Under the pieces are notes generated by a model. It had not been told where the DNA came from. It did not search any database and saw nothing but the letters and a program-made list of their open reading frames with translations. The translations under genes were made by a program, and so were the position numbers. A stretch of DNA of 64,000 bases from a virus (taxonomy: Duplodnaviria; Caudoviricetes), in the IMG/VR virus record IMGVR_UViG_3300035498_000575, positions 1 through 64,000 of that record. The stretch is one strand, 5' to 3'. This document shows positions 1 through 64,000 of this stretch, piece after piece; position 1 is the stretch's first letter, and each line of letters begins with the position of its first letter.

Positions 1-1
1 C

Positions 2-337
2 GTTAGTGTCTGTATTGTCTCCACCGCCATCACCACTATCATCATCAGTAGAAGATGTGTCAGTATAATCAGTTCCATCATCGTTGTCATCATCTAAAAC
101 AGCAGCATCTTCGCCACCACCATCATTGTCTTTTGGTGTAGCTGTATAATCATCACCGTCATCTTCAGGAGGTGTATTATCTTCTTCTTCAGGTGCTATC
201 GATGAGTAGTCAGTTCCCCTTGACCTATGAGGTTTTATAGTAATAGTGCTAGATGTTGTGCTATTGCTTTCGTCATCATCAGCCTCTAGAAAATAATCGT
301 TGAACGTTTTGAATCTAGGCTCTATTCTAACTATCAT
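2..337 (-). CDS. Acidic putative head/virion protein, runs off the left edge (not in ORF track)
   Basis: ATG at 337 after GGGGTG; open frame MIVRIEPRFKTFNDYFLEADDDES... to the window edge; D/T/G-rich with an FLE-A motif. Confidence 0.7.
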   Translation of the reverse strand, partial: MIVRIEPRFKTFNDYFLEADDDESNSTTSSTITIKPHRSRGTDYSSIAPEEEDNTPPEDDGDDYTATPKDNDGGGEDAAVLDDDNDDGTDYTDTSSTDDDSGDGGGDNTDTN

Positions 338-358
338 CAAAAATCACCCCAATCATTT

Positions 359-2206
359 TTAGACAGCAGATTTGTAATTTGTAGCAACTCTCTTTAATTG
401 ATACTTGAATTGATCCTCAATTCGCTGTAGCTCATACGATTGCTTTAAATCACCGGCCATCTTTGCGTCTTCTTTCTTCATCTTTATTACTTTGAGTTCT
501 GATTGTAAATCGCGCATTAATTCTTCACATGCCCTTTTATTTTTTGTCTTAGATGCATGACGGCACATAGCTACGCAGACGGTTGCTAGTGGAGATATAG
601 ATATTGACGTTCCGTATAATATCAATAACTCTAAATTTTTCATGTACTTCTTACGAACACCCGGTCTGAGCATAAATTCTTTACGCTTATTCATATCCAT
701 AGTGTCGTAATCGTTCAGCATTTGTTTTACCTTACCATCGATGTCACGAGGAACCTTTGTTACACCTCTACCAATCGCTTTAGCATGATTTGCAGCGTCT
801 TTTCCAGCAGCAGTAGCCTTATCTATATTTTTATTTACGTCAACTATCTTTGACTCGATCTTTTGAACAGGTCTTTGACTACCTTTATTGACACGACCCT
901 TAGACTTTTGAGGATGTTCATCAATTACCCCATCAGTATCATCGTCCGAGTTATCCTGATCGTCATTTTCGTCTTCATCATCAGTGATATCGGCAGTAGA
1001 TTTTGATTTGTTCTTATTTTTAGTATTACCGAAATTATCGTCGGCTACATCATCACCCATTAACTTGGATAATACAGCTGAGCTTTCTCCGCCCTCGGTA
1101 GTATATATATCATCTAGCTTGTTTTCTAGGATAAATAACTGCTCTTGCATATTAGGGGTACTATTTAAACCAACAGCTTCATTAACAACACTAGCAACAA
1201 GTGAATCCCTAGTACTAGTGGTTAACGGATCAGCTCCTTCAGATAGCATATCATATAGCATAAATTCATAGGCGTTTTCATATAATCCAACAACAGATTT
1301 TTCTCTACATGATCTTTCATGGCTATATTCATCTTTATAAAATTCATACACATAATCATCACGATATACTTTTTCAACAGCTTCATACATAGAACTGAAA
1401 ATTGGATTAAAATCAGTTACAACTTCTGTTGTTAAATCTTTAATAACATCATTATCATTTACTTGGGAAATACCCATGATATTATATCTTAGGTTGGAAT
1501 TTCTAGTATTTCTAACGGATTCTTCTATAATATTATCACGCATCATCCTACTTATTATGTGCTTTAGTGTAGAATTTTGCTTTATATCCGATGGATTAAT
1601 ACTATCCTCAGCATAACAAGATTCAATGTATAAATTCAATTGAGTACTGTATTTAGGTTCACGGCTTAGACAATTGAATATGTCCATAAATTCGCAATTC
1701 TCATTTAATACAGCCTCAACCTTTGCCTCTGCTAATGATTCTGTTATAAGATTATGCCTACTAGCATAAATAGTATCATATAGCATATCACTTAGACATG
1801 ATGTTTCTCCACTCATTTCTGTATGTAAAGAAATTGAATTACTTAACTCACTTCTCTTGTTGGCTACAGTTTCGTACAATGTATTATACATTTCTCGCTG
1901 CGTACTTGACATTTCGTCAGAGTGTTGCTCCAAGTATGAGTCAATCTTTCCTAATTCTATATCATAACTATCAAGCGGAAGTATTTCACTTTCAATAATA
2001 TTTTTATAGAATCCATATCCCTTATAAGGTTCGGTAAATATATAATTAGAATTCTCTAGAATAAAAGACAAATCTTTCGACTCGTATAGTGAATAATAAT
2101 CATAAGCATTAACCTTTTTATAATCATCTCTAAGATTATTATAAGCTACGATAAGTTTCTTCTTATCATTACTATTAATTACTCTTTCTGTGTTTATAAC
2201 AGGCAT
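359..2206 (-). CDS. Putative virion/head protein with acidic linker
   Basis: Start moved to MPVINTE (AAGGAG RBS); AACA-N6-TA motif upstream; many xxE motifs (ILE, YLE, TTE-G); sits in the head cluster. Confidence 0.55.
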   Translation of the reverse strand: MPVINTERVINSNDKKKLIVAYNNLRDDYKKVNAYDYYSLYESKDLSFILENSNYIFTEPYKGYGFYKNIIESEILPLDSYDIELGKIDSYLEQHSDEMSSTQREMYNTLYETVANKRSELSNSISLHTEMSGETSCLSDMLYDTIYASRHNLITESLAEAKVEAVLNENCEFMDIFNCLSREPKYSTQLNLYIESCYAEDSINPSDIKQNSTLKHIISRMMRDNIIEESVRNTRNSNLRYNIMGISQVNDNDVIKDLTTEVVTDFNPIFSSMYEAVEKVYRDDYVYEFYKDEYSHERSCREKSVVGLYENAYEFMLYDMLSEGADPLTTSTRDSLVASVVNEAVGLNSTPNMQEQLFILENKLDDIYTTEGGESSAVLSKLMGDDVADDNFGNTKNKNKSKSTADITDDEDENDDQDNSDDDTDGVIDEHPQKSKGRVNKGSQRPVQKIESKIVDVNKNIDKATAAGKDAANHAKAIGRGVTKVPRDIDGKVKQMLNDYDTMDMNKRKEFMLRPGVRKKYMKNLELLILYGTSISISPLATVCVAMCRHASKTKNKRACEELMRDLQSELKVIKMKKEDAKMAGDLKQSYELQRIEDQFKYQLKRVATNYKSAV

Positions 2207-2273
2207 TGTAATCTCTCCTTTCAATATTTCTATTGGTTTACTTATTTGTTGAAAAAATGAAGCGTTTACATAA

Positions 2274-2306
2274 AAACATATACTCACAATCTGTGAGTAT
2301 ATGTTT
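2274..2306. terminator. Intrinsic terminator hairpin downstream of the endolysin
   Basis: AAACATATACTCACA-atc-TGTGAGTATATGTTT. Confidence 0.7.
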
Positions 2307-2321
2307 AACACATAATATTAT

Positions 2322-3398
2322 TTATGAAAGTTTTTCTACAGCACTAGCAGAAATCCATCCATTATATTCTGGTAGATAGCACCATTCGTCATCGGATGTA
2401 AATTCTAAAGTAGCATTATCTGAAACGGTTGTTACTACATCACCAGATGTAGAAGGGACGCTTCTAATATTCCACTTACCATCCTTAATAGTGAGCGTAT
2501 GTGCGGTAGAGCTTTTTGAAGTAGTACTATTCTTGGTTGTAGAGCTTGTTGAAGCACTGAGATACTTTTCTACAACATAATATTCCTTGTTATTCTTAAT
2601 AATCTTTACCCAAGTATAACCATTACATTCAGTAGAAAATCCTACAACTACGTCAACCTTACCATTCTTAGTAATTACTCCCGCAACTGCTGAAGCAGTA
2701 CTTGCTCCACATCTATAATTGACATTAGTAGTTGCAGTTCTGGTTTCTGTCTTAACATTACTAGATGTTGTCGTAGAGCTTGCACCACCGCTTAATGATG
2801 GAAAGTCCACATAACAATAGTTCATATCAACGTTACCACTAATTCCTGAAATTGTTCCCTTCTCTGAATATTGCCACATTGAAGCAAAACTCTGGTCATA
2901 CCATTGTGAATACTTAGAAGATGTAGTGTAGCATGCTACCCAGTATTTAGTATATGATGGTAGAGAAGAGACATTGAGATAGCTGGATAGCCAGTTCGGA
3001 TTAGAATAAAGTACTGCTGTATAACCAGCCTTATTGATCTTTTCTAGTGCAGTACTTGCCATACTTGTTAACGTTGTCTTTCCTAGACTTGTTTGGGATG
3101 CGTCTTCTAGATCAAACGCTAAAAACATGTCCCATGTCTTATCTTTTACAATACTTAGAAATACTTCCATTTCAGTCTTTACTTCATTTGCAGATTTAGC
3201 ATATGAATACCAGTATGCACCGACATGTAAGCCAGCAGCCTTAGCATTCTTATAATTCTCTTCAAACTTAGGGTCCTTTTGAGAAGCTAGCTTACCATAA
3301 CCCGCTCTTATGATAACACCGTATACACCTTCAGCCTTAACCTTGCTATAGTCTACAGTTCCGTTATGCTTTGAAACATCAATAACTAGTTCCTTCAT
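2322..3398 (-). CDS. Endolysin: GH25 muramidase plus two SH3b-like cell-wall-binding domains
   Basis: IDVSKHNG, GAYWYSYA, FDLED, MWQYSEKGTISGISGNVDMN; S/T linkers; VNYRCGAST and WNIRSVPST...GWIS. Confidence 0.92.
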   Translation of the reverse strand: MKELVIDVSKHNGTVDYSKVKAEGVYGVIIRAGYGKLASQKDPKFEENYKNAKAAGLHVGAYWYSYAKSANEVKTEMEVFLSIVKDKTWDMFLAFDLEDASQTSLGKTTLTSMASTALEKINKAGYTAVLYSNPNWLSSYLNVSSLPSYTKYWVACYTTSSKYSQWYDQSFASMWQYSEKGTISGISGNVDMNYCYVDFPSLSGGASSTTTSSNVKTETRTATTNVNYRCGASTASAVAGVITKNGKVDVVVGFSTECNGYTWVKIIKNNKEYYVVEKYLSASTSSTTKNSTTSKSSTAHTLTIKDGKWNIRSVPSTSGDVVTTVSDNATLEFTSDDEWCYLPEYNGWISASAVEKLS

Positions 3399-3526
3399 AT
3401 ATAATCAATTCCTTTCTACTCTTAATTGACTACTCAATATATAACATTCTAAACGATTTTTAGAGAGCATATATCTGTTAATCATTTGTTTTATTTTCAA
3501 TTTAATATTAACGGTGAGATAGTCAT

Positions 3527-3735
3527 ACATTTTTTTACATTAATATAACCAATATAATATATATAAAGAAAGGATATGATGTATAATGGATAATATTATA
3601 TTAGAGAATATGTATTTTAGTCATAATATATCTTCATTAACAGATAAATATATTATAGAATGTTATGAAGATAGTTATATGTGTGAGTCAGTATTAGATA
3701 GTATTAAAACATTCTTTAGTAATTTAAAAGAAAAG
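3527..3735 (+). repeat. Cassette leader plus 5' coding block, near-identical to about 7394-7604
   Basis: TTTTTTACATTAATATAACCAAT...AAAGAAAGGATATGATGTAyAATGGATAATATTATATTAGAGAATATG... occurs in both places. Confidence 0.9.
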
Positions 3736-4719
3736 ATAAAAGATATATTTAATAAGATAATTAACGCAATAACTGGTAAAAGTAAAGATAATACAAATAA
3801 ACTAAATGAAATAGAAGATAAGATTAAAGATAATCCAGAATTAGGTAAACAGAAAGTACAAATAGCTGATCCTGATAAAGTAGAGAATGAGATAGATAAA
3901 CAAAAGAAAGAATATCTTAATAATAAGAATAAAGAAAAAGGTAAGTTTAAAGTAGATAAGAAGAAAGTTATAACAGTAGCTACAGTAACAGTATCATTGG
4001 CTGCAGCTGTAGTATTACTAAAGAAAGGTATAATTAAACTACCTAGTAAAGCTAAGAAGAGTCAAGATGAAGTAAATAAAACCATTAATAAATGTGAAGA
4101 AGAAGCTAATAAAGCTGTAGAGAACACAAAGGAAGATATTCGTGATGAAATTACTAGAAAAAGTAAACTTACCGAAAATGAACAATATAAAATTGAGAGA
4201 GAAAAAAAAGCAGCGGCTCTTTCTGTAGACGCATATAACGAACAGGTAAAGGCGGAACTTGAAATAATTGATCAAATGATAACTGAAGCAGATAAAGTTT
4301 GCAATCATATGAATGATAGGCTATATATTGACTTTCATAAAGCCCTTGGGTCTGGAGATAGACTTGATAGTGTTATTAGGTTGATAAACGAACGTCTAAG
4401 AAACAAACTTAAAGGAGAAAATTTTAATCCTAATAATAAAAATCACATGGATATGCTCAAAACAGGTTATCCTGATTTGTACGACCGCTATATGGATGCA
4501 GACCGCAAACATGATAGAGCTTATGATAAATTTTATAAATCTCAGAGCCATGTAGAAGCTAAGAAAGAGGAACTAAAGCGTCTAGCTAAAAGACAAAATT
4601 TACTAGGTGGAAAAGCCACGCCCCAAACAGAACATCCCACAATATTATCCTACGACGAGGTAAATCGAATTCGTGATATAGCACGTAAGACCGGCGAATA
4701 TCCTGATATGGATCTATAA
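3586..4719 (+). CDS. Putative internal head protein, paralog A
   Basis: N-terminus nearly identical to 7455-8441; xxE motifs (ILE, CYE, MCE-S) followed by amphipathic VLDSIKTFFSNLKEKIKDIF; next to the prohead protease. Confidence 0.6.
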   Translation: MDNIILENMYFSHNISSLTDKYIIECYEDSYMCESVLDSIKTFFSNLKEKIKDIFNKIINAITGKSKDNTNKLNEIEDKIKDNPELGKQKVQIADPDKVENEIDKQKKEYLNNKNKEKGKFKVDKKKVITVATVTVSLAAAVVLLKKGIIKLPSKAKKSQDEVNKTINKCEEEANKAVENTKEDIRDEITRKSKLTENEQYKIEREKKAAALSVDAYNEQVKAELEIIDQMITEADKVCNHMNDRLYIDFHKALGSGDRLDSVIRLINERLRNKLKGENFNPNNKNHMDMLKTGYPDLYDRYMDADRKHDRAYDKFYKSQSHVEAKKEELKRLAKRQNLLGGKATPQTEHPTILSYDEVNRIRDIARKTGEYPDMDL

Positions 4720-4802
4720 ACAACAAACCCCTTTATGATGCTTCTTGGTATTTCGAATATTTAGCGCTAATGATAATAATCAAATATAAATAAAGTTACA
4801 TT

Positions 4803-4875
4803 TGTATATATGTGGTATATACCACATATATACATTTTTTGCATTAATATAACCGATATATAAGAAAGGATATAA
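4803..4875 (+). repeat. 32-bp palindrome plus degenerate cassette leader with no ORF behind it
   Basis: TGTATATATGTGGTATATACCACATATATACA (core repeated at 7368-7397), then TTTTTTGCATTAATATAACC...AAGAAAGGATAT. Confidence 0.85.
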
Positions 4876-5059
4876 TCAAGACGATCGGTTAAATAATTTT
4901 TGGATCTCGAAAATTCTATTCATAGGATTCTGTGTTATTATAAAATAGTATTTTTATTGAGCAAACATATGTTTGCTCAATGCATTTTTATAAATCACTG
5001 GCTAAGTTTAAAAAATTGAATAATATTCACATATTTATTTGGACTCAAGGTTAAAATTA

Positions 5060-5071
5060 AACAAATACATA
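5060..5071 (+). promoter_or_regulatory. Late-type phage promoter AACA-N6-TA (representative copy)
   Basis: AACA-AATACA-TA upstream of the protease; the same motif lies upstream of many other genes (see findings). Confidence 0.7.
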
Positions 5072-5108
5072 AGGTTTAAAGCCATAATTAAGAAAGGAAT
5101 GATTAATA

Positions 5109-5966
5109 ATGAAAGATAAAGATATCGGATACGTATACATAGCTGAAGAAACAAATAGTGACAACTATAAAGTTACTGACGTTGACGTTATAGACAAGCC
5201 GGGTGCTTTCTTTGTAAGATTTAAGGCATGCCTTCAATCATTTGGTGTAATGAATCGTAATGGTCGATGTTACGTGAAAGAGAACGTAATGAATAATCTA
5301 CAAACTGAGAGAATCCAGTCTATGATCAAAGATGGTTGTTTTTATGGCGAATGCGATCATCCACAGGCCTATATTAAGGACAGACCGTTGAGCTCAGAAA
5401 GAATCAATACCATTGACATGCATAATACAACACATAAGATGCTAAACCCACACTGTGAGGGTAATCTTCTAATGTCAGATATAGAAAGCGATGCGGGTAC
5501 AGATGTAGGTGTCGGACTTGCAAAGAAAATGGCACAAGGCGGATATAATCCATCCTTTAGTTGTAGAGCCATTGCAGGTATCGGAATGATGAACGGTAGA
5601 CCTACAGTAGATGTTAAGAAGATTATCACATATGATCTAGTCTTATTCCCATCACATAGGGAAGCATCTAAGGTCGCTGGATCAGAGAAGTTCATTTCAA
5701 AGCCAGCTCACGTAATGACCGAATCATGCAAGGATACACTAGTACCACTAACTGATATTATTGACGTTGCTGGTAACAAGTGTGATAATGCAAAGATTGT
5801 AATGGAGGCGTTTGACCTAACTCCTAACAACATTGTCGGTGTTGATAGGAAGAAGGACTTAATTATATTTAAGGATCAAACCAATACAATCTACTGCAAT
5901 ATGGAAGAAAGTACAAAAGAAAGAATAAATGATATATTCAATTCATTTGACTTAATCTATGATTAA
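5109..5966 (+). CDS. Prohead core protease (T4 gp21-like)
   Basis: NRNGRCY, GECDHP (catalytic His), FSCRA (catalytic Ser), ITYDLVLFPSH. Confidence 0.88.
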   Translation: MKDKDIGYVYIAEETNSDNYKVTDVDVIDKPGAFFVRFKACLQSFGVMNRNGRCYVKENVMNNLQTERIQSMIKDGCFYGECDHPQAYIKDRPLSSERINTIDMHNTTHKMLNPHCEGNLLMSDIESDAGTDVGVGLAKKMAQGGYNPSFSCRAIAGIGMMNGRPTVDVKKIITYDLVLFPSHREASKVAGSEKFISKPAHVMTESCKDTLVPLTDIIDVAGNKCDNAKIVMEAFDLTPNNIVGVDRKKDLIIFKDQTNTIYCNMEESTKERINDIFNSFDLIYD

Positions 5967-5978
5967 GGAGGAATTGAT

Positions 5979-6629
5979 ATGACCCATAGAGAGAAGCAAA
6001 ACTTGTTGAACGAGTTTTTAGTTACTGAGGGTTTAGCAGCCGATAGTGGGTTTTTAGGATTCAATGCTGGTAAAATAATAGTATTGTTCGGAGGAGCGGC
6101 TGTTGCTGTAAATGTCGCTGAACAATCCAGAGCTAAGAAGATAGCAAAAACATGGTTTGCCAATCATGCAGAGCTTACCAGTCCTTTTAAGTCAAGTAAA
6201 AAGTTGAGTAAAGGTGCTACCATAAAATTCTTAACCGAAAATAATATCAAAACCAAAAGTGATCCCAGCAAGGCTATGAATGCCGGTGGAAGAATATGTA
6301 CAGATAAAAGTGGTAAAACCATCGCATACAGCTTGTGGTTTCAGTATAAAAAAGAAGACAAGACAGAGAAAATAGAGTTGGTGAATTTTATTGATTCTGG
6401 AATGGTCAAATTTAAACGTGAATACTGCGCTACATTGGCAGTGATGTGTGGTAACTACTCAGACAGTATGGATAACGTATTTAAGGAAATGGATAAGTTC
6501 AATAAGAAATGTAAAAAGAATGAGGAAGCTAATTCAGAATACGGAGATACTGACAAAGAATCCACTAAATTCATAAAGAAAAAGAAAAAAGAAGAACCTA
6601 GTAATGATGACGAAGAAGGTGATTCATAA
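5979..6629 (+). CDS. Hypothetical protein, probable head component
   Basis: AGGAGG RBS; VTE-G motif near the N-terminus; co-transcribed with the protease. Confidence 0.5.
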   Translation: MTHREKQNLLNEFLVTEGLAADSGFLGFNAGKIIVLFGGAAVAVNVAEQSRAKKIAKTWFANHAELTSPFKSSKKLSKGATIKFLTENNIKTKSDPSKAMNAGGRICTDKSGKTIAYSLWFQYKKEDKTEKIELVNFIDSGMVKFKREYCATLAVMCGNYSDSMDNVFKEMDKFNKKCKKNEEANSEYGDTDKESTKFIKKKKKEEPSNDDEEGDS

Positions 6630-7354
6630 TGAATATGTCTAGACTCATAACTAGATTGAAGAGAAAATTGGGTATATACTCAATAGCCCTTCCTATTGAG
6701 AACACCGATGATTTCATACGTGAAATTATTGAAGATACAACAATCCCAGTATTCAGTCAATATAATTGTATCATTGAGCGAGTTAGATTTAATCTACATA
6801 ATTTAGAGAAGATCGAACAACGTGCTAACTACGAAACATATTTATTACCTGATGTTTTTAGTAACAGAGAAATATTATATGTTTCGGATGTGTCATACGA
6901 CGAAGCGACTATATCAGGAATAGGCTATTGGGGCGGTGGCGTTCCTCTAATGAGTGGCAGCTTTGTGAATCAATCTATACTAGCAAACGCTGGAAGTACA
7001 TTATCAAGTAGAATGATCCCAAAGTTGACATTTAAATACGAGCACCCAAGAAAAATCACGTTATACAATGTACTAAGCTCATGCCACCTAGTATTTGAGA
7101 TAGCATTTGCGCATGATAAATCGTTGGCATCAATTCCTCCAACCGCTGAGGAAAGTTTTTTTGAACTAGCATGTCTTGACGTTGAGGAAGCATTATATGG
7201 GATGCTAAAACACTACAATGAATTGGATAGCCCATACGGAAAAATAAATTTGAGAATAGATGATTATCAGTCTGCAGCACAAGATAGGAAACAACTATTG
7301 AATGAATGGGACGATAAATATCATCTCGATGGTAATAGTATATTTTGGGCATAA
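6629..7354 (+). CDS. Putative virion structural (neck/head-completion-like) protein
   Basis: Translationally coupled (TAATG) within the head operon; product inferred from context only. Confidence 0.4.
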   Translation: MNMSRLITRLKRKLGIYSIALPIENTDDFIREIIEDTTIPVFSQYNCIIERVRFNLHNLEKIEQRANYETYLLPDVFSNREILYVSDVSYDEATISGIGYWGGGVPLMSGSFVNQSILANAGSTLSSRMIPKLTFKYEHPRKITLYNVLSSCHLVFEIAFAHDKSLASIPPTAEESFFELACLDVEEALYGMLKHYNELDSPYGKINLRIDDYQSAAQDRKQLLNEWDDKYHLDGNSIFWA

Positions 7355-7367
7355 TAGACTAGTAATA

Positions 7368-7604
7368 GTATATATGTGGTATATACCACATATATACATT
7401 TTTTACATTAATATAACCAATAATATAATATATAAAGAAAGGATATGATGTACAATGGATAATATTATATTAGAGAATATGTATTTTGAACATAATATAT
7501 CTTCATTAACAGATAAATATATTATAGAATGTTATGAAGAATCATATGTATGTGAAAGTGTATTAGACAGTATTAAAACATTCTTTAGTAATTTAAAAGA
7601 AAAG
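7368..7604 (+). repeat. Palindrome plus cassette leader plus 5' coding block
   Basis: Shares the palindrome with 4804-4833 and the leader/N-terminal block with 3527-3735. Confidence 0.9.
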
Positions 7605-8441
7605 GTTAAGAATATATTCAATGATATATCTACTACGATAAAAGGTACGTTTAAAGAGAAACAAGACAAATTGAATAAGACGGCGTTAGATATTAAAAAG
7701 AATCCTAAGTTGTCGCGACAGAAAGTACAAATAACTGATCCTAATAAAGTAGAAGCAGAAATAGATAAACAAAAGAAAGAATATTTAAATAATAAGAATA
7801 AAGAAAAAGGTAAGTTTAAAGTAAACAAAAATGAGGTGCTAACCAAAGCCAAGGCTACGGTTACTTTAGATGTGGCAACTACATCATTAAAAAAGAAGTT
7901 TAATGAAATGCCCGATAAAGTTAAGCGAACAGAACAGGAAGTGATTAAGAGCGTAGATATGTGTGAAAAGGAAGCAAATGATTCTCTAGTGGCCGAGTTT
8001 GTTTGGAACAGAAACAATGATAAGTCAGCACAAGACAAAGCAGCAGAAATTGTACAGGTTGAGTCAGAAGCTTTAATTGCTGAATATGAAGCGTTGTCTG
8101 AAGAATATATCGAGCTACAACGAGCATTATTGGACGCTTTCTATATTGATTTTCGTATCAGTAGAGGAGACAGAGAAGGTTTAAATGATGACGATACTTT
8201 AGAAAAATATGCTAATATCGAACTTGATTTAGATAGTAAAATCGTAGGCGCGTATTATGACATAGGACAGCGACAGCAACAGTTAGATAAAATGAGGAGA
8301 AAAGGTAAAATAAATGATGACGAGTGGAACAGAGTGACGAACATCAACAATAAGCGTCAGAACGTTGTACCTGCTATGATCGCCGATTATAATCTTAAAG
8401 TTGATGAACTGGGCAAGCGATTTCCTTTAAATAATAACTAA
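7455..8441 (+). CDS. Putative internal head protein, paralog B
   Basis: MDNIILENMYFEHNISSLTDKYIIECYEE... and QKVQITDPNKVEAEIDKQKKEYLNNKNKEKGKFKV shared with paralog A; C-terminus unrelated. Confidence 0.6.
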   Translation: MDNIILENMYFEHNISSLTDKYIIECYEESYVCESVLDSIKTFFSNLKEKVKNIFNDISTTIKGTFKEKQDKLNKTALDIKKNPKLSRQKVQITDPNKVEAEIDKQKKEYLNNKNKEKGKFKVNKNEVLTKAKATVTLDVATTSLKKKFNEMPDKVKRTEQEVIKSVDMCEKEANDSLVAEFVWNRNNDKSAQDKAAEIVQVESEALIAEYEALSEEYIELQRALLDAFYIDFRISRGDREGLNDDDTLEKYANIELDLDSKIVGAYYDIGQRQQQLDKMRRKGKINDDEWNRVTNINNKRQNVVPAMIADYNLKVDELGKRFPLNNN

Positions 8442-8589
8442 TCCTACTATATAACTTTTGTTATATGCCATATTATATATCGAACTCGAGGGTAATAAGG
8501 TTTAAAAGTCATGACTAAAAAAGAATGAACTATCAAATACGGTATGGAGGGGCACATAATAAATCCCCTAAATATACAATAATAAGAAA

Positions 8590-8631
8590 AAATAATATTG
8601 AGGAAGCCAATTGGCTTCCTCAATATTATTT
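8590..8631. terminator. Bidirectional terminator between convergent genes
   Basis: Perfect palindrome AAATAATATTGAGGAAGCCAA|TTGGCTTCCTCAATATTATTT. Confidence 0.8.
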
Positions 8632-11020
8632 AGTTTATTCTAAATCCTATAACACTATCACCGGACGGTGTCTTGATTAACTTCTTACATTTGGATACTC
8701 TGGTGCTAATGTCTAAATCTGATATATTTACAGTCTCACTAGCTTGTGTTTTATGATAAACTGTTATTATATCACGTTTATTGACAGTTTTCAAACCAAC
8801 TATATTTTCTTTACTACTAGTATTAGCTAGATTTAACAACTCAGCCTTACGCTTCATTGTAGGGAACATGCTAAGTTCAACCAACTTATACTTACCGTTA
8901 GAGGTTAACATAAATATCAGTTTTTTCTTGGTACTAACAGCATCTACACCAATAATCTCTTCATCATCAGATAATTGTAATTGCTGAAGACCCCTGGTAT
9001 TTGCTCCCATTATTTTAAACTGGTCAAACTTAAATCTGACACCGTTTCCTTTGTTACTATAAACAATGCATTCTTTTGTAGTATCTTGGAATACTGATAT
9101 TACACTGACAAGAGTATCGCCAGTTGTTAAACTAATAGCAGTCTTTGTACTCTTACTGTTAATAAACTCAGTGATATGAGTTCTTTTCATAAATGAATTT
9201 TTTGTTGTAAGTAACACGGTGTAGTTATCTAAGTCATCACTGTCTACTCTGGGTATCAATATCGAAGCTACTACATTTCCAGTAAGTTTTGTATATCTGT
9301 TTATAGGTATACCATCACCATCTCCATCACAATCAGGAATATCAGATACATTAATAGCGGAGCATTTACCGCCATCACTAAACAATATGATTCTATCTTT
9401 ATTACTAACTGTGAATACATTGTAGTCATTTCTGGAACCTACTTTTCCAATAATACCAACATCACTAGGCAACTTCTTACAGTATCCATCATAACTTATT
9501 GCTATAACATGCTGGGTATCGGCAACGATATCATCTGCTGGAATTATACGAGACTTTCTTGGATGACCGAATAATTTAATACCCTCCTTAAGTTGGTCTT
9601 CAATTACTTTATCTATCAACTTGTCATTCATTAATATCTCTTCAATTTTAGCAATCTCGGCCGCTAATTCTATCTTCTTTTGTTTAAAACCTTCGTACGC
9701 ATCTTGTGTGAATTCATACATCCTCATATTTGCTATAGTACTAGCTTGTAATGAAGTTATCTTATAACGCTTCATTAACTTTGAGATGGCTTCTGCTTTA
9801 CTAGAAGACTTCTTACAAATCTCAAGAGTTTTCTCAGCATTATCTTTATTTAATACAAATAATATGATATCGTTCATATATTCCTTTTCCTTGTTTTTAA
9901 CAAGTTGCGTATTATACGAACTTCTTATTATATCACGTCTGTATGATATCCATGCTAGTAAGAATGACTTAACACCATAGTCGTATAGCTTGTAATCGTC
10001 TATCAAATTGATACCGACAGGATATGTCTTTTGTAAGACAGTCTTTTTATATAGTATATCCAATACCTTATTTGCATTCACATTAGGCTTTAGATATATT
10101 ATAGTCTTAACACCAATCTTACTATTGGTATAGTCTTTGATGTCAATAATATCATCTAATTCCTTTGATTTCTTTAGCTCAACAACCTTTGTGAGGAATT
10201 GTCTTACTGTACACTGCAAAGGTAAAGATGTAATAGTTATACGATTCTTTTCACTGTCTATCTCTACACTACCTCTTAAGGTAAGAGTACCGGTACCTTT
10301 CTCACAGATAGTTGCAAATTGACCATCATCAATGATATCAGCACCAGTAGGTGAATCAGGAACCAAATAAATATTCTTATTAGGATTCTTCATTAAGTCC
10401 ATAGTAGCATTCAATACTTCAGTGAAATTATATGGTGGTATATTACTTGCAGCACCATAACCAATAGCTCCAAATTGAGGATTGATTAACGCATGAGGAT
10501 ATCTAGCTGGTAAGAATTCAGGTTCTTCATCTTGACCTGTATATGCCATCTTCATATCTACATTACTTGTTTCAAAATCCTCAAAGAAGCATTTTAAAGA
10601 ATACTTAGATAACTTGACCTCTAAGTATCTTGCTGCTGCTGCTTGGTCGCCTTTAATAGTACCCGGATTACCTTGAGCATCTAGTAGCACTACATTGTTA
10701 CTAAACTCCTGTGCTAAGTTACCGGCTACATCAGCAATCGCAACATCACCATGAGGATGGTATGCAAGAGTACTCGCAGTAACTGCTGCCATCTTCACAT
10801 TCTGTGTTCTTGCTTTACTCTTATACATCGAGTATAAGATTCTTCTGTGAACAGGTTTCAAACCATCAATCATTGATTTGATAGCTCTATAGACGTTCTT
10901 ATTAGTTCCAAATATTTTCATAGATTCTTCACATGAATCTGCTAGGTTTTCACCACTAATATTACTCATATTCTCGTAATCGAGATTCTCCATACTCATT
11001 TTTAACGATTTCTTTTTCAT
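8630..11020 (-). CDS. gyrA: Type IIA topoisomerase subunit A (GyrA/ParC-like)
   Basis: DGLKPVHRRILY, YHPHGD, AAARY (catalytic Tyr), C-terminal beta-pinwheel blades; start moved to the ATG after GGAGGT. Confidence 0.92.
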   Translation of the reverse strand: MKKKSLKMSMENLDYENMSNISGENLADSCEESMKIFGTNKNVYRAIKSMIDGLKPVHRRILYSMYKSKARTQNVKMAAVTASTLAYHPHGDVAIADVAGNLAQEFSNNVVLLDAQGNPGTIKGDQAAAARYLEVKLSKYSLKCFFEDFETSNVDMKMAYTGQDEEPEFLPARYPHALINPQFGAIGYGAASNIPPYNFTEVLNATMDLMKNPNKNIYLVPDSPTGADIIDDGQFATICEKGTGTLTLRGSVEIDSEKNRITITSLPLQCTVRQFLTKVVELKKSKELDDIIDIKDYTNSKIGVKTIIYLKPNVNANKVLDILYKKTVLQKTYPVGINLIDDYKLYDYGVKSFLLAWISYRRDIIRSSYNTQLVKNKEKEYMNDIILFVLNKDNAEKTLEICKKSSSKAEAISKLMKRYKITSLQASTIANMRMYEFTQDAYEGFKQKKIELAAEIAKIEEILMNDKLIDKVIEDQLKEGIKLFGHPRKSRIIPADDIVADTQHVIAISYDGYCKKLPSDVGIIGKVGSRNDYNVFTVSNKDRIILFSDGGKCSAINVSDIPDCDGDGDGIPINRYTKLTGNVVASILIPRVDSDDLDNYTVLLTTKNSFMKRTHITEFINSKSTKTAISLTTGDTLVSVISVFQDTTKECIVYSNKGNGVRFKFDQFKIMGANTRGLQQLQLSDDEEIIGVDAVSTKKKLIFMLTSNGKYKLVELSMFPTMKRKAELLNLANTSSKENIVGLKTVNKRDIITVYHKTQASETVNISDLDISTRVSKCKKLIKTPSGDSVIGFRIN

Positions 11021-11037
11021 GTTAGAAAATACCTCCA

Positions 11038-11262
11038 TTATTCTTTATTATATACCATATAATATATAATGATTTGAACTATTAAATGCATTATACTGTA
11101 CGCAAAAATCAGCTTTGGTATAGAATAGCTTATCAGGCTAAATATCGTAAATATGGCCGCCATTTCAAGCGATAAAGCTTTGTAATGCATATCACCACGT
11201 CTAACGTTGTCAAAAGCTGCCGCAAACGAACAGAACAACACAATATAAAAACACAATCTCAT
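11038..11262 (-). CDS. Small membrane protein
   Basis: GGAGGT RBS, MRLCFYIVLF..., about three hydrophobic segments. Confidence 0.6.
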   Translation of the reverse strand: MRLCFYIVLFCSFAAAFDNVRRGDMHYKALSLEMAAIFTIFSLISYSIPKLIFAYSIMHLIVQIIIYYMVYNKE

Positions 11263-11294
11263 TATTATTATACCTCCATTAATTATGTTAAATT

Positions 11295-11624
11295 TTATAA
11301 TGTATACCAAATTATATTAGTTATAATATAACTGGTTATGTACAAATTTATCACTGTTTTACAGACCCTCTCATAATCATCGTCTCTCGCACAATCCTGA
11401 ATATAATCTGCAAGAACGAAAGAGCATCTGATAAACAGAATTATCAGACAGATAATCAGGAAACTTATAGGATGCGCCTTAGCAAAAACTACTATCCCAC
11501 ATATTACAAGTAACAGCAGTAATAACAGGCAACCTCCAGTCGCAGTTTCATCTTCTTTAACTACGGCAACTATTACAGACACTAACGTGATAGCAATTAA
11601 TATCGTTAACACAATACCAGTCAT
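11295..11624 (-). CDS. Small membrane protein
   Basis: AGGAGGT RBS; 3-4 hydrophobic segments. Confidence 0.65.
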   Translation of the reverse strand: MTGIVLTILIAITLVSVIVAVVKEDETATGGCLLLLLLLVICGIVVFAKAHPISFLIICLIILFIRCSFVLADYIQDCARDDDYERVCKTVINLYITSYIITNIIWYTL

Positions 11625-11635
11625 TTTCACACCTC

Positions 11636-11710
11636 CTATAAATCATCTGTAAACACATCAATAGCTCCGTAAGATAGTAGACATATTATGATCAATAAGA
11701 TTTTAATCAT
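11636..11710 (-). CDS. 24-aa hydrophobic peptide (not in ORF track)
   Basis: GAAAGGA RBS; MIKILLIIICLLSYGAIDVFTDDL*; AACA-N6-TA at 11773-11784. Confidence 0.5.
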   Translation of the reverse strand: MIKILLIIICLLSYGAIDVFTDDL

Positions 11711-11793
11711 TACTAATCTTCCTTTCTTTTTGGAACTAATAAGAATATTGTAAGGATACGTGTATGTATCCTTACAATATTGTTTACTGGTTA

Positions 11794-11970
11794 TTAATTA
11801 TCCAATTCTCCATAACTCTGGTCATTATCAGTCTTACGCTTACTCATTATTATGCCTTTTCTTTTTGACTCGGCATCATACTTATGTTTTTCTTCCATTA
11901 TACCTTCACTACCTACACCAATAAGTACTACTAGTATAATGATGAAAATTAATATCACAAACATATACAT
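11794..11970 (-). CDS. 58-aa single-pass membrane protein (not in ORF track)
   Basis: GGAGGA RBS; MYMFVILIFIIILVVLIGVGSEG...; AACA-N6-TA at 12019-12030. Confidence 0.6.
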   Translation of the reverse strand: MYMFVILIFIIILVVLIGVGSEGIMEEKHKYDAESKRKGIIMSKRKTDNDQSYGELDN

Positions 11971-12039
11971 TCCTCCGTAAAATTAAATATATACTAAAAA
12001 GGCTAGCCAAAGCCTTTTTAGTATATTGTTTATAGGATA

Positions 12040-14469
12040 CTAATTATCTAAATCTTCACGTTTTATATGATATTCAGCCATCATAAGTTTCCTATCAAGA
12101 TTATCCTTTTTACCATCACCATGCAACTTCTTTAGCACTTTCAAGTCACGCTCAATGTCACCAAATGTTAGCTGAATTAAACGACGGTTATTTGGATTCA
12201 ATGTAGTCTCCCACATCTGGTCAGAGTTCATTTCTCCAAGTCCCTTATATCTTGTTATTATCGATGGTTTAAACTTTTCGGTTAAATTTAGAAAATCTAG
12301 TAGTGTCATCTTTCTGAATTCTTTGGTAGACTTATCTTTAATATACATCATGTATCCATACTTCTGGTATATGTCAAATAACTCTTCAACCTTATTGATG
12401 AATCTAGGTGATAAATCCAATGATTGATATGAGCCATCTATTACACCTCTTAGAGCATAATTGTTATTGCTCAAACTTATTTCAGGATACTTGTTTTGTA
12501 CTTCTGATAATAGGGTCACAAAGAATTTGTTCTGTTTAAATATATCTTTAGCATTCTTAGCATGACCTTCCGTGATATACGAAGATATAACTGCACTCAC
12601 TATCTCAATTAATCCCATATTAACACCGAAATGTTTAGCTATACGCTCTAGTGTTTCAACATACTGAACTGTGTCATACAAGAAGAATCTAAAGTCATCC
12701 TCACTACAAGCCTTACCAAACTCGTCAAACTTTATCTTATATGCAGATAATACTTCATCAATATAAGTATCTACATATTCTCGCTTATCTATTACATAAG
12801 GATGTGTCTTGTTATCAATATGGTAAAGTGGTGGTAGTACTCTGTATAATCTACCTGCTTCTATAATTTGAGGCATATATAATGCAAAGAATGTACAAAT
12901 ACCAGATGCAATGTTTCGGCCATCAATATCAGCATCAGTAGCTATAATGATTTTATTGAAGTATAACTTATTTACATCACATGACTTGCCAATACCACAC
13001 TTAAGAATCTTCGTTAAGTCTTTGTACTCGGCATTCTTTAAAATACCCTCTAAATCACGTTTAAAGCCGTTTGCGGTTACTCCTCTAAATGCTATAAAAG
13101 CCTGTGTATCAGCATCACGACCATCTGATAGTGTGCCAAGAGCTGACTTTCCTTCACATAAGAATAGCTCCTTATATGCTTTACCAGTATTATTCGCAGG
13201 CGTGTATTTAGTCATATTATGCTTGTCAAAGTTATCAACTTTTTCGATTATTGTGTTTCTAACCTTGTTAGCTTCTACTCTAGCCTTTGCACTTAACTTG
13301 AATGTCTTTATGAATCTCATCAGTTCATCCTTTGATTTCTCACCAAAGTATTTCTGTAACGCACTCATTACTTGATACTTTATATCACCGATTAGTAAAT
13401 CATTAGATATAGCATTCTTAGTTTGACCAACAAACATAACTTGATATGCTGTGTTAAGACTTACAACTATTGACAATGAATTTAACACGTCATTCTTTGT
13501 AACTGTAAACTTAGCTTTCTCACGTTCTGTTAGACTATTATTGGACTCTCTGACGAAATATCTCCATATAGATTCCATTGAAGACTCTAGATGGACACCA
13601 CCATCAGGTGTTAGTATACTATTACAGTAACTATCAATGTAAGGTTGTTCATCAGACGTTAATCCAAACGCTACATCTAGATGTAAATCTCTTTCGACAT
13701 CTTCTGGATAACCCTTATCTAAGTTCATAACGTTTTCAGTCTTTTTCCATTGAGATGATAGAGTTACTACATTACCTGTCACATATCCTGTTAACATGCT
13801 TGATATAGGTTGCTTCTTATACTTCTCAGAAAATATCTTCTTCCCATTCTCAACAATCTTGAATTTCATTGTAGTCTTGTCTGGTAAGAAGTATGACGTT
13901 TTAGATATCCATTCAAGAAGTTGGTCTTTGTTAATTACAGCCCCTCTACCTAAATATTTAACAGATGGTCTGAACTTAACTATACAACCATAATCCTTAT
14001 TCATATTAGTACCATGTGTATCGTCCACTTTAGTACCTTCTTTGAATGTGATAATGTGAACTTTGTGGTTTCTATATGATTCCCACACAAACATATCGGA
14101 CAATGCATTCACGGCCGTGTTACCACAACCATTCTCACCAGCAGTATTAACATTATTACTCCTAGTAAATTTACTACCTGACTGTATCTTGGTACATAGA
14201 ATATCCATGGGCAAATCATTCTCGGGAATGCCTCTTCCATTATCTTCAACAGAAAGTATACCTGTTGTGATATCCAATTCAACCTTAATTGTATCCGCAG
14301 GAGATTCATCGTTCATGCATTCATCTATTGCGTTTTGGATTACTTCCTTAGCTAGATGTAACGCACCACGTTCCCCTAAGTATGATATATACATACCCGG
14401 CTTTGTTTGAATCTTCTTGATATCATCTTCTATATAGCTTCTTTTGTCATCTTTAAATTTAATACTCAT
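12040..14469 (-). CDS. gyrB: Type IIA topoisomerase subunit B (GyrB/ParE-like)
   Basis: GHKL motifs EVIQNAIDE, DNGRGIP, GENGCG; TOPRIM motifs CEGKSA, TDADIDG; RYKGLGEM. Confidence 0.93.
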   Translation of the reverse strand: MSIKFKDDKRSYIEDDIKKIQTKPGMYISYLGERGALHLAKEVIQNAIDECMNDESPADTIKVELDITTGILSVEDNGRGIPENDLPMDILCTKIQSGSKFTRSNNVNTAGENGCGNTAVNALSDMFVWESYRNHKVHIITFKEGTKVDDTHGTNMNKDYGCIVKFRPSVKYLGRGAVINKDQLLEWISKTSYFLPDKTTMKFKIVENGKKIFSEKYKKQPISSMLTGYVTGNVVTLSSQWKKTENVMNLDKGYPEDVERDLHLDVAFGLTSDEQPYIDSYCNSILTPDGGVHLESSMESIWRYFVRESNNSLTEREKAKFTVTKNDVLNSLSIVVSLNTAYQVMFVGQTKNAISNDLLIGDIKYQVMSALQKYFGEKSKDELMRFIKTFKLSAKARVEANKVRNTIIEKVDNFDKHNMTKYTPANNTGKAYKELFLCEGKSALGTLSDGRDADTQAFIAFRGVTANGFKRDLEGILKNAEYKDLTKILKCGIGKSCDVNKLYFNKIIIATDADIDGRNIASGICTFFALYMPQIIEAGRLYRVLPPLYHIDNKTHPYVIDKREYVDTYIDEVLSAYKIKFDEFGKACSEDDFRFFLYDTVQYVETLERIAKHFGVNMGLIEIVSAVISSYITEGHAKNAKDIFKQNKFFVTLLSEVQNKYPEISLSNNNYALRGVIDGSYQSLDLSPRFINKVEELFDIYQKYGYMMYIKDKSTKEFRKMTLLDFLNLTEKFKPSIITRYKGLGEMNSDQMWETTLNPNNRRLIQLTFGDIERDLKVLKKLHGDGKKDNLDRKLMMAEYHIKREDLDN

Positions 14470-14607
14470 ATGAGCATCCTCCTTATTAATTAACGTTTTA
14501 ATATTGCTATAAGTATATGTTTACTACAATTTAAAATGATAAAAATGAAGCGATAAAAAAATTAGTGCACCTCCACGGGGTGCACTAATATATTATTTTT
14601 ATATGTT

Positions 14608-15462
14608 TTATCTCTTCTTCTTGTCATTCAATGAATCGTTTATAACGACATTGGCATAGAAGTCATCACTTGAATCTCTATTCTTACCACTTGGGTCATC
14701 GTATGGACTAATTTCACCAGACTCTATGAATGCACTAATTGAAGCTATAGCCTTATCAACTAAGCTTAAGCGTCTTAGCATCTTTTCATTCTCGATTATA
14801 GCTCTCTTCTGTCCATCAGTGATGTGCTTCTTATTAGCGTTGTGTACTGCTATGCCATAATGGCACTTTAGTGTTTCAACACCTGCTTGTAATACCTTTA
14901 GAGCATCACTTATTGCAGTTCCGTCACCTGTCTCATCGATAAGACCTATCTTACCACATTGCATGCATCTACCGAATGTGTATCCCTTAGGTAATGTCTC
15001 AACGAGCTTAGTATTCTTCCAAATGATATCATCTGGACCTACTTTATACATTGTACTTGTCGCACGACCTCTGGAACCTTTTGCATCATCAATATTTCCG
15101 TGACAGCATAGATAGTTCATCATGACCTTATTAACAGCTGGATTTACTCCCTTCGCTGGAATCAACTCTGCCTTGTATGGGTGTTCACCAGATGCAGTTT
15201 GGAAACCATCACTGAAACGTTCTTCATCAGTCAACTCATCACTAGGAGTTATCTTGATTTCAAATAACGAATCGAATATATCAATGATGTCATACTGACC
15301 TGCATTTTCGATTAACACGTCAACCTTATCAGCAATTTCAAGCTTTGATAATAGATTCTCAGCGTCTACCTCAGATACTACTTGTGAAGTATTACCATTG
15401 GATAATCTAGCTGCGTTTGTCTTAACTATCTTGTTATTCCTTTTATTTATGCGCTTACTCAT
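14608..15462 (-). CDS. Hypothetical protein with a CxxC motif
   Basis: GGAGGT RBS; RCMQCG; AACA-N6-TA at 15511-15522. Confidence 0.6.
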   Translation of the reverse strand: MSKRINKRNNKIVKTNAARLSNGNTSQVVSEVDAENLLSKLEIADKVDVLIENAGQYDIIDIFDSLFEIKITPSDELTDEERFSDGFQTASGEHPYKAELIPAKGVNPAVNKVMMNYLCCHGNIDDAKGSRGRATSTMYKVGPDDIIWKNTKLVETLPKGYTFGRCMQCGKIGLIDETGDGTAISDALKVLQAGVETLKCHYGIAVHNANKKHITDGQKRAIIENEKMLRRLSLVDKAIASISAFIESGEISPYDDPSGKNRDSSDDFYANVVINDSLNDKKKR

Positions 15463-15578
15463 AAAATTACCTCCAAAATTATAATTATAAATAAAATTTA
15501 CCAATCTATCTAAATAACTGTTTTACCCACAGACATTTTTACATCTGTGGGTATAACATGTTTATCTTACCGTTTACG

Positions 15579-16661
15579 TTAGTCAGCTTTTAAATACTTC
15601 TTAACGTCTTGATTTTCCTTACTAATCTTATAAGCCATATTCCTAATTCTTATATATTGACTAGGAAGTTCGGCTAGTAGTACAGGAGTAGCTTCTGGGT
15701 TAGCCTTCATGTACTTAACATACTTCCATATAATAGAAGTAATAGTCTTATCATCAAGCTCGTTCATAGTATCATAAGCCCAATCGGTTAGACTGTTTAG
15801 TACACTCATGCAACCTTCGTCTGTGTTTGTTGCTGTGTTCTCAACAATTATTTTATCATACACGTCAACAAGAGCAATGCCAAATCTACCGAAGATATAT
15901 TCATAATCAGGTGCAGACTTTTCTTTTAGTTGCCCAGCGATTTCAGAATCTTCAATCATACTTCTGACAATTTTCTTGATGACAGCATGTGGAACTGAAT
16001 CTTCTGGGATTACATTACTGATAAACTCAAAGCCGTCTTTATAACCTACACAAGTGATTAGGTTTAATGCACTTGCTTTAGAAATGTTAGCTTTCTTGCA
16101 GAGCTTGTCAATATCTCTCTTGGATAGCTTCTCAGATATCTGTAGAGATGTCTTAACCCAGTCTTCCATCTGAACATCATAGGTTCTTAGGTCATCTAAA
16201 ACACAACCGACAATGATTGGATAGAACATAGCATCCTCTGGAATTTCATCATCCTTAATACATTCTTTCATCCACTTCATGAATGGTTCAGATGTATACT
16301 GAGTTATGATTCTTTCCTTTTGAGTATTAGCGTCCTGAGTATTCTTACCATCTAGAATATATCTAGAATATACTGATAGCTCAGGGAGGAACCTACAAAG
16401 ATAGGAACAGTACTTACGCATTGATTTTTCCTTGTCCTTGTTTAGGTTGTTCTTCTTACAGAATCCTTTGAATGTCGTGTCCATAAAAGCATCGACATCA
16501 TTATAGAACTCTTTTCTGCTGAGGTCATACTCTAAAACGCTCTTAGGCTTCTTGTTCTTCTTCTTTTTGTCTGTGCTTCCCATGTTGTTTAGAACGTAAG
16601 ATAGTGCATTGCACATACTCTCAATTCCGCTCATCTTTTTCTTATTTTCAGAATTATTCAT
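15579..16661 (-). CDS. Hypothetical protein
   Basis: GGAGGT RBS; long ORF; AACA-N6-TA at 16709-16720. Confidence 0.6.
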   Translation of the reverse strand: MNNSENKKKMSGIESMCNALSYVLNNMGSTDKKKKNKKPKSVLEYDLSRKEFYNDVDAFMDTTFKGFCKKNNLNKDKEKSMRKYCSYLCRFLPELSVYSRYILDGKNTQDANTQKERIITQYTSEPFMKWMKECIKDDEIPEDAMFYPIIVGCVLDDLRTYDVQMEDWVKTSLQISEKLSKRDIDKLCKKANISKASALNLITCVGYKDGFEFISNVIPEDSVPHAVIKKIVRSMIEDSEIAGQLKEKSAPDYEYIFGRFGIALVDVYDKIIVENTATNTDEGCMSVLNSLTDWAYDTMNELDDKTITSIIWKYVKYMKANPEATPVLLAELPSQYIRIRNMAYKISKENQDVKKYLKAD

Positions 16662-16779
16662 AAAATTTACCTCCAAAATTCATTAATCTTATAACTTGTT
16701 TGTATTTTTACTAAATTGTTTACAACTAATATTTTTTTAAAATTTAAGATATTAATTATAAACATTTAAATAAATAGCT

Positions 16780-16839
16780 TTAGGATTTCAATCTTATGCC
16801 TATCGCTATTGTTGCATATTCGTGAATAACGAATTTCAT
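16780..16839 (-). CDS. Putative 19-aa peptide (not in ORF track)
   Basis: GGAGGTG RBS; MKFVIHEYATIAIGIRLKS*; early-type motif at 16915-16927. Confidence 0.4.
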   Translation of the reverse strand: MKFVIHEYATIAIGIRLKS

Positions 16840-16991
16840 ATAATTCACCTCCAATTTTTGTGGGTTATATATAAATGGATGGGCTGGTAATTCAGTCCAT
16901 CCTCATTTACGTTATTATAATATATAAACGTTTATTATTTTAAACTCAGAGTACATTTGTACTCTGAGTTTTTGTTGTGTGGGCATTATGT

Positions 16992-19900
16992 CTACTTACT
17001 CGCTTGTAGTTGCTTAGCTTTACCGATTAATAGAGTCATGAATGTTGTACCCATATAAACGGTCTTGCGGTCTCTAGGATTTGTGAAGTCATTGAACTCA
17101 GTAGCATCATTATCAAGTCTATCAATAATACGAATTATATTATCAGCTACCATTAGAGCAGCTAGTGACATATCGTATCTTTCCTTAATCTTTTTAACGA
17201 ACTTGCTAATGTTGTTACCTGATAACTTCTTGTATTCTTCATTCATGAATATATCACAGATGTAGTCGTAAATCATATTCTCTTGTTCGTTCTCGGTCAT
17301 AGACTTATCGTATTTCTCAGGTAGAGCGTCTAGCATGATATCCATATCGTCAGCCATACCCTTCTTATACATCCTACCGATTCCGTTGTTTACACTAGTC
17401 TCATCATCTGAATTGATAGAATCAAGTTGGTCACATGCGCAGCAACTATACTTAATATAATCACGAATTACGTCAGTTCTCAAAGTATATCCTGTAGCTA
17501 TTGATACAACCTCTGCTATTTTGGATAAGTTAGTCTGACCTGATACAGATGATAATATATTACTAGCAGCTAGTCTAGGAATATGACGTAAATATGGACT
17601 ATCCATTATGTTGCTATTTTTCACATACTTATTCAATACAGTGCACACGTCATAAGCTTCTGTATTTTTCTTTACATTACAGATTAACTCAAAGACAGTC
17701 TTGTCATATAAATCAGCAAGGTCTGACCATATTTGGTCATCGTCTACATCTGTACTTATTTGAGTATGTTGTCCATTAGGTTGTCCGATAACCACGTTCT
17801 TAGCTTTTTCCTCTACGTTCGTAACATCAGCAACATCACTAAACACATTAACCATGAATTCGTTTTCTCTCTCAGTTGTCAATTCTTTATAGTCTCTCAA
17901 CAAATCCTTCGTTAGCACGTTAATGAATTCAATAGTACCTTCTTGAGTTATCACTGAGTTTAATTTAGCTTCATCACAGTTAGCTAACATTATAACATTC
18001 TTTTCTAACTCATTAATGGTGTCGTCGTCTACAGTTACCATAGTATATTGTAGCATAGTAGCGTAATACAAAATAGGTAGTGCTTCACCGTATTTCATCA
18101 TAGCGGTATTCTCAACTGCCTTATATGCGTTCGCTAGCTCTTGTTGGATATTCTTGAATACAGATTCGTTTATAGTATTATACAAGTCTATTCTGTATAT
18201 AATTCTAAACTTGTTCTCAAACTCCTCACTAGTAGGAATCCTATCTATAACCTCTAAACTACAGTTTTCATTTATAACTGAACCAGTGAATATTCTATCA
18301 ATACGCCACCAGTCACTGTTCTTAGAGTCGTCTATAAGTTCTTGAAAATCCTCATATTTATCAGCTGGGTCGTTGCTGGTATTAGTGGATTCTTCAAGAG
18401 CTTCTTCGTCTGTAGTACTTGGGTCGTTAGTACTATCAGATGATACAACTTCAAGAATAGCGTCTATAAATGGGATTAGATATTTTTCACTGTTTAGCTT
18501 TTCAATGAGTTCTCTGTATTCATTGAGTATGTCGTGAGCTTCTATTGTCATGTTGCTAGGTATGTCATTGATAGTGTCAGCTGTAGCATACAACATTATC
18601 AACTTCTCTTTATCATCTATAAACTTGAAGTATCTTTCAATTGATTCCACATGTTTAAATAGGATTTCGTCATCTAGAGAAGTTGATACTAGTAGTACAT
18701 CATCAAGGTCAATGTCAATATCAAAGCCTTGTTCGTGTAGAGATAATCCGAATGAATGCATTGCTGCACGGAATTCCTTTATATCGGTTAGGATTTCTCT
18801 TTTGGCAACGCTTCCAAGTGGTATCTCTCTGGAAACCTCTTTTGTTATCGCAATGGGGTCGCCTATTTCATATACACCTTCATCATCAGCGGTGTATGAT
18901 GCTTTTTCAGATATTCTGCTCAATATCTTACTACGACGTGCGTTGGTTATGTCATATAAAGACTTGTCCTCGTACTCGTTATTTAATACAATCGTATCCC
19001 ACTTTGGGTCATGGTCTTCATTGATTATATCCTCTAAAGTGACATCATCTAAGTCATCGCCTTCATCTTCTGAATCAGGTGTATCATCCTCATCATAATC
19101 TTCACATTCGGAAGCATAAGGACATTCTGTACAGTAAGGAGTATGTTCATCGCAATATGCATCGATGTACTCTTGTGATTTATGCTCTACATATGGGAAG
19201 CACTCATCATCATTATTAGATGCTTCCTTTATTAATGACTCTAGAGAACCTTCTTCACACTTTGTACTCTTACTATAACTTTCTTCGTTTTCGCAAATGT
19301 CGTTGTAAGGACAATCTCCACATGCTAGTTTATGCTCTTTACAAAATCCGTCAATATAATCTTGTGAAGCGTCGTCTTCATACGGAAACTCACCAAGCGC
19401 CAAGTCGTTATTACCACTTACTGCGAATAAGTATTCGCAGTAAATGGATTTGATTTCATCAATGCTGATAGCATTATTGTGATGTTGGTTACCAGTTGAA
19501 GTACAACCATCATTTCCACATTTTCCATCAAATGGGCAAACTGAGCAATTGTACATGATTAACTCATTGGAACATACAAAAGTCTCAAAGTCTGTCACTG
19601 ACCAATCTTTGGTGAACTCGATGTCATTACTAGCGTCAGCTATCTCAGCCTTAGTAATTTCAGTGAGATGTTCTAAATCTATCTCATCGGCTTCTTCTGG
19701 TACGTCTTCAGTTTCTTCAACTATGTCTGGAGCTTTGTCTTCTATAACAGCTTCACTACTGTATTCGACTTCTAATCCGTCATCCTCATTTAGTTCGGTA
19801 TTATCGTCAATGTCATCATCCGCATCATCAATATCGTCGCTGTCTGGGTCAGTTGGAGAAGTTGGATTATAATCGTTATAACGGTCAAATATCTCAATAA

Positions 19901-20330
19901 CTTTTAAAGCATTGTCAGAGAATACTTTCACGTCAATACTTTCAACTTCATGTGCTAGTGTCATAACTTCACTGTTTTCTTTAGACATATCTGCAGACTT
20001 CTTTGCTGTTTCAGCTTGAGCTTTAACGTCAGCTTCAATAGCATTAAGTTTCTCAACGAAACTATTTAAGTTAAACTGTCTTGCGTCTAACTCCTTAAAT
20101 GTGTTGATAATGAGTTCTGCCTTTGTTACTGCAGAATCAATAACATCATCATCAACTTCGAAACCACTCTCAATCATACCTTCCCAGTATTGAACGTCCA
20201 GAATGTACTTTTGGATTCTAGCATCTTGCTCGGATATAGAGCTACAAACATCATTAGTAAACTCTTTTAGTTCGTTCATTCTACCTTTTAGCTCGAGGGC
20301 TTCCTTCATAACATCAATACGTGTATTCAT
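16992..20330 (-). CDS. Large acidic protein with three Cys-cluster (EndoIII FCL-like) repeats
   Basis: GGAGGT RBS before MNTRID; C-x6-C-x2-C-x5-C twice plus one C-x8 variant. Confidence 0.7.
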   Translation of the reverse strand: MNTRIDVMKEALELKGRMNELKEFTNDVCSSISEQDARIQKYILDVQYWEGMIESGFEVDDDVIDSAVTKAELIINTFKELDARQFNLNSFVEKLNAIEADVKAQAETAKKSADMSKENSEVMTLAHEVESIDVKVFSDNALKVIEIFDRYNDYNPTSPTDPDSDDIDDADDDIDDNTELNEDDGLEVEYSSEAVIEDKAPDIVEETEDVPEEADEIDLEHLTEITKAEIADASNDIEFTKDWSVTDFETFVCSNELIMYNCSVCPFDGKCGNDGCTSTGNQHHNNAISIDEIKSIYCEYLFAVSGNNDLALGEFPYEDDASQDYIDGFCKEHKLACGDCPYNDICENEESYSKSTKCEEGSLESLIKEASNNDDECFPYVEHKSQEYIDAYCDEHTPYCTECPYASECEDYDEDDTPDSEDEGDDLDDVTLEDIINEDHDPKWDTIVLNNEYEDKSLYDITNARRSKILSRISEKASYTADDEGVYEIGDPIAITKEVSREIPLGSVAKREILTDIKEFRAAMHSFGLSLHEQGFDIDIDLDDVLLVSTSLDDEILFKHVESIERYFKFIDDKEKLIMLYATADTINDIPSNMTIEAHDILNEYRELIEKLNSEKYLIPFIDAILEVVSSDSTNDPSTTDEEALEESTNTSNDPADKYEDFQELIDDSKNSDWWRIDRIFTGSVINENCSLEVIDRIPTSEEFENKFRIIYRIDLYNTINESVFKNIQQELANAYKAVENTAMMKYGEALPILYYATMLQYTMVTVDDDTINELEKNVIMLANCDEAKLNSVITQEGTIEFINVLTKDLLRDYKELTTERENEFMVNVFSDVADVTNVEEKAKNVVIGQPNGQHTQISTDVDDDQIWSDLADLYDKTVFELICNVKKNTEAYDVCTVLNKYVKNSNIMDSPYLRHIPRLAASNILSSVSGQTNLSKIAEVVSIATGYTLRTDVIRDYIKYSCCACDQLDSINSDDETSVNNGIGRMYKKGMADDMDIMLDALPEKYDKSMTENEQENMIYDYICDIFMNEEYKKLSGNNISKFVKKIKERYDMSLAALMVADNIIRIIDRLDNDATEFNDFTNPRDRKTVYMGTTFMTLLIGKAKQLQASK

Positions 20331-20393
20331 ACATGTACCTCCTATAAAAATTAAATTTAGCATATATTCTTCCATGATTCATTTGAATCGATA

Positions 20394-20406
20394 TTATAAT
20401 ATATAA
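20394..20406 (-). promoter_or_regulatory. Early-type phage promoter TTATATATTATAA (representative copy)
   Basis: Same 12-13-mer found upstream of at least eight transcription units, in the sense orientation. Confidence 0.7.
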
Positions 20407-20463
20407 CTGTTTTCGGTGTTTAAAAAATGAAACAACGGAGTTTTCCGTTGTTTCATTACATCA

Positions 20464-21354
20464 TTATGAACCATATATTCTGTATAATATAGTTAGGTCC
20501 TTTAATAAAGCTAGGTGCTCAGTAGGGATATTAAGTCTACTAAACATCTTAATTAGCGCATAGTCATCTTCACTAGGCACGTAAATACCTGTATATAGTG
20601 CTATTGTATTGAATCTAACTTCTTCTATATTATAGCGAACGTCAAACCATTCCTTTAAATCTGTAGGCTTAATCTTCAATTCGAGTTCAATATATGATTC
20701 GATTTCGTTAGATGAGTCAGATGTGAATGTTTCACCACTTAGTTCAGGTCCATCTACGTTTATATCTCCGCTCTTCCATTGATGACGGATTGTTGGATCA
20801 GTCTCAAACTTCTTTAGATAGTAAGCCTTACGTTCTTCACCGTTCATAAGCACAGACTTCTTACCAAAGTACATTGTAGCTTCTGATTCCTCTAGTGTTT
20901 CATTAGTATATCTTAATGGAAGCATCTCTGGAATAGCGGTTTCTCTGTACTTTAAATCTAGTACAGTATAACCGTTCTCTGCTGCTCCTCCTAGTCCTAC
21001 ACCCCATAAGCACACACAGTGACCATATGGGTATGGACTATCATTAGTAGTATACTTTTGTGCACCAATACCCATAACACTAGCATCGTTTAGATAACCA
21101 ATAGCATTGGTAATACTGTCAGGACCAGTTACATTAAAAAGCTGCTCGAATGTGTATTGTACGCCACCAATAGGAACTATATTCTCAGCTTCAAATATAA
21201 CCTCTCCCAATTGACTAACACCATACTTGTCAATAGTCTTATCATAACCACCAATAATCTTTGTTCTCTTCCATAATGTCTTTTGCTTTCCAGCTTCTGT
21301 GCTCATGCCTTCATTGAACGCAAAACTGTCCTTAACCTTCATTTCTTTACTCAT
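20464..21354 (-). CDS. Putative baseplate/tail structural protein
   Basis: Directly downstream of the wedge-like gene; YYLKKFE, RFNTIALYTG, LFSRLN-like segments as in jumbo-phage structural proteins. Confidence 0.5.
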   Translation of the reverse strand: MSKEMKVKDSFAFNEGMSTEAGKQKTLWKRTKIIGGYDKTIDKYGVSQLGEVIFEAENIVPIGGVQYTFEQLFNVTGPDSITNAIGYLNDASVMGIGAQKYTTNDSPYPYGHCVCLWGVGLGGAAENGYTVLDLKYRETAIPEMLPLRYTNETLEESEATMYFGKKSVLMNGEERKAYYLKKFETDPTIRHQWKSGDINVDGPELSGETFTSDSSNEIESYIELELKIKPTDLKEWFDVRYNIEEVRFNTIALYTGIYVPSEDDYALIKMFSRLNIPTEHLALLKDLTILYRIYGS

Positions 21355-21374
21355 TTATATCCACTCCATTCATA

Positions 21375-23705
21375 TTAGTATACCATTCTACATGTATCTC
21401 TAAAGTTTAAATTATCTTTCGTAACAGCAGCCTTTATATCTGTTCTTATTTTATCATCCGTATTCAACACTTCAGGATTAATAAGTCGTGAATGAACAAA
21501 TACGCTATCATCATATGAGAAATTAAAGTACTCTTTAGGGATTATAGTTTTATCAATCTTCTGTATACGATCGATTAACCTAAGTAAAAGTTCAGGTTTC
21601 CAATTTAAAATATAAATAATATCAAATTTCACCAAGTCTGTAGTATATGACTTAAAAAACTTTACTAATGAAATCAACGCTTCTTGTACAGGACTTGTAT
21701 CATCTGTAGATATATGAATATAATCTACATTGGTAAATACTGAGCATAATTTATATATCAAATGCTGAATGTACTTATATAAATCTGATTTACTAGCATT
21801 GCTAATTATAGAATAAAGTTTATAGTTAGCATACTTTAGATAATCTAAATATGTAGTTGGTACATATCCATTTACAGTAAATGACTTTATGTTTTCATCC
21901 TTGATATAGATCGTCTCGTATAACTTTCTATATGCTCTGTATTCTTCTATATCTTGTGTGGTCGCCATCTTGTCTACTAAATAGTCCATTAGTCCTATAT
22001 GATTATCATATACTTGATTTAGGGTTTCCTTACTCACGCATTCAATAGGAACTACCGCAGCTAGTATTCTATTTGTACCATCAGGGTATAACGCCTGTGA
22101 ATAGAAGGGATTATCAGCGACCATCTGCTGTATTACATTCCAGTCAAGATCAAAATTAAAACCTAAAATATGAAGTATCTGACTTGGCTCATATAGAATA
22201 TTACCCTTCATGTTATGATACTTACATATAGCAGCACATAGTGCTACAGTAGCATCAAATATAGTGACAGGTTCTGTTGAATTTGTGACCTTAGATATCT
22301 CAATAGTAACTAAGTCCTGTAATTCATCCTTCTTATCAAATATCATATTGATAAGATAAACAGACTCAAACATGATTTCACTTAACCTATAGGACATCTC
22401 AAGTCCAAGATATTTACTTTCATAATAATTATATTCAGTTTCATACAACTGCTCATATAAAGCTTTATCTTCTTCATACCAGAACGGATCACCTGATGTT
22501 ACATCATCATATTCGCATCTATTACTCTTATTGATTATAGCTCGTCTAAAATCAGCTTCGTCTAGAGGAATCTTGGAGAAGTAAACATCATACATCTGTT
22601 TCAAGTCCTCATTACCATCTTCATCATATATCGTTATTGGTAGACCTTTGCTATCTATTAGACGATCTTTCATCAAATAATATTTGTATATCTTTAATCG
22701 ATCATATCCCAATAATGACGAGACATCGAATAATGTAGTATTAGTACCTTTATTGAGTACTAATATGTTTAGATATTGAGTTATGGCTTTTTGGTAATCG
22801 CTATCCAATTGGTCATGATAAGGAACACCGTATACTGAGTATAATAGTTTAGTACAATATGAATCATAATACTCACGTCTCAATGATGTTTTTATCAATC
22901 TTGCAAATGTTTGAGTAATTGCGTGAAGCATGATAATCATAGCTATGAAATTATCATAATAAGATATGACGTCACGAAGTTCAGGTACAAATATGGTTGT
23001 TACAACATATTCTCTACACTGGTCATATATATTACTAAATCTCTCAAGTAAGGTTCTATTATCTATCAAAGGAACTTTTATCAATGCATAGTCTTTAGAT
23101 CTACGTGCAGTAACAAGACTGATCTTATCATCACCAAGAAATTTCAAATACGTTTTATCAGGGTACTTTTCAATCAAGTCATCAATTATACCATTTCCTT
23201 CTAGAAGCATTATTGTAGCGTCAGATTGCTTATGCAAGGGTATGCTTGAATCTAGTCCATACTTATCACACACTGCTTGATCAACATATATAACGTCATC
23301 TTCAACCACTTTACCATTAGAATCTAGCGGTGGTAAACCTATCATCTCACGATAATAATTATTCGGTTCATCATATTCCTCTATAATCTTCTTTCTTTTC
23401 AACTCTAAAAGAATGTCGTGATATTCTTCTGGTATATTTCTACGGTCTTCTTCATATGCCTCTAATCTATCAGGGTCAGTTATTAATCCAACTATGTTTG
23501 CTTCTGGGCTCAATAACAACTCTGGTTCGTAATGCAAATGTGTATAGAAGTTATCAGCCTCCAGTAATGCATCCATGTATTTATCCGCTGCCATAGTCAT
23601 TTCAAGCGTTTCGTTTTCAAGTTCTTTATATTTGTATTTTATTACAGAATTCGAAATTATATCCAATATATAATCGTGCATATTGGATAAAGGGTTAATT
23701 GCCAT
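21375..23705 (-). CDS. Putative baseplate wedge subunit
   Basis: EPNNYYREMIGLPP, YSVYGVPY, ILVLNKGT wedge-like KGT motif; late-type promoter at 23727-23738. Confidence 0.55.
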   Translation of the reverse strand: MAINPLSNMHDYILDIISNSVIKYKYKELENETLEMTMAADKYMDALLEADNFYTHLHYEPELLLSPEANIVGLITDPDRLEAYEEDRRNIPEEYHDILLELKRKKIIEEYDEPNNYYREMIGLPPLDSNGKVVEDDVIYVDQAVCDKYGLDSSIPLHKQSDATIMLLEGNGIIDDLIEKYPDKTYLKFLGDDKISLVTARRSKDYALIKVPLIDNRTLLERFSNIYDQCREYVVTTIFVPELRDVISYYDNFIAMIIMLHAITQTFARLIKTSLRREYYDSYCTKLLYSVYGVPYHDQLDSDYQKAITQYLNILVLNKGTNTTLFDVSSLLGYDRLKIYKYYLMKDRLIDSKGLPITIYDEDGNEDLKQMYDVYFSKIPLDEADFRRAIINKSNRCEYDDVTSGDPFWYEEDKALYEQLYETEYNYYESKYLGLEMSYRLSEIMFESVYLINMIFDKKDELQDLVTIEISKVTNSTEPVTIFDATVALCAAICKYHNMKGNILYEPSQILHILGFNFDLDWNVIQQMVADNPFYSQALYPDGTNRILAAVVPIECVSKETLNQVYDNHIGLMDYLVDKMATTQDIEEYRAYRKLYETIYIKDENIKSFTVNGYVPTTYLDYLKYANYKLYSIISNASKSDLYKYIQHLIYKLCSVFTNVDYIHISTDDTSPVQEALISLVKFFKSYTTDLVKFDIIYILNWKPELLLRLIDRIQKIDKTIIPKEYFNFSYDDSVFVHSRLINPEVLNTDDKIRTDIKAAVTKDNLNFRDTCRMVY

Positions 23706-23782
23706 TAAAATCACTCCCTCCGTTTTTAAAATAGTGTTTTCTACAATTATTTAATTTAACTTTAACAAAGGAGGAAATATGT

Positions 23783-24436
23783 ATGGCTAAAAATTTACCA
23801 GGCATAAACTATTCAAATGATAAGTCTAATCCTACCATAGATTCTGACAATTCATTTTTTCTCATTCCATTTTATAAGGATGATGATTTCTTAAATAATT
23901 TTGAGTCATATAATCAATTCATAAAACATTGTGAACGTATGATTAGAACTAGTAAAAGATATAGAAATTATATCTCGTATTTAAAAAATGACGTTGGATT
24001 ACATAGTTGTCAGGTATTTGAGGATGTTACCGATCTTGATGGGAAAAGAGGATGTATAGAAATGCATCATGGTCCAATTTTTACTCTGTATGACTACTGT
24101 GCAATAGTCATAGAATATTACAGACTCAAAAAAATGAAGATAACCACTTTTCGAATCGTAGACACTGTGTTAGCTGAGCATGAAGCTAATCATGTTCAAG
24201 TAGTAATGTTGTCCAAAACTGCTCACCAAGAAGTGCATAATAGAAATATCTTCTTGAACTATAAACAGGGATTTGGTGATCTATCAGCGTTTATAAAAAA
24301 ATATCATAACGCTCTATCGAGTTATTATAAAGACAAGATAAACAATTACATAGAACGATCATTACGTGAAGATAGTGATGATTATGATACATTCGAGTTC
24401 AACAAGAACTTGATTAAATCCATGGAGGGAAAATAA
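23783..24436 (+). CDS. HNH/His-Me-finger family protein, paralog 1
   Basis: IEMHHGPIFTLYD...VMLSKTAHQEVH. Confidence 0.6.
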   Translation: MAKNLPGINYSNDKSNPTIDSDNSFFLIPFYKDDDFLNNFESYNQFIKHCERMIRTSKRYRNYISYLKNDVGLHSCQVFEDVTDLDGKRGCIEMHHGPIFTLYDYCAIVIEYYRLKKMKITTFRIVDTVLAEHEANHVQVVMLSKTAHQEVHNRNIFLNYKQGFGDLSAFIKKYHNALSSYYKDKINNYIERSLREDSDDYDTFEFNKNLIKSMEGK

Positions 24437-24437
24437 T

Positions 24438-24860
24438 ATGCTATTGATAATTATAGTTTTATTTGTATTCTTGATAATATGCAACATATTCTTAATGAGG
24501 TATACAAAAAATAAATCTTTGTCTAGTACAACACAGGAAATAGACAAGTTATCCAATGATGCTAGACTACACTTTAGTAATGATTTATTACAATTCATTG
24601 ATAACCTCATATTAATTGAAATTAATAATAAACTCAAAGATGATTTAATACTACACAGGCGTATAGATGTTAGATCTGCAGACGAAATGGCTAAGGACAT
24701 ATCTGAAACAGTATTTAACGCGCTAGATAAAAACTTGTATAAAAATCAGAATGAGACAATATTGAATACTAACTATATAATGACATATATTACACGAAGA
24801 ACGTTATTAACGTTAATGACTGCCATCACAGAACATAATAGTACTGTACTAGCCGATTAA
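24438..24860 (+). CDS. Protein with an N-terminal membrane anchor
   Basis: MLLIIIVLFVFLIICNIFLM. Confidence 0.6.
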   Translation: MLLIIIVLFVFLIICNIFLMRYTKNKSLSSTTQEIDKLSNDARLHFSNDLLQFIDNLILIEINNKLKDDLILHRRIDVRSADEMAKDISETVFNALDKNLYKNQNETILNTNYIMTYITRRTLLTLMTAITEHNSTVLAD

Positions 24861-25636
24861 GCTAGTACAGTACTATCCATTGCAATTTTTAACATTGGTA
24901 TGATAATCTTTAAATAATTATAGGTTATATCAAGATTCTCTTTATCATCCTCATCATATGTCTCCATATCAAATTCTATTATTGCATCTGATTCAAGTTC
25001 TTCATATATACTTCTTACATCAAACGTTTTGTAATATTCGACCGATAACTTACGCTTTTTATACTTATTGATAAACTTCATTATCTTGTTGATAGAACGA
25101 GGATCTTTGTCTTCCATCATAATGAAGAATTTTCTAATAAACGACATCATACCATCTTTATGTTTTAAAAGCGTTTCGTCATCTATACCTTTAACATCTA
25201 TAGAGTCATTAACTCTGTCAAAGAAAAACTCAAGATGATCTATTCTCATGTAAGAGGAGTACACATTCTTTACTCTAAAATTTATGAATCCCTTTCTTGT
25301 AACATTACATTCTTTGAGAGTAAATATAGCATCCTTCCTGATATTAATAATATCATCATCTTCTAACATGTTAGATTCAAAGAAGAATTTTCTTGCCGAT
25401 ATAAATCCCTTCTTTAAATTTTCCTTGTATTCTTTATTATCTCTCTGATACATACCAATACTGATATGTCGATCCTTTTTATTCATTCGTCTTAATCTCT
25501 CTATATCTGAACTAGGCAATAATTTGAACTCTCTGGTTATATTGAATCCCGCAGACTCTATATCATATTCATATATATTCGTATCAAATACGGCAGATAT
25601 AGAGTTGTTAGTGTATCTGTCTAATTCATATAACAT
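24857..25636 (-). CDS. Family-B DNA polymerase palm-like protein (stand-alone or split subunit)
   Basis: YDIESAG (motif A-like), IRKDAIF (motif C-like), DVKGI (KG motif); no exonuclease domain. Confidence 0.55.
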   Translation of the reverse strand: MLYELDRYTNNSISAVFDTNIYEYDIESAGFNITREFKLLPSSDIERLRRMNKKDRHISIGMYQRDNKEYKENLKKGFISARKFFFESNMLEDDDIINIRKDAIFTLKECNVTRKGFINFRVKNVYSSYMRIDHLEFFFDRVNDSIDVKGIDDETLLKHKDGMMSFIRKFFIMMEDKDPRSINKIMKFINKYKKRKLSVEYYKTFDVRSIYEELESDAIIEFDMETYDEDDKENLDITYNYLKIIIPMLKIAMDSTVLA

Positions 25637-25699
25637 ATATTCCACTCCTTTTTTAACAAAAAATAAAGCTGCTATCTTAATTGATAGCAGCTTTTTAAT

Positions 25700-26500
25700 T
25701 TACTGCTCTTGCAGATACTTCATGATGTCAGCCATGTTTTTCTCAATAGTCTCTTCCTTTATGTTATCGGTACCGTAATACTCACTGAGTATCTCTATCA
25801 GTTCAATCTTATCATATACTGATTTTTTCTTCAGAGGTTTATCAACATACATCGGTAACGCATTAACCTCCTCCAACAACTCATTGAATGACATAGATTC
25901 CATATCACGAATACGTCTCTTATAATCAACTGCCCATGTATCTCGTCGGTTTTCTTTGTAAGCGCTTATAATCTTATTACAGCATTTCTTAACATGCTTT
26001 CTGTATTCTTTATCTGTCATAGCAGCTATATAAGATTCCTCATGTAATTTGTTCACGAATTTTATTTTTCCACGTTTATACAATACAGCTGGAAATCCCG
26101 TCTGGGTATACGCAAACTCGGCTATTATCTGAGAAAACTTATACTTCTTATTCTCTTCATCTCTGAAGACAAATATATATCTTCTATCAAGATGATTTCC
26201 TTCTAGACCTGATAAAACACACTCAGCTATGAAATTCTTACATACATGAGAGCCATCCAGTATAGTGATATATTCTGCGATATAATCTTCTTTATCATTA
26301 CCATTGACGTTATTAAAGTCTATCTCGGATAAACGATTAGCGTCAATGGTAAAATTCCTGCCGTTAATTATATTGCTATAAGAACCATTAATCCTCATAT
26401 TATATCCTACACCAATAATCACGTCATCATATAATTGCTCACCAGAAACCTCTTCTGCATAATACTCAATGAAGTCCCTCAAATCCATACATAAAATCAT
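25700..26500 (-). CDS. Hypothetical protein
   Basis: Long ORF within a minus-strand operon. Confidence 0.6.
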   Translation of the reverse strand: MILCMDLRDFIEYYAEEVSGEQLYDDVIIGVGYNMRINGSYSNIINGRNFTIDANRLSEIDFNNVNGNDKEDYIAEYITILDGSHVCKNFIAECVLSGLEGNHLDRRYIFVFRDEENKKYKFSQIIAEFAYTQTGFPAVLYKRGKIKFVNKLHEESYIAAMTDKEYRKHVKKCCNKIISAYKENRRDTWAVDYKRRIRDMESMSFNELLEEVNALPMYVDKPLKKKSVYDKIELIEILSEYYGTDNIKEETIEKNMADIMKYLQEQ

Positions 26501-26515
26501 GTATTATCACCATCC

Positions 26516-27301
26516 TTAAAGTATCTCAGTCGTCTCACCATCTTTACTACTGAGAGTCATTACATTATCAGGCATAGGCGATTCTCCATCAAGGATAGCT
26601 TGGTCTTTAGATGTCAGTAATCTTGCAAGCTCTGCAAACTTATATGAATAGTTACAGTCCATACAAGCTGCTTCAGTTCCATTCTTAGTTGGGAATAGCG
26701 AATTCTTACGACCACATCTAGGACATCCTTTAATGTCACGATACTCATAGATGTAAGCAAAGTCAAGAATTACATAATTCTTTTCACCAGCTCTGTCAAT
26801 TCTCTTTCCCCAGTTATTGCAGTTCTTTGTTGTAATACCGACATCCCCAAGAAGGAACTTAGAACCTACTTCTTTTAACACAAGTTCTTCAGATTGCTGA
26901 ATTATATTCTTGTGTTTAGAGAACTCCTCTGTAGTTATAACATCTACATACTCTGTTACAAGTATAGTACCATACTTGTTTATCTCATATACATTAACAA
27001 CATATGGTCTTAATCTTGGAAAATAACAAAACTCATGTACATTGTCTATTCTACCTTCATCGTCTAAAGCTATCTTGAATGCGAACATACCAAATTGAAT
27101 TCCAATACGATTAGTTCCTGAACCTAGTACACGGAACTTAACGCCAGAATCCTCTAAAACCTTCTCGATAGCTCTTTTCTTAACCTCTGAGCTTCCTCTC
27201 AATGCTATTATGAAGTTTAGCTTTTCCTCTGTCTTTTTATCAATAAACCTAGTTACTATAGGTACTATAGTCTTTGGTTGTTGTGTGTTTTGATTTGCCA
27301 T
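26516..27301 (-). CDS. Protein-kinase-like protein with C-terminal Zn ribbon
   Basis: LGSGTNR (Gly loop), FAFKI, NVHEF, LVTEYV, GDV...NWG, VILDFAY; CPRC...CMDC. Confidence 0.7.
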   Translation of the reverse strand: MANQNTQQPKTIVPIVTRFIDKKTEEKLNFIIALRGSSEVKKRAIEKVLEDSGVKFRVLGSGTNRIGIQFGMFAFKIALDDEGRIDNVHEFCYFPRLRPYVVNVYEINKYGTILVTEYVDVITTEEFSKHKNIIQQSEELVLKEVGSKFLLGDVGITTKNCNNWGKRIDRAGEKNYVILDFAYIYEYRDIKGCPRCGRKNSLFPTKNGTEAACMDCNYSYKFAELARLLTSKDQAILDGESPMPDNVMTLSSKDGETTEIL

Positions 27302-27418
27302 AATTTATCCTCCTAAATATGGTTGTATACTTACTTAGTTCATATAATTATTGAATCGGAAAGTGTGTGGGTGTCCGATTCAATGCTTATTTACAAACTT
27401 GTTTAACAAAGTGGCTTT

Positions 27419-29974
27419 TTACAATATATAACGTGGAACAACTGAATCTTCTTCTGAGATGCCCCACTTATTGGTTGGTTTCTTCTTTTTCTTACCGCTT
27501 GATTTAGAGCTATTACTGAACATGACACTTGTGTCATTTTTGTCTGCTGATACAGCGCTCTCAATAGACTCCATATACTTATTCATGGATTCTCTATTAC
27601 CTTTTTCGCTTATTTCCGAAATATCAGCAATATTATCCATTACTTTGCTTCCTAAAGCAGTCAGTGTGCTAATGTCGCCGAGTGTTACAGTACCTAGAGT
27701 TTTATTTGCTAGAGCTTTCTGGTCGTCGGTTCTCTCTCTATCCTTTAGCTTCTTCTTATGATATTTTCTCTGTGCTTGTACATACTTTCTTGGTCCGTCT
27801 GGCACATCAACATCAAAATCTTCTAGGTCTACTTTCTTACTCTTAGTCTTACCTTTAGTCTCAGCCTCTTCGCTTAGCATTTCATTTGTTATAGCCTTCA
27901 AACCATCGCAGGTTCTTATAAAGTCAGCTGTCGCGAATGTGGATATACAAGTTCCGCCATCATAGACATTTTGCTTACGTGGGTCGAATCGTTTAGCATC
28001 AACGTCTTCAATGAATCCTTGTTTAACCATCTTCTTCTTTGCTATCTTAGAGACTATCTCGTATCTACTTAATCTCTTTCCTGTCTTCTCATCGTAGAAC
28101 CAATGTGGTACACAGCCTGTGATTACAGCTCTATTGAATTCTTCAACCGAGCTATCCCAAACAGCTCTAGCATATAACTGAGCATCCTTCTTGCTTCTAC
28201 CCTTAGTACCAAAGCCATATCTAGCCATATATGAATGTGACTCAAGAAGTTCTTCAGCAAATTTCTCAGCTTCGTAATAGGTTTCGTGTAACTTACGATT
28301 CATAGCTCCAGAACGAGCCTTACAGAATTCAGCATACATTTCTACTACATATGGGTCGTTGCTTAATGCCATCTTACTGAAGTCGATGCCACGTTCTTTC
28401 ATACCCTTCCATAGTTTCTTAGTTTCTTTCGAATCTAGTTGTCTTACGAAGGATATACAATTACGTGCTTCTTCTGCTGTCTGAGGCCAATGGGTCTCAC
28501 TTGGTTCATATGGAACGTTAGTTGGATGAATTAATTCAGCTAGTTTGCGTTCTTCTTCACGCTTCTTAGTTACCCATTCTTCGATGTCGATATCCAGATT
28601 AGTAACGACCTTTTCAATCTCCTTAGGTGTTATAGTAGTAACGTCATAATAGTCTTTCTCAGTAGCAGCAACACCGCTTGTATAAGACTGAACCATTATC
28701 CTGCTACCTTTACCTTCAGATATTGCACGGATACCTTCCTTATGAGCTTTCTTAATTCTCTTCTTTAGCTTCTTTAGTTTCTTTTCAGATTTACCCTTCT
28801 TCTTAGCTAATTCATAATCTTGAATAGCTTTCTTCTCTGAGGTAAACATTATAGACTCGGAACCTAGAAGAGCGTGTCCCATATATTTAGGTATCGTTAC
28901 GCCCGGATATGTTATTTTGCCACTCATCATTGCTTTATATATTTGCTTACCATTTGTGAAACCTAGAGGATTTCTCACCCTACAAGTTCCATCAATGTAT
29001 CTTGTGTCAGTACAAGCTTTTAACGAGTTGCTAAACTCAGCAGAATACAAAAACTTACCCCAGCAGCACACATATAAATCTCTTAATGCTGACATATAAC
29101 TAACCATATTATTACAGTTAGCTGGTAACGATTTCATCTTCTGTGAAATCTGATATAACATCATGTCATCCTCATTCTTGATAAGACGAAGATTTGGATA
29201 TACTGAAGCAGCATCATCCACGAAGTTATAGTTTGATATTACAACCTCTTTATCGTCTAATCCCTCAAATAGAACTCCACAACGTTGTTCTCTTATTTTG
29301 TCACATTGCTCTTTGTTTGCTTCAAAATCAAAACAACCATTAGCAATCTCCTCCATGATAGTCTCTTCGTCTGTTAAACACATACCCTTTGTGTCAAATG
29401 ACTCATAAGCATCTACTAGTTCTTTTCTTATTCTGAATAAGTTACTAGTTTGGTTTCTAACAACTTTTGCTTCTTGGATATTACCTTTTATTTCAAACTC
29501 TGGAATACCATTATGTGCTGAGTCAAGAGAAAGTATGTCTTCCATTCTGCCAGTAATAAATGCTGATTGTCTTTGCTTCTTGGTCATTGAATAGAAGTTA
29601 ACTGATGAAGGGTCATCATTCTTCTCTTGTGGTAAAGTACCTGCATTGAAGTTCACCATAGGTTTATTCTTGTTCTCTTCAAGCATAGGTTCTGCACCAT
29701 TAATACGGATTAAAGTTTGTCCATTAGGGAATAATAAATTCTCCAAGGAAACCTCTTCCTTAACTTTTGACACGGTTCTGGCAGCTTCTTCAACACTGTC
29801 TTTATTAACATTTGCACTAACCCTACTCTTGGCATACTCACTCTTTTTACTGAATGATATAATCGGTTGGCTCGATGTACTTTCTCCAGAACCTTGTTGT
29901 TCTTGTTGCTTTTTCGTTTGACTAGCTCTAAGAACTTCTATTCTTCTTTTTCTTTCTTCTGGTGTAAGACTCAT
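27419..29974 (-). CDS. Large Lys-rich hypothetical protein
   Basis: GGAGGT RBS before MSLTPEE; early-type motif at 30050-30062. Confidence 0.65.
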   Translation of the reverse strand: MSLTPEERKRRIEVLRASQTKKQQEQQGSGESTSSQPIISFSKKSEYAKSRVSANVNKDSVEEAARTVSKVKEEVSLENLLFPNGQTLIRINGAEPMLEENKNKPMVNFNAGTLPQEKNDDPSSVNFYSMTKKQRQSAFITGRMEDILSLDSAHNGIPEFEIKGNIQEAKVVRNQTSNLFRIRKELVDAYESFDTKGMCLTDEETIMEEIANGCFDFEANKEQCDKIREQRCGVLFEGLDDKEVVISNYNFVDDAASVYPNLRLIKNEDDMMLYQISQKMKSLPANCNNMVSYMSALRDLYVCCWGKFLYSAEFSNSLKACTDTRYIDGTCRVRNPLGFTNGKQIYKAMMSGKITYPGVTIPKYMGHALLGSESIMFTSEKKAIQDYELAKKKGKSEKKLKKLKKRIKKAHKEGIRAISEGKGSRIMVQSYTSGVAATEKDYYDVTTITPKEIEKVVTNLDIDIEEWVTKKREEERKLAELIHPTNVPYEPSETHWPQTAEEARNCISFVRQLDSKETKKLWKGMKERGIDFSKMALSNDPYVVEMYAEFCKARSGAMNRKLHETYYEAEKFAEELLESHSYMARYGFGTKGRSKKDAQLYARAVWDSSVEEFNRAVITGCVPHWFYDEKTGKRLSRYEIVSKIAKKKMVKQGFIEDVDAKRFDPRKQNVYDGGTCISTFATADFIRTCDGLKAITNEMLSEEAETKGKTKSKKVDLEDFDVDVPDGPRKYVQAQRKYHKKKLKDRERTDDQKALANKTLGTVTLGDISTLTALGSKVMDNIADISEISEKGNRESMNKYMESIESAVSADKNDTSVMFSNSSKSSGKKKKKPTNKWGISEEDSVVPRYIL

Positions 29975-30073
29975 ATGAATACCTCCTAAATATTTTAAGC
30001 ATAGCATCTTGACTGTAATAACTTACAGTCAAGATTATTTTCTTCGGATTTATAATATATAATTATTTAGCCT

Positions 30074-30763
30074 TTATGAAGCACGCAATTCAACTTCATC
30101 CACGGTTTTGCTTTCTTCACTCGTTTCATTGTTCTCCCCATCAATAAAGGTTGGAAGTTTAAAACCATCTACGTCTAAATAACTAAAGTTGATGTTCAAA
30201 GCCTCAAAAGACTTCTCTGATAATAGCTTTGTATCAGCTATTTTCTTATCAAGTTTATCTAATACCTTATCATCAATATAGTCTTCATATTCGTTTATGA
30301 ATTTGATATATTCACCATATATTAGGTGAAGCGGTATCTTTATTTTGTCACTAGCATGAACCATCTCATGTACAGTAACGCTTAGTGGTATAAGACCCAC
30401 CATTCCTTGATAATGGAGGTTCATAACCTCCTCAGCTACGATATAATCATCAAAAGCCTCACAATTTGACATGTACTTGTTTAATACAGTTTGTACTATG
30501 TCATACAATGTTAAAGGTTCGTGATGTATTTCGATTTTTATTTTACTGTTATGAGATGATACATTTTGAAAAAATGCGCATTTATCCATATCAAGATTTT
30601 CTTTTAAAAACTTAATGTAGTCCCTATATTCAGGTGATGACCTCACTATGTTTTCAATATTTTTAATCAATCTATCTATGGCTTTATCGTTTGATATATC
30701 AGGGGTATACGTATACCCCTGAGCACTATCTAATTTAACTGTCCTATTTTTCGACATCATCAA
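30074..30763 (-). CDS. HNH/His-Me-finger family protein, paralog 2
   Basis: IEIHHEPLTLYD...IPLSVTVHEMVH; colinear with 23783-24436. Confidence 0.6.
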   Translation of the reverse strand: MMMSKNRTVKLDSAQGYTYTPDISNDKAIDRLIKNIENIVRSSPEYRDYIKFLKENLDMDKCAFFQNVSSHNSKIKIEIHHEPLTLYDIVQTVLNKYMSNCEAFDDYIVAEEVMNLHYQGMVGLIPLSVTVHEMVHASDKIKIPLHLIYGEYIKFINEYEDYIDDKVLDKLDKKIADTKLLSEKSFEALNINFSYLDVDGFKLPTFIDGENNETSEESKTVDEVELRAS

Positions 30764-31373
30764 TCACTTTCTTTCTTTTATTCTTCTTTTGTTCTTCTTT
30801 GGCTTTACGAATCTTCTTGAATATACTGCTTTTAACAAGCTCAGCATTTCTCATCAATATAATCATAAATTCATTTGGCTCAACAACATCATACCATGTA
30901 TCATCGGGATATATCATAATATTATTAGCAACCGCGAATGCTGAATCATTAAAAACATCAAGATGGTCTGAACTAAGAATCGTCGCATATAGAGAATCCA
31001 TACCAAGTGCGCGTAACGCTTCAGCGTACTCATCAGCAAATATATCACAAGGCATATAAGCATAACTGTATCTCATGATTTCTTCTTCAAACCAATCATC
31101 GATACCCATGAGTTCAATATATGTTAATGGTAATTCTATAACTTCACCGTTATTCATTCTTACCTTCTGTAACGTGATTTTTGTATCACTGTATTTTGCA
31201 TCATGGTCTTCGTACTCCTCATAAGTCATCTCGACTTCTTCAACTTTAGTATTCATTTTGGTAAATATCTCTTGGCGTATTTCATACATCCTACGTGAAG
31301 ATGCCCAATTCGCTATGACACGGCATTTGTTATCACCGTAATCATAATCTTCGTATGCGACATAAATTTTCAT
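30744..31373 (-). CDS. Hypothetical protein
   Basis: GGAGGT RBS. Confidence 0.6.
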   Translation of the reverse strand: MKIYVAYEDYDYGDNKCRVIANWASSRRMYEIRQEIFTKMNTKVEEVEMTYEEYEDHDAKYSDTKITLQKVRMNNGEVIELPLTYIELMGIDDWFEEEIMRYSYAYMPCDIFADEYAEALRALGMDSLYATILSSDHLDVFNDSAFAVANNIMIYPDDTWYDVVEPNEFMIILMRNAELVKSSIFKKIRKAKEEQKKNKRKKVIDDVEK

Positions 31374-31394
31374 ACTAAATTACCTCCATAAGTA

Positions 31395-31556
31395 TTATTC
31401 TTTAATAAATTCTTTTAAATCCATTAAATCAGAGCGAACTGACTTAATAGATATAACATCAGACGTTACATACTTAAGAAATGTTAGCAGCTCATTCAAG
31501 CTTTTCTCACTTGCATTTTCTGTTTCGTCTTCCTTAACTATACAGTCATCATACAT
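31395..31556 (-). CDS. Small hypothetical protein
   Basis: AAGGAG RBS before MYDD; early-type motif at 31581-31592. Confidence 0.5.
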   Translation of the reverse strand: MYDDCIVKEDETENASEKSLNELLTFLKYVTSDVISIKSVRSDLMDLKEFIKE

Positions 31557-31680
31557 AATTATCAACTCCTTTTCCAATTATATAATATATAATTGAAATA
31601 ACATATAACAACGTGACCTATCAAAGATCGCGTTGTTATATTAATCTATAATATGATTGGAGGCCATCTAGTATATATCA

Positions 31681-32139
31681 TTAACCTTGAGCTTCTTCGT
31701 CATCATCACTTTCATTACTAACACTTTCGATAAAGTCCATATCAAGACCATCTTCAGAATCCTTCATACATCTCATAACTTTATCAGCAGTGATCGCTGC
31801 TTTAGTGAAGCTATTATTCTTCCACCAACATATGCCTGAAATTATAACAGTAGCAATTGAACTAACCGCATCATAAACAGCGTCGTTATTTAATCTAAGT
31901 GACATGATACCTGTGGAACATAGAATTTGATTCACAAGGACTATCACTAAAACTACTGTTCTAACTATAACTGCATATGAAGCTAAATTACTAGAAGAAT
32001 CTACTTTATCTAGATTAACAACTATCTTCTTATTAGAAGTTGACTCTGTGACAGTTTCTGTTTCATCAATATTCTCAGTTTCTGGTTCAGTAGTCTCAAC
32101 CTCCGATGTCTCTTCATTATATGTATTCTCATCTATCAT
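31681..32139 (-). CDS. Holin, SPP1 family, with acidic terminal extensions
   Basis: RTVVLVIVLVNQIL...WWKNNSFTKAAITAD. Confidence 0.85.
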   Translation of the reverse strand: MIDENTYNEETSEVETTEPETENIDETETVTESTSNKKIVVNLDKVDSSSNLASYAVIVRTVVLVIVLVNQILCSTGIMSLRLNNDAVYDAVSSIATVIISGICWWKNNSFTKAAITADKVMRCMKDSEDGLDMDFIESVSNESDDDEEAQG

Positions 32140-32286
32140 ATAATCATCTCCTAACTTATATTATTTACTAATATGTTACGCAACTTTTATTTTTTTCATT
32201 TAAATTAACAATTGATTATATATTATATAGATAGATATGAGTCAGTACTCATATAAACTAAAATTAAATTTGGAGGTAATTCTAAT

Positions 32287-33210
32287 ATGAAAACTATGAA
32301 TGACAAGAGTAAGGAAATAAAGAACTGGTGTGATGATAATAATTGTTGTTTAGACATCATGAATGACGTTGCTGGTCAAGAAGACTATAGACAGATTTCC
32401 GGTTCACTTGCTTTTAAGTATACTGGCAAAGTTCTTCGTGTACCTTCTGGTGTACATAAAATTGCAACAGGTGCTTTCTATTCTGGTACTTGGGATAGAT
32501 TAGAAGAAATCTACCTACCAGCTACAATACACGACATCGGTGAATACATCGTTCGTCCAAATGTTGTCGTACATGTTAATACGGCAAGTCCAGTATTCGA
32601 TATACTAAACGATGACATGTATAAAAAATACCGTATTAGGATATGGACAGATTCTGAGGTTGATGATTCTACACTCGAAAGTGCACTTAATAAAATGAGA
32701 GTGCTATTTCACGCGCTAAATAATACCACTAAAGAATTAAAAGAAGTTCTATCTGACGTAAATCTATACAAACAAGTCATCTGCCGTTCTATTAAAGAAA
32801 CACTCAATAATGCTGGTAAACTCATGAGCAAACGTGCAGCATCATATAGAGATTCAACGAATGAGGAGGACAGAGAACACATCATTAAAATTAATGAAGA
32901 TTTAATGATAATAATCAATGCAACACATGATATTATCACTAAATTAAGTGAGTATTCTATTTTACTTGATGAGCAGTATTCTTGGAATATTGATTCTTTT
33001 ACATATTTAGATATCATAAGATATATGGAAATCATTAATGAACCAAATCAAACTGAAGATTCACAGCAAGAGGCAAAGCGCATCTACAAAACAACAACTT
33101 GTAGCTATGACGAGAGGTTTCTAAAAAGAGTGTATTCTATACATTTAAAAGAAGTCAAAATACTACGTAATATAGCAGATGCCAAGAGTAATATAATGAG
33201 TATAGAATAA
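32287..33210 (+). CDS. Protein with a short BspA-type leucine-rich repeat and helical C-terminus
   Basis: LRVPSGVHKIATGAFY...LEEIYLPATIHDIGE. Confidence 0.5.
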   Translation: MKTMNDKSKEIKNWCDDNNCCLDIMNDVAGQEDYRQISGSLAFKYTGKVLRVPSGVHKIATGAFYSGTWDRLEEIYLPATIHDIGEYIVRPNVVVHVNTASPVFDILNDDMYKKYRIRIWTDSEVDDSTLESALNKMRVLFHALNNTTKELKEVLSDVNLYKQVICRSIKETLNNAGKLMSKRAASYRDSTNEEDREHIIKINEDLMIIINATHDIITKLSEYSILLDEQYSWNIDSFTYLDIIRYMEIINEPNQTEDSQQEAKRIYKTTTCSYDERFLKRVYSIHLKEVKILRNIADAKSNIMSIE

Positions 33211-33245
33211 TCAATAATTCGTAAATGTAGAAGGAGGTTGTCGTT

Positions 33246-33929
33246 ATGGGCGATACTTACATATACATAGCAGGCAGAGGTGGTGTTGGAAAGGATACTG
33301 TATATAGAGAAATACAACGTATAATCGAGCAGGTAATTCCTAATACAGTTGACTTCAACATTCCAATTACAACACGAAAGAAACGTGAAAACGAGACAGA
33401 CGGTGTAGATTATATGTTCCTCAGCGATGATGAGTTCTCGAAGTTAGTACTAGAAAACAGAGTAGCATCTAGACAAGATTTTGTCCTTTCTGATGGTTCA
33501 AAAGTTTTCTATGGTAATCTATTTCCAGACCAGACAAAAAATATACACATACGAATAAGCACATTCGAAACAATACGACAAGAGGCGTGTGACTTAGTAA
33601 AGGAACCCGATTCAATATTTGTGTTTAACATAGTCCTTCCACCTAAGAAACTGGCGGAAAGAATATATAATCGTGCTGTTAGCAAGAACCTCGATATGCA
33701 TGAGGTTATACGAAGAGCTATAACTGATGGTGAAGATTTCTCACTGGAACAATTCAAGAATCTAGAATTGTACTTAAAAAGTAATCATCGCCAAGTTGTA
33801 ATGAAACGTATTCCAAACACACTAGAACCTAGCTCAACAGCAATGTCTATAATTTACATTCTACAGGCATTTGGCATCATCGATGTTATTAAAAACGTAG
33901 ACCGCCAATGTTTATATGGATTAAATTAG
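33246..33929 (+). CDS. gmk: Guanylate kinase-like protein
   Basis: GRGGVGKDT P-loop; TTRKKRENETDGVDYMFLS. Confidence 0.85.
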   Translation: MGDTYIYIAGRGGVGKDTVYREIQRIIEQVIPNTVDFNIPITTRKKRENETDGVDYMFLSDDEFSKLVLENRVASRQDFVLSDGSKVFYGNLFPDQTKNIHIRISTFETIRQEACDLVKEPDSIFVFNIVLPPKKLAERIYNRAVSKNLDMHEVIRRAITDGEDFSLEQFKNLELYLKSNHRQVVMKRIPNTLEPSSTAMSIIYILQAFGIIDVIKNVDRQCLYGLN

Positions 33930-33971
33930 GCAGTAATAACCTAGAGTACAATTGTACTCTAGGTTATTTTT

Positions 33972-35057
33972 TTACTTCTTTATCTTTATATTAATAATTC
34001 TCTCTTGTTCTCTGTCAATAATGGTTACGACTGCATTATCATATTGTGTTACAGTCTTCTGCTCTCTCTTTATCTTTTCAATTTCATTATCAGACTTATC
34101 TGTTTTTTCTTTTTTACCTTTTAAGTCTTCCTTTGTTATATAGCAGTCGCTAACGTATTTCATATACGATGTTATCGCATTTTTAATATCATTTTTAACT
34201 GAATTACTCTCCGACTTTACTTCCCTGAGCTTCTGTTCAGGCTTATCTATTTTATTGTTGTTTATTGTGTTTTCTATCTTCTTAGATACATCTTCCTTCT
34301 TCGTATTATCAATGATGCATCTTGTCTTATCATTATCATTATTATTCTTTGTATGAACTGTAATTCTCTTAATATTACATACTGAATCCCCATATACATG
34401 AGAGTTCATAACAAATAGTGACTTATGCCCACCATAAAGATTAATGATTGACTCTATAGAGACAGAGTTCATGAATAAAAGTAAATTATAGTTCATAAGC
34501 AAGCATCTAGTATTTCCAATATCAGATACTAGTAGTGCTTCACCGATACTAATGTTACATCTTTTAAATAGAGTGTATCTGTCAATATCAATAATAACCG
34601 GTATTAGGATGACATACTTTTCCCATCTCCAACTACGTGTGTAATTATAATCATGGGAAGCCAAGCTAGTGTTATATTGTAGTAAATGATATTGATTAAG
34701 GTCAACATTATTACCTACTTTTTTAATCAAATCATTGGCACGATCACATAGTACATCAGATACATTCTCAATTACTCCCTCAACTTCCGAACAATATGCT
34801 TTTACGTAGTCAGTGATCTTAAAAAAGCTTTCTTCTGCAGCTTTTCTAATACGGTTACCATTCTTGTCGCGTGATATTGAATATGATAGATATGCTACAT
34901 GTCTACGACCACTTATTGTATCATTCTTTATGTCATTCATATACTCTGTAACATTATCTAGACAACTATATATACCACCTGTAGTTGTCATATTTTTCTT
35001 GACATAGTCCGAAGTCCTCACAATAATTTCGTCGTTACAAATAAAATCGTTGCACAT
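33972..35057 (-). CDS. Hypothetical protein
   Basis: GGAGGT RBS; AACA-N6-TA at 35107-35118. Confidence 0.55.
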   Translation of the reverse strand: MCNDFICNDEIIVRTSDYVKKNMTTTGGIYSCLDNVTEYMNDIKNDTISGRRHVAYLSYSISRDKNGNRIRKAAEESFFKITDYVKAYCSEVEGVIENVSDVLCDRANDLIKKVGNNVDLNQYHLLQYNTSLASHDYNYTRSWRWEKYVILIPVIIDIDRYTLFKRCNISIGEALLVSDIGNTRCLLMNYNLLLFMNSVSIESIINLYGGHKSLFVMNSHVYGDSVCNIKRITVHTKNNNDNDKTRCIIDNTKKEDVSKKIENTINNNKIDKPEQKLREVKSESNSVKNDIKNAITSYMKYVSDCYITKEDLKGKKEKTDKSDNEIEKIKREQKTVTQYDNAVVTIIDREQERIINIKIKK

Positions 35058-35145
35058 AAATTATACCTCCAATTTGTTTTGTGTTATGATGAACTTTATT
35101 CGTTCATACTTAATTGTTACCTCGTTATTTTTTAAATAATTAATA

Positions 35146-35487
35146 TTATACAAATCTAGTTACAGGTTCTTTATCAGTGTAAAGTGCTGGATAATCTGCA
35201 TCTGCCACGTCACTATCATTTGTAGATTCATAGCATACAATTAGAACATAGTGCTCTTCTGGGCACATTAATGATCGTGTTGGGTTATAAAGTTTATTAT
35301 CATGAATAAACATAGGCTTCCATGAATAACCCCAATCGACAGTTGGACTGTTATATGGTACTTCAATCCATCTCTCCTTATGTTGTTTTATATATGCCCA
35401 GCAGTCTACATCAGATTGTAAGGGAACCATATTCATACCACTTTGTTCTTTCCAACTAATTAAAAATAAATACATTTTATCTTCCAT
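35146..35487 (-). CDS. Hypothetical protein
   Basis: AAGGAG RBS; AACA-N6-TA at 35517-35528. Confidence 0.55.
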   Translation of the reverse strand: MEDKMYLFLISWKEQSGMNMVPLQSDVDCWAYIKQHKERWIEVPYNSPTVDWGYSWKPMFIHDNKLYNPTRSLMCPEEHYVLIVCYESTNDSDVADADYPALYTDKEPVTRFV

Positions 35488-35580
35488 GTATAACAATCTC
35501 CTTTCATTTTTAACTTTACATCATTGTTCGATTTACAATTTATTAACCAAATAAACTAAAATTAATGGAGGTAATTAATT

Positions 35581-36672
35581 ATGGAACTTAGGGATAATTG
35601 CGTAAAGACATGGGGATTCGATAAAGTCCTAGCTATGTATGAAGAGATTCATAAGGTTAATCCAACACTAGCATTTTCTTCTAGAGGATCTGAGGTTCTT
35701 AATGAGCTAATGGTAAATATCACAATTCACAACATGACATTTATTGAATTCTTGACACTAAAAAACATAACTAAGTCAATATTGATATTGGACACGAAAA
35801 TTAATAAGTATTATTATCCAGAAAACGGTGAAGAAGTTTTTAGTATACTTAGTAAATTAAATAATGACGTTATGAGTAATGCTAGTAATATAAATGACCC
35901 ACTATCATTATTACCAATAAACGCTTTTACCTTAGATGTGTCTGCATCTTTTTCAGGAACTCAGTTATTACTATTTTCAAGCGGAACTATTGACAGCTTA
36001 TTAATGAAAAATAATAAGCTACTGACATTAGAAGAAGTTGAAAAAGGAATTCTAGATAGCTTTCCTGCAGCATTTTTTAGCTTCATGAATAAGTTTTTAT
36101 CAGGTTCAGATTTCGTCTCTGAATTAATGGTAAATTCCATGGTTTACGATTATTGTGATAAAGGAAAAAGTGATAGCTTAACAGTTGTTCGTGTTAGGGG
36201 TACAAATGATATTATTCAGTTCTCAGGCGGTGATGAAGCATCTATTTCTTCGGCGTTTAAAAATATGAAAGAGACTAGAACTATACAGGATGCCTCAATG
36301 GTTCTCTCATGTTATTCAAATCTTTCAACCTATGCACAATTTGTTTTATATTCGGATTATGTAACAGGAAACGTACCATTAAGAAACCTATTAGGACTTG
36401 ATAAATTTGGAGTAGATCCAAACCTAATGAGTACACACAAAAATAGAATAGTTGATGTTATGAAGAAATTTATGGTTGAGCGTCATAAGACATTATCAGA
36501 TCCAAAATATTCATTGATAAAATATTGCTGGTTATTATGCTCTGATAAAATAAACTATGAACTCACAATACCTCTAAGAGATGTGGAGAGTATTGAAAAC
36601 ATAAATAGGCTAGCTGATAATCATATTGACTCAATGATAAAGGAAATTAAGAAAGTTCAGATATTCATATGA
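35581..36672 (+). CDS. Hypothetical protein, possibly a degenerate tandem ThyX fold
   Basis: Segments echo the ThyX layout twice (DPLSLLPINA; SNLSTYAQ; KYCWLL...LTIPLRD) but there is no RHR motif. Confidence 0.35.
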   Translation: MELRDNCVKTWGFDKVLAMYEEIHKVNPTLAFSSRGSEVLNELMVNITIHNMTFIEFLTLKNITKSILILDTKINKYYYPENGEEVFSILSKLNNDVMSNASNINDPLSLLPINAFTLDVSASFSGTQLLLFSSGTIDSLLMKNNKLLTLEEVEKGILDSFPAAFFSFMNKFLSGSDFVSELMVNSMVYDYCDKGKSDSLTVVRVRGTNDIIQFSGGDEASISSAFKNMKETRTIQDASMVLSCYSNLSTYAQFVLYSDYVTGNVPLRNLLGLDKFGVDPNLMSTHKNRIVDVMKKFMVERHKTLSDPKYSLIKYCWLLCSDKINYELTIPLRDVESIENINRLADNHIDSMIKEIKKVQIFI

Positions 36673-36675
36673 TGA

Positions 36676-36713
36676 AAATAAGATATACACCAATTAAGGT
36701 GTATATCTTATTT
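36676..36713 (+). terminator. Intrinsic terminator
   Basis: AAATAAGATATACACC-aattaa-GGTGTATATCTTATTT. Confidence 0.75.
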
Positions 36714-36907
36714 GCTATGCTTTAATCAATATAGGAGATTGCCTTTTAAAATGTAAAGGTAGGTTTCTTCATATCAGTTATTAAATTAACTGTTAATATA
36801 TAAAAATTTAATTATGGTCACTTTTTAAAAGTACGGAATTTTCCGTAATTGAGTTATTTTTGAAAAATTTTTTGCATACTATTATCGTATTATAGCTATA
36901 ACTCTCA

Positions 36908-37098
36908 TCCGGCTTGGGGCTTCGCCCCTTACCCCTGCCGCCAGGCGTACCCTTCAGGACCTACTTACCTACACTATATTAAAATATTATATATATGTAA
37001 AAAAATTTTTTTTATTTTTTGATCATTTTTTTAAATAGAAAATGAAGTTAAAAATATATAAAAAAAATGGGGTGGGGTTATCCCTTCGGGAAGCCAGA
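36908..37098. other. Pair of mirror-arranged GC-rich hairpin modules flanking a mostly A/T spacer
   Basis: Left TCCGGCTT-GGGGC(TTC)GCCCC-TTACCCC; right (reverse complement) TCTGGCT-TCCC(GAA)GGGA-TAACCCC. Confidence 0.6.
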
Positions 37099-37187
37099 TT
37101 TAAAAAAGTAATTATGATTAACATTTAGTTAGGATAGATATATTTTTCTAAGTCTATCTATAAAAATAATAAAAGGAGGTGAAAAAT

Positions 37188-38597
37188 ATGAATAGAAATC
37201 TTAGTTATACAAAAATAAGATTATATCCAAATATGAATACATTCAGAAAACTAAAAGTAATGACAGATTATTATTCTGAGTGGTATAATGAAAAATATGT
37301 TTCATTCAGTGGCAATGAGAATAAATATGAATCATGTAATTTACACTACAAATATAATTCTAAGCCATATGATATAGAAGAAACTAAAAAGTTATCTAAT
37401 ACTTTCTGTATACCTAATTCATGGGTATCTATGGAGTATGGTGAAATAACTAATATGAAGGATATGTTATCAACAAGAAGAATGTATAGATACATAAACT
37501 TCAATCCAGATAGAATATCAGTAGAATTAAGTTCTGATGGAAAAAGATGTAACTTAAGAATAACTGAGCATAATAATTTAACTATCGCTATTAATGATAG
37601 ACGATTTAATATATATGATGAAGATCATTTTCTAGGTCTTCAAACTGACAGTATAAAGTCATGTAGGATAGTAATGTATGATAGTCATGAAGGTGATATC
37701 AATACATTGAATAGATATAAATTCTATTTAGTGCTTGGTTTTCAATGTGTAGACATTACTCCAGCCAGAAAACAATATGAAAAGTTTGTCAATGAAAATG
37801 AGCATGTTGGTTTGGATGTAGGAGTTTCAAATTTATGTACGTTATCAAAACCAGTTACAATAAACGGAAAAACTACTAGGCTAATAAAATGGCCCAGTAA
37901 GAATCTAAAATTAAAACATCATATTTATGTATTACGTGATAAATTGACTAAGTTAACAAATAGAAAGAGGTCAGTAATGTATAAATCTGGTCAGCGAATG
38001 CCTAGAATTAAAGACATGATGACATCAGATGAGGAACTATCTAAGTTATATTACGAATTACGTAGATGTGAAGAAAAACTGATGAATCAAAGAAGAACTT
38101 TTATACAAAACTTTGTTAGATATTTATTCAGCGTTTATCCTGTTGTATGTATGGAACATGACTTACGCTGGAGATCGCAATATCAAAACACAATTAAATA
38201 TTTTTCATTCATGATTTCATGCGGTGACTATCTACAGTCGTACATAAAATCATATGTTAGAAAGCATGGATATGTTGTGGTTCAAACACCAAGACAATTT
38301 AGTAGTTCACACTGCTGTTCAACAGTGTTGGAATACGATTTGAATGGTAGACCTATATCATTTTGTAATGGATATATCAGTACAACAAATTTGCCTATAA
38401 GTAAACGTGATTGGAGATGTCCTAAATGTGGTGCATATCACAATAGAGATATCAACGCAGCTAGAAACATAGAGCAAGTTGGTGACATGTGCATAGATTA
38501 CAAGTTGATTAACGGAAGATACCCAACTAAAAACGTTCATGTGATTACAGGAAAATTAAGATACAAAAAACCAATGTCATACGAATGGTTAAATTAA
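37188..38597 (+). CDS. tnpB: TnpB-like (IS200/IS605 OrfB, Cas12f-related) RuvC nuclease, full length
   Basis: KIRLYPN N-terminus; VGLDVG (RuvC-I); VCMEHDL (RuvC-II); SSHCCS...CPKCG Zn finger; HNRDINAARNI (RuvC-III); AGGAGG RBS. Confidence 0.88.
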   Translation: MNRNLSYTKIRLYPNMNTFRKLKVMTDYYSEWYNEKYVSFSGNENKYESCNLHYKYNSKPYDIEETKKLSNTFCIPNSWVSMEYGEITNMKDMLSTRRMYRYINFNPDRISVELSSDGKRCNLRITEHNNLTIAINDRRFNIYDEDHFLGLQTDSIKSCRIVMYDSHEGDINTLNRYKFYLVLGFQCVDITPARKQYEKFVNENEHVGLDVGVSNLCTLSKPVTINGKTTRLIKWPSKNLKLKHHIYVLRDKLTKLTNRKRSVMYKSGQRMPRIKDMMTSDEELSKLYYELRRCEEKLMNQRRTFIQNFVRYLFSVYPVVCMEHDLRWRSQYQNTIKYFSFMISCGDYLQSYIKSYVRKHGYVVVQTPRQFSSSHCCSTVLEYDLNGRPISFCNGYISTTNLPISKRDWRCPKCGAYHNRDINAARNIEQVGDMCIDYKLINGRYPTKNVHVITGKLRYKKPMSYEWLN

Positions 38598-38716
38598 ACA
38601 ACGATGGAATCTTTAAGATTTCGGAAGGTACAAAGCCTAAATTCTTTGTAAAAACATATAAGTTGTCCCAAGGTGTTGACGCACCTTGGGACTCAATTAG
38701 CCTCGCCTATTTTCAT
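38598..38716 (+). ncRNA. Candidate omegaRNA/right-end RNA for the TnpB-like protein
   Basis: Consecutive hairpins after the stop codon, ending GTCCCAAGGTG-ttgacg-CACCTTGGGAC-TCAA. Confidence 0.4.
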
Positions 38717-38963
38717 AACAGTTACATCAAGGATTTTACATGCTATACTAAGGCAAAACTATACTAGTAACTGATATGTTAAATGTTTTCACATCGCTAA
38801 TTCGAAAGATATAAATCTTTACTAAAATGTTATATGTATCTGCAAATTTTAATATCTTAATCTATCAAAAATGCGTACATTTAGCCGATTTTTATATTTA
38901 TGTATAAGATAAAAACAATCCTGTAATAAGAAATAAATCTATAATATTTATGAGGTGATTAAA

Positions 38964-41900
38964 ATGGATTTAAGAATAATTAAAAAGAATGGGGAACTTC
39001 AAGATTTTGATATGAATAAAATCATAACAGCTGTCAATAAATCTGCAAATAGAGTGATGGTAGATTTCACAGATGATGATATAAGACAATTGAAAATGAA
39101 CGTTAGATCTATGTGCGCTGATTACTGTAATACACATGATGATCTAATTCCAATAGAGGTAATGCACAATATCGTTGAAGTTTCTCTCGATAAAGTAAAT
39201 AAGGATGTAGCGACTTCATACAGAGAATATAGAAATTACAAAACTAGTTTTGTAGAGATATTAAATAATGTCTACAAAAAGGTGCAGTCAATTATGTACA
39301 TAGGAGACAAAGACAATGCAAACACTGACAGTGCCCTAGTTTCAACAAGAAGAAGTTTGATCTACAATCAATTGAATAAAGAACTTTATCAAAAGTTCAA
39401 TATGAGACCTGATGAAGTCCAAGCATGTAAAGATGGATATATTTACATACATGATATGGTAGCAAGGAGAGATACAATAAATTGCTGCTTATATGATATG
39501 GAAAAAGTTTTAACTGGTGGATTTGAAATGGGTAACGTTTGGTATAACGAACCAAAAACCATAGATACAGCTTTTGATGTTATGGGAGATATCGTTCTAT
39601 CAGCTGCAGCACAACAGTATGGAGGATTTACAATTCCTGAAGTTGATAAGATATTAGAGCCATATGCAATAAAAACGTATGAAATGTATCGCGACGAATT
39701 TGCAGAATGTAATGGTTATACTAGCTATGATAGGATGTTGTGCACAATAAAGAGTTTCTTTGGTTCTAGTGAACAGAATAGGATTCGTTCTAGATGTGAA
39801 GAATATGCGAAGAAGAAGTTAAATCGAGATATTGAACAAGGTTTCCAAGGTTGGGAATATAAATTCAATACAGTAGGTTCTTCACGTGGTGATTACCCAT
39901 TTATATCTATCTCATTTGGATTATGTGATAGTGAATTTGGTAAGATGATAAACAAGGCATGTTTAAAGGTAAGAATGAATGGACAGGGAAAAAAGGGAAA
40001 TAAGAAACCGGTTTTATTTCCTAAACTTACTTTTTTATATGATCACAATATACATGGAGAAGGTTGTTCGTCAGAAGATGTTTTTGAAGCAGCCATTAAT
40101 TGCTCACAAAAAGCCATGTATCCTGACTACTTATCTTTAACAGGAGAAGGTTACATCCCATCTATGTACAAAAAGTATGGTAAGGTAGTAAGTTTAATGG
40201 GTTGCGTGCATGGCGACTCTGAAGTAACTATTTCTTCGGCAGAAAATGGGCAAGAAGATATAAAAATTAGTGATTTATGGAATCGCTTAACAGATGATGG
40301 GTATAACGTATTAGAACAGATTGAAGGTGAAGACAGATTTACATACATCGATTTTAGCGAAGGCGGTGCACAGATAGATATATATGACCAAATGACTGGA
40401 TATGTACGCGTTAGAAAGATAATTAAAAATAAAACTAACGAATGGATTTTATTTAAATTCGGCAATGGTGAGCAATTACAATGCACACCAGATCATCCAC
40501 TCCCAATATTCTATAAAGGAAGAATAAGGGCAGATGAAGTTTGTATTGGTGATGAGATCCATTGCTATGATGATGTTGAAGATGGTAATTCAACCAGAGT
40601 AGTAAGTATCCAGCACATACCTTGTCATATGGAAGATAGTTACGATGTGGAAACTGATACAGATCATTTCACAGTAAATAATATCTGGTCACACAATTGC
40701 AGGGCATCACTATCACCTTGGTATGAAAGAGGTGGTATGGAACCAGCAGACGATGACGACTATCCAGTTTTTGTTGGTAGGTTCAACATGGGCGCTATCT
40801 CTTTAAATCTCCCGTTGATACTAGCCAAAGCTAGAAAAGAGAATAGAGATTTTTATGAAGTTCTTGAGTTTTATATGACAATGATTAGAAGGATACATTT
40901 GAGGACTTATGAATATATTGGTGAAATGAAAGCTAGCACCAACCCACTTGGATTCTGTGAAGGTGGATTCTACGGAGGTCATTTGCAACCAGATGAAAAG
41001 ATAAAACCTCTTCTAAAACCTATGACTATGTCATTTGGTATTACTGCATTAAACGAATTACAAAGATTATATAACGGAAAATCACTACATGAAGATGGTG
41101 AATTTTCTCTTGAGGTCATGAAGTGGATTAATAATAAGATAAATGAATACAAACATGAAGATGGTATATTATATGCAGTATATGGATCACCAGCAGAGAG
41201 TTTATGCTTCTCAGGTGACACACTAGCGTGGACAGAAGACGGAAGAATTCCAATTAAAGATCTTAAAGAGGGAACAAGAGTTTTCTCATACGATGAAACT
41301 AGTGGAGACACAGTTCTCAAGCCAATAGTAAGTCAAAAGATGACATCTCCATCCGATAGGACTATGTATGTTCATTTTGAAAATGGAGACTGTATTTTAT
41401 GTACGTTCTTCCACCCATTTGCTGTATTAAACGGCGATGGTACCAGCATAAAGTATAAACCTGCATATCTTTTAACTGAAGGAGATAATGTTGTGACATC
41501 TAGTGGTACTGTCAGATTTTCAAATTTCTCAAGCATGCTTGAGGATATTCCGGTATATAATATAGAAGTTGAAGACTTACATAATTACTTTGTATGCTCT
41601 ACCAAGGAATCTGATGCCTACCTAGTACATAACTGCGGTCTACAAGCTGAGCAATTTAAGAAATTATATGGTGTAATAGAGAATGTCTCAGATAGAGGAT
41701 ATGTATCCAACAGTTTTCACGATCATGTTACCGAAGACATCACAGCTATAGAAAAACAGAATGACGAAGGTAGATTTTGGGATCTGTTTAATGGTGGTAA
41801 GATACAATACTGTCGCTATCCATTGAATTATAATGCAGAAGCGATGAGGATTATTGTACGTCGTGCTATGGATAAAGGTTTTTATGAGGGCGTTAATATG

Positions 41901-42086
41901 AGCTTAGCTTATTGTGACGACTGTGGTCATAGTGAGTTGGAAATGGATGTGTGTCCTAAATGTGGTAGCAGGAATTTAACTAAAATAGATAGAATGAATG
42001 GATATCTAGCTTATTCAAGAGTTAAGGGTGATACAAGATTGAATAAAGCTAAGATGGAAGAAATAAAAGATAGAAAAAGCATGTAA
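38964..42086 (+). CDS. nrdD: Anaerobic ribonucleoside-triphosphate reductase with two inteins
   Basis: ATP cone, YIYIHD, INCC, FPKL, MG|CR, CDDC...CPKC, glycyl-radical loop RMNGY. Confidence 0.95.
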   Translation: MDLRIIKKNGELQDFDMNKIITAVNKSANRVMVDFTDDDIRQLKMNVRSMCADYCNTHDDLIPIEVMHNIVEVSLDKVNKDVATSYREYRNYKTSFVEILNNVYKKVQSIMYIGDKDNANTDSALVSTRRSLIYNQLNKELYQKFNMRPDEVQACKDGYIYIHDMVARRDTINCCLYDMEKVLTGGFEMGNVWYNEPKTIDTAFDVMGDIVLSAAAQQYGGFTIPEVDKILEPYAIKTYEMYRDEFAECNGYTSYDRMLCTIKSFFGSSEQNRIRSRCEEYAKKKLNRDIEQGFQGWEYKFNTVGSSRGDYPFISISFGLCDSEFGKMINKACLKVRMNGQGKKGNKKPVLFPKLTFLYDHNIHGEGCSSEDVFEAAINCSQKAMYPDYLSLTGEGYIPSMYKKYGKVVSLMGCVHGDSEVTISSAENGQEDIKISDLWNRLTDDGYNVLEQIEGEDRFTYIDFSEGGAQIDIYDQMTGYVRVRKIIKNKTNEWILFKFGNGEQLQCTPDHPLPIFYKGRIRADEVCIGDEIHCYDDVEDGNSTRVVSIQHIPCHMEDSYDVETDTDHFTVNNIWSHNCRASLSPWYERGGMEPADDDDYPVFVGRFNMGAISLNLPLILAKARKENRDFYEVLEFYMTMIRRIHLRTYEYIGEMKASTNPLGFCEGGFYGGHLQPDEKIKPLLKPMTMSFGITALNELQRLYNGKSLHEDGEFSLEVMKWINNKINEYKHEDGILYAVYGSPAESLCFSGDTLAWTEDGRIPIKDLKEGTRVFSYDETSGDTVLKPIVSQKMTSPSDRTMYVHFENGDCILCTFFHPFAVLNGDGTSIKYKPAYLLTEGDNVVTSSGTVRFSNFSSMLEDIPVYNIEVEDLHNYFVCSTKESDAYLVHNCGLQAEQFKKLYGVIENVSDRGYVSNSFHDHVTEDITAIEKQNDEGRFWDLFNGGKIQYCRYPLNYNAEAMRIIVRRAMDKGFYEGVNMSLAYCDDCGHSELEMDVCPKCGSRNLTKIDRMNGYLAYSRVKGDTRLNKAKMEEIKDRKSM
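40203..40697 (+). mobile_element. Mini-intein 1 (165 aa) in NrdD
   Basis: CVHGDSEV...CTPDHP...YDVET...IWSHN|C; no LAGLIDADG domain. Confidence 0.92.
41205..41633 (+). mobile_element. Mini-intein 2 (143 aa) in NrdD
   Basis: CFSGDT...CTFFHPF...VYNIEVEDLHNY...LVHN|C. Confidence 0.92.
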
Positions 42087-42119
42087 TTAAGAAGAAGCCA
42101 TTATGGCTTCTTCTTAATT
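42085..42119. terminator. Bidirectional terminator
   Basis: AATTAAGAAGAAGCCA-tta-TGGCTTCTTCTTAATT between convergent genes. Confidence 0.75.
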
Positions 42120-42154
42120 TTCTATGATTTGTATATTTCATCGATATATGATTT

Positions 42155-43411
42155 TTATTTTTCAGTATCTCCCGAATCACTTGATGATTTATCTGTAACT
42201 TTTGACTTTTTATTTGAAGGCTTTTCTGGGGTTTTGAATTTAAAGTCATCAACGGTTGGGTATGGAAGTTCTATATATTTTAATTTCAGATTGTACCTAG
42301 CGGCACAAATGCGTATCGTCGAGTATGTTGTGTTGAATTCAAGCACTGCTTTACGCAATTCGGCAAATCCTCTATTATCCATTCTTTTATCATACGTCGT
42401 CTTATCAGTATACCCATGGGTAAATACTCTATTAGCACTAGTATTAATTGATCTTTTACAGTCACCTGATAGCTTCGTTATTAGATCATTCATGTGGTGT
42501 ACATCCACGTCACTATATTTACAATCATTAATTAATTTTTTGAGATCCTGACGATTAATTTGTTCGAGCATTTCATTCATAGGTCCTGAGATTTTTGCTT
42601 TAAATGCGTTTATTGTGTTACGAGATGTGTACGTTGCATATGAGTTCTTATCAAAGTTAGAGAGACCAGAAGCGACGCGATAATTATAATCATTCGATAG
42701 TCCTTTGTCGTAATTGTCATTCATGAGATGTGATGCTGTACTTCTCTCTATTCCATCTATAGCAGCAGGTACAATTGATTGTAAATAACTGAAGAATCTT
42801 AGTACAACATTATCAGCTCTTTTTAATCTTCTGAGATCTTTGGCGTCTAATCCTTCACCAGTTTCGATCCCTCCAAGAATTCTTTTTGTCTCGTCCATTC
42901 TTTTTGGAACGGTTGTCAAATATCGTACTAATCCTATGGCGACGTTGGCTCCTATCGTTCCAAAGTAGGCTGCGCGTATTATTTTATCTCTTTTTTCACG
43001 TTTCTCGCATGCGGCAACTAAATCATCGAGATTATCCAGTGATGCTTTTTTCTCAGCATCACTCTTACCTTTAAAATGACTAAGCAGTTTTTTCTTAGCT
43101 GCTACAATCTTATTTGTAGATGCAAGAACATCCTCAACTTCTGCTTGGGTATTTTTTGCCGCCTGATTACCCTCAGGAGTTCCGGGTCCTAAGTTTTTAA
43201 GTTGTTCTTGTGTTGGCATATTATCTTTCTTTGTGAAGAATGATTTAATCTTCTCTATTATTTCTTTTATCTTATTTACAAACTTAGTAAATAAGCCTTC
43301 TGATTGTGGAGATGTGCCACCGTCCTCCATTACTGCTATATAGTAAGAATCTAAATACCATGCTGCTTCATGGCGATCTTTCATACTTTCTAGTATGTAT
43401 TCATTAATCAT
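42155..43411 (-). CDS. Putative internal head protein (same N-terminal architecture as paralogs A/B)
   Basis: ILE...VME-D then amphipathic GLFTKFVNKIKEIIEKIKSFF and a later hydrophobic segment. Confidence 0.5.
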   Translation of the reverse strand: MINEYILESMKDRHEAAWYLDSYYIAVMEDGGTSPQSEGLFTKFVNKIKEIIEKIKSFFTKKDNMPTQEQLKNLGPGTPEGNQAAKNTQAEVEDVLASTNKIVAAKKKLLSHFKGKSDAEKKASLDNLDDLVAACEKREKRDKIIRAAYFGTIGANVAIGLVRYLTTVPKRMDETKRILGGIETGEGLDAKDLRRLKRADNVVLRFFSYLQSIVPAAIDGIERSTASHLMNDNYDKGLSNDYNYRVASGLSNFDKNSYATYTSRNTINAFKAKISGPMNEMLEQINRQDLKKLINDCKYSDVDVHHMNDLITKLSGDCKRSINTSANRVFTHGYTDKTTYDKRMDNRGFAELRKAVLEFNTTYSTIRICAARYNLKLKYIELPYPTVDDFKFKTPEKPSNKKSKVTDKSSSDSGDTEK

Positions 43412-43548
43412 TAATATCAATCCTTTCTTAATATATGTCTATGATTTATTTATATTAAGGTTTATTCGGGGGGGGGTAATATTTTAACAATCAGTAGTTC
43501 TGTTGTATTTTTTACAATTTATTAATATAAATAAAAGGAGATGATACT

Positions 43549-46500
43549 ATGCCAGAAAAAGTCAATAATGCTGATAACTTGTTAGCCGCAATGGGTAATA
43601 ATACGTTCAGCTTACAACAGACGCATGAGAGTGCTGTGAAAGCGATGCAGAACTCATATGTATATCTATCTAAGCTTCAACGAGCTATTGTGGATTACCA
43701 TACGCCTACGGAGTATAGTAGTTTTGACTCACTATCAATAGATGACAAATATGATGTGGTCATACATGTACCATACAATATTATTCATCCAGATGACAGA
43801 AGAAAGTACAGAATTAGTGAATTTTATGACAAAGATATAACGATGGATGATATAATCAATAATCCTGATATTTTCAGATATTTTCCTGTTGTTATTATTG
43901 ATGAGCAAGTCGTCTGTATTAAAAAATATAGATTCACTTTAAATGAGACGTTTGATGTTGTATTAGATATTGACAAGTCCTATAGACTCGACGAGCATAG
44001 GGTAAAAGTATTCATATTTGACAATTATTATATAAGTGATGATAGGGTTACTAGGAAAACATTCGTCAATAATGGATATAAGTTTAATTCTAGGAATATT
44101 CTTAGGAAGTGCCCAAGTGATTTTAATGGCACAATATTTTTATATTTTCATAATGGGTTTACAGTATTCGGTAGTAACTTATATGCGGTGGATCCTTCAT
44201 ATAAAACAACAGGAATGATTGATATATCAGCTGGTATTACTGAAGAAACTCTACATCAAGTTCTTGAGGATTCTACTTTATTTTATGTATATGCTATATT
44301 TGTACCTGACTTATATAAATCGGAAGTATTCGACTATAAGAATCCATACCTTGTTCTTCCTGATGACTATAGTATGCCTGTGCCTAAGGAGAATATAGTG
44401 GTAGTTAGTTACAAACCTGAGACAGGTTCTATGATGGAAGTTATTAAACCTACTGAGCATATTTATCCTAATATTTACAAATTTGATTGTGAACCTGATA
44501 AATCATATCAAGCTTATTATTTCTACAAGGATGACGAGGACAAAATTCTTAAGTTTAATAATAAATTTAAATTCTTCTTTGATTACCTTGAATATAAGTA
44601 TAGTAGGAGCACGACTCAGATGCTTTTCAATAATATTATGAATGGAAGCATTGAACTTAGCGATAATATGAGTAATTATTTGGATAAAGTAATCAATTAT
44701 GTGGATCCTTCGTATGATTATACCAATAAGAACTTTGATGAATCAAATTTACTATCATTTGATTATAAAACTGGAAAGTTAAGAGAGTTTATAGATTATG
44801 ATCCATGGATATTGAAAGACTACATAATAGATCAAAATAAAGTGGGATATAGAAGATATCTGTACGTGAAAGACATTGACCTAGCATCTAGATACAGGTT
44901 AAACACATTCGCGGAGTCAACCTGTGAAAAGGATAATTTGGTATTTGATGAGCCCAGATATGTTTTCATGTTTAAGAATGATTATCCTAATATACTTCAT
45001 ATAAGATTTTATGTAGATGGTATTATATGTCCTATTCCACATTCTGTACTTGCACACGGAATTGAGTATTACTACGTCCCAGCATCTATGTTTAAAGATG
45101 ACAGTGTTGTAGAGATTGAAAGACTAGACCAATACAGATTTAGAGAAAAGTTGAATTGTCAATTAGATGTAGAAGGTAATTATTCTCAGATTATACAATT
45201 TCCACAATTCAATAATGCAAACCCTACTGTGTTTGATATTTATTTCACTGACGCATATGATAGACGACTCACATATTCTGCATTTAAAGTTGAGTCATTG
45301 ACTGATGGTGCTAAATATTCTATCAATATCAATGAGCAGTCAATTGATTTCAGTGACAAGAATATGCTTGAGAAAATATCGTTTTTTGATTCAAATGATA
45401 ACCAATATTTTGTTAAGAATGGAAAATTAGTTGATAGTGAAGGTAATGTGTATAAGGGTTCTTATGATGTACGAGGAACTACAGAAATAGAGCATATAAA
45501 GATACAAAACGTAATCTTGACTAACACCAATGATCAAGGAATAGAGGGAGATATAACTTTATATGACACATCTGGAGCAGAAACTTCTTTTAATGATATC
45601 AAATTTAAGGTTGATGACATAGGAGAAGTATTGGGATACAATAATAGTTTCCTATTTTTGAAGAGTGGTGTTAAGGTAACTCTTGTTGGTACTATGTATA
45701 AAGATAAAGACGTGTGGATAAACGTTAACAAGCATTCTAGAGGTTTTAATTTCTTTGTTGAATGTCCGTCTGTTCCTAATTTAGTAATACCGGAGGTTAA
45801 TATACTTCACAGAAGAAGAAAAGAATATATGAGAGTATTCTTAAATGGTAAATTACTACATCCAGATAGTTGGATATTTAAGTATGTTAAGAAAAAAGGT
45901 TATATCCGAATTGCGTTGAAGAAAGCGTGTAAAAAGGGTGATGTTGTTAGTGTTGACATGAACGTAAACGCATATCGTATTGAGTATCACCTAACAGAAA
46001 TACCAGAAGATTATATAATTGATGTCAATCATTTCTTAGATAAACCTCTAGCATTAGAATATTATGATATATATGTAAATGGTAGGAAACTTAATGAATC
46101 GAATGTTACTATTCTTACCCCAACTAAGATGATACTCAGTGGGGTACACTCAAGGAAGGATTTACAAATTATATCTAAGGATAGGGACCCAGAATACTAC
46201 GGATTTGATGAAAATGGTTGTACTACTGAACTGGATGAATTCATTGACTCTGTATTACCAGAAGATGATAAAGGAGAATTCTATCAACATTTAGTTAACG
46301 AGATTAACCCAAACGCTGACGGTGACAATATTATTTCTGATGATAGTGAAGAATATTTATTAGAAGACGTAGTTTATAACGAAAGAGACTACAATAGGTG
46401 GGCTTTTTACTTCAATGAGCTTTCGCCTATCGGTCATCTTAACCCTGATCTTGTGCAGTTCAACTATTTGCGTTTAAAGCAATATTACCCTTATATCAAT

Positions 46501-46626
46501 GAGGATTATAAACGAGGAACTTCAAAAAGAACTAGGAAAGCAGTAACTACAGATCCAGACATAGTTTATAATGCTGGTGTACGATTACTTGTCGGCGGAA
46601 TGGTAGATGTTAATGATTTAGTATAA
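43549..46626 (+). CDS. Large virion structural protein (tail/baseplate-like)
   Basis: Tyr/beta-rich, repeated FYVDG / VFLNGKLL / IYVNGRKL motifs; TACA-N6-TA upstream. Confidence 0.55.
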   Translation: MPEKVNNADNLLAAMGNNTFSLQQTHESAVKAMQNSYVYLSKLQRAIVDYHTPTEYSSFDSLSIDDKYDVVIHVPYNIIHPDDRRKYRISEFYDKDITMDDIINNPDIFRYFPVVIIDEQVVCIKKYRFTLNETFDVVLDIDKSYRLDEHRVKVFIFDNYYISDDRVTRKTFVNNGYKFNSRNILRKCPSDFNGTIFLYFHNGFTVFGSNLYAVDPSYKTTGMIDISAGITEETLHQVLEDSTLFYVYAIFVPDLYKSEVFDYKNPYLVLPDDYSMPVPKENIVVVSYKPETGSMMEVIKPTEHIYPNIYKFDCEPDKSYQAYYFYKDDEDKILKFNNKFKFFFDYLEYKYSRSTTQMLFNNIMNGSIELSDNMSNYLDKVINYVDPSYDYTNKNFDESNLLSFDYKTGKLREFIDYDPWILKDYIIDQNKVGYRRYLYVKDIDLASRYRLNTFAESTCEKDNLVFDEPRYVFMFKNDYPNILHIRFYVDGIICPIPHSVLAHGIEYYYVPASMFKDDSVVEIERLDQYRFREKLNCQLDVEGNYSQIIQFPQFNNANPTVFDIYFTDAYDRRLTYSAFKVESLTDGAKYSININEQSIDFSDKNMLEKISFFDSNDNQYFVKNGKLVDSEGNVYKGSYDVRGTTEIEHIKIQNVILTNTNDQGIEGDITLYDTSGAETSFNDIKFKVDDIGEVLGYNNSFLFLKSGVKVTLVGTMYKDKDVWINVNKHSRGFNFFVECPSVPNLVIPEVNILHRRRKEYMRVFLNGKLLHPDSWIFKYVKKKGYIRIALKKACKKGDVVSVDMNVNAYRIEYHLTEIPEDYIIDVNHFLDKPLALEYYDIYVNGRKLNESNVTILTPTKMILSGVHSRKDLQIISKDRDPEYYGFDENGCTTELDEFIDSVLPEDDKGEFYQHLVNEINPNADGDNIISDDSEEYLLEDVVYNERDYNRWAFYFNELSPIGHLNPDLVQFNYLRLKQYYPYINEDYKRGTSKRTRKAVTTDPDIVYNAGVRLLVGGMVDVNDLV

Positions 46627-46638
46627 GGAGTGATAATT

Positions 46639-47322
46639 ATGAGGAGAAGATCCAACTATTCTATCTTAGAAGATACTATGGATCGTTTACTAGAAACTGA
46701 GAATATGGCAGCACAATTGTTACCTCAGATTGGTAATACCGAGGGTCCTGACTGTATCTCTACTAAGGATATAATCGATATGGTGTCTTCAGCAGATGAT
46801 GATTATGACGTAAAGTCATTTACTGATGTAGACAGAGTAGTCAACGAGATGTACAATAATTTATTTGAAGCATCGGTGGAAACGCCTGATGAGATGAAGA
46901 GAATTGTAGAACACCTTGAATCTAAGGGCTACAAGGTTAAGTATGCTAGCCCTGGTCATCTAAATACAAAGTTTAAGAATGACAGAAATGGCGATAGAAT
47001 ATCTAATTCCAAGATGGTATCTACAGCAAGAATAATATTCAAGAATCCAGAATTAAAGATTGAACCACCATACTTATGGGAACTAAAAATCATGGATGAT
47101 TGTACTGGCTTATATGTAAAGCCGTATACATATAATGAAGCTTCCCAAGGTAGTAAGGATGAAGCGTTTATAAAATGGAAGGAAAATTACATGAAGTCCC
47201 TAGATGAATGGGCGCATAAGAGTGACAACATCGACGGAACAACACAAAAGAAGAGAGATAAGTTATTCTTGACAAATGCAAAAGCTAAGCTTGTCTCTAA
47301 GAAGGAAAACGACAAGAAATAA
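46639..47322 (+). CDS. Hypothetical protein, possible head component
   Basis: AAGGAG RBS; ILE/LLE/LFE-A motifs; YASPGH. Confidence 0.5.
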   Translation: MRRRSNYSILEDTMDRLLETENMAAQLLPQIGNTEGPDCISTKDIIDMVSSADDDYDVKSFTDVDRVVNEMYNNLFEASVETPDEMKRIVEHLESKGYKVKYASPGHLNTKFKNDRNGDRISNSKMVSTARIIFKNPELKIEPPYLWELKIMDDCTGLYVKPYTYNEASQGSKDEAFIKWKENYMKSLDEWAHKSDNIDGTTQKKRDKLFLTNAKAKLVSKKENDKK

Positions 47323-47427
47323 ACAAGAAGGAAGCGTAACGCTTCCTTCTATAAAATATGTTTTGTAAGTATATAAACCAAAAATATTTAGGCGAAATGT
47401 CTATATGAGAATATATTACAATATTGT

Positions 47428-47456
47428 TTGACAATAGAATTTATTATTTGGACAAT
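47428..47456 (+). promoter_or_regulatory. Host sigmaA-type promoter
   Basis: TTGACA-17 bp-GACAAT, then GGAGG and ATG at 47496. Confidence 0.5.
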
Positions 47457-47495
47457 ATGATAAATCAAAAATTGTTAATATGGAGGAAGAATTCT

Positions 47496-48617
47496 ATGAA
47501 AAAGAAAAAAAAGCAACAAATATATAATATAAAGATTGATTCGGATAAAGTGATGACTGAACAGGAACTTCGTGAATATTTATATGGTGAAGCTCCTACT
47601 TCTCCACTTGAGGTAATAGGTTATGAATTATCAGCAGGATACTTTTCTGCATGGTTAGTTGTGATTATATCGATAATCGCATTATTGATAGGCTTGTTTA
47701 TAGGCGGCTTTGATTGCGCCCGTAGATTTTCATTGCCTGTTTCAGAAGTATTCTCTCTAAGTCTTTCTAAGTCGGATTATGCGTATAGTCCTATGACTGG
47801 ACATATAGAATACGGATATAATAATTCGACTACGACTGGCTATAATATAACTGATAATCATAATGACGATACCGTCACCGGTCTTGACAGTTTAATTCCC
47901 GAAGGAATCAACGTTGACGGTGCGACAATTAATATTTATCAAGGAGATGTTTACATAGGAGACACCTATGACGATGCTGTTTATAATTATGAAAACCGAG
48001 ATAATCAATATATAAGCGCAACAGATAATTCTGGTAATAGCTCAACACCATCCGTCCAAAATCCGGATAATGATGAAAGTTCGAGTGTTTCAGAATCATC
48101 TGACACGGAAAATTTGGATATCGTTGAAAATAAAAATGATACCGAGTTAGATTCAGATGTCGTTGATGATAGTCAGATTGACGATAACGACGGAATCGAA
48201 ATTAATATTGAAAACCAAGATGTTTCTGACGACCAGTTAGACAAATCTGATAATTCTGATATTATTCAGGATAATAGTTATACCCATGCAAATGGGCCTA
48301 TAGTTTTCAATATTACTAAGTCATCAAGTGATGATGGCAACCCAAAAAAAGAAAAAGATGATACTAATATAGATATTCAGGATAGTAAAGATGATGATAA
48401 TGAAATCGACGTTGATTCTCCCGACCAGCCAATCGTGGAGGATACTGACGCTGATGACGTTATTACCATAGGTGATAGCCTAAGACTAGATGAATCTGGT
48501 TATACAAATTCATCTAGTGGAAGTCTATCCCAACTTTACTATGGCGTTATAATAAGCGCATTTTGGATGTTAATCACAATAGGTATAGTTGTATATCTCA
48601 AAAAACATAAGATGTAG
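47496..48617 (+). CDS. Membrane protein with two TM helices flanking a D/N/S-rich loop
   Basis: WLVVIISIIALLIGLFIGG ... YYGVIISAFWMLITIGIVVYLKKHKM. Confidence 0.7.
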   Translation: MKKKKKQQIYNIKIDSDKVMTEQELREYLYGEAPTSPLEVIGYELSAGYFSAWLVVIISIIALLIGLFIGGFDCARRFSLPVSEVFSLSLSKSDYAYSPMTGHIEYGYNNSTTTGYNITDNHNDDTVTGLDSLIPEGINVDGATINIYQGDVYIGDTYDDAVYNYENRDNQYISATDNSGNSSTPSVQNPDNDESSSVSESSDTENLDIVENKNDTELDSDVVDDSQIDDNDGIEINIENQDVSDDQLDKSDNSDIIQDNSYTHANGPIVFNITKSSSDDGNPKKEKDDTNIDIQDSKDDDNEIDVDSPDQPIVEDTDADDVITIGDSLRLDESGYTNSSSGSLSQLYYGVIISAFWMLITIGIVVYLKKHKM

Positions 48618-48696
48618 GCTAAAATCTTATGAATTTTGATTTGTACAAATATATCCATCCAACTTTATGAATGGAGTATTAGTTTTGAATATAAAA

Positions 48697-48726
48697 AAGA
48701 AGCAAGACTTTATGGTCTTGCTTCTT
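48697..48726. terminator. Bidirectional terminator overlapping the stop of TnpB-like gene 2
   Basis: AAGAAGCAAGAC-tttatg-GTCTTGCTTCTT flanked by A/T tracts. Confidence 0.75.
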
Positions 48727-49720
48727 CTTGTTTCAATATTAAATTTTCAATTCGACTATATCCTTCATTTGCTATCACTTTAGCGGCATTCACATCCCTG
48801 TCATGTATTTCACCACACACAGGACAAATGTATCTTCTTATTGTACACATGTCATGTATGTTGTAAGGCATATCCATTTTCATCTCATCGAGTACTGTAA
48901 TCCAACCGTTATTGATATTCTTACGTCTCTTTTTAACCGTAGTTAATCTTAGCTTAGGAATTTTGAACTCTTCGTCAGCTAGCAGATTGTATTGGTCTAT
49001 GACTATATTGCTTCTTTGAGTTGCTAAATCGTATGATTTAGCAGTATGTTTATTTTGTAGTGTACCTGTAATTGCAGAATTTACTGTATGTATACAGTTG
49101 TTGTATCTGGTCACGTTTCTTAAAAGAGTATGGTCTAAGTCAAGGAAGTTAGCACCATCAACCATTTGACTTTTTGTAAAAACTTCCATTGTATGGTTGC
49201 ATCTATATGTACTAATATATCCATAATCTAGTTGTATGCAACCAATTTCTTTCTCTTTACAAATAGATATTATATAGTCTTGTAGCCAGTCAATCACCCT
49301 TCCAATTATTTGAGCATCAACCCAGTATCTGTACTTTTCTCTTGAGTTAATGTCATCTCTGTCAATATTGTCCATTAGTTGTTTTTCTAAACATATAGCG
49401 TGTTCTATGACTAGAACTTTAATTTCATTCTCCTCTAGAATATTTTCAAGCTCCTTTTTCAATTGATCTTTTCTTTGGTTAATCATATTGATTATATTTC
49501 TTTCGACATCACTTCTACATTTTTCTGATGGGTACACAACGACTCCGTTTATTATATCGGCAGCGTTTTGTGTCCAAGTTACTGTATGCATGAAGTCTTG
49601 AGAAAACACCAGTTTTTGTGTCATCTTGCCATATAACGACAATGGCCTACTGAATGTTATAGGTGACGTCTTACCAACATCAATGCCTATTACATAATTA
49701 AATAGTTCATCAGTTTTCAT
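48710..49720 (-). CDS. TnpB-derived RuvC/Zn-finger protein lacking the N-terminal lobe
   Basis: VIGIDVG at residues 10-16, VLVIEH, CPVCGEIHDRDVNAAKVI; GGAGGT RBS. Confidence 0.8.
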   Translation of the reverse strand: MKTDELFNYVIGIDVGKTSPITFSRPLSLYGKMTQKLVFSQDFMHTVTWTQNAADIINGVVVYPSEKCRSDVERNIINMINQRKDQLKKELENILEENEIKVLVIEHAICLEKQLMDNIDRDDINSREKYRYWVDAQIIGRVIDWLQDYIISICKEKEIGCIQLDYGYISTYRCNHTMEVFTKSQMVDGANFLDLDHTLLRNVTRYNNCIHTVNSAITGTLQNKHTAKSYDLATQRSNIVIDQYNLLADEEFKIPKLRLTTVKKRRKNINNGWITVLDEMKMDMPYNIHDMCTIRRYICPVCGEIHDRDVNAAKVIANEGYSRIENLILKQEEARP

Positions 49721-49796
49721 TTATTATTACCTCCAATATATTTTATTTAGTAGTCCTGTAGGATGTAGCCTACAGGACGATTAAGTGATTTGACAA

Positions 49797-50153
49797 CTAA
49801 TATGACGTTTTTATTATATCGGTCGGAATAAGATTGTCAGCATCGTTAGTACAATACAGGAAATCTGATAAATAATCTGAATGGTGAATGCTTTTATACA
49901 ATTCGTCCTCAGGGTTATAGACAGCCGATATAAATGATTTGACTTCATCAGGTTTAAACTTATGTAATGCTGCTAAGATGGCAGCAACAATTTCAGCATC
50001 AGACTTTGATGTTAATATCATTGTGTTGACAACATTGTTGATGTAATCCATCTGTGAGATATCATCTAATTGTCCTATTAAACGGTAGCAATCATATGAT
50101 ACCCATTTTATAATATTACGTTCATATCTCTTCTTAATCAATAATTCTATCAT
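49797..50153 (-). CDS. Hypothetical protein
   Basis: AAGGAG RBS; in an early-type operon. Confidence 0.55.
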   Translation of the reverse strand: MIELLIKKRYERNIIKWVSYDCYRLIGQLDDISQMDYINNVVNTMILTSKSDAEIVAAILAALHKFKPDEVKSFISAVYNPEDELYKSIHHSDYLSDFLYCTNDADNLIPTDIIKTSY

Positions 50154-50182
50154 GTTTATCAGCTCCTTCTTTAGTTTAAGAG

Positions 50183-50569
50183 TTATAACATATCATTCGT
50201 TAAACCTCTAAGGTTCACCACATCCTCTTTCTTAGATTCTAATAAATCCAATGTCATTAATACTGCTGTTCTCTCCGAATTGGTTAGGTTGTCTTTTAAC
50301 AATGCACTTACGTGAGATATAGCATTATTGATATCAACCTCAACTTCTTCAGCGAATTCAATAGCGTTTTTAATTTCGTCTGCGGTAACGAATAAAGAGT
50401 TTATAACACTTATTTGTTTGTTAGGGTAGTTATAAACTACCCTTTCTTTTTCTTTTACAACAGGTTTTACGTAACCGTAAACTCGGTTATACCATCCTAT
50501 ACAATCATCTTTGTCGTATGACCAAGCTTCTATTTCGTTATACCTGTCATAAATGACATATACCTTCAT
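50183..50569 (-). CDS. Hypothetical protein
   Basis: GGAGGG RBS; MKVYVIYD start resembles the MKIYVAYE start of 30744-31373. Confidence 0.55.
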   Translation of the reverse strand: MKVYVIYDRYNEIEAWSYDKDDCIGWYNRVYGYVKPVVKEKERVVYNYPNKQISVINSLFVTADEIKNAIEFAEEVEVDINNAISHVSALLKDNLTNSERTAVLMTLDLLESKKEDVVNLRGLTNDML

Positions 50570-50589
50570 ATATTTATACCCTCCTAAAG

Positions 50590-51006
50590 TTATTCGTTTA
50601 GTTGTAAAGATATAGTTTTTAAGATGATAGCATATACCTCAAGGTCGTAAGGTGGGATTATCCTACAAGCCATTTCACGTTCAAGTGATGTGAATATAGC
50701 ATCTGCTACCATCATACTTTCACCAGTAAACTTACCAAGCAATAATGCCAGTCTTTCACTAGTCTTTATCTTATTGTATGGTAAGTTTGTTATTTTATTA
50801 TTTTTGAAGTTATTGATTATCTCATCGTACTCCTTAATAATACCGGCTTTATACCTTTTTAATTCACGTCTTTTCATCCCATATGTGTCTTTGTCATTCC
50901 AAAACTGTCGTTCTATATTCTCAACATCAGATATGAATCTGTTCTTGATTTTAGAACTTTGGTCGTTTTTGTCTTGCTTATTTTTTGAATTAGAAAATAA
51001 CACCAT
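50590..51006 (-). CDS. Hypothetical protein
   Basis: GGAGGT RBS; early-type motif at 51052-51063. Confidence 0.55.
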   Translation of the reverse strand: MVLFSNSKNKQDKNDQSSKIKNRFISDVENIERQFWNDKDTYGMKRRELKRYKAGIIKEYDEIINNFKNNKITNLPYNKIKTSERLALLLGKFTGESMMVADAIFTSLEREMACRIIPPYDLEVYAIILKTISLQLNE

Positions 51007-51158
51007 ATTATTTACCTCCATTTATGGTCTTAGTTTATACGCTTGCATAAATATAATATATAATTAAATTTATTCTTTTTAAACTATGAGAAAAACGGTG
51101 TGAAATAAATGACATTACATTTAAATAACCAAAAAAATATTGAAGGGATGATGCTAAA

Positions 51159-54100
51159 ATGGCACAAAGTATAGAGAAGTTACCGTTTAATACAGGTATG
51201 ATAAGAAAATACACACTCCCTATTTCTAGTTCACCTGACGTTACACGCGGTAGAGGTGTATTATTGTTTTTGACAGGAGATGATATTAATTCTAACATAT
51301 CTACTATTAATGGTAAGTCCAATATCTATGATTATGGTAATACGTATAAAAGATACTATTTACCTGTAAGAATAAGAGGTAAGCTTGCTACTAAGACGAT
51401 TAATTATTACGATCCAACAACTCGTAAGAACACATACAAGTTAATTAAAAAGGCGTGTCCAAAAATAAAGGAAACACCGATAATGCCTCTTGAAAATACT
51501 AACCAGTTGATAAATTGTTATTTTGACATGTCGACTTATATAGGTATTTATAATCGTATATGTTTAAAGATGAATATAATGAGAAAGATCTCACTCTACT
51601 GGAGTTTTATGGATTTAGTATGGCATTCACCTCAGACCAATAAGTATCCAGTTAAGTACGTCCTAATAGATCTAAAGAATTTTGGTCCATGGACAGGAGA
51701 CCCTAAAGTTGATATATCTAACCCATCATATTTGATATACCATACACTATACAGATTTAAATCAGTGATACCCGATTCCTTGAAGGATTTGACATTCGTT
51801 TTATATTCTGATACAGCTGTGTTAAAAGTAAATATGGTAGACTTACGTGACATAGATAATGGTGCAATGATCTACAGAAGAGAGGTTAAGAAAGTACTAA
51901 GAACTTGCCCTCAGAAATCTATTACAGTAGATGCAACTTCTGAAGAAGCTAATATCATATACGATGAGATTAAATCTCATTTGGCTCAACGATATAAGTT
52001 TATCGGTGATGCTGAAAACGATGATAATACTGAGTCAATCAAGGTGTCTAATGAATACGAATCTGAAGAAGATCCTATGGATGTTCAGTTAAATAAAATA
52101 GACAATAAAGTTGAAAAGATAACTGCTGAGATTCTATCTGAGGTAGACGATGAGAATATTGATGATAAAGTTGGATATGTTGATACTGTAATTGAAGATA
52201 GGATAAATGATGATAAGGAACTCATTCAAACTATGTATTCAGTTACGCAGAAACAAAAGTGCCCAACTAAGCCATTGTCATCTGCAAGAGATGCTGAACT
52301 ACGTAAGAAACAGTCAGATATTAAAGTATCTGGTATGACGCTATCAGATCTTAACCAGATAAAGAGTAGTGATATAAAAATACCAGTTAATGATGTTAGT
52401 GCGAGCCTAAATACATCAAATAAAAATTTCTCTGAGGTTAAATTCTCGAACTTTGAAAAAGAGTACAATAACAAAGTAATGAAGCATGATATAATGAATG
52501 CATTCGAATCTTTGAATGACAAGTCGATACCTATGTATATCAGAGATATTAAGGTTGAGGATACATCAACGCCTATAGACTATAAGGAAACTTATACCAT
52601 CATGTTTGAGGATGCAAATAGACAACGTCATACAGTTAAAGTGGATATACCCAAGTTTATTGACGATAAGTTCATGTGGTTAGGAAGTAATAAGAAGATC
52701 ATTGAAAAGCAAGACTTTTTGTATCCAGTTGTTAAGGTAGACCCAATCACGGTACAAATAGTTACTAATTACAACAAGATGTTTGTAGGAAGATATGATA
52801 AGAAGAATAATGCATCTGTTGAAAGACTTCTATCGATTATTAAAAAGAATGAGTCTTATGCAAAGTATTTTACTGTAGGTAACACATATAATGCAAATAC
52901 ATCGTATGTTACTACAATTGAATTAGACCAATTAGCTACATTATTTACAAACGTAAATATGGGAGACCTAATGCTTAATTTTAATCTACCCGAAGCAGCA
53001 GCTAAGGCTACAACCAAACCTGAAAGCGGCAAACTATATATAGGAACTGAAAAGGGGAAACCTGTAATAGTAGATAGCTCTACAGGTAGATGTGTTGACG
53101 GTAGAAGTATTGTGGATACCATTGTGGATAATATGCCTGATGAAATGAGAAATGATTATTTAAAGACAAAATCACCAAAGAGGGTTACGTATACTACAGT
53201 AACTATAATGTCTCAAACTATACCATTTATTGTCTTACTATCATATTGGGAAGGCTTAACGACAGTAATGAAGAAGGCAAAAATAAACTACGAAATAGTA
53301 GATAAACGTCCATCATTAAGCGCTCGTCAAAACTACATCCAATTTAGTGATTGTTTTTTAGTGTATGACGATTCACTAGGCAGCGGATTATTGATGAATG
53401 GCTTAAAGATATTAGATACAGAGAACTACCCAATAACTGAATTTGATGAAGCAGAACCTTACATTAATTATTTTATCAAGGTTTATGGAAAGAGTGCTAT
53501 AACAGGTGCGTTAATAAACGCATATGAGTTTACTATAGATCCAATCACTAAAGAAGTATTACGTGACATTGGTCTACCAGAAGATCTTGTTGAATTGTGT
53601 ATATATGCTAATAACTTACTAGCCGATAACGCTTACACGTTTGAGGGTGACCAGAGATTGTACCGTATAAGATCAAATGAAATTATAGCAGCTATTTTAT
53701 ATAAGGAAATAAGTAATAAGTATGTCACCTACAGAAATAGTGGTGGTAAGAAGAGATTCTCTATTCCTCGAGACGCGGTTATTAAGACGTTGTTAGCACA
53801 AGAAAATGTTAAGGATTACTCTACTCTAAATCCGGGAACAGAGTTGACTGAGAGCAGAGTTTTGACATGTAAAGGCTTTAAGGGATCTAACGTACAAGAA
53901 GCTTATAACCTAAAAAGACGTTCTTACCCTAATTCTATGCTAGGTGTATCAGCGATATCAACACCATCTGATGGTAATGTTGGTGTAACTAAACACATGG
54001 CTCTAGAACCTACTGTTACTAATGTCAGAGGTTACTGTGATCTAAAGTATCAAGATCCTGATAGTTTAAAGGACGTAAACTTACTATCGCCTGATGAGCT

Positions 54101-55340
54101 AATGTATCCTATAGCTGGTTCACATGATGACCCAACACGTATATGTATGGCTAGTAAGCAAACAAACCATATCGTTCCTACAACTAAAATGCAGTCAGCA
54201 TTAATTTGTAATGGTATGGAAGAAGCAGTTAGATTTAACCTATCAACCGATTATGTTGTTAATGCTAAAATGGATGGAAAAGTCATAGAGGTTGATGATA
54301 AGAATAAGATGATTGTAGTTGAGTATAAAGATGGCACACACCAAGTGCTTGATTTAAGTTCTAACATTGTAAAAAACGGTGGTGGCGGTTTCTTTATGAA
54401 CAACAAGAAGATTTCTAACTTGAAGGTTGGAGATAAGTTTAAGAAAAACGATTTATTAGCTTGGCACGAGGGATTTTTCACTAACGATGAAATAAACGGA
54501 CCTAGACTAAAAATCGGCTCTCTACAGAAAGTTGCTATTACCACCTCTTATGCAACATATGAAGATAGTACTTTCATTACCGATAAGCTGGCACACGACT
54601 GTGCTACATCAATGACGTTTAGAAAAGACATAGTTATTGGTAAGAACTCCAACCTAGAATATATCATTAAGGTCGGTGATCATGTTGAAGTAGGAGATAC
54701 ACTTCTTCAATTTGATACATCCTATGAAGATAGTGAACTAAATAAACTCCTTAAAAATATTGGTGAAGACTTGCAGGAAGAAGTTCTTGAAAATAGTAAA
54801 AACAATGTCAAGAGTAAATATGCTGGAGAAGTTGTTGATATCAAAATATATTCACCGGTTCCATTGGAAGAGCTTAGTCCTAGTCTACAAAAATTAGTGG
54901 GTAACTATTATAAAGGTAATAAGTCAAAATATAATAAGATAAAATCATATGCAACTGATGAAGAAAAAAAATCAGTATATGCGTGCGGTGTTTTAATGAC
55001 TGATCCTGTGGATAAAGTAGAACCTAATAGATTTGGGGTAATCCGTGGTGAGAAAGTTGGCACTGACAACATCAAGATAGAAGTTTATATTGAACACGGT
55101 GATGTAATGGGTGTAGGTGATAAACTTGCCTATTTTGCAGCACTTAAGGGAACTATTGGTGAAGTTATTCCAAAAGGATTGGAACCCTATACAACTACTC
55201 GTCCTGACGAACAAGTAAGTGCTACCATTGCATCAAATAGTATATTGAAGCGTATGGTTCCTAGTATTATACTTAACGTGTTAGGTAATAAAGTTTTAGT
55301 TGAGTTAAAGCGTAAGCTTAAGGAAATATACGAGTCATAA
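51159..55340 (+). CDS. Phage multisubunit RNA polymerase beta-like subunit with a long N-terminal extension
   Basis: DIPKFIDDKFMWLG, STPSDGNVG, HDDPTRICMASKQ, TYEDS, GDKLAYFAALKG (both conserved Lys), SILKRM. Confidence 0.85.
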   Translation: MAQSIEKLPFNTGMIRKYTLPISSSPDVTRGRGVLLFLTGDDINSNISTINGKSNIYDYGNTYKRYYLPVRIRGKLATKTINYYDPTTRKNTYKLIKKACPKIKETPIMPLENTNQLINCYFDMSTYIGIYNRICLKMNIMRKISLYWSFMDLVWHSPQTNKYPVKYVLIDLKNFGPWTGDPKVDISNPSYLIYHTLYRFKSVIPDSLKDLTFVLYSDTAVLKVNMVDLRDIDNGAMIYRREVKKVLRTCPQKSITVDATSEEANIIYDEIKSHLAQRYKFIGDAENDDNTESIKVSNEYESEEDPMDVQLNKIDNKVEKITAEILSEVDDENIDDKVGYVDTVIEDRINDDKELIQTMYSVTQKQKCPTKPLSSARDAELRKKQSDIKVSGMTLSDLNQIKSSDIKIPVNDVSASLNTSNKNFSEVKFSNFEKEYNNKVMKHDIMNAFESLNDKSIPMYIRDIKVEDTSTPIDYKETYTIMFEDANRQRHTVKVDIPKFIDDKFMWLGSNKKIIEKQDFLYPVVKVDPITVQIVTNYNKMFVGRYDKKNNASVERLLSIIKKNESYAKYFTVGNTYNANTSYVTTIELDQLATLFTNVNMGDLMLNFNLPEAAAKATTKPESGKLYIGTEKGKPVIVDSSTGRCVDGRSIVDTIVDNMPDEMRNDYLKTKSPKRVTYTTVTIMSQTIPFIVLLSYWEGLTTVMKKAKINYEIVDKRPSLSARQNYIQFSDCFLVYDDSLGSGLLMNGLKILDTENYPITEFDEAEPYINYFIKVYGKSAITGALINAYEFTIDPITKEVLRDIGLPEDLVELCIYANNLLADNAYTFEGDQRLYRIRSNEIIAAILYKEISNKYVTYRNSGGKKRFSIPRDAVIKTLLAQENVKDYSTLNPGTELTESRVLTCKGFKGSNVQEAYNLKRRSYPNSMLGVSAISTPSDGNVGVTKHMALEPTVTNVRGYCDLKYQDPDSLKDVNLLSPDELMYPIAGSHDDPTRICMASKQTNHIVPTTKMQSALICNGMEEAVRFNLSTDYVVNAKMDGKVIEVDDKNKMIVVEYKDGTHQVLDLSSNIVKNGGGGFFMNNKKISNLKVGDKFKKNDLLAWHEGFFTNDEINGPRLKIGSLQKVAITTSYATYEDSTFITDKLAHDCATSMTFRKDIVIGKNSNLEYIIKVGDHVEVGDTLLQFDTSYEDSELNKLLKNIGEDLQEEVLENSKNNVKSKYAGEVVDIKIYSPVPLEELSPSLQKLVGNYYKGNKSKYNKIKSYATDEEKKSVYACGVLMTDPVDKVEPNRFGVIRGEKVGTDNIKIEVYIEHGDVMGVGDKLAYFAALKGTIGEVIPKGLEPYTTTRPDEQVSATIASNSILKRMVPSIILNVLGNKVLVELKRKLKEIYES

Positions 55341-55393
55341 CAAAGAAAAAATGAAGTTCCAAACGGAACTTCATTTTTATATAGTTATTGTTT

Positions 55394-55864
55394 TTATTCT
55401 TCTTCATCATTGATAGGTTCAACTATCGGATTAATAGCGACATCCTCTGTACCATCTTCTATATCTGCATCATATTCGAATTCTGGAACCGCATCTGTGT
55501 TTGAATTGTCGTTATCTATAGACAATTCTACAGGTTGTTCGGGTTGCTCAAAAATTCTAACACAGAATTCATGCTCTACAATATTGACTAGCTTTTGACA
55601 TAGAAACCTAGGCAAAACCATATTTGTACTGTCGAATTCAAGCGCAGTGTATCGTTCTCCATCTTCCTTTTCAGTATTAAATTGCTCTATGCAATTATCA
55701 ATGATTGCTGCACCGGATATGTGATATATATCGTCTTCACTGTATGTATCGATGCCCTGTTCAGAAGTATCCTTTTTTATTAGCTCTGATAATTCATCGG
55801 CTGCACCTCTTAGCTGTCTTAGTGCTTCATTAGCCTCATCGATATTAGTAAACATAATCTTCAT
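55394..55864 (-). CDS. Acidic hypothetical protein
   Basis: GGAGGT RBS before MKIMF. Confidence 0.55.
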   Translation of the reverse strand: MKIMFTNIDEANEALRQLRGAADELSELIKKDTSEQGIDTYSEDDIYHISGAAIIDNCIEQFNTEKEDGERYTALEFDSTNMVLPRFLCQKLVNIVEHEFCVRIFEQPEQPVELSIDNDNSNTDAVPEFEYDADIEDGTEDVAINPIVEPINDEEE

Positions 55865-55941
55865 AGCAATTACCTCCAAAAAAAAATAAATTTATAAATT
55901 ACCAACCGCTAGTAACAGCGGTTGGTAAAATATTATGTGTT

Positions 55942-56433
55942 TTATTGAATATCAATACGCTTCTTTAGATAAGATGGACAACCGCTAGATGCCTTTAGCT
56001 TCTTATGCTTGCCCATTAGTGTGTGATATTCTGTTACATTACCATCCTTGTCCTTTAACTTGGATGTCTTCTCAACTTCTTCCTTTGTCTCGAGTTCGAT
56101 ACCGCCCTTGAAGTCATATCTAGGGAGGAAGTTGAACTTGTTACCATCGTCCATGTACTCGTAAACAGCTGTAGCGATAAATTCGTATAGACCGTCTACG
56201 TTAGTAAATTGGAACTCAGGTTCCATGACCTTCTGAGCTTCAAACTTGTCAACACCAAACTTTTCAAGAAGCTTCTTACAGAATCCTCTAAAGCCTTCTG
56301 TTACAGCTACTTCCTTGATGGTGTAACCCTCAGCCTTCATCTTGGATGCTTCTGCAACCTCTACCTTGAATGCTGGGTCGTTGATAATCTTCTTAATGGT
56401 TTCGTTGAAACCTTCTCTTGAAAATCTACTCAT
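55942..56433 (-). CDS. Hypothetical protein, possibly a distant HU-like DNA-binding protein
   Basis: Helical N-terminus then beta-arm-like, Lys-rich C-terminus; both promoter types upstream. Confidence 0.35.
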   Translation of the reverse strand: MSRFSREGFNETIKKIINDPAFKVEVAEASKMKAEGYTIKEVAVTEGFRGFCKKLLEKFGVDKFEAQKVMEPEFQFTNVDGLYEFIATAVYEYMDDGNKFNFLPRYDFKGGIELETKEEVEKTSKLKDKDGNVTEYHTLMGKHKKLKASSGCPSYLKKRIDIQ

Positions 56434-56575
56434 ATTTTTATACCTCCATAAAATCTGTGGATGAATAGTTTAGTAATATAAGTTATCCACGGAACTTAAA
56501 TTACTTTATTGTTTATGCGAATTAAAATTCTATTAAACCTTAATTCTCGTTTATAATATATAATTGAATCACGTT

Positions 56576-57187
56576 TTAGAATTCTTCTTCGTCATCAAGA
56601 AGAATACGCAACTCGTTTAGAGCTTTGTATAACTTACTGGTATCTCTGTCGTTTTTATCTTCGTTAGAAAATCTGTCATTATTTGTTTGATTGTTTTTGT
56701 CTTTTATCATGTTAGTATAATACTCGACAGCCAGCTTATCGCAACGTTCATTTTCTGGGTGTCCATCGTGACCTTTAATCCAGATGAACTTAGCTTTGTG
56801 TTGTTTTAGCAAACCTGATAGTTCCTTCCATAGATTCTCATTCTTTACAGGTTGGCCTGTCCATTTCTTCCAGTCATTCTTTTCCCAACTATATAACCAT
56901 CTCTTGTTAATTGCGTTTGTTACGTATTGGGAATCGCTGAATACCTTTATGCTATCAAATGACAATCCTTCTTCTCTCATGAGTTTACCAACAAGTTTTA
57001 AACCTTTTATAACACCGGATAATTCCATTTGGTTATTAGTGGTGTTCATGAAACCGTTAACATAAACAATTTCTTTGTCTTTTATCTCGTTGTCTGTATC
57101 ATCGATTATTTTTAGTATAGTCGCGAATGCTCCCGGACCGGGATTTTTGCTGCAAGCACCGTCACTGTAGATTTCTACTCTCATCAT
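56576..57187 (-). CDS. rnhA: Ribonuclease HI
   Basis: YSDGACSKNPGPG, TTNNQMEL, SDSQY, WIKGH, NERCDKLA. Confidence 0.95.
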   Translation of the reverse strand: MMRVEIYSDGACSKNPGPGAFATILKIIDDTDNEIKDKEIVYVNGFMNTTNNQMELSGVIKGLKLVGKLMREEGLSFDSIKVFSDSQYVTNAINKRWLYSWEKNDWKKWTGQPVKNENLWKELSGLLKQHKAKFIWIKGHDGHPENERCDKLAVEYYTNMIKDKNNQTNNDRFSNEDKNDRDTSKLYKALNELRILLDDEEEF

Positions 57188-57198
57188 TATACCTCCTA

Positions 57199-57363
57199 TT
57201 ATTTGGATAGACGTTTATCTATCTTTTCTTGGTCTATACCTTTTTCTTTAAGTAATGTAACCACTATGGTATCTAACGCTTTATAATTACCGTCAGCAGT
57301 CATGTGGTTTTTGACCGTTTTGAACGCTCTGCGTCCTCTCTCAATGTCATCTTTCTTACTCAT
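57199..57363 (-). CDS. Small hypothetical protein
   Basis: GGAGGT RBS before MSKKDD; early-type motif at 57407-57419. Confidence 0.55.
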   Translation of the reverse strand: MSKKDDIERGRRAFKTVKNHMTADGNYKALDTIVVTLLKEKGIDQEKIDKRLSK

Positions 57364-57507
57364 GATAATTACCTCCAATTGTATTTTAGTATTATTCATA
57401 CCGCATTTATAATATATAATTGTACCGATTTTTTGCAAAAATACAGCTGAAAGGTAAGGTGAAAACAATATATTAAAAATCAGATTAAATTCGAAAGGAG
57501 AATTTAT

Positions 57508-60500
57508 ATGGCCAATAATAAAAGAGCAAGTACGGAAGTACGACGCGTAGCCCCCAATGCAAATTGGGTCAATAATGCGTTGAAGTCTTTGGGACTAAGT
57601 GCGTTGAATGTAGCAGAAGAAATAATGCCTACAACTTATACGACAATGCATGATTCCATGGGCGAAGCTAATAAGTACATTCAAGAAATGCGTAAGGGAA
57701 AATCAAGTCAACAAAGAATTTCCGATACGCTAAAAAATAATGCGATCATTAAAGGCGCGGATGAGATTATAAAGAACGGTATCAAGGATTTAAAATCCGG
57801 TAATATTTATAATAAAACTAGAGACAATATGACTAAAAATATGATGGGTGATATGGGTCTTGATGATTTGGAAGATGCCTTTAATGATTTCGATGATATA
57901 GATTTTGGTGATGACATATTTACAGATGAAGATGACAGCACAGCTGATTCTAATACAAATGTAGTAGTTCAGAACGATAATAGAGTAAACGTCTCACCTG
58001 ACAGTTATTCTCAAGCTGCTGCTTTGGAGCCAGTAACTAACGCAGTTACACAAGCTGCAGTTGTTCAAGCACAGGCTACACAGGCGAGCAATACTGTCCT
58101 AGTAGAGATGGCTTCAAGGAATCTATTCCAGAATAAACAGCTTGGAACAGATGTAATCAATAAGTTAAGTTCAATTGAATCGCATCTATCAGCAATGGTT
58201 CAGTATAATAATGAATCAATGAGTAAATACATCGAAGCGTCAATAGCGTATTATGATAAGGCACTACCTAAGCAGAAAGAATCTGAGTATCAAAGTGCTA
58301 ATAATGATAATGCACTATTTGGTGAAAAGGGAGAACTTAACATAAAGAATTATCTTTCAGGAATGAAAGATAGTTTTATGAAATCAGTTGGAGATACCGA
58401 TTTAGGATCCATTATATCTTTCTTACCTATGATGAAAGATATGCTTGCTGATAATCCTATTGGACTTATTCTAAATGCAAGTATGAAGGGTATGATTCCC
58501 GGACTAGCGAAGAAGTCTCTCACAGATTTGGATAATGCGTTTAAATCTTTTACGCCAGCTTTACTAGAAAAGTTTTCGGACTACACTTATCAAGGCGATA
58601 ATGATATGGTAGGTACCGTAATGGAAACGTTGATACGTACATTGGGCCGAAAAGAGAAGAATAAAACAGGAATTGATGTAGGTGCTGTCACAAAAGAAAA
58701 TGTTGCTTGGGATAGTATTAGTAGACATACTTTAGTCGAAATTATTCCAAAGTATTTACGTGAGAGTACTGCTTATTTGAAAGCCATTACCGCTACAGTA
58801 ACAGGTGATGACGATACGAGTGCTATATTAGACAGTGCAGATATATTTAATTTCAAAAATGGAAATTATACAACACGAAAGAAACTACAACGTGACTACT
58901 TTGAAGAGATAGAAGACTCAGCCGTTGATAGTTTTGATAGAAGTAGTTTTTCTAAGGCATTATCTACAGCTGGTGGTGTTTTAGATCGTGATGATAGAAG
59001 TTCATATGATGACTTAGTTAAGCAATTTAAATTTAAATTAGTGCAAGGAAACAAGCGAATTGATAGGGAGAATAACCCAGAATCGATACGTGCGTTGATA
59101 GATGGATTGACTGGAGATGATAAATATAAAGAATTATTAATGTCCGCTATTATGAATATGAGTAACAGCGACTTTATGAGTGGAGACGCTGCTAGACGTG
59201 CAGGTGTAAGATCCTACGCACAAAAACTAGAAGAGATTGAAAAGAATCCTGCGGACTATAGGCTTTATGATATATATGATAGTGCCAGTCTAAATAATAA
59301 AAATGTTAAGAATGATGTCTATAAGTTTCAACAACAGCGTGCTAATAGAAATTTTGTCACTGATGCACCTGAGCCAGTTAATGAAGTCAGTGTAAGCATT
59401 AATAGACTACCGGGATCATTAGGAAACGGTCCTGTAGCTATATTAGGTGATATCAGAGAAATATTATTGCGTGGAATTAATGTTCGTGTTGATAGAGCAT
59501 CATCTAAATTATATGGTAGAAATATTCCAGACTATATCGAACATCTTGAACAACCCAACTTTGTCGGACCTGTTCCGCAAAGAACCAATAATAACCAAGA
59601 TACCAACAGTTACACTACTAACGAACCTACTGAAAGCCATACAGAAGATGTTGACAAGGCTGAGGTAGTTAGAGGTCAATATGATGAAGAAGTTATTAAC
59701 GCTTTTGAAAGTGAAGAATGGTATGAAAATTACAAAGCCTCTAATGGTTCTGATAGTATTCTGGGGGATATAGCTCCAGCTTCGGTACGAGAAAAGAGAA
59801 CTGAACTAGGAGAAAAGGCACAAAGACAAAGTGAAAAAGCTAAGAATATGATGTACAATATCATTTATGGTGGAGCAGACCAAGCGGTAAACGCGATGCT
59901 GACTAACCTAAGTGAGAAGGCTATTGATGCTGGTACCAAATTATTCGATAGCTTTGTAAAGCCTGTCGTTGGTTACGTGTTTGAAGATGATGAAGAGAAT
60001 GGTAGAGTGTCCATTGCTACTAGAGTAGAAAACACGATATCTGATGCGGGTAAGGGTATACAATATTATTTATTTGGAAAGGGCTACACAAAATCTGACG
60101 GTACTGAAGTTGCTGGCATGAATGCAGACCAAATTAAGGAAGAATCATTTGCCGGTAGAATGAAGACGATGTTCGGTACCACTGTTAGTAGCATAAATGA
60201 ATATTTATTTGGTAAAGAAGATACTGAAGAGGACTCCAATAAACCCAAGCTCTCATTAACTCAGAAAATGACTAATATAGCTGTCGATAGTATGATGGAT
60301 TGGAGAGACGTGGTATTCGGTGAAGAATCTGAAAGAACACCTGAGGCAAGAACTGAAGCTATTGAAAAAACTAAAAAGTTTGCTATGAAGGCTATACCAA
60401 ACACGCTAGTTTCTACTGCTGCTATTACAGGTATAGGTGCGTTATCAGGTGGATCTTTGTTAGGTGCCGCACTAGGAGGTCCTTTAGGATCAATAATTGG

Positions 60501-62700
60501 ATTAGGTATCGGTATAGCTTCTAGTAGTGAAGACTTCAAGGAGAAAGTATTCGGTAAAGAAAATGAAAACGGTGAATACATTGAAGGGCTGATATCCAAG
60601 AAGACACAAGATTTCTTCAAAGAAAATAAATCTAATATTATCGGCGGTGCTGCTGTAGGTTTAACTAAAAATCTAATACTCGGTAGTAGCGGTGGTATAC
60701 TCGGAACTCTTGTAGGTGGTCCGATTGCAGGTGCATTATTGGGAGCAGGCTTTGGTATGATAAAGAAGTCTGAATCTTTCCAGAATTTATTGTACGGTAA
60801 AGAAGAGATAGACGAGAATGGAGTCAAGAAACGTGTTGGCGGCATATTAACCAAAATGCACGGTCCTAGTAAGGATGCTATGATTAAAGCCGCACGTATG
60901 GGTGCTACTGGTGCTATAGGTGGAGGTCTTATTGGAACTATGCTTGGTGGTCCTATTATGGGATCTCTTATCGGTCTATCCACAGGTATATTAGCAAGCG
61001 GAGATAAATTCCAAGATTTATTGTTTGGACCAAAGGATAGCGACGGTAAGCGTGACCCTAATAAGGGTATATTGAGTAGATTCACTAATTTTGCTAAAAT
61101 ATCTATTTTCAAACCTCTCGAAAATGCATTCAGTAACAGTGCTGCTATGATAAAGCATCACTTAAAATACAGTATAACCGAGCCTATCAAAATTGCTTTT
61201 TCACCACTTGCTGCTAAGATTAAGTCAAAAATTAATGACCTTAATGATTTAGGAAATACGATAAAAAGTAGTATAAAAAACGGTATAAAAGGTTTCTTTA
61301 GTGGTATATGGAGAAAAATCGTAAATAGTAAGTTAGGCCAAGGTATTGGTAAAATCCTCGGTGGGGCTGTGAAGTTACCTACCAAAATTTTAGGAGGAGC
61401 AGCCGAGACATTCAGGCGAGCAATGTATACTATTGGTGCGACCAATCAGGTTGCTGGTGTCATAGGAACAGGTATTTCTAATACTATTGGTGGTAAGGGT
61501 CTACTTAACATTGATAGATTCAAGGAAAACTTGAAGGGAACATCAATTGGACATGGCGGTGTGACCGCACTATTGAAATCTGGTGTTCAAAATATTGCGC
61601 ACGCTGGAAAAACACTCGTTAACTGGAAAGGTGATGGCGAGGAGAAAGGCACGTATGATAAAGCGCTTGAGGATGCTGGTTTACTAGACTCACATGTATT
61701 TGCGGGTATTAAAAAGAATGAACGTGAACGTAAAGCTGATTATGAAAGTATTAAGCGCCAAGCAAGGTATAATTCCGCAGTACAACAATATCAAAATGCT
61801 GTAATGGCAAGTACTGGATATAGTCTTCCAATGAATAAATACGGTTTAATTGATAATGATGCATTAAATGCAAGTATTAGTGAACGTGCTAAAAAAGAAA
61901 TGGAAGAGTATAACTCTAAGGCTAGGTCATTCTTTGGTAAGAAAAATCAGGCATATTTTGAAGATAAAATACGTAAAGATTTTGACAAGCGAACCAAGTC
62001 TGCAAGAAAAAATCTTGGTATTGACAGTACTGACATTGCTGATATTAATGAAGCTATCTTGAATCACGTTGATAGAGATAGTGGAAAGAGTATTAGAGAC
62101 TTAATGGAGGCTGATAAGCCAAAGACTGAGGAACAGCTAAGAGAAGAACAGAATGCAGTAGCTGAGGAGAAGTTCAGAACTGAAGTTATAGACACATTTA
62201 ATAGTGTAGGATCTGATGTTACTACTATCAGAGAAGAAATAATTAAGATTGAAGCTGCAAGACGAGCACAAGTAAACGGTACATCTATAGCACGAGCAGA
62301 GGAACAAACTCGAAACGATGTCGATCAAGCACAACAAGTTTTTGATAAAACTAGTGGCAACAATGAAGCTAAAAAGAAGGCGGCGAATGCTAGATTAAAG
62401 ACAGCTGCTAATTCTCATAAGAATGAAAACCGTGAACCTGTTGATAATCCAATACTTGGTGATTTTAGTGGGTTAGATACGGAAATGGGTGCTGAAGGTT
62501 TTGCTGATGGTACTGATAATGCTAAATCTGGTGTTAGAGTCGTTGGTGAACGTGGCCCTGAGCTTGTTAGATTTAGAGGTGGAGAATCAGTAACGGCTGC
62601 TAACAGGATACAGTCTGCGCTTGGAAGAGCATTCCGTAGTGATAGTGATTTGCATGTCAATAGAAGAACGTATGCTAAGTGTATTGATATCATTACGTAG
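57508..62700 (+). CDS. Giant tape-measure-like tail protein, N-terminal part
   Basis: Three Gly-rich hydrophobic GGP repeats; FADGT...VGERGPELV motif; late-type promoter at 57464-57475. Confidence 0.7.
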   Translation: MANNKRASTEVRRVAPNANWVNNALKSLGLSALNVAEEIMPTTYTTMHDSMGEANKYIQEMRKGKSSQQRISDTLKNNAIIKGADEIIKNGIKDLKSGNIYNKTRDNMTKNMMGDMGLDDLEDAFNDFDDIDFGDDIFTDEDDSTADSNTNVVVQNDNRVNVSPDSYSQAAALEPVTNAVTQAAVVQAQATQASNTVLVEMASRNLFQNKQLGTDVINKLSSIESHLSAMVQYNNESMSKYIEASIAYYDKALPKQKESEYQSANNDNALFGEKGELNIKNYLSGMKDSFMKSVGDTDLGSIISFLPMMKDMLADNPIGLILNASMKGMIPGLAKKSLTDLDNAFKSFTPALLEKFSDYTYQGDNDMVGTVMETLIRTLGRKEKNKTGIDVGAVTKENVAWDSISRHTLVEIIPKYLRESTAYLKAITATVTGDDDTSAILDSADIFNFKNGNYTTRKKLQRDYFEEIEDSAVDSFDRSSFSKALSTAGGVLDRDDRSSYDDLVKQFKFKLVQGNKRIDRENNPESIRALIDGLTGDDKYKELLMSAIMNMSNSDFMSGDAARRAGVRSYAQKLEEIEKNPADYRLYDIYDSASLNNKNVKNDVYKFQQQRANRNFVTDAPEPVNEVSVSINRLPGSLGNGPVAILGDIREILLRGINVRVDRASSKLYGRNIPDYIEHLEQPNFVGPVPQRTNNNQDTNSYTTNEPTESHTEDVDKAEVVRGQYDEEVINAFESEEWYENYKASNGSDSILGDIAPASVREKRTELGEKAQRQSEKAKNMMYNIIYGGADQAVNAMLTNLSEKAIDAGTKLFDSFVKPVVGYVFEDDEENGRVSIATRVENTISDAGKGIQYYLFGKGYTKSDGTEVAGMNADQIKEESFAGRMKTMFGTTVSSINEYLFGKEDTEEDSNKPKLSLTQKMTNIAVDSMMDWRDVVFGEESERTPEARTEAIEKTKKFAMKAIPNTLVSTAAITGIGALSGGSLLGAALGGPLGSIIGLGIGIASSSEDFKEKVFGKENENGEYIEGLISKKTQDFFKENKSNIIGGAAVGLTKNLILGSSGGILGTLVGGPIAGALLGAGFGMIKKSESFQNLLYGKEEIDENGVKKRVGGILTKMHGPSKDAMIKAARMGATGAIGGGLIGTMLGGPIMGSLIGLSTGILASGDKFQDLLFGPKDSDGKRDPNKGILSRFTNFAKISIFKPLENAFSNSAAMIKHHLKYSITEPIKIAFSPLAAKIKSKINDLNDLGNTIKSSIKNGIKGFFSGIWRKIVNSKLGQGIGKILGGAVKLPTKILGGAAETFRRAMYTIGATNQVAGVIGTGISNTIGGKGLLNIDRFKENLKGTSIGHGGVTALLKSGVQNIAHAGKTLVNWKGDGEEKGTYDKALEDAGLLDSHVFAGIKKNERERKADYESIKRQARYNSAVQQYQNAVMASTGYSLPMNKYGLIDNDALNASISERAKKEMEEYNSKARSFFGKKNQAYFEDKIRKDFDKRTKSARKNLGIDSTDIADINEAILNHVDRDSGKSIRDLMEADKPKTEEQLREEQNAVAEEKFRTEVIDTFNSVGSDVTTIREEIIKIEAARRAQVNGTSIARAEEQTRNDVDQAQQVFDKTSGNNEAKKKAANARLKTAANSHKNENREPVDNPILGDFSGLDTEMGAEGFADGTDNAKSGVRVVGERGPELVRFRGGESVTAANRIQSALGRAFRSDSDLHVNRRTYAKCIDIIT

Positions 62701-64000
62701 TATAATAACAGGTCAATCACCTGACAAGCAGTTTACATTAAGCACATTAAATTCTTTATTGAAGAGTGGAGTTAATGGAGTTGCTGAGTTTGTAAAACAT
62801 CCTATAAAGACAACTGGTAATATATCTAGAAAAGTTGCTGGGGTGGCTAAGGGTGCTGTTGGTAAGATTGGTAGTGTTGTTGGTTCAATGACATCATCAA
62901 TGAGTTCATTATTTGGTAGCTCACCATCTGAAGAACCTGAAACAGATGATGAATACTATGATAGTTCTAGAACTGAAAAATCTGACACACACGAAGAGCT
63001 ACAAATGGCTCAACTAGAAGCGTCTGGTATAAGTTCTGAAGAAGCTGATAAAATTCGTGATCAAATGGTAACTGAGCAAAGAGAAGCTGATGCAGAAGCA
63101 AGTTATAAGGATGTATCTAGCAAGAGCTATCAGAATCATGAGAAGACCAAACGACAAGAAGATGCACAACTAGCTACTATAAATACATCTGAAAAGATGG
63201 AAGAGCTAACTACTATTCAAAAAGATCATAGTGCTGTTTGGTCAAATATATTTGGTCCTAAGGGTAAGGTAGCGGCTTTACTACTTATTGCGGCTCCATT
63301 ACTAATAACTATATTAAAGAAATTGAAGAATTTCAGCCTGGAGAATTTATTATCCAGCTTGTTTGGTGGTCTAGGATCGACGTTGAGTAGTTTGTTCGGT
63401 AACGTTGGTACACTGCTAAAAAATATTATATCAGCTATTCCTTCAGCGTTATCAACAGGACTCAGTACAGGTGTTAGTACATACGAGACACAAACAGAGA
63501 ATGGTGCTACTGATGGAAATGGTAATGTTGTTAGTGCAAGTGAAAATGCAATTAATCAAGCAGGCAATATACTATCAAGTACAGGAGATGCTATATCAGA
63601 TGCGGCTAGTCTTAACATTGCTGACGCAGCACTTGATTTACATACAGCCGCACACGGAGACACTGTAGGAAATAATGAAATAACAACAACTACAGAATCT
63701 GTCAATAAACTTGAAGCTAAAACTATTATTAAGGGGACTAGTAAAGGATATAAGGCAGTTAAGGCTGTAGGTAGTAGTGTTGACAATGCTGTCCAAGCTA
63801 CACTAAGTGGTAATTCAACTCTAGGTCAGAGAATAACAACGAGTGTTGTTGTAGCATCCGATCAGGCAGCTCAAAAGGGCGTGCAGTACTTTGAGTCATT
63901 ATTCACTAAACTTGTTAATAAGTTTGCCGAAACAAGTGTGGGTAAAAAGCTAGAACAATCAGTGTTTAAAGATATTGTCGATACAGTAATGACTAAGCTA
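62654..64000 (+). CDS. +1-frame continuation of the tape-measure-like protein, runs off the right edge (not in ORF track)
   Basis: Frame open from 62594 to the window end: MSIEERMLSVLISLRSIITG...; same G/S/T/A-rich character. Confidence 0.75.
   Translation, partial: MSIEERMLSVLISLRSIITGQSPDKQFTLSTLNSLLKSGVNGVAEFVKHPIKTTGNISRKVAGVAKGAVGKIGSVVGSMTSSMSSLFGSSPSEEPETDDEYYDSSRTEKSDTHEELQMAQLEASGISSEEADKIRDQMVTEQREADAEASYKDVSSKSYQNHEKTKRQEDAQLATINTSEKMEELTTIQKDHSAVWSNIFGPKGKVAALLLIAAPLLITILKKLKNFSLENLLSSLFGGLGSTLSSLFGNVGTLLKNIISAIPSALSTGLSTGVSTYETQTENGATDGNGNVVSASENAINQAGNILSSTGDAISDAASLNIADAALDLHTAAHGDTVGNNEITTTTESVNKLEAKTIIKGTSKGYKAVKAVGSSVDNAVQATLSGNSTLGQRITTSVVVASDQAAQKGVQYFESLFTKLVNKFAETSVGKKLEQSVFKDIVDTVMTKL

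Follow-up and report, generated by a model that had tools for sequence, protein, structure and literature searches.

A predicted solo TnpB of unusual divergence in an AR9-like jumbo phage

Introduction

TnpB proteins, the transposon-type nucleases from which CRISPR-Cas12 descends, act on behalf of the elements that encode them by RNA-guided cutting of element-free sites, at which repair restores the element, and a tnpB gene standing without a transposase is the usual state of these genes. What is such a solitary gene doing in the genome of a giant phage: serving the phage, spreading itself, or simply lingering? The question is raised by a tnpB-like gene in an uncultured phage, for which an original prediction, made from the letters of the DNA and its open reading frames, had proposed a domesticated RNA-guided nuclease, used by the phage against host or competitor DNA or as a regulator, rather than a passenger insertion sequence (IS). 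That proposal listed the missing transposase among its observations; because this is the usual state of tnpB genes, we did not take it as evidence of domestication. A solo TnpB in a phage is a known situation, and our data show no use of the gene by the phage. What we find, judging from sequence and from models built on it, is a TnpB that is genuine, stands alone in an AR9-like jumbo phage and is unusually divergent, and the proposed domestication comes out neither supported nor refuted.

A distant relative of the AR9/PBS1 phages

The window (the whole stretch of DNA that was analysed, 64,000 nucleotides) corresponds to the opening 64 kb of an IMG/VR virus record of 102,416 bp that is estimated to be 42% complete. 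It has a G+C content of ~33% and contains no tRNAs and no Rfam families at gathering thresholds, and a search of the full 102 kb at the same Rfam thresholds likewise returned no match. The phage encodes a multisubunit RNA polymerase beta subunit of 1,393 amino acids, which matches the phage RNAP-beta PHROGs (E = 1e-158) and is ~31% identical to its homologues in the Bacillus phages Goe21/PBS1 and also in the Staphylococcus jumbo phages S6, PALS_2 and MarsHill and the Listeria phage LPJP1. On the strength of this similarity, we consider this uncultured phage to be distantly related to the AR9/PBS1 group of giant (jumbo) phages.

A second IMG/VR contig (G001; 124,892 bp, estimated to be 52% complete) opens with a 126-nt stretch that is 100% identical to the start of the record in inverted orientation, and the two contigs also have a repeated ~150-nt intergenic element in common. 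This companion contig is probably the rest of the same genome, which would bring the total to ~227 kb.

Within the record, the tnpB unit is intergenic. The uncharacterised gene upstream stops at 36672 and has its own terminator hairpin; the gene downstream is nrdD, which is complete at its start (it begins with the ATP-cone) and carries at least one intein. Neither megablast of the tnpB locus nor tblastn and pattern scans with the upstream 363-amino-acid protein found a related phage in which synteny or an empty site could be inspected. The features of the locus are collected in Table 1.

Table 1. Features at and around the tnpB locus, in window coordinates.
Feature	Positions	Strand	Remarks
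Repeated intergenic element (~150 nt), copy A, with GC-rich hairpins	36861..37003	+	Just upstream of the tnpB unit
Inverted partial copy of the hairpin module of the element	37074..37099	-	21 nt before the AACA motif
AACA-N6-TA core, candidate AR9-type late promoter	37120..37131	+	Predicted start A 37131, 57-nt leader; extended match weak
Shine-Dalgarno AAGGAGG	37173..37179	+	8 nt before ATG 37188; read from the sequence
tnpB-like CDS, 469 aa	37188..38597	+	ORF, Pfam, PHROG, structure model, alignments
Candidate omega-RNA scaffold	38534..38696	+	Four consecutive predicted stem-loops, 3' end of the CDS and 3' UTR
Second RuvC/TNB gene, 336 aa	48710..49720	-	Starts at RuvC-I, without a WED/REC lobe; homologue P0139 (350 aa)

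An intact but divergent member of the TnpB family

The reading frame of tnpB is open from a GTG at 37179 to 38597 on the plus strand (472 codons). We consider the ATG at 37188 to be the most likely true start, because an AAGGAGG lies 8 nt upstream of it and because an independent gene call yielded the identical 469-amino-acid protein. The AGGAGG ribosome-binding site that had been claimed for the gene is indeed there, and it is a strong one.

The predicted layout of the protein is that of a TnpB: a putative WED/REC N-lobe, a split RuvC domain (D210, E323 and D421) and a TNB zinc ribbon (C377, C393, C411 and C414). It clears the cut-off of the Pfam model Cas12f1-like_TNB (PF07282; 48.1 bits, cut-off 26.3) and aligns with the PHROG phrog_506, annotated 'transposase', from residue 8 to residue 436 (E = 2.5e-22). 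Whole-protein models score it lower, in every case under their curated cut-offs: 22.9 bits with Pfam OrfB_IS605 (cut-off 30.5), 71.7 bits with NCBIfam guided_TnpB (cut-off 100; E = 6.7e-20), 50.6 bits with IS200_TnpB (cut-off 425) and 39.6 bits with IS607_TnpB (cut-off 350). By these scores the protein classifies, as far as profiles can tell, as a homologue of the TnpB family but a divergent outlier.

The catalytic and zinc-binding residues are intact, in agreement with what the original prediction had read from the gene. The three acidic residues (D210 in GLDVG, E323 in CMEHD and D421 in RDINAA) are invariant in both of the full-length relatives described below, in which the four cysteines are conserved as well, and an alignment of 70 TnpB sequences has E323, D421 and all four cysteines as invariant positions and D210 as a nearly invariant one. 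An insert of 15 residues separates C377 from C393, which makes the first half of the zinc ribbon atypical.

We modelled the protein with AlphaFold2 from 70 sequences (mean pLDDT 68.6, pTM 0.70). The RuvC/TNB part of the model is confident and the N-lobe poor, with low confidence over residues 41–176; the order of its strands and helices agrees with WED-REC-WED, at a pLDDT of <50 for residues 41–130. RNA binding by the N-lobe is an assumption on our part. The best Foldseek matches were the TnpB–omega-RNA complexes 8h1j (E = 2.3e-11) and 8iaz, at a TM of only 0.44–0.55, with LaTranC, Cas12f and Fanzor2 coming after the TnpB complexes. At the level of sequence, matches in the PDB comprised TnpB, LaTranC and Cas12m chains, with the E and D motifs aligned in the matches to TnpB of ISDra2.

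Set beside the TnpBs of ISDra2 and ISFba1 (PDB 8H1J, 8EXA, 8BF8 and 8IAZ), the modelled phage protein appears to share their overall fold, with Foldseek E-values of 2e-11 and 5.5e-11, and their order of a putative WED/REC lobe, split RuvC and TNB; it has the same D-E-D triad and four-cysteine ribbon and a similar size (469 versus 408 amino acids). It differs from them in its identity, which is 13–16% in structural alignments, with sequence matches confined to the C-terminal 150 residues; in the insert in its zinc ribbon; in the lack of a TnpA and of an LE/RE hairpin pair; in an omega-RNA that is only a candidate; and in its setting, a lytic-type jumbo phage rather than a bacterial chromosome. 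We regard the locus as a real gene whose product is intact, probably active and one of the RNA-guided DNA nucleases of the TnpB (OMEGA) family.

The codon usage of tnpB fits the phage better than that of the average gene does (−0.829 versus −0.939 ± 0.063), with a GC content of 0.296. This fit is weak evidence of long residence in the phage, as a host could be equally AT-rich.

A rare clade with two full-length relatives

When we searched 1.84 billion representatives exhaustively with HMMER, only two protein clusters aligned with the phage TnpB over its full length: P0003 (481 amino acids, 33–34% identity) and P0004 (403 amino acids, 29–30% identity), with E-values of 1e-43 and 4e-30. All further matches had E ≥ 4.9e-10 and mostly covered the C-terminal RuvC/TNB part alone. 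Both clusters come from short ENA and Logan metagenome contigs, 10.5 kb in the case of P0004; P0003 also has the members P0153–P0159. Together with the phage protein the two clusters form a clade with an SH-aLRT support of 99–100% and a long stem. At an identity of ~30%, the two relatives retain the same residues from end to end, the C-terminal S-Y motif among them, which argues for purifying selection on the clade.

Other searches added nothing to this clade. Scans with patterns drawn from the clade alignment found no relative in IMG/VR, JGI metagenome contigs or GTDB genomes; scans with P0003 alone or P0004 alone found distant generic TnpBs only; and the ESM Atlas gave nothing but generic TNB clusters. 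A tblastn search of INPHARED matched 61 phage records, the best at 24–32% identity over 48–65% of the protein, and by this measure the clade is not represented in INPHARED. The solo 'transposase' (TnpB/OrfB) genes of phrog_506, such as those of Lactobacillus phage Bromius, Streptococcus thermophilus phages and Enterococcus phage EFP01, resemble the present gene in being phage-borne, single and transposase-less, but they are no closer to it than these best matches, and no AR9-group phage is among the matches listed. As judged by these searches and the tree, the phage TnpB belongs to a rare, deeply branching clade.

No transposase, second copy or element ends

As had been reported for the window, tnpB is unaccompanied by a transposase: neither a Y1 TnpA (PF01797) nor a serine recombinase (PF00239) is encoded in the 102-kb record or the 125-kb companion contig. 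Near-identical copies with IS ends at several loci would be the mark of an ordinary non-autonomous IS, and we looked for them. There is no second copy of tnpB in the ~227 kb of phage DNA, where the sole other TNB-bearing gene is the 336-amino-acid gene listed in Table 1, and no IS ends accompany the single copy. Around the unit we detected neither direct or inverted flanking repeats above chance nor terminal repeats, and no LE/RE pair in the style of IS200/IS605, the hairpins upstream (37083–37091) and downstream (38665–38692) of the gene being dissimilar. JGI metagenome contigs contain no exact match to the downstream hairpin.

A candidate late promoter and a candidate omega-RNA

Late promoters of AR9 read AACA-N6-T-A/G, the last base being the start (PMC5312081). 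Promoters of this type are recognised by nvRNAP, and the present phage encodes a homologue of the AR9-group RNAP beta subunit. The original prediction had described a perfect phage late promoter upstream of tnpB. The 12-mer itself is present exactly (Table 1). With up to two mismatches allowed, it is not enriched (13 found versus 21.7 expected), and another exact copy is found within an ORF, at 46286; we estimate that identical 12-mers are expected by chance in AT-rich DNA. The class to which the 12-mer belongs is a different matter. In the record we counted 39 sense-direction occurrences of AACA-N6-T(A/T) in the 120 nt ahead of 79 crude gene calls, versus 14.4 ± 3.8 in shuffles and 18 in the antisense direction, an enrichment of 2.7-fold over the shuffles. 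Because of this sense-direction enrichment upstream of genes, the promoter class is real in this genome; its extended consensus in the phage is approximately aAACA-ATT-nnn-TAa, and about a third of the upstream core matches are expected by chance.

To the extended consensus the tnpB site conforms poorly. Scored with a leave-one-out matrix over both contigs, it reaches 8.7 bits, versus medians of 12.7 bits for upstream sites and 5.6 bits for other sites, and so ranks among the lowest-scoring 14% of upstream sites; of the sites elsewhere, 18% score as high or higher. The claimed promoter is therefore right as to the motif and its class and wrong as to its perfection, and we judge the chances that the site is a working late promoter to be roughly even. 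No early-type promoter precedes tnpB; the early consensus of the phage, of which there are ~13 near-identical copies, consists of an AR9-like A/T-rich element followed by G.

On the other side of the gene, the four stem-loops predicted across the end of the coding sequence and the 3' UTR are a plausible candidate for an omega-RNA scaffold. The last of them is an 11-bp GC-rich hairpin (38665–38692) that begins 68 nt after the tnpB stop codon, in a 358-nt spacer between that stop codon and nrdD, and it is followed by TCAA (38693–38696) with no U-tract; the other genes of this phage mostly have long, A/T-flanked hairpins within a few bases of their end. Folding of the 3' region did not differ significantly from that of shuffled sequences (z = −1.6), and Rfam models matched nothing meaningful around tnpB at E ≤ 5–10. 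The 363 nt after the stop codon share no stretch of more than 13 nt with the remainder of the 227 kb of phage DNA, and because of this a self-targeting or self-regulating guide is not supported by the sequences at hand.

A repeated element upstream of tnpB

The ~150-nt element shared by the two contigs has one of its three copies (A) just upstream of the tnpB unit, and one hairpin is swapped among the three. The other two copies (B and C) have no adjacent tnpB, and we treat the element as context that the present data do not tie to the tnpB system. The inverted partial copy of its hairpin module (37074–37099) can pair with 36907–36935 across ~135 nt of A/T-rich DNA. Rfam models gave nothing meaningful on the element at E ≤ 5–10. 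We rejected the idea that the element ends in an AR9-type early promoter, as the early consensus of the phage differs at three of five positions before a shared heptamer, and also an origin of the locus by insertion of tnpB into a copy of the element, as the sequence that follows on from copies B and C is not picked up again beyond tnpB.

A second, headless RuvC/TNB gene

The 336-amino-acid protein begins 12 residues ahead of the RuvC-I aspartate and retains the E, the D and the CxxC half-site. Its homologue P0139 matched it with E = 4e-37 in a local search. The segment that follows RuvC-I had been described as common to this gene and tnpB, implying diversification inside the phage lineage. 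The likeness is borne out: the segment of the 336-amino-acid protein scores 60 with P0139, 59 with the phage TnpB, 57 with P0004 and 56 with the P0003 cluster, and the next score among the remaining ~145 TnpBs is 48. Diversification of the two genes inside the phage lineage is allowed by these data but not shown by them. The phylogeny that had been suggested as a check recovered the deep, long-stemmed clade of the phage TnpB, and its whole-protein trees separate that clade from the headless one, both on very long branches. Monophyly of the two clades taken together was not rejected by an AU test with 28 rows (p-AU = 0.59); the constrained, monophyletic tree was better by 2.8 log-likelihood units, with long-branch attraction a possible factor.

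What might maintain tnpB in the phage

Four kinds of explanation were weighed for the gene. The one that we tentatively prefer, with somewhat less than even confidence, is that of a selfish TnpB without a transposase, adapted to the phage and acting as an RNA-guided nuclease for homing or gene drive. During infection, tnpB would be transcribed, possibly from the weak late-type AACA-N6-TA promoter, and TnpB would cut the 3' part of its own transcript into an omega-RNA, with the flank after hairpin 38665–38692 as guide. The targets of the complex would be sister genomes, co-infecting or replicating, that are without the insertion; once these had been cut, recombinational repair would copy the element in, which amounts to homing or gene drive. 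In this scheme, expression of the gene, its omega-RNA, the guide used and a role in homing are steps that we infer.

TnpB is reported to be frequent in phages (PMC12607003), a cyanophage copy of TnpB is described as identical to IS copies of the host (10.64898/2026.02.14.705889), and gene drive by TnpB in multicopy plasmids has been shown for IS200/IS605 TnpB (PMC11870625). We favour homing or gene drive here because the pool of replicating jumbo-phage genomes is itself a multicopy setting and because the neighbouring nrdD carries an intein, a sign that the setting is rich in selfish elements. That only two full-length relatives exist in the searched data, on a long stem, and that the codons fit would point, weakly, to long residence in AT-rich phage-like genomes. 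Counted against homing are the folding of the 3' region (z = −1.6), the missing Rfam match, the fact that no LE/RE or TAM is defined, the weak promoter, the NCBIfam and OrfB_IS605 scores below cut-off and the poor AlphaFold2 N-lobe.

Several of the same observations would also suit a stranded relic, which we think rather unlikely: a TnpB unit that was once mobile, has since lost its transposase and perhaps a working guide RNA, and is carried along at no cost or a slight one, its ORF as yet undecayed. Such a relic would be expected to look much as this locus does in having no detectable omega-RNA signal, no IS ends, no partner transposase, a weak promoter and, in the first half of its zinc ribbon, an atypical arrangement with a 15-residue insert between C377 and C393. 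Decay is hard to reconcile, however, with a 469-codon frame that is fully open and keeps all catalytic and zinc residues, with a strong ribosome-binding site and with codon usage that fits the phage, and relatives at ~30% identity keep the same residues, down to the C-terminal S-Y motif.

Domestication, in the sense of a nuclease kept for the benefit of the phage, expressed late and with its guide fixed on host DNA, on a competing phage or mobile element, or on a phage or host promoter, strikes us as unlikely. Its model case is TldR, the RNA-guided repressor of temperate phages, which like the present protein is a phage-encoded TnpB descendant without a transposase (PMC10705468, PMC13418256), and such exapted phage TnpBs are a precedent in favour of the idea. 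The signs of exaptation are loss of nuclease residues and new guide targets (PMC10705468). Repressors of the TldR kind are defined by missing RuvC catalytic residues or a truncated C terminus, together with a guide that matches a promoter. TldR has lost its RuvC catalytic residues and its guide matches a host promoter; the phage TnpB, by contrast, has an intact triad, and we found no guide–target pair for it in the 227 kb. The single copy without transposase or recognisable IS ends, the deep and rare clade, the phage-like codon usage and the late-type promoter core with its strong ribosome-binding site would all sit well with a phage tool, as would the clade-specific post-RuvC-I motif in the headless RuvC/TNB gene and the AU result on joint monophyly. 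They have to be set against a promoter site in the weak tail of its class, a downstream region whose lack of long matches leaves self-regulation unsupported, and searches that found no relatives and hence no conservation across phages.

A broader version would join the two TnpB-like genes. The clade of the phage TnpB with P0003 and P0004 and the headless clade (the 336-amino-acid protein with P0139) might be one phage-resident lineage of RNA-guided nucleases, long out of transposons and diversified in jumbo phages. Its full-length form would be expressed late and kept as a weapon or a drive against the genomes of rivals, and its headless form would be a derivative that works without a guide or with one supplied in trans; we consider this broader version quite improbable.

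Last, an IStron-type element (a chimera of group I intron and TnpB, known from clostridia) or a type V CRISPR effector (miniature Cas12) is barely credible and largely refuted: the long-range helix of 36907–36935 with 37074–37099, followed by the AACA motif, does resemble an IStron layout, but the tnpB unit lies between genes rather than inside one (the upstream gene ends with its terminator at 36672 and the ATP-cone of nrdD is complete), group I and II intron models have no match around tnpB even at E ≤ 5, the structured upstream element is independent of tnpB and occurs twice without it, and a CRISPR-like array is absent both between 30 and 52 kb and among the local repeats, as is any match to a CRISPR repeat family in the window.

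If the gene is truly a phage-retained and active nuclease, it would give the nuclease-dead TldR exaptations a counterpart that is still competent as a nuclease, and it would add a compact (469-amino-acid), very divergent scaffold to the TnpB/Cas12 toolbox. As it stands, the locus documents AR9-like jumbo phages as carriers of deep-branching solo TnpBs, and it offers a simple test case for TnpB gene drive between co-infecting phage genomes.

Traces of the locus in sequencing runs

A search of sequencing runs returned three, each with only 5–6% of the words. One is an animal-gut metatranscriptome, in which three read-length contigs are identical to parts of tnpB (37181–37331, 37420–37569 and 38402–38558) and none is identical to the flanks. 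We did not count these contigs as expression of tnpB, as their depth is ~2, DNA carry-over is possible and the uncovered parts prove nothing. The other two runs are from freshwater and contain fragments with 1–3 differences per 151 nt, one of them inside tnpB and the rest in upstream genes. The single joint seen in the runs (39868–40713) belongs to an unrelated nrdD without the intein-sized piece.

Two contigs, probably of one genome

The reverse complement of the first 126 nt of the full 102,416-bp record (G000, which includes the window) was 100% identical to the start of IMGVR_UViG_3300035498_000778 (G001; 124,892 bp; positions 1-278, stretch L008), and this identity falls inside a repeated acidic coding region. 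The estimated completeness was 42% for G000 and 52% for G001. The two contigs are probably pieces of a single genome of ~227 kb.

Repeated elements

At least seven copies of a ~600-nt block, comprising a leader and the 5′ part of a gene, occur over G000 and G001 with 74–93% identity. These blocks represent a multigene family whose members have the promoter and N terminus in common.

We also found three copies of a ~150-nt intergenic element, each in an unrelated context. Its A/T portion is promoter-like, and the GC-rich core after it contains two hairpins. Between copies, G/C swaps leave the stems intact; hairpin 1 of copy A is inverted relative to that of copies B and C, no two of the three copies are alike in hairpin 2, and only copy A has an inverted partial module (37074-37099). 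The element, which had no match in Rfam, could represent either a gene for a small structured RNA or a mobile promoter–stem-loop cassette.

Also present across the whole record is an A/T-rich element with a G 5–6 nt further on; its ~13 near-identical copies resemble the consensus of AR9 early (virion RNAP) promoters, and several of them overlap the AACA core of AR9-type late promoters.

Coordinates of repeated elements and other features (window or G000 positions unless stated)
Feature	Position	Strand
~600-nt block	window 3525-4124 and 7351-7967	
~600-nt block	G000 101844-102416	
~600-nt block	G001 about 82.0-85.6 kb and 124.4-124.9 kb	
~150-nt element, copy A	window 36861-37003	+
~150-nt element	G000 100436-100585 = 17436-17585 of its stretch L006	+
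~150-nt element	G001 19310-19461 = about 6790-6935 of stretch L007	-
Early-type sites, examples	16923, 20402, 30058, 31588, 51059, 56559, 57415, 77000, 79856, 90228, 94778, 97649	-
Metatranscriptome contigs identical to tnpB	window 37181-37331, 37420-37569, 38402-38558	
nrdD	window 38955-42086	+
Headless RuvC/TNB gene	window 48710-49720	-
GC-rich hairpin across headless gene's stop	48697-48726	
GC-rich hairpin near headless gene	49753-49778	

The tnpB gene and other genes

In a metatranscriptome library from animal gut, three contigs of read length matched parts of tnpB identically, at a depth of ~2 that is therefore no proof of its transcription.

The second RuvC/TNB gene encodes a 336-amino-acid 'headless' protein that lacks a WED/REC lobe and carries a long insert N-terminal of the CxxC half-site. 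Because a 350-amino-acid homologue (P0139) exists, the headless protein represents a family rather than a one-off truncation.

The anaerobic ribonucleotide reductase NrdD (ATP-cone and NRDD) has its NRDD domain broken into three stretches. One Hint/intein domain was found at residues 757-890; a second insert, of a size to be an intein, lies around residues 415-560.

Follow-up and report, generated by a model that had tools for sequence, protein, structure and literature searches.

To our knowledge, the RNA-guided targeting lobe is kept in all TnpB domestications characterised so far (the Cas12 subtypes, Fanzor, TldR, and the sigma- and SpoIIE-associated forms), and several of these drop catalysis. 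TldR and the sigma- and SpoIIE-associated TnpBs retain the RNA-guided DNA-binding lobe and have lost their catalytic residues or RuvC-III (PMC10691335; bioRxiv 10.1101/2023.11.30.569447). The phage protein described here resembles them as an immobilised TnpB descendant, off its transposon and selected for a new role, but its trajectory is the opposite one: the TldR-type combination of a lost triad and a kept RNA-binding lobe is inverted, with the catalytic residues intact and the guide-binding lobe absent. We refer to this form as headless. A literature search returned no description of a headless, catalytically intact TnpB, and the lineage is the reverse of the TnpB repurposings described so far.

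The gene is found in a 102,416-bp IMG/VR phage record, the first 64 kb of which (64,000 nucleotides) form the window analysed here. CheckV places the record at 42% completeness, and the complete genome is therefore probably that of a jumbo phage of >200 kb. The stretch flagged by an earlier reading of the DNA alone (the sequence-only reading) consists of one ORF on the minus strand (48710-49720), encoding 336 aa, with an ATG start, an in-frame TAA directly upstream, and a GGAGG Shine-Dalgarno sequence (49730-49734, minus strand) 9 nt ahead of the ATG. The RuvC-I motif IGIDVG occupies residues 11-16, with ~10 residues preceding it. The three catalytic positions are D14 of RuvC-I (codon 49679-49681), E106 of RuvC-II, in VLVIEH (codon 49403-49405), and D309 of RuvC-III, in HDRDVNAA (codon 48794-48796), all on the minus strand and each invariant in 10/10 family members.

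Like the TnpB of IS200/IS605 elements (ISDra2; PDB: 8H1J, 8EXA, 8BF8), the protein has a RuvC fold, a D-E-D triad, a TNB domain between RuvC-II and RuvC-III, and the C-terminal motif RxxxCPxCGxxHDRDxNAA, in which R295, ahead of CPxCG, is invariant in the headless family as it is in canonical TnpB. Pfam recognises only the last 23 residues of the 336-aa protein, which it assigns to the latter half of the Cas12f1-like TNB domain (PF07282; 25.6 bits with hmmscan, where the cut-off is 26.3, and 28.9 bits in a six-frame search). The PF07282 match recurs in 10/10 family members (best E 7e-10), with the second half of the domain alone aligning. Beyond the last ~30 residues, the likeness to TnpB is visible only at the profile or structure level. 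In hhalign, the family profile pairs with one built from 15 canonical TnpBs (98.9% probability, E 2e-17), family columns 11-185 aligning with TnpB columns 195-344 of 421, that is, from RuvC-I to the first Zn-ribbon Cys.

Structure prediction of the protein alone, which the sequence-only reading had proposed as a check, gives an AlphaFold2 model with pLDDT 82.5, residues 8-326 of which align with residues 185-378 of ISDra2 TnpB (VIA-align Z 13.0, rmsd 3.1, 170 aligned residues). The strong structure matches are all TnpB, Cas12f, Fanzor, or Cas12 nuclease lobes, followed by classical RuvC resolvases at Z ~9. With both the profile and the structure match confined to the nuclease lobe, the protein reads as the RuvC and TNB lobe of a TnpB from which WED and REC are absent, an assignment that draws on profiles and a predicted model; it is a member of the TnpB/Cas12 superfamily by descent. 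Compared with TnpB, it lacks the N-terminal ~185-195 residues (WED and REC), an omegaRNA locus, TnpA, and IS ends, and the WED/REC lobe expected of an OMEGA nuclease is missing, as alignment begins only at TnpB column 195 or ISDra2 residue 185. A candidate split arrangement, with the N-terminal lobe encoded by the small ORFs upstream, was rejected after negative hhalign and BLASTP results. The initial description, in which the protein begins about 10 residues before RuvC-I behind a strong RBS of its own, retains D, E, and D, and lacks WED and REC, is thus borne out. Each of the sequence features that this reading listed was recovered at the positions it gave.

Bacterial RuvC is an obligate homodimer that cuts four-way junctions symmetrically. 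The headless protein shares with the Thermus thermophilus resolvase (4LD0) a small stand-alone RNase H fold (Z 9.2, rmsd 3.7, 136 aligned residues), a match that is not discriminating because the RNase H-like fold is common to all TnpB and Cas12 proteins. It differs from the resolvase in being twice the size and in carrying a TnpB-type Zn ribbon and C-terminal motif. The RuvC profile PF02075 matches nothing in the 102-kb record, the headless ORF included, at E <= 1, and hmmscan lists no RuvC family; no other junction resolvase (RuvC, Endonuclease VII, RusA) is found in the record, which is 42% complete. Co-folding of two copies with the family alignment gave a score of 0.00, which speaks neither for nor against dimerisation. 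The sequence-only reading had offered a guide-independent nuclease or resolvase as the function: judged from sequence, guide-independent nuclease activity is plausible, and a resolvase role has no specific support.

The two halves of the Zn ribbon, STYRC (C174) and CPVCG (C299/C302), stand 125 residues apart, as opposed to ~33 in the full-length TnpB-like protein of the same phage (paralog 1, discussed below), close to the ~120 and ~35 aa first estimated. The ribbon is split by a 108-aa helical insert (residues 183-291; 48848-49174, minus strand) that measures 108-109 aa in every family member, and its first knuckle has one Cys rather than the CxxC of TnpB. The Cys residues around the insert, C174 and C292 and then C299 and C302, are invariant, and the insert itself is mildly basic (+2 to +6) in all members. 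Its predicted structure is a long helical hairpin to which a short beta element is added. When folded alone, it has no meaningful structural neighbour, its best match (Z 6.8) being flagellin helices, which is generic for helical hairpins.

Large Cas12 proteins carry a Nuc domain between RuvC-II and RuvC-III, and in the predicted model the insert lies topologically at this Nuc-domain position. Cas12a, Cas12i, and CasLambda have extra structure at the same point, and 198-222 residues of the model superpose on these enlarged-Nuc proteins (Z 9-12), as opposed to 170 on TnpB. An ESM Atlas feature search with the insert returned a Cas12a NUC/RuvC fragment cluster as its first match (0.87), which is below counting level and serves as a lead only. 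Unlike the Cas12 proteins, the headless protein has neither REC and WED lobes nor a CRISPR array, and its insert is a simple helical hairpin.

The headless form belongs to a small family. A HMMER search of 1.84 billion representatives, with no length limit, recovered full-length relatives P0004 (327 aa, 32% identity) and P0005 (350 aa, 29%) plus a fragment, and cluster look-ups added P0014 and P0113 (353 aa), P0114-P0117 (327 aa), and P0119 (343 aa). These represent four further clades, all metagenomic, whose members are 327-353 aa long, show 27-32% identity, and have common start and end points; among 5.8 billion proteins, the family amounts to five 90% clusters. In the alignment of ten sequences on which the invariant residues are based (A2), all members start 9-27 residues ahead of RuvC-I and contain no stops, and D14 (IGIDxG), E106 (VxEH), D309 (RDxNA), R295, C174, C292, C299, and C302 are invariant. 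A variant of the phage gene at 97-99% identity in a freshwater metagenome run carries two synonymous changes and one T275M in the covered parts.

Other collections returned no members. Neither the headless protein nor P0014 has a tblastn match in 50,697 GenBank phage records. Scans of IMG/VR, GTDB genomes, and metagenomes with the family alignment returned no member, their output being dominated by the generic C-terminal motif of TnpB, and collection scans with P0014 alone and with P0114 alone likewise found none. RNA polymerase beta (38% identity) led to the nearest IMG/VR relative, a fragment of 32 kb that is 12% complete and in which the family has no match.

The sequence-only reading had named full-length alleles in relatives as one mark of a decaying pseudogene. 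In the HMMER search, none of the close relatives was a longer allele, and no longer protein matched beyond the C-terminal motif. That the gene is a 5'-truncated tnpB remnant still open by chance is a reading we consider close to refuted, given that N-terminal boundary, length, insert, and catalytic residues agree across five clades without stops, and that the gene has a strong RBS, a dedicated terminator, and no N-lobe remnant upstream. What it has in its favour is that TnpB-labelled, TNB-only clusters of 203-269 aa occur commonly in the ESM Atlas, and many of them may be fragments; alternatively, headless forms may be commoner than realised. The fixed boundaries, insert length, and catalytic residues, maintained at 27-32% identity across five clades, indicate that the short form is under selection and is not a pseudogene.

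Several features of the locus bear on whether the protein could use a guide RNA of its own. With a pI of 6.3, in a family ranging from 6.0 to 8.9, it is far from the ~9.7 typical of TnpB: the 15 canonical TnpBs have values of 9.4-10.2, their nuclease lobes alone 9.0-10.4, and paralog 1 has 9.4. An intrinsic terminator (48694-48729, minus strand) with a 15-bp stem precedes a U-tract at 48693-48683 (UUUUUUAUAUU on the minus strand), and its 5' arm is made up of the last five codons and the stop codon (48710-48712) of the gene (fold z = -5.3). A cis omegaRNA would lie over or after the 3' end of the gene, where this terminator sits on the stop codon and the gap to the convergent plus strand gene measures 92 nt and is occupied by two hairpins. 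We thus concur that there is no room for a downstream RNA. Rfam gives no match at or above the gathering score for the locus. Low pI, a terminator on the stop codon, and the lack of an Rfam match together fit loss of the omegaRNA scaffold, although an RNA may be supplied in trans.

There is likewise no sign of a transposon. Neither Y1 TnpA (PF01797) nor serine recombinase (PF00239) has a match in the 102-kb record, which is 42% complete, and no repeated flanks or IS ends were found around the gene. The adjacent TnpA and transposon ends that characterise IS200/IS605 or IS607 cargo are thus missing from this partial record, and the headless gene is not mobile as an IS. A 13-nt inverted repeat (48677-48689 / 49790-49802, 85% complementary) brackets the gene and its hairpins; as a candidate element boundary, it was set aside as probably a chance occurrence in AT-rich DNA.

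The convergent neighbour (47424-48617, plus strand) encodes a 397-aa protein with no family match. Hydrophobic segments are predicted close to its two termini, and its long middle part is of low complexity, highly acidic, and D/S/N-rich. This gene is the best covered in gut metatranscriptome contigs. Contigs from three animal-gut metatranscriptomes span this neighbour and one gene upstream of the headless gene and do not span the headless gene itself, a pattern that, in contigs, cannot show absence of expression. The RNA contigs from three different animal-gut runs all stop at 48676, past a small hairpin (48654-48675). This position is probably the 3' end of the plus strand gene, so that each of the convergent genes probably has its own terminator.

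The window also encodes a full-length TnpB-like protein of 472 aa, paralog 1 (37179-38597, plus strand), which matches phrog_506 over residues 8-439. The headless family is homologous to its RuvC core (hhalign E 2.9e-18). FastTree phylogenies of 98-101 TnpB nuclease lobes, three AT-rich TnpBs of phages among them, recover the headless family as a single clade (support 0.99) whose sister is paralog 1 (support 0.96). The branches are 1.4-2.5 substitutions per site, and because of their length, the sister position is possibly an attraction artefact. Paralog 1 groups with the headless family and not with the 95 other TnpBs. In a word-index search of 5.8 billion proteins (E <= 1e-5), it matched itself only. 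The two results suggest a divergent, phage-resident TnpB lineage. The tree and the hhalign link support descent of the headless family from such a phage-resident lineage; that the family instead preserves a pre-TnpB state, a stand-alone RuvC/Zn-ribbon nuclease, is less likely.

Common descent is also the sole link behind the two-component system of early and late members that had been proposed for these two proteins, a proposal that we do not uphold. In such a system, the headless lobe would dock on paralog 1, or on another TnpB-omegaRNA complex, and supply or regulate an additional RuvC site, somewhat as in the asymmetric Cas12f dimer. The presence of a full-length paralog in the same genome, the RuvC-core homology and sister position, and a neutral pI that suggests weak nucleic-acid binding by the headless protein alone would all suit docking. 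We nevertheless consider it unlikely, since the two genes are on opposite strands with 10 kb between them, the branches of the tree are long, and common descent does not show binding.

Upstream of the gene, a 10-bp hairpin with a 6-nt loop (GTCCTGTAGG/CCTACAGGAC; 49753-49778, minus strand) separates it from the preceding gene. The hairpin, which the sequence-only reading had noted, pairs exactly, is the sole copy in the 102-kb record, and was matched in 0/100 shuffles. It has no U-tract and is therefore unlike the terminators typical of this genome. The gene, which has an RBS and a terminator to itself, is flanked by this hairpin, and lies where transcription converges, has the appearance of a self-contained cassette, as might be expected of a free-standing, protein-only homing-type endonuclease that spreads selfishly among related jumbo phages and uses the insert as its DNA-recognition module. 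The rarity of the family, which is absent from the GenBank phage records and found in IMG/VR in this record only, would be compatible with such an element, as would the annotated abundance of homing endonucleases near the RNA polymerase genes of AR9-like and staphylococcal jumbo phages. However, composition and RBS leader are fully native (GC 0.333, compared with 0.337 for the window; the leader, GGAGGTAATAAT, is the common one of this genome and is also found at other window genes), and the insert matches no known DNA-binding fold. Identities of ~30% at fixed length, moreover, resemble old vertical descent in a poorly sampled clade, the adjacent RNA polymerase beta being itself only 31-38% identical to its nearest relatives. 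We therefore regard homing as a doubtful explanation.

That RNA polymerase beta-like protein (51159-55340, plus strand; 1393 aa) is 31-38% identical to the beta-like proteins of the AR9/PBS1-kind jumbo phages of Bacillus, Staphylococcus, and Listeria. In AR9-like and staphylococcal jumbo phages, the corresponding genes are frequently split or carry inserted homing endonucleases; 51159-55340 is one uninterrupted ORF. A second very large RNA polymerase beta-like ORF is found at 57508-62700 (plus strand; 1730 aa). Elsewhere in the window, an anaerobic ribonucleotide reductase NrdD (38955-42086, plus strand; PF13597, E 5e-101) contains a Hint/intein module at approximately residues 750-945.

In AR9, early genes are transcribed by the virion RNA polymerase from promoters with the experimentally defined consensus AAATATATATTAT-N6-G (PMC5312081). 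Allowing <=2 mismatches, a search for this motif returned 13 matches against an expectation of 5.4. The variant AATTATATATTAT-N6-G, one mismatch from the AR9 consensus, occurs at five minus strand sites (30045-30064, 31575-31594, 51046-51065, 56546-56565, and 57402-57421), each of which lies just upstream of a minus strand gene cluster. They probably mark the early regulon of this phage. The site at 51065-51046 heads a run of four genes, in which the headless gene comes last, behind three small genes without known function (50590-51021, 50183-50569, and 49797-50153), and no terminator-like site was found on the minus strand between the motif and the headless gene. The designation of this run as an early-type operon is supported by the motif at its head, as far as sequence can indicate. 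Within the end of the upstream gene, a sigma-70-like match (CTGACA-16-TATAAT, 11/12; 49813-49840, minus strand) could be an additional promoter belonging to the headless gene itself, or it may have arisen by chance, because an equally good match lies nearby on the opposite strand.

Early operons are where anti-defence genes commonly lie, and the protein could in principle be a non-catalytic decoy or regulator that mimics a nuclease lobe, for example as an inhibitor of paralog 1 or of a TnpB/Cas12-type system of the host. Its acidic-to-neutral pI, unlike that of nucleic-acid-bound TnpBs, would also suit this role. Invariance of the D-E-D triad and the active-site Arg at ~30% identity argues for selection on catalysis, and in TldR and the sigma-associated forms, the TnpB-derived regulators known to date, the catalytic residues are gone (PMC10691335), so that we consider a decoy quite improbable.

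The reading we prefer, to which we assign a probability of roughly 0.5, is that of a RuvC endonuclease that derives from TnpB and does not carry a guide, which would be expressed early and have its substrate chosen by the helical insert or by a partner protein. Under this model, a TnpB descendant would have lost the whole N-terminal WED/REC lobe, with its guide-RNA and target-recognition functions, leaving the RuvC nuclease and Zn ribbon. The remaining protein would be an active DNA endonuclease with no guide RNA of its own. It would act on DNA early in infection, its likeliest targets being single-stranded or branched DNA arising during phage replication and recombination, or host DNA. From the structural biology of Cas12 and TnpB, single-stranded or branched DNA would be the most natural substrate, because a Cas12-type RuvC pocket would here be free of a gating REC lobe. 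As the protein is near-neutral and its insert has no known DNA-binding fold, it may need a partner, and it could then act in trans with an RNA-protein complex. A more specific version of the preferred reading, in which the protein is an autonomous, protein-only RuvC/Zn-ribbon endonuclease of jumbo phages, freed of the RNA-guided lobe, with the Nuc-like insert itself selecting the substrate, would make it the first natural case of its kind; we hold this version more tentatively.

If the preferred reading is correct, the headless protein would mirror the nuclease-dead TldR route, and the lineage would widen the known evolutionary routes open to the TnpB nuclease. It would also provide a natural RuvC/TNB module of 336 aa in which DNA loading and cutting of the Cas12 type could be studied without R-loop or gating. 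Should the protein instead act in trans with paralog 1, the two would form a natural split or two-subunit TnpB system. For AR9-like jumbo phages, the headless gene would represent a so far unrecognised early function.
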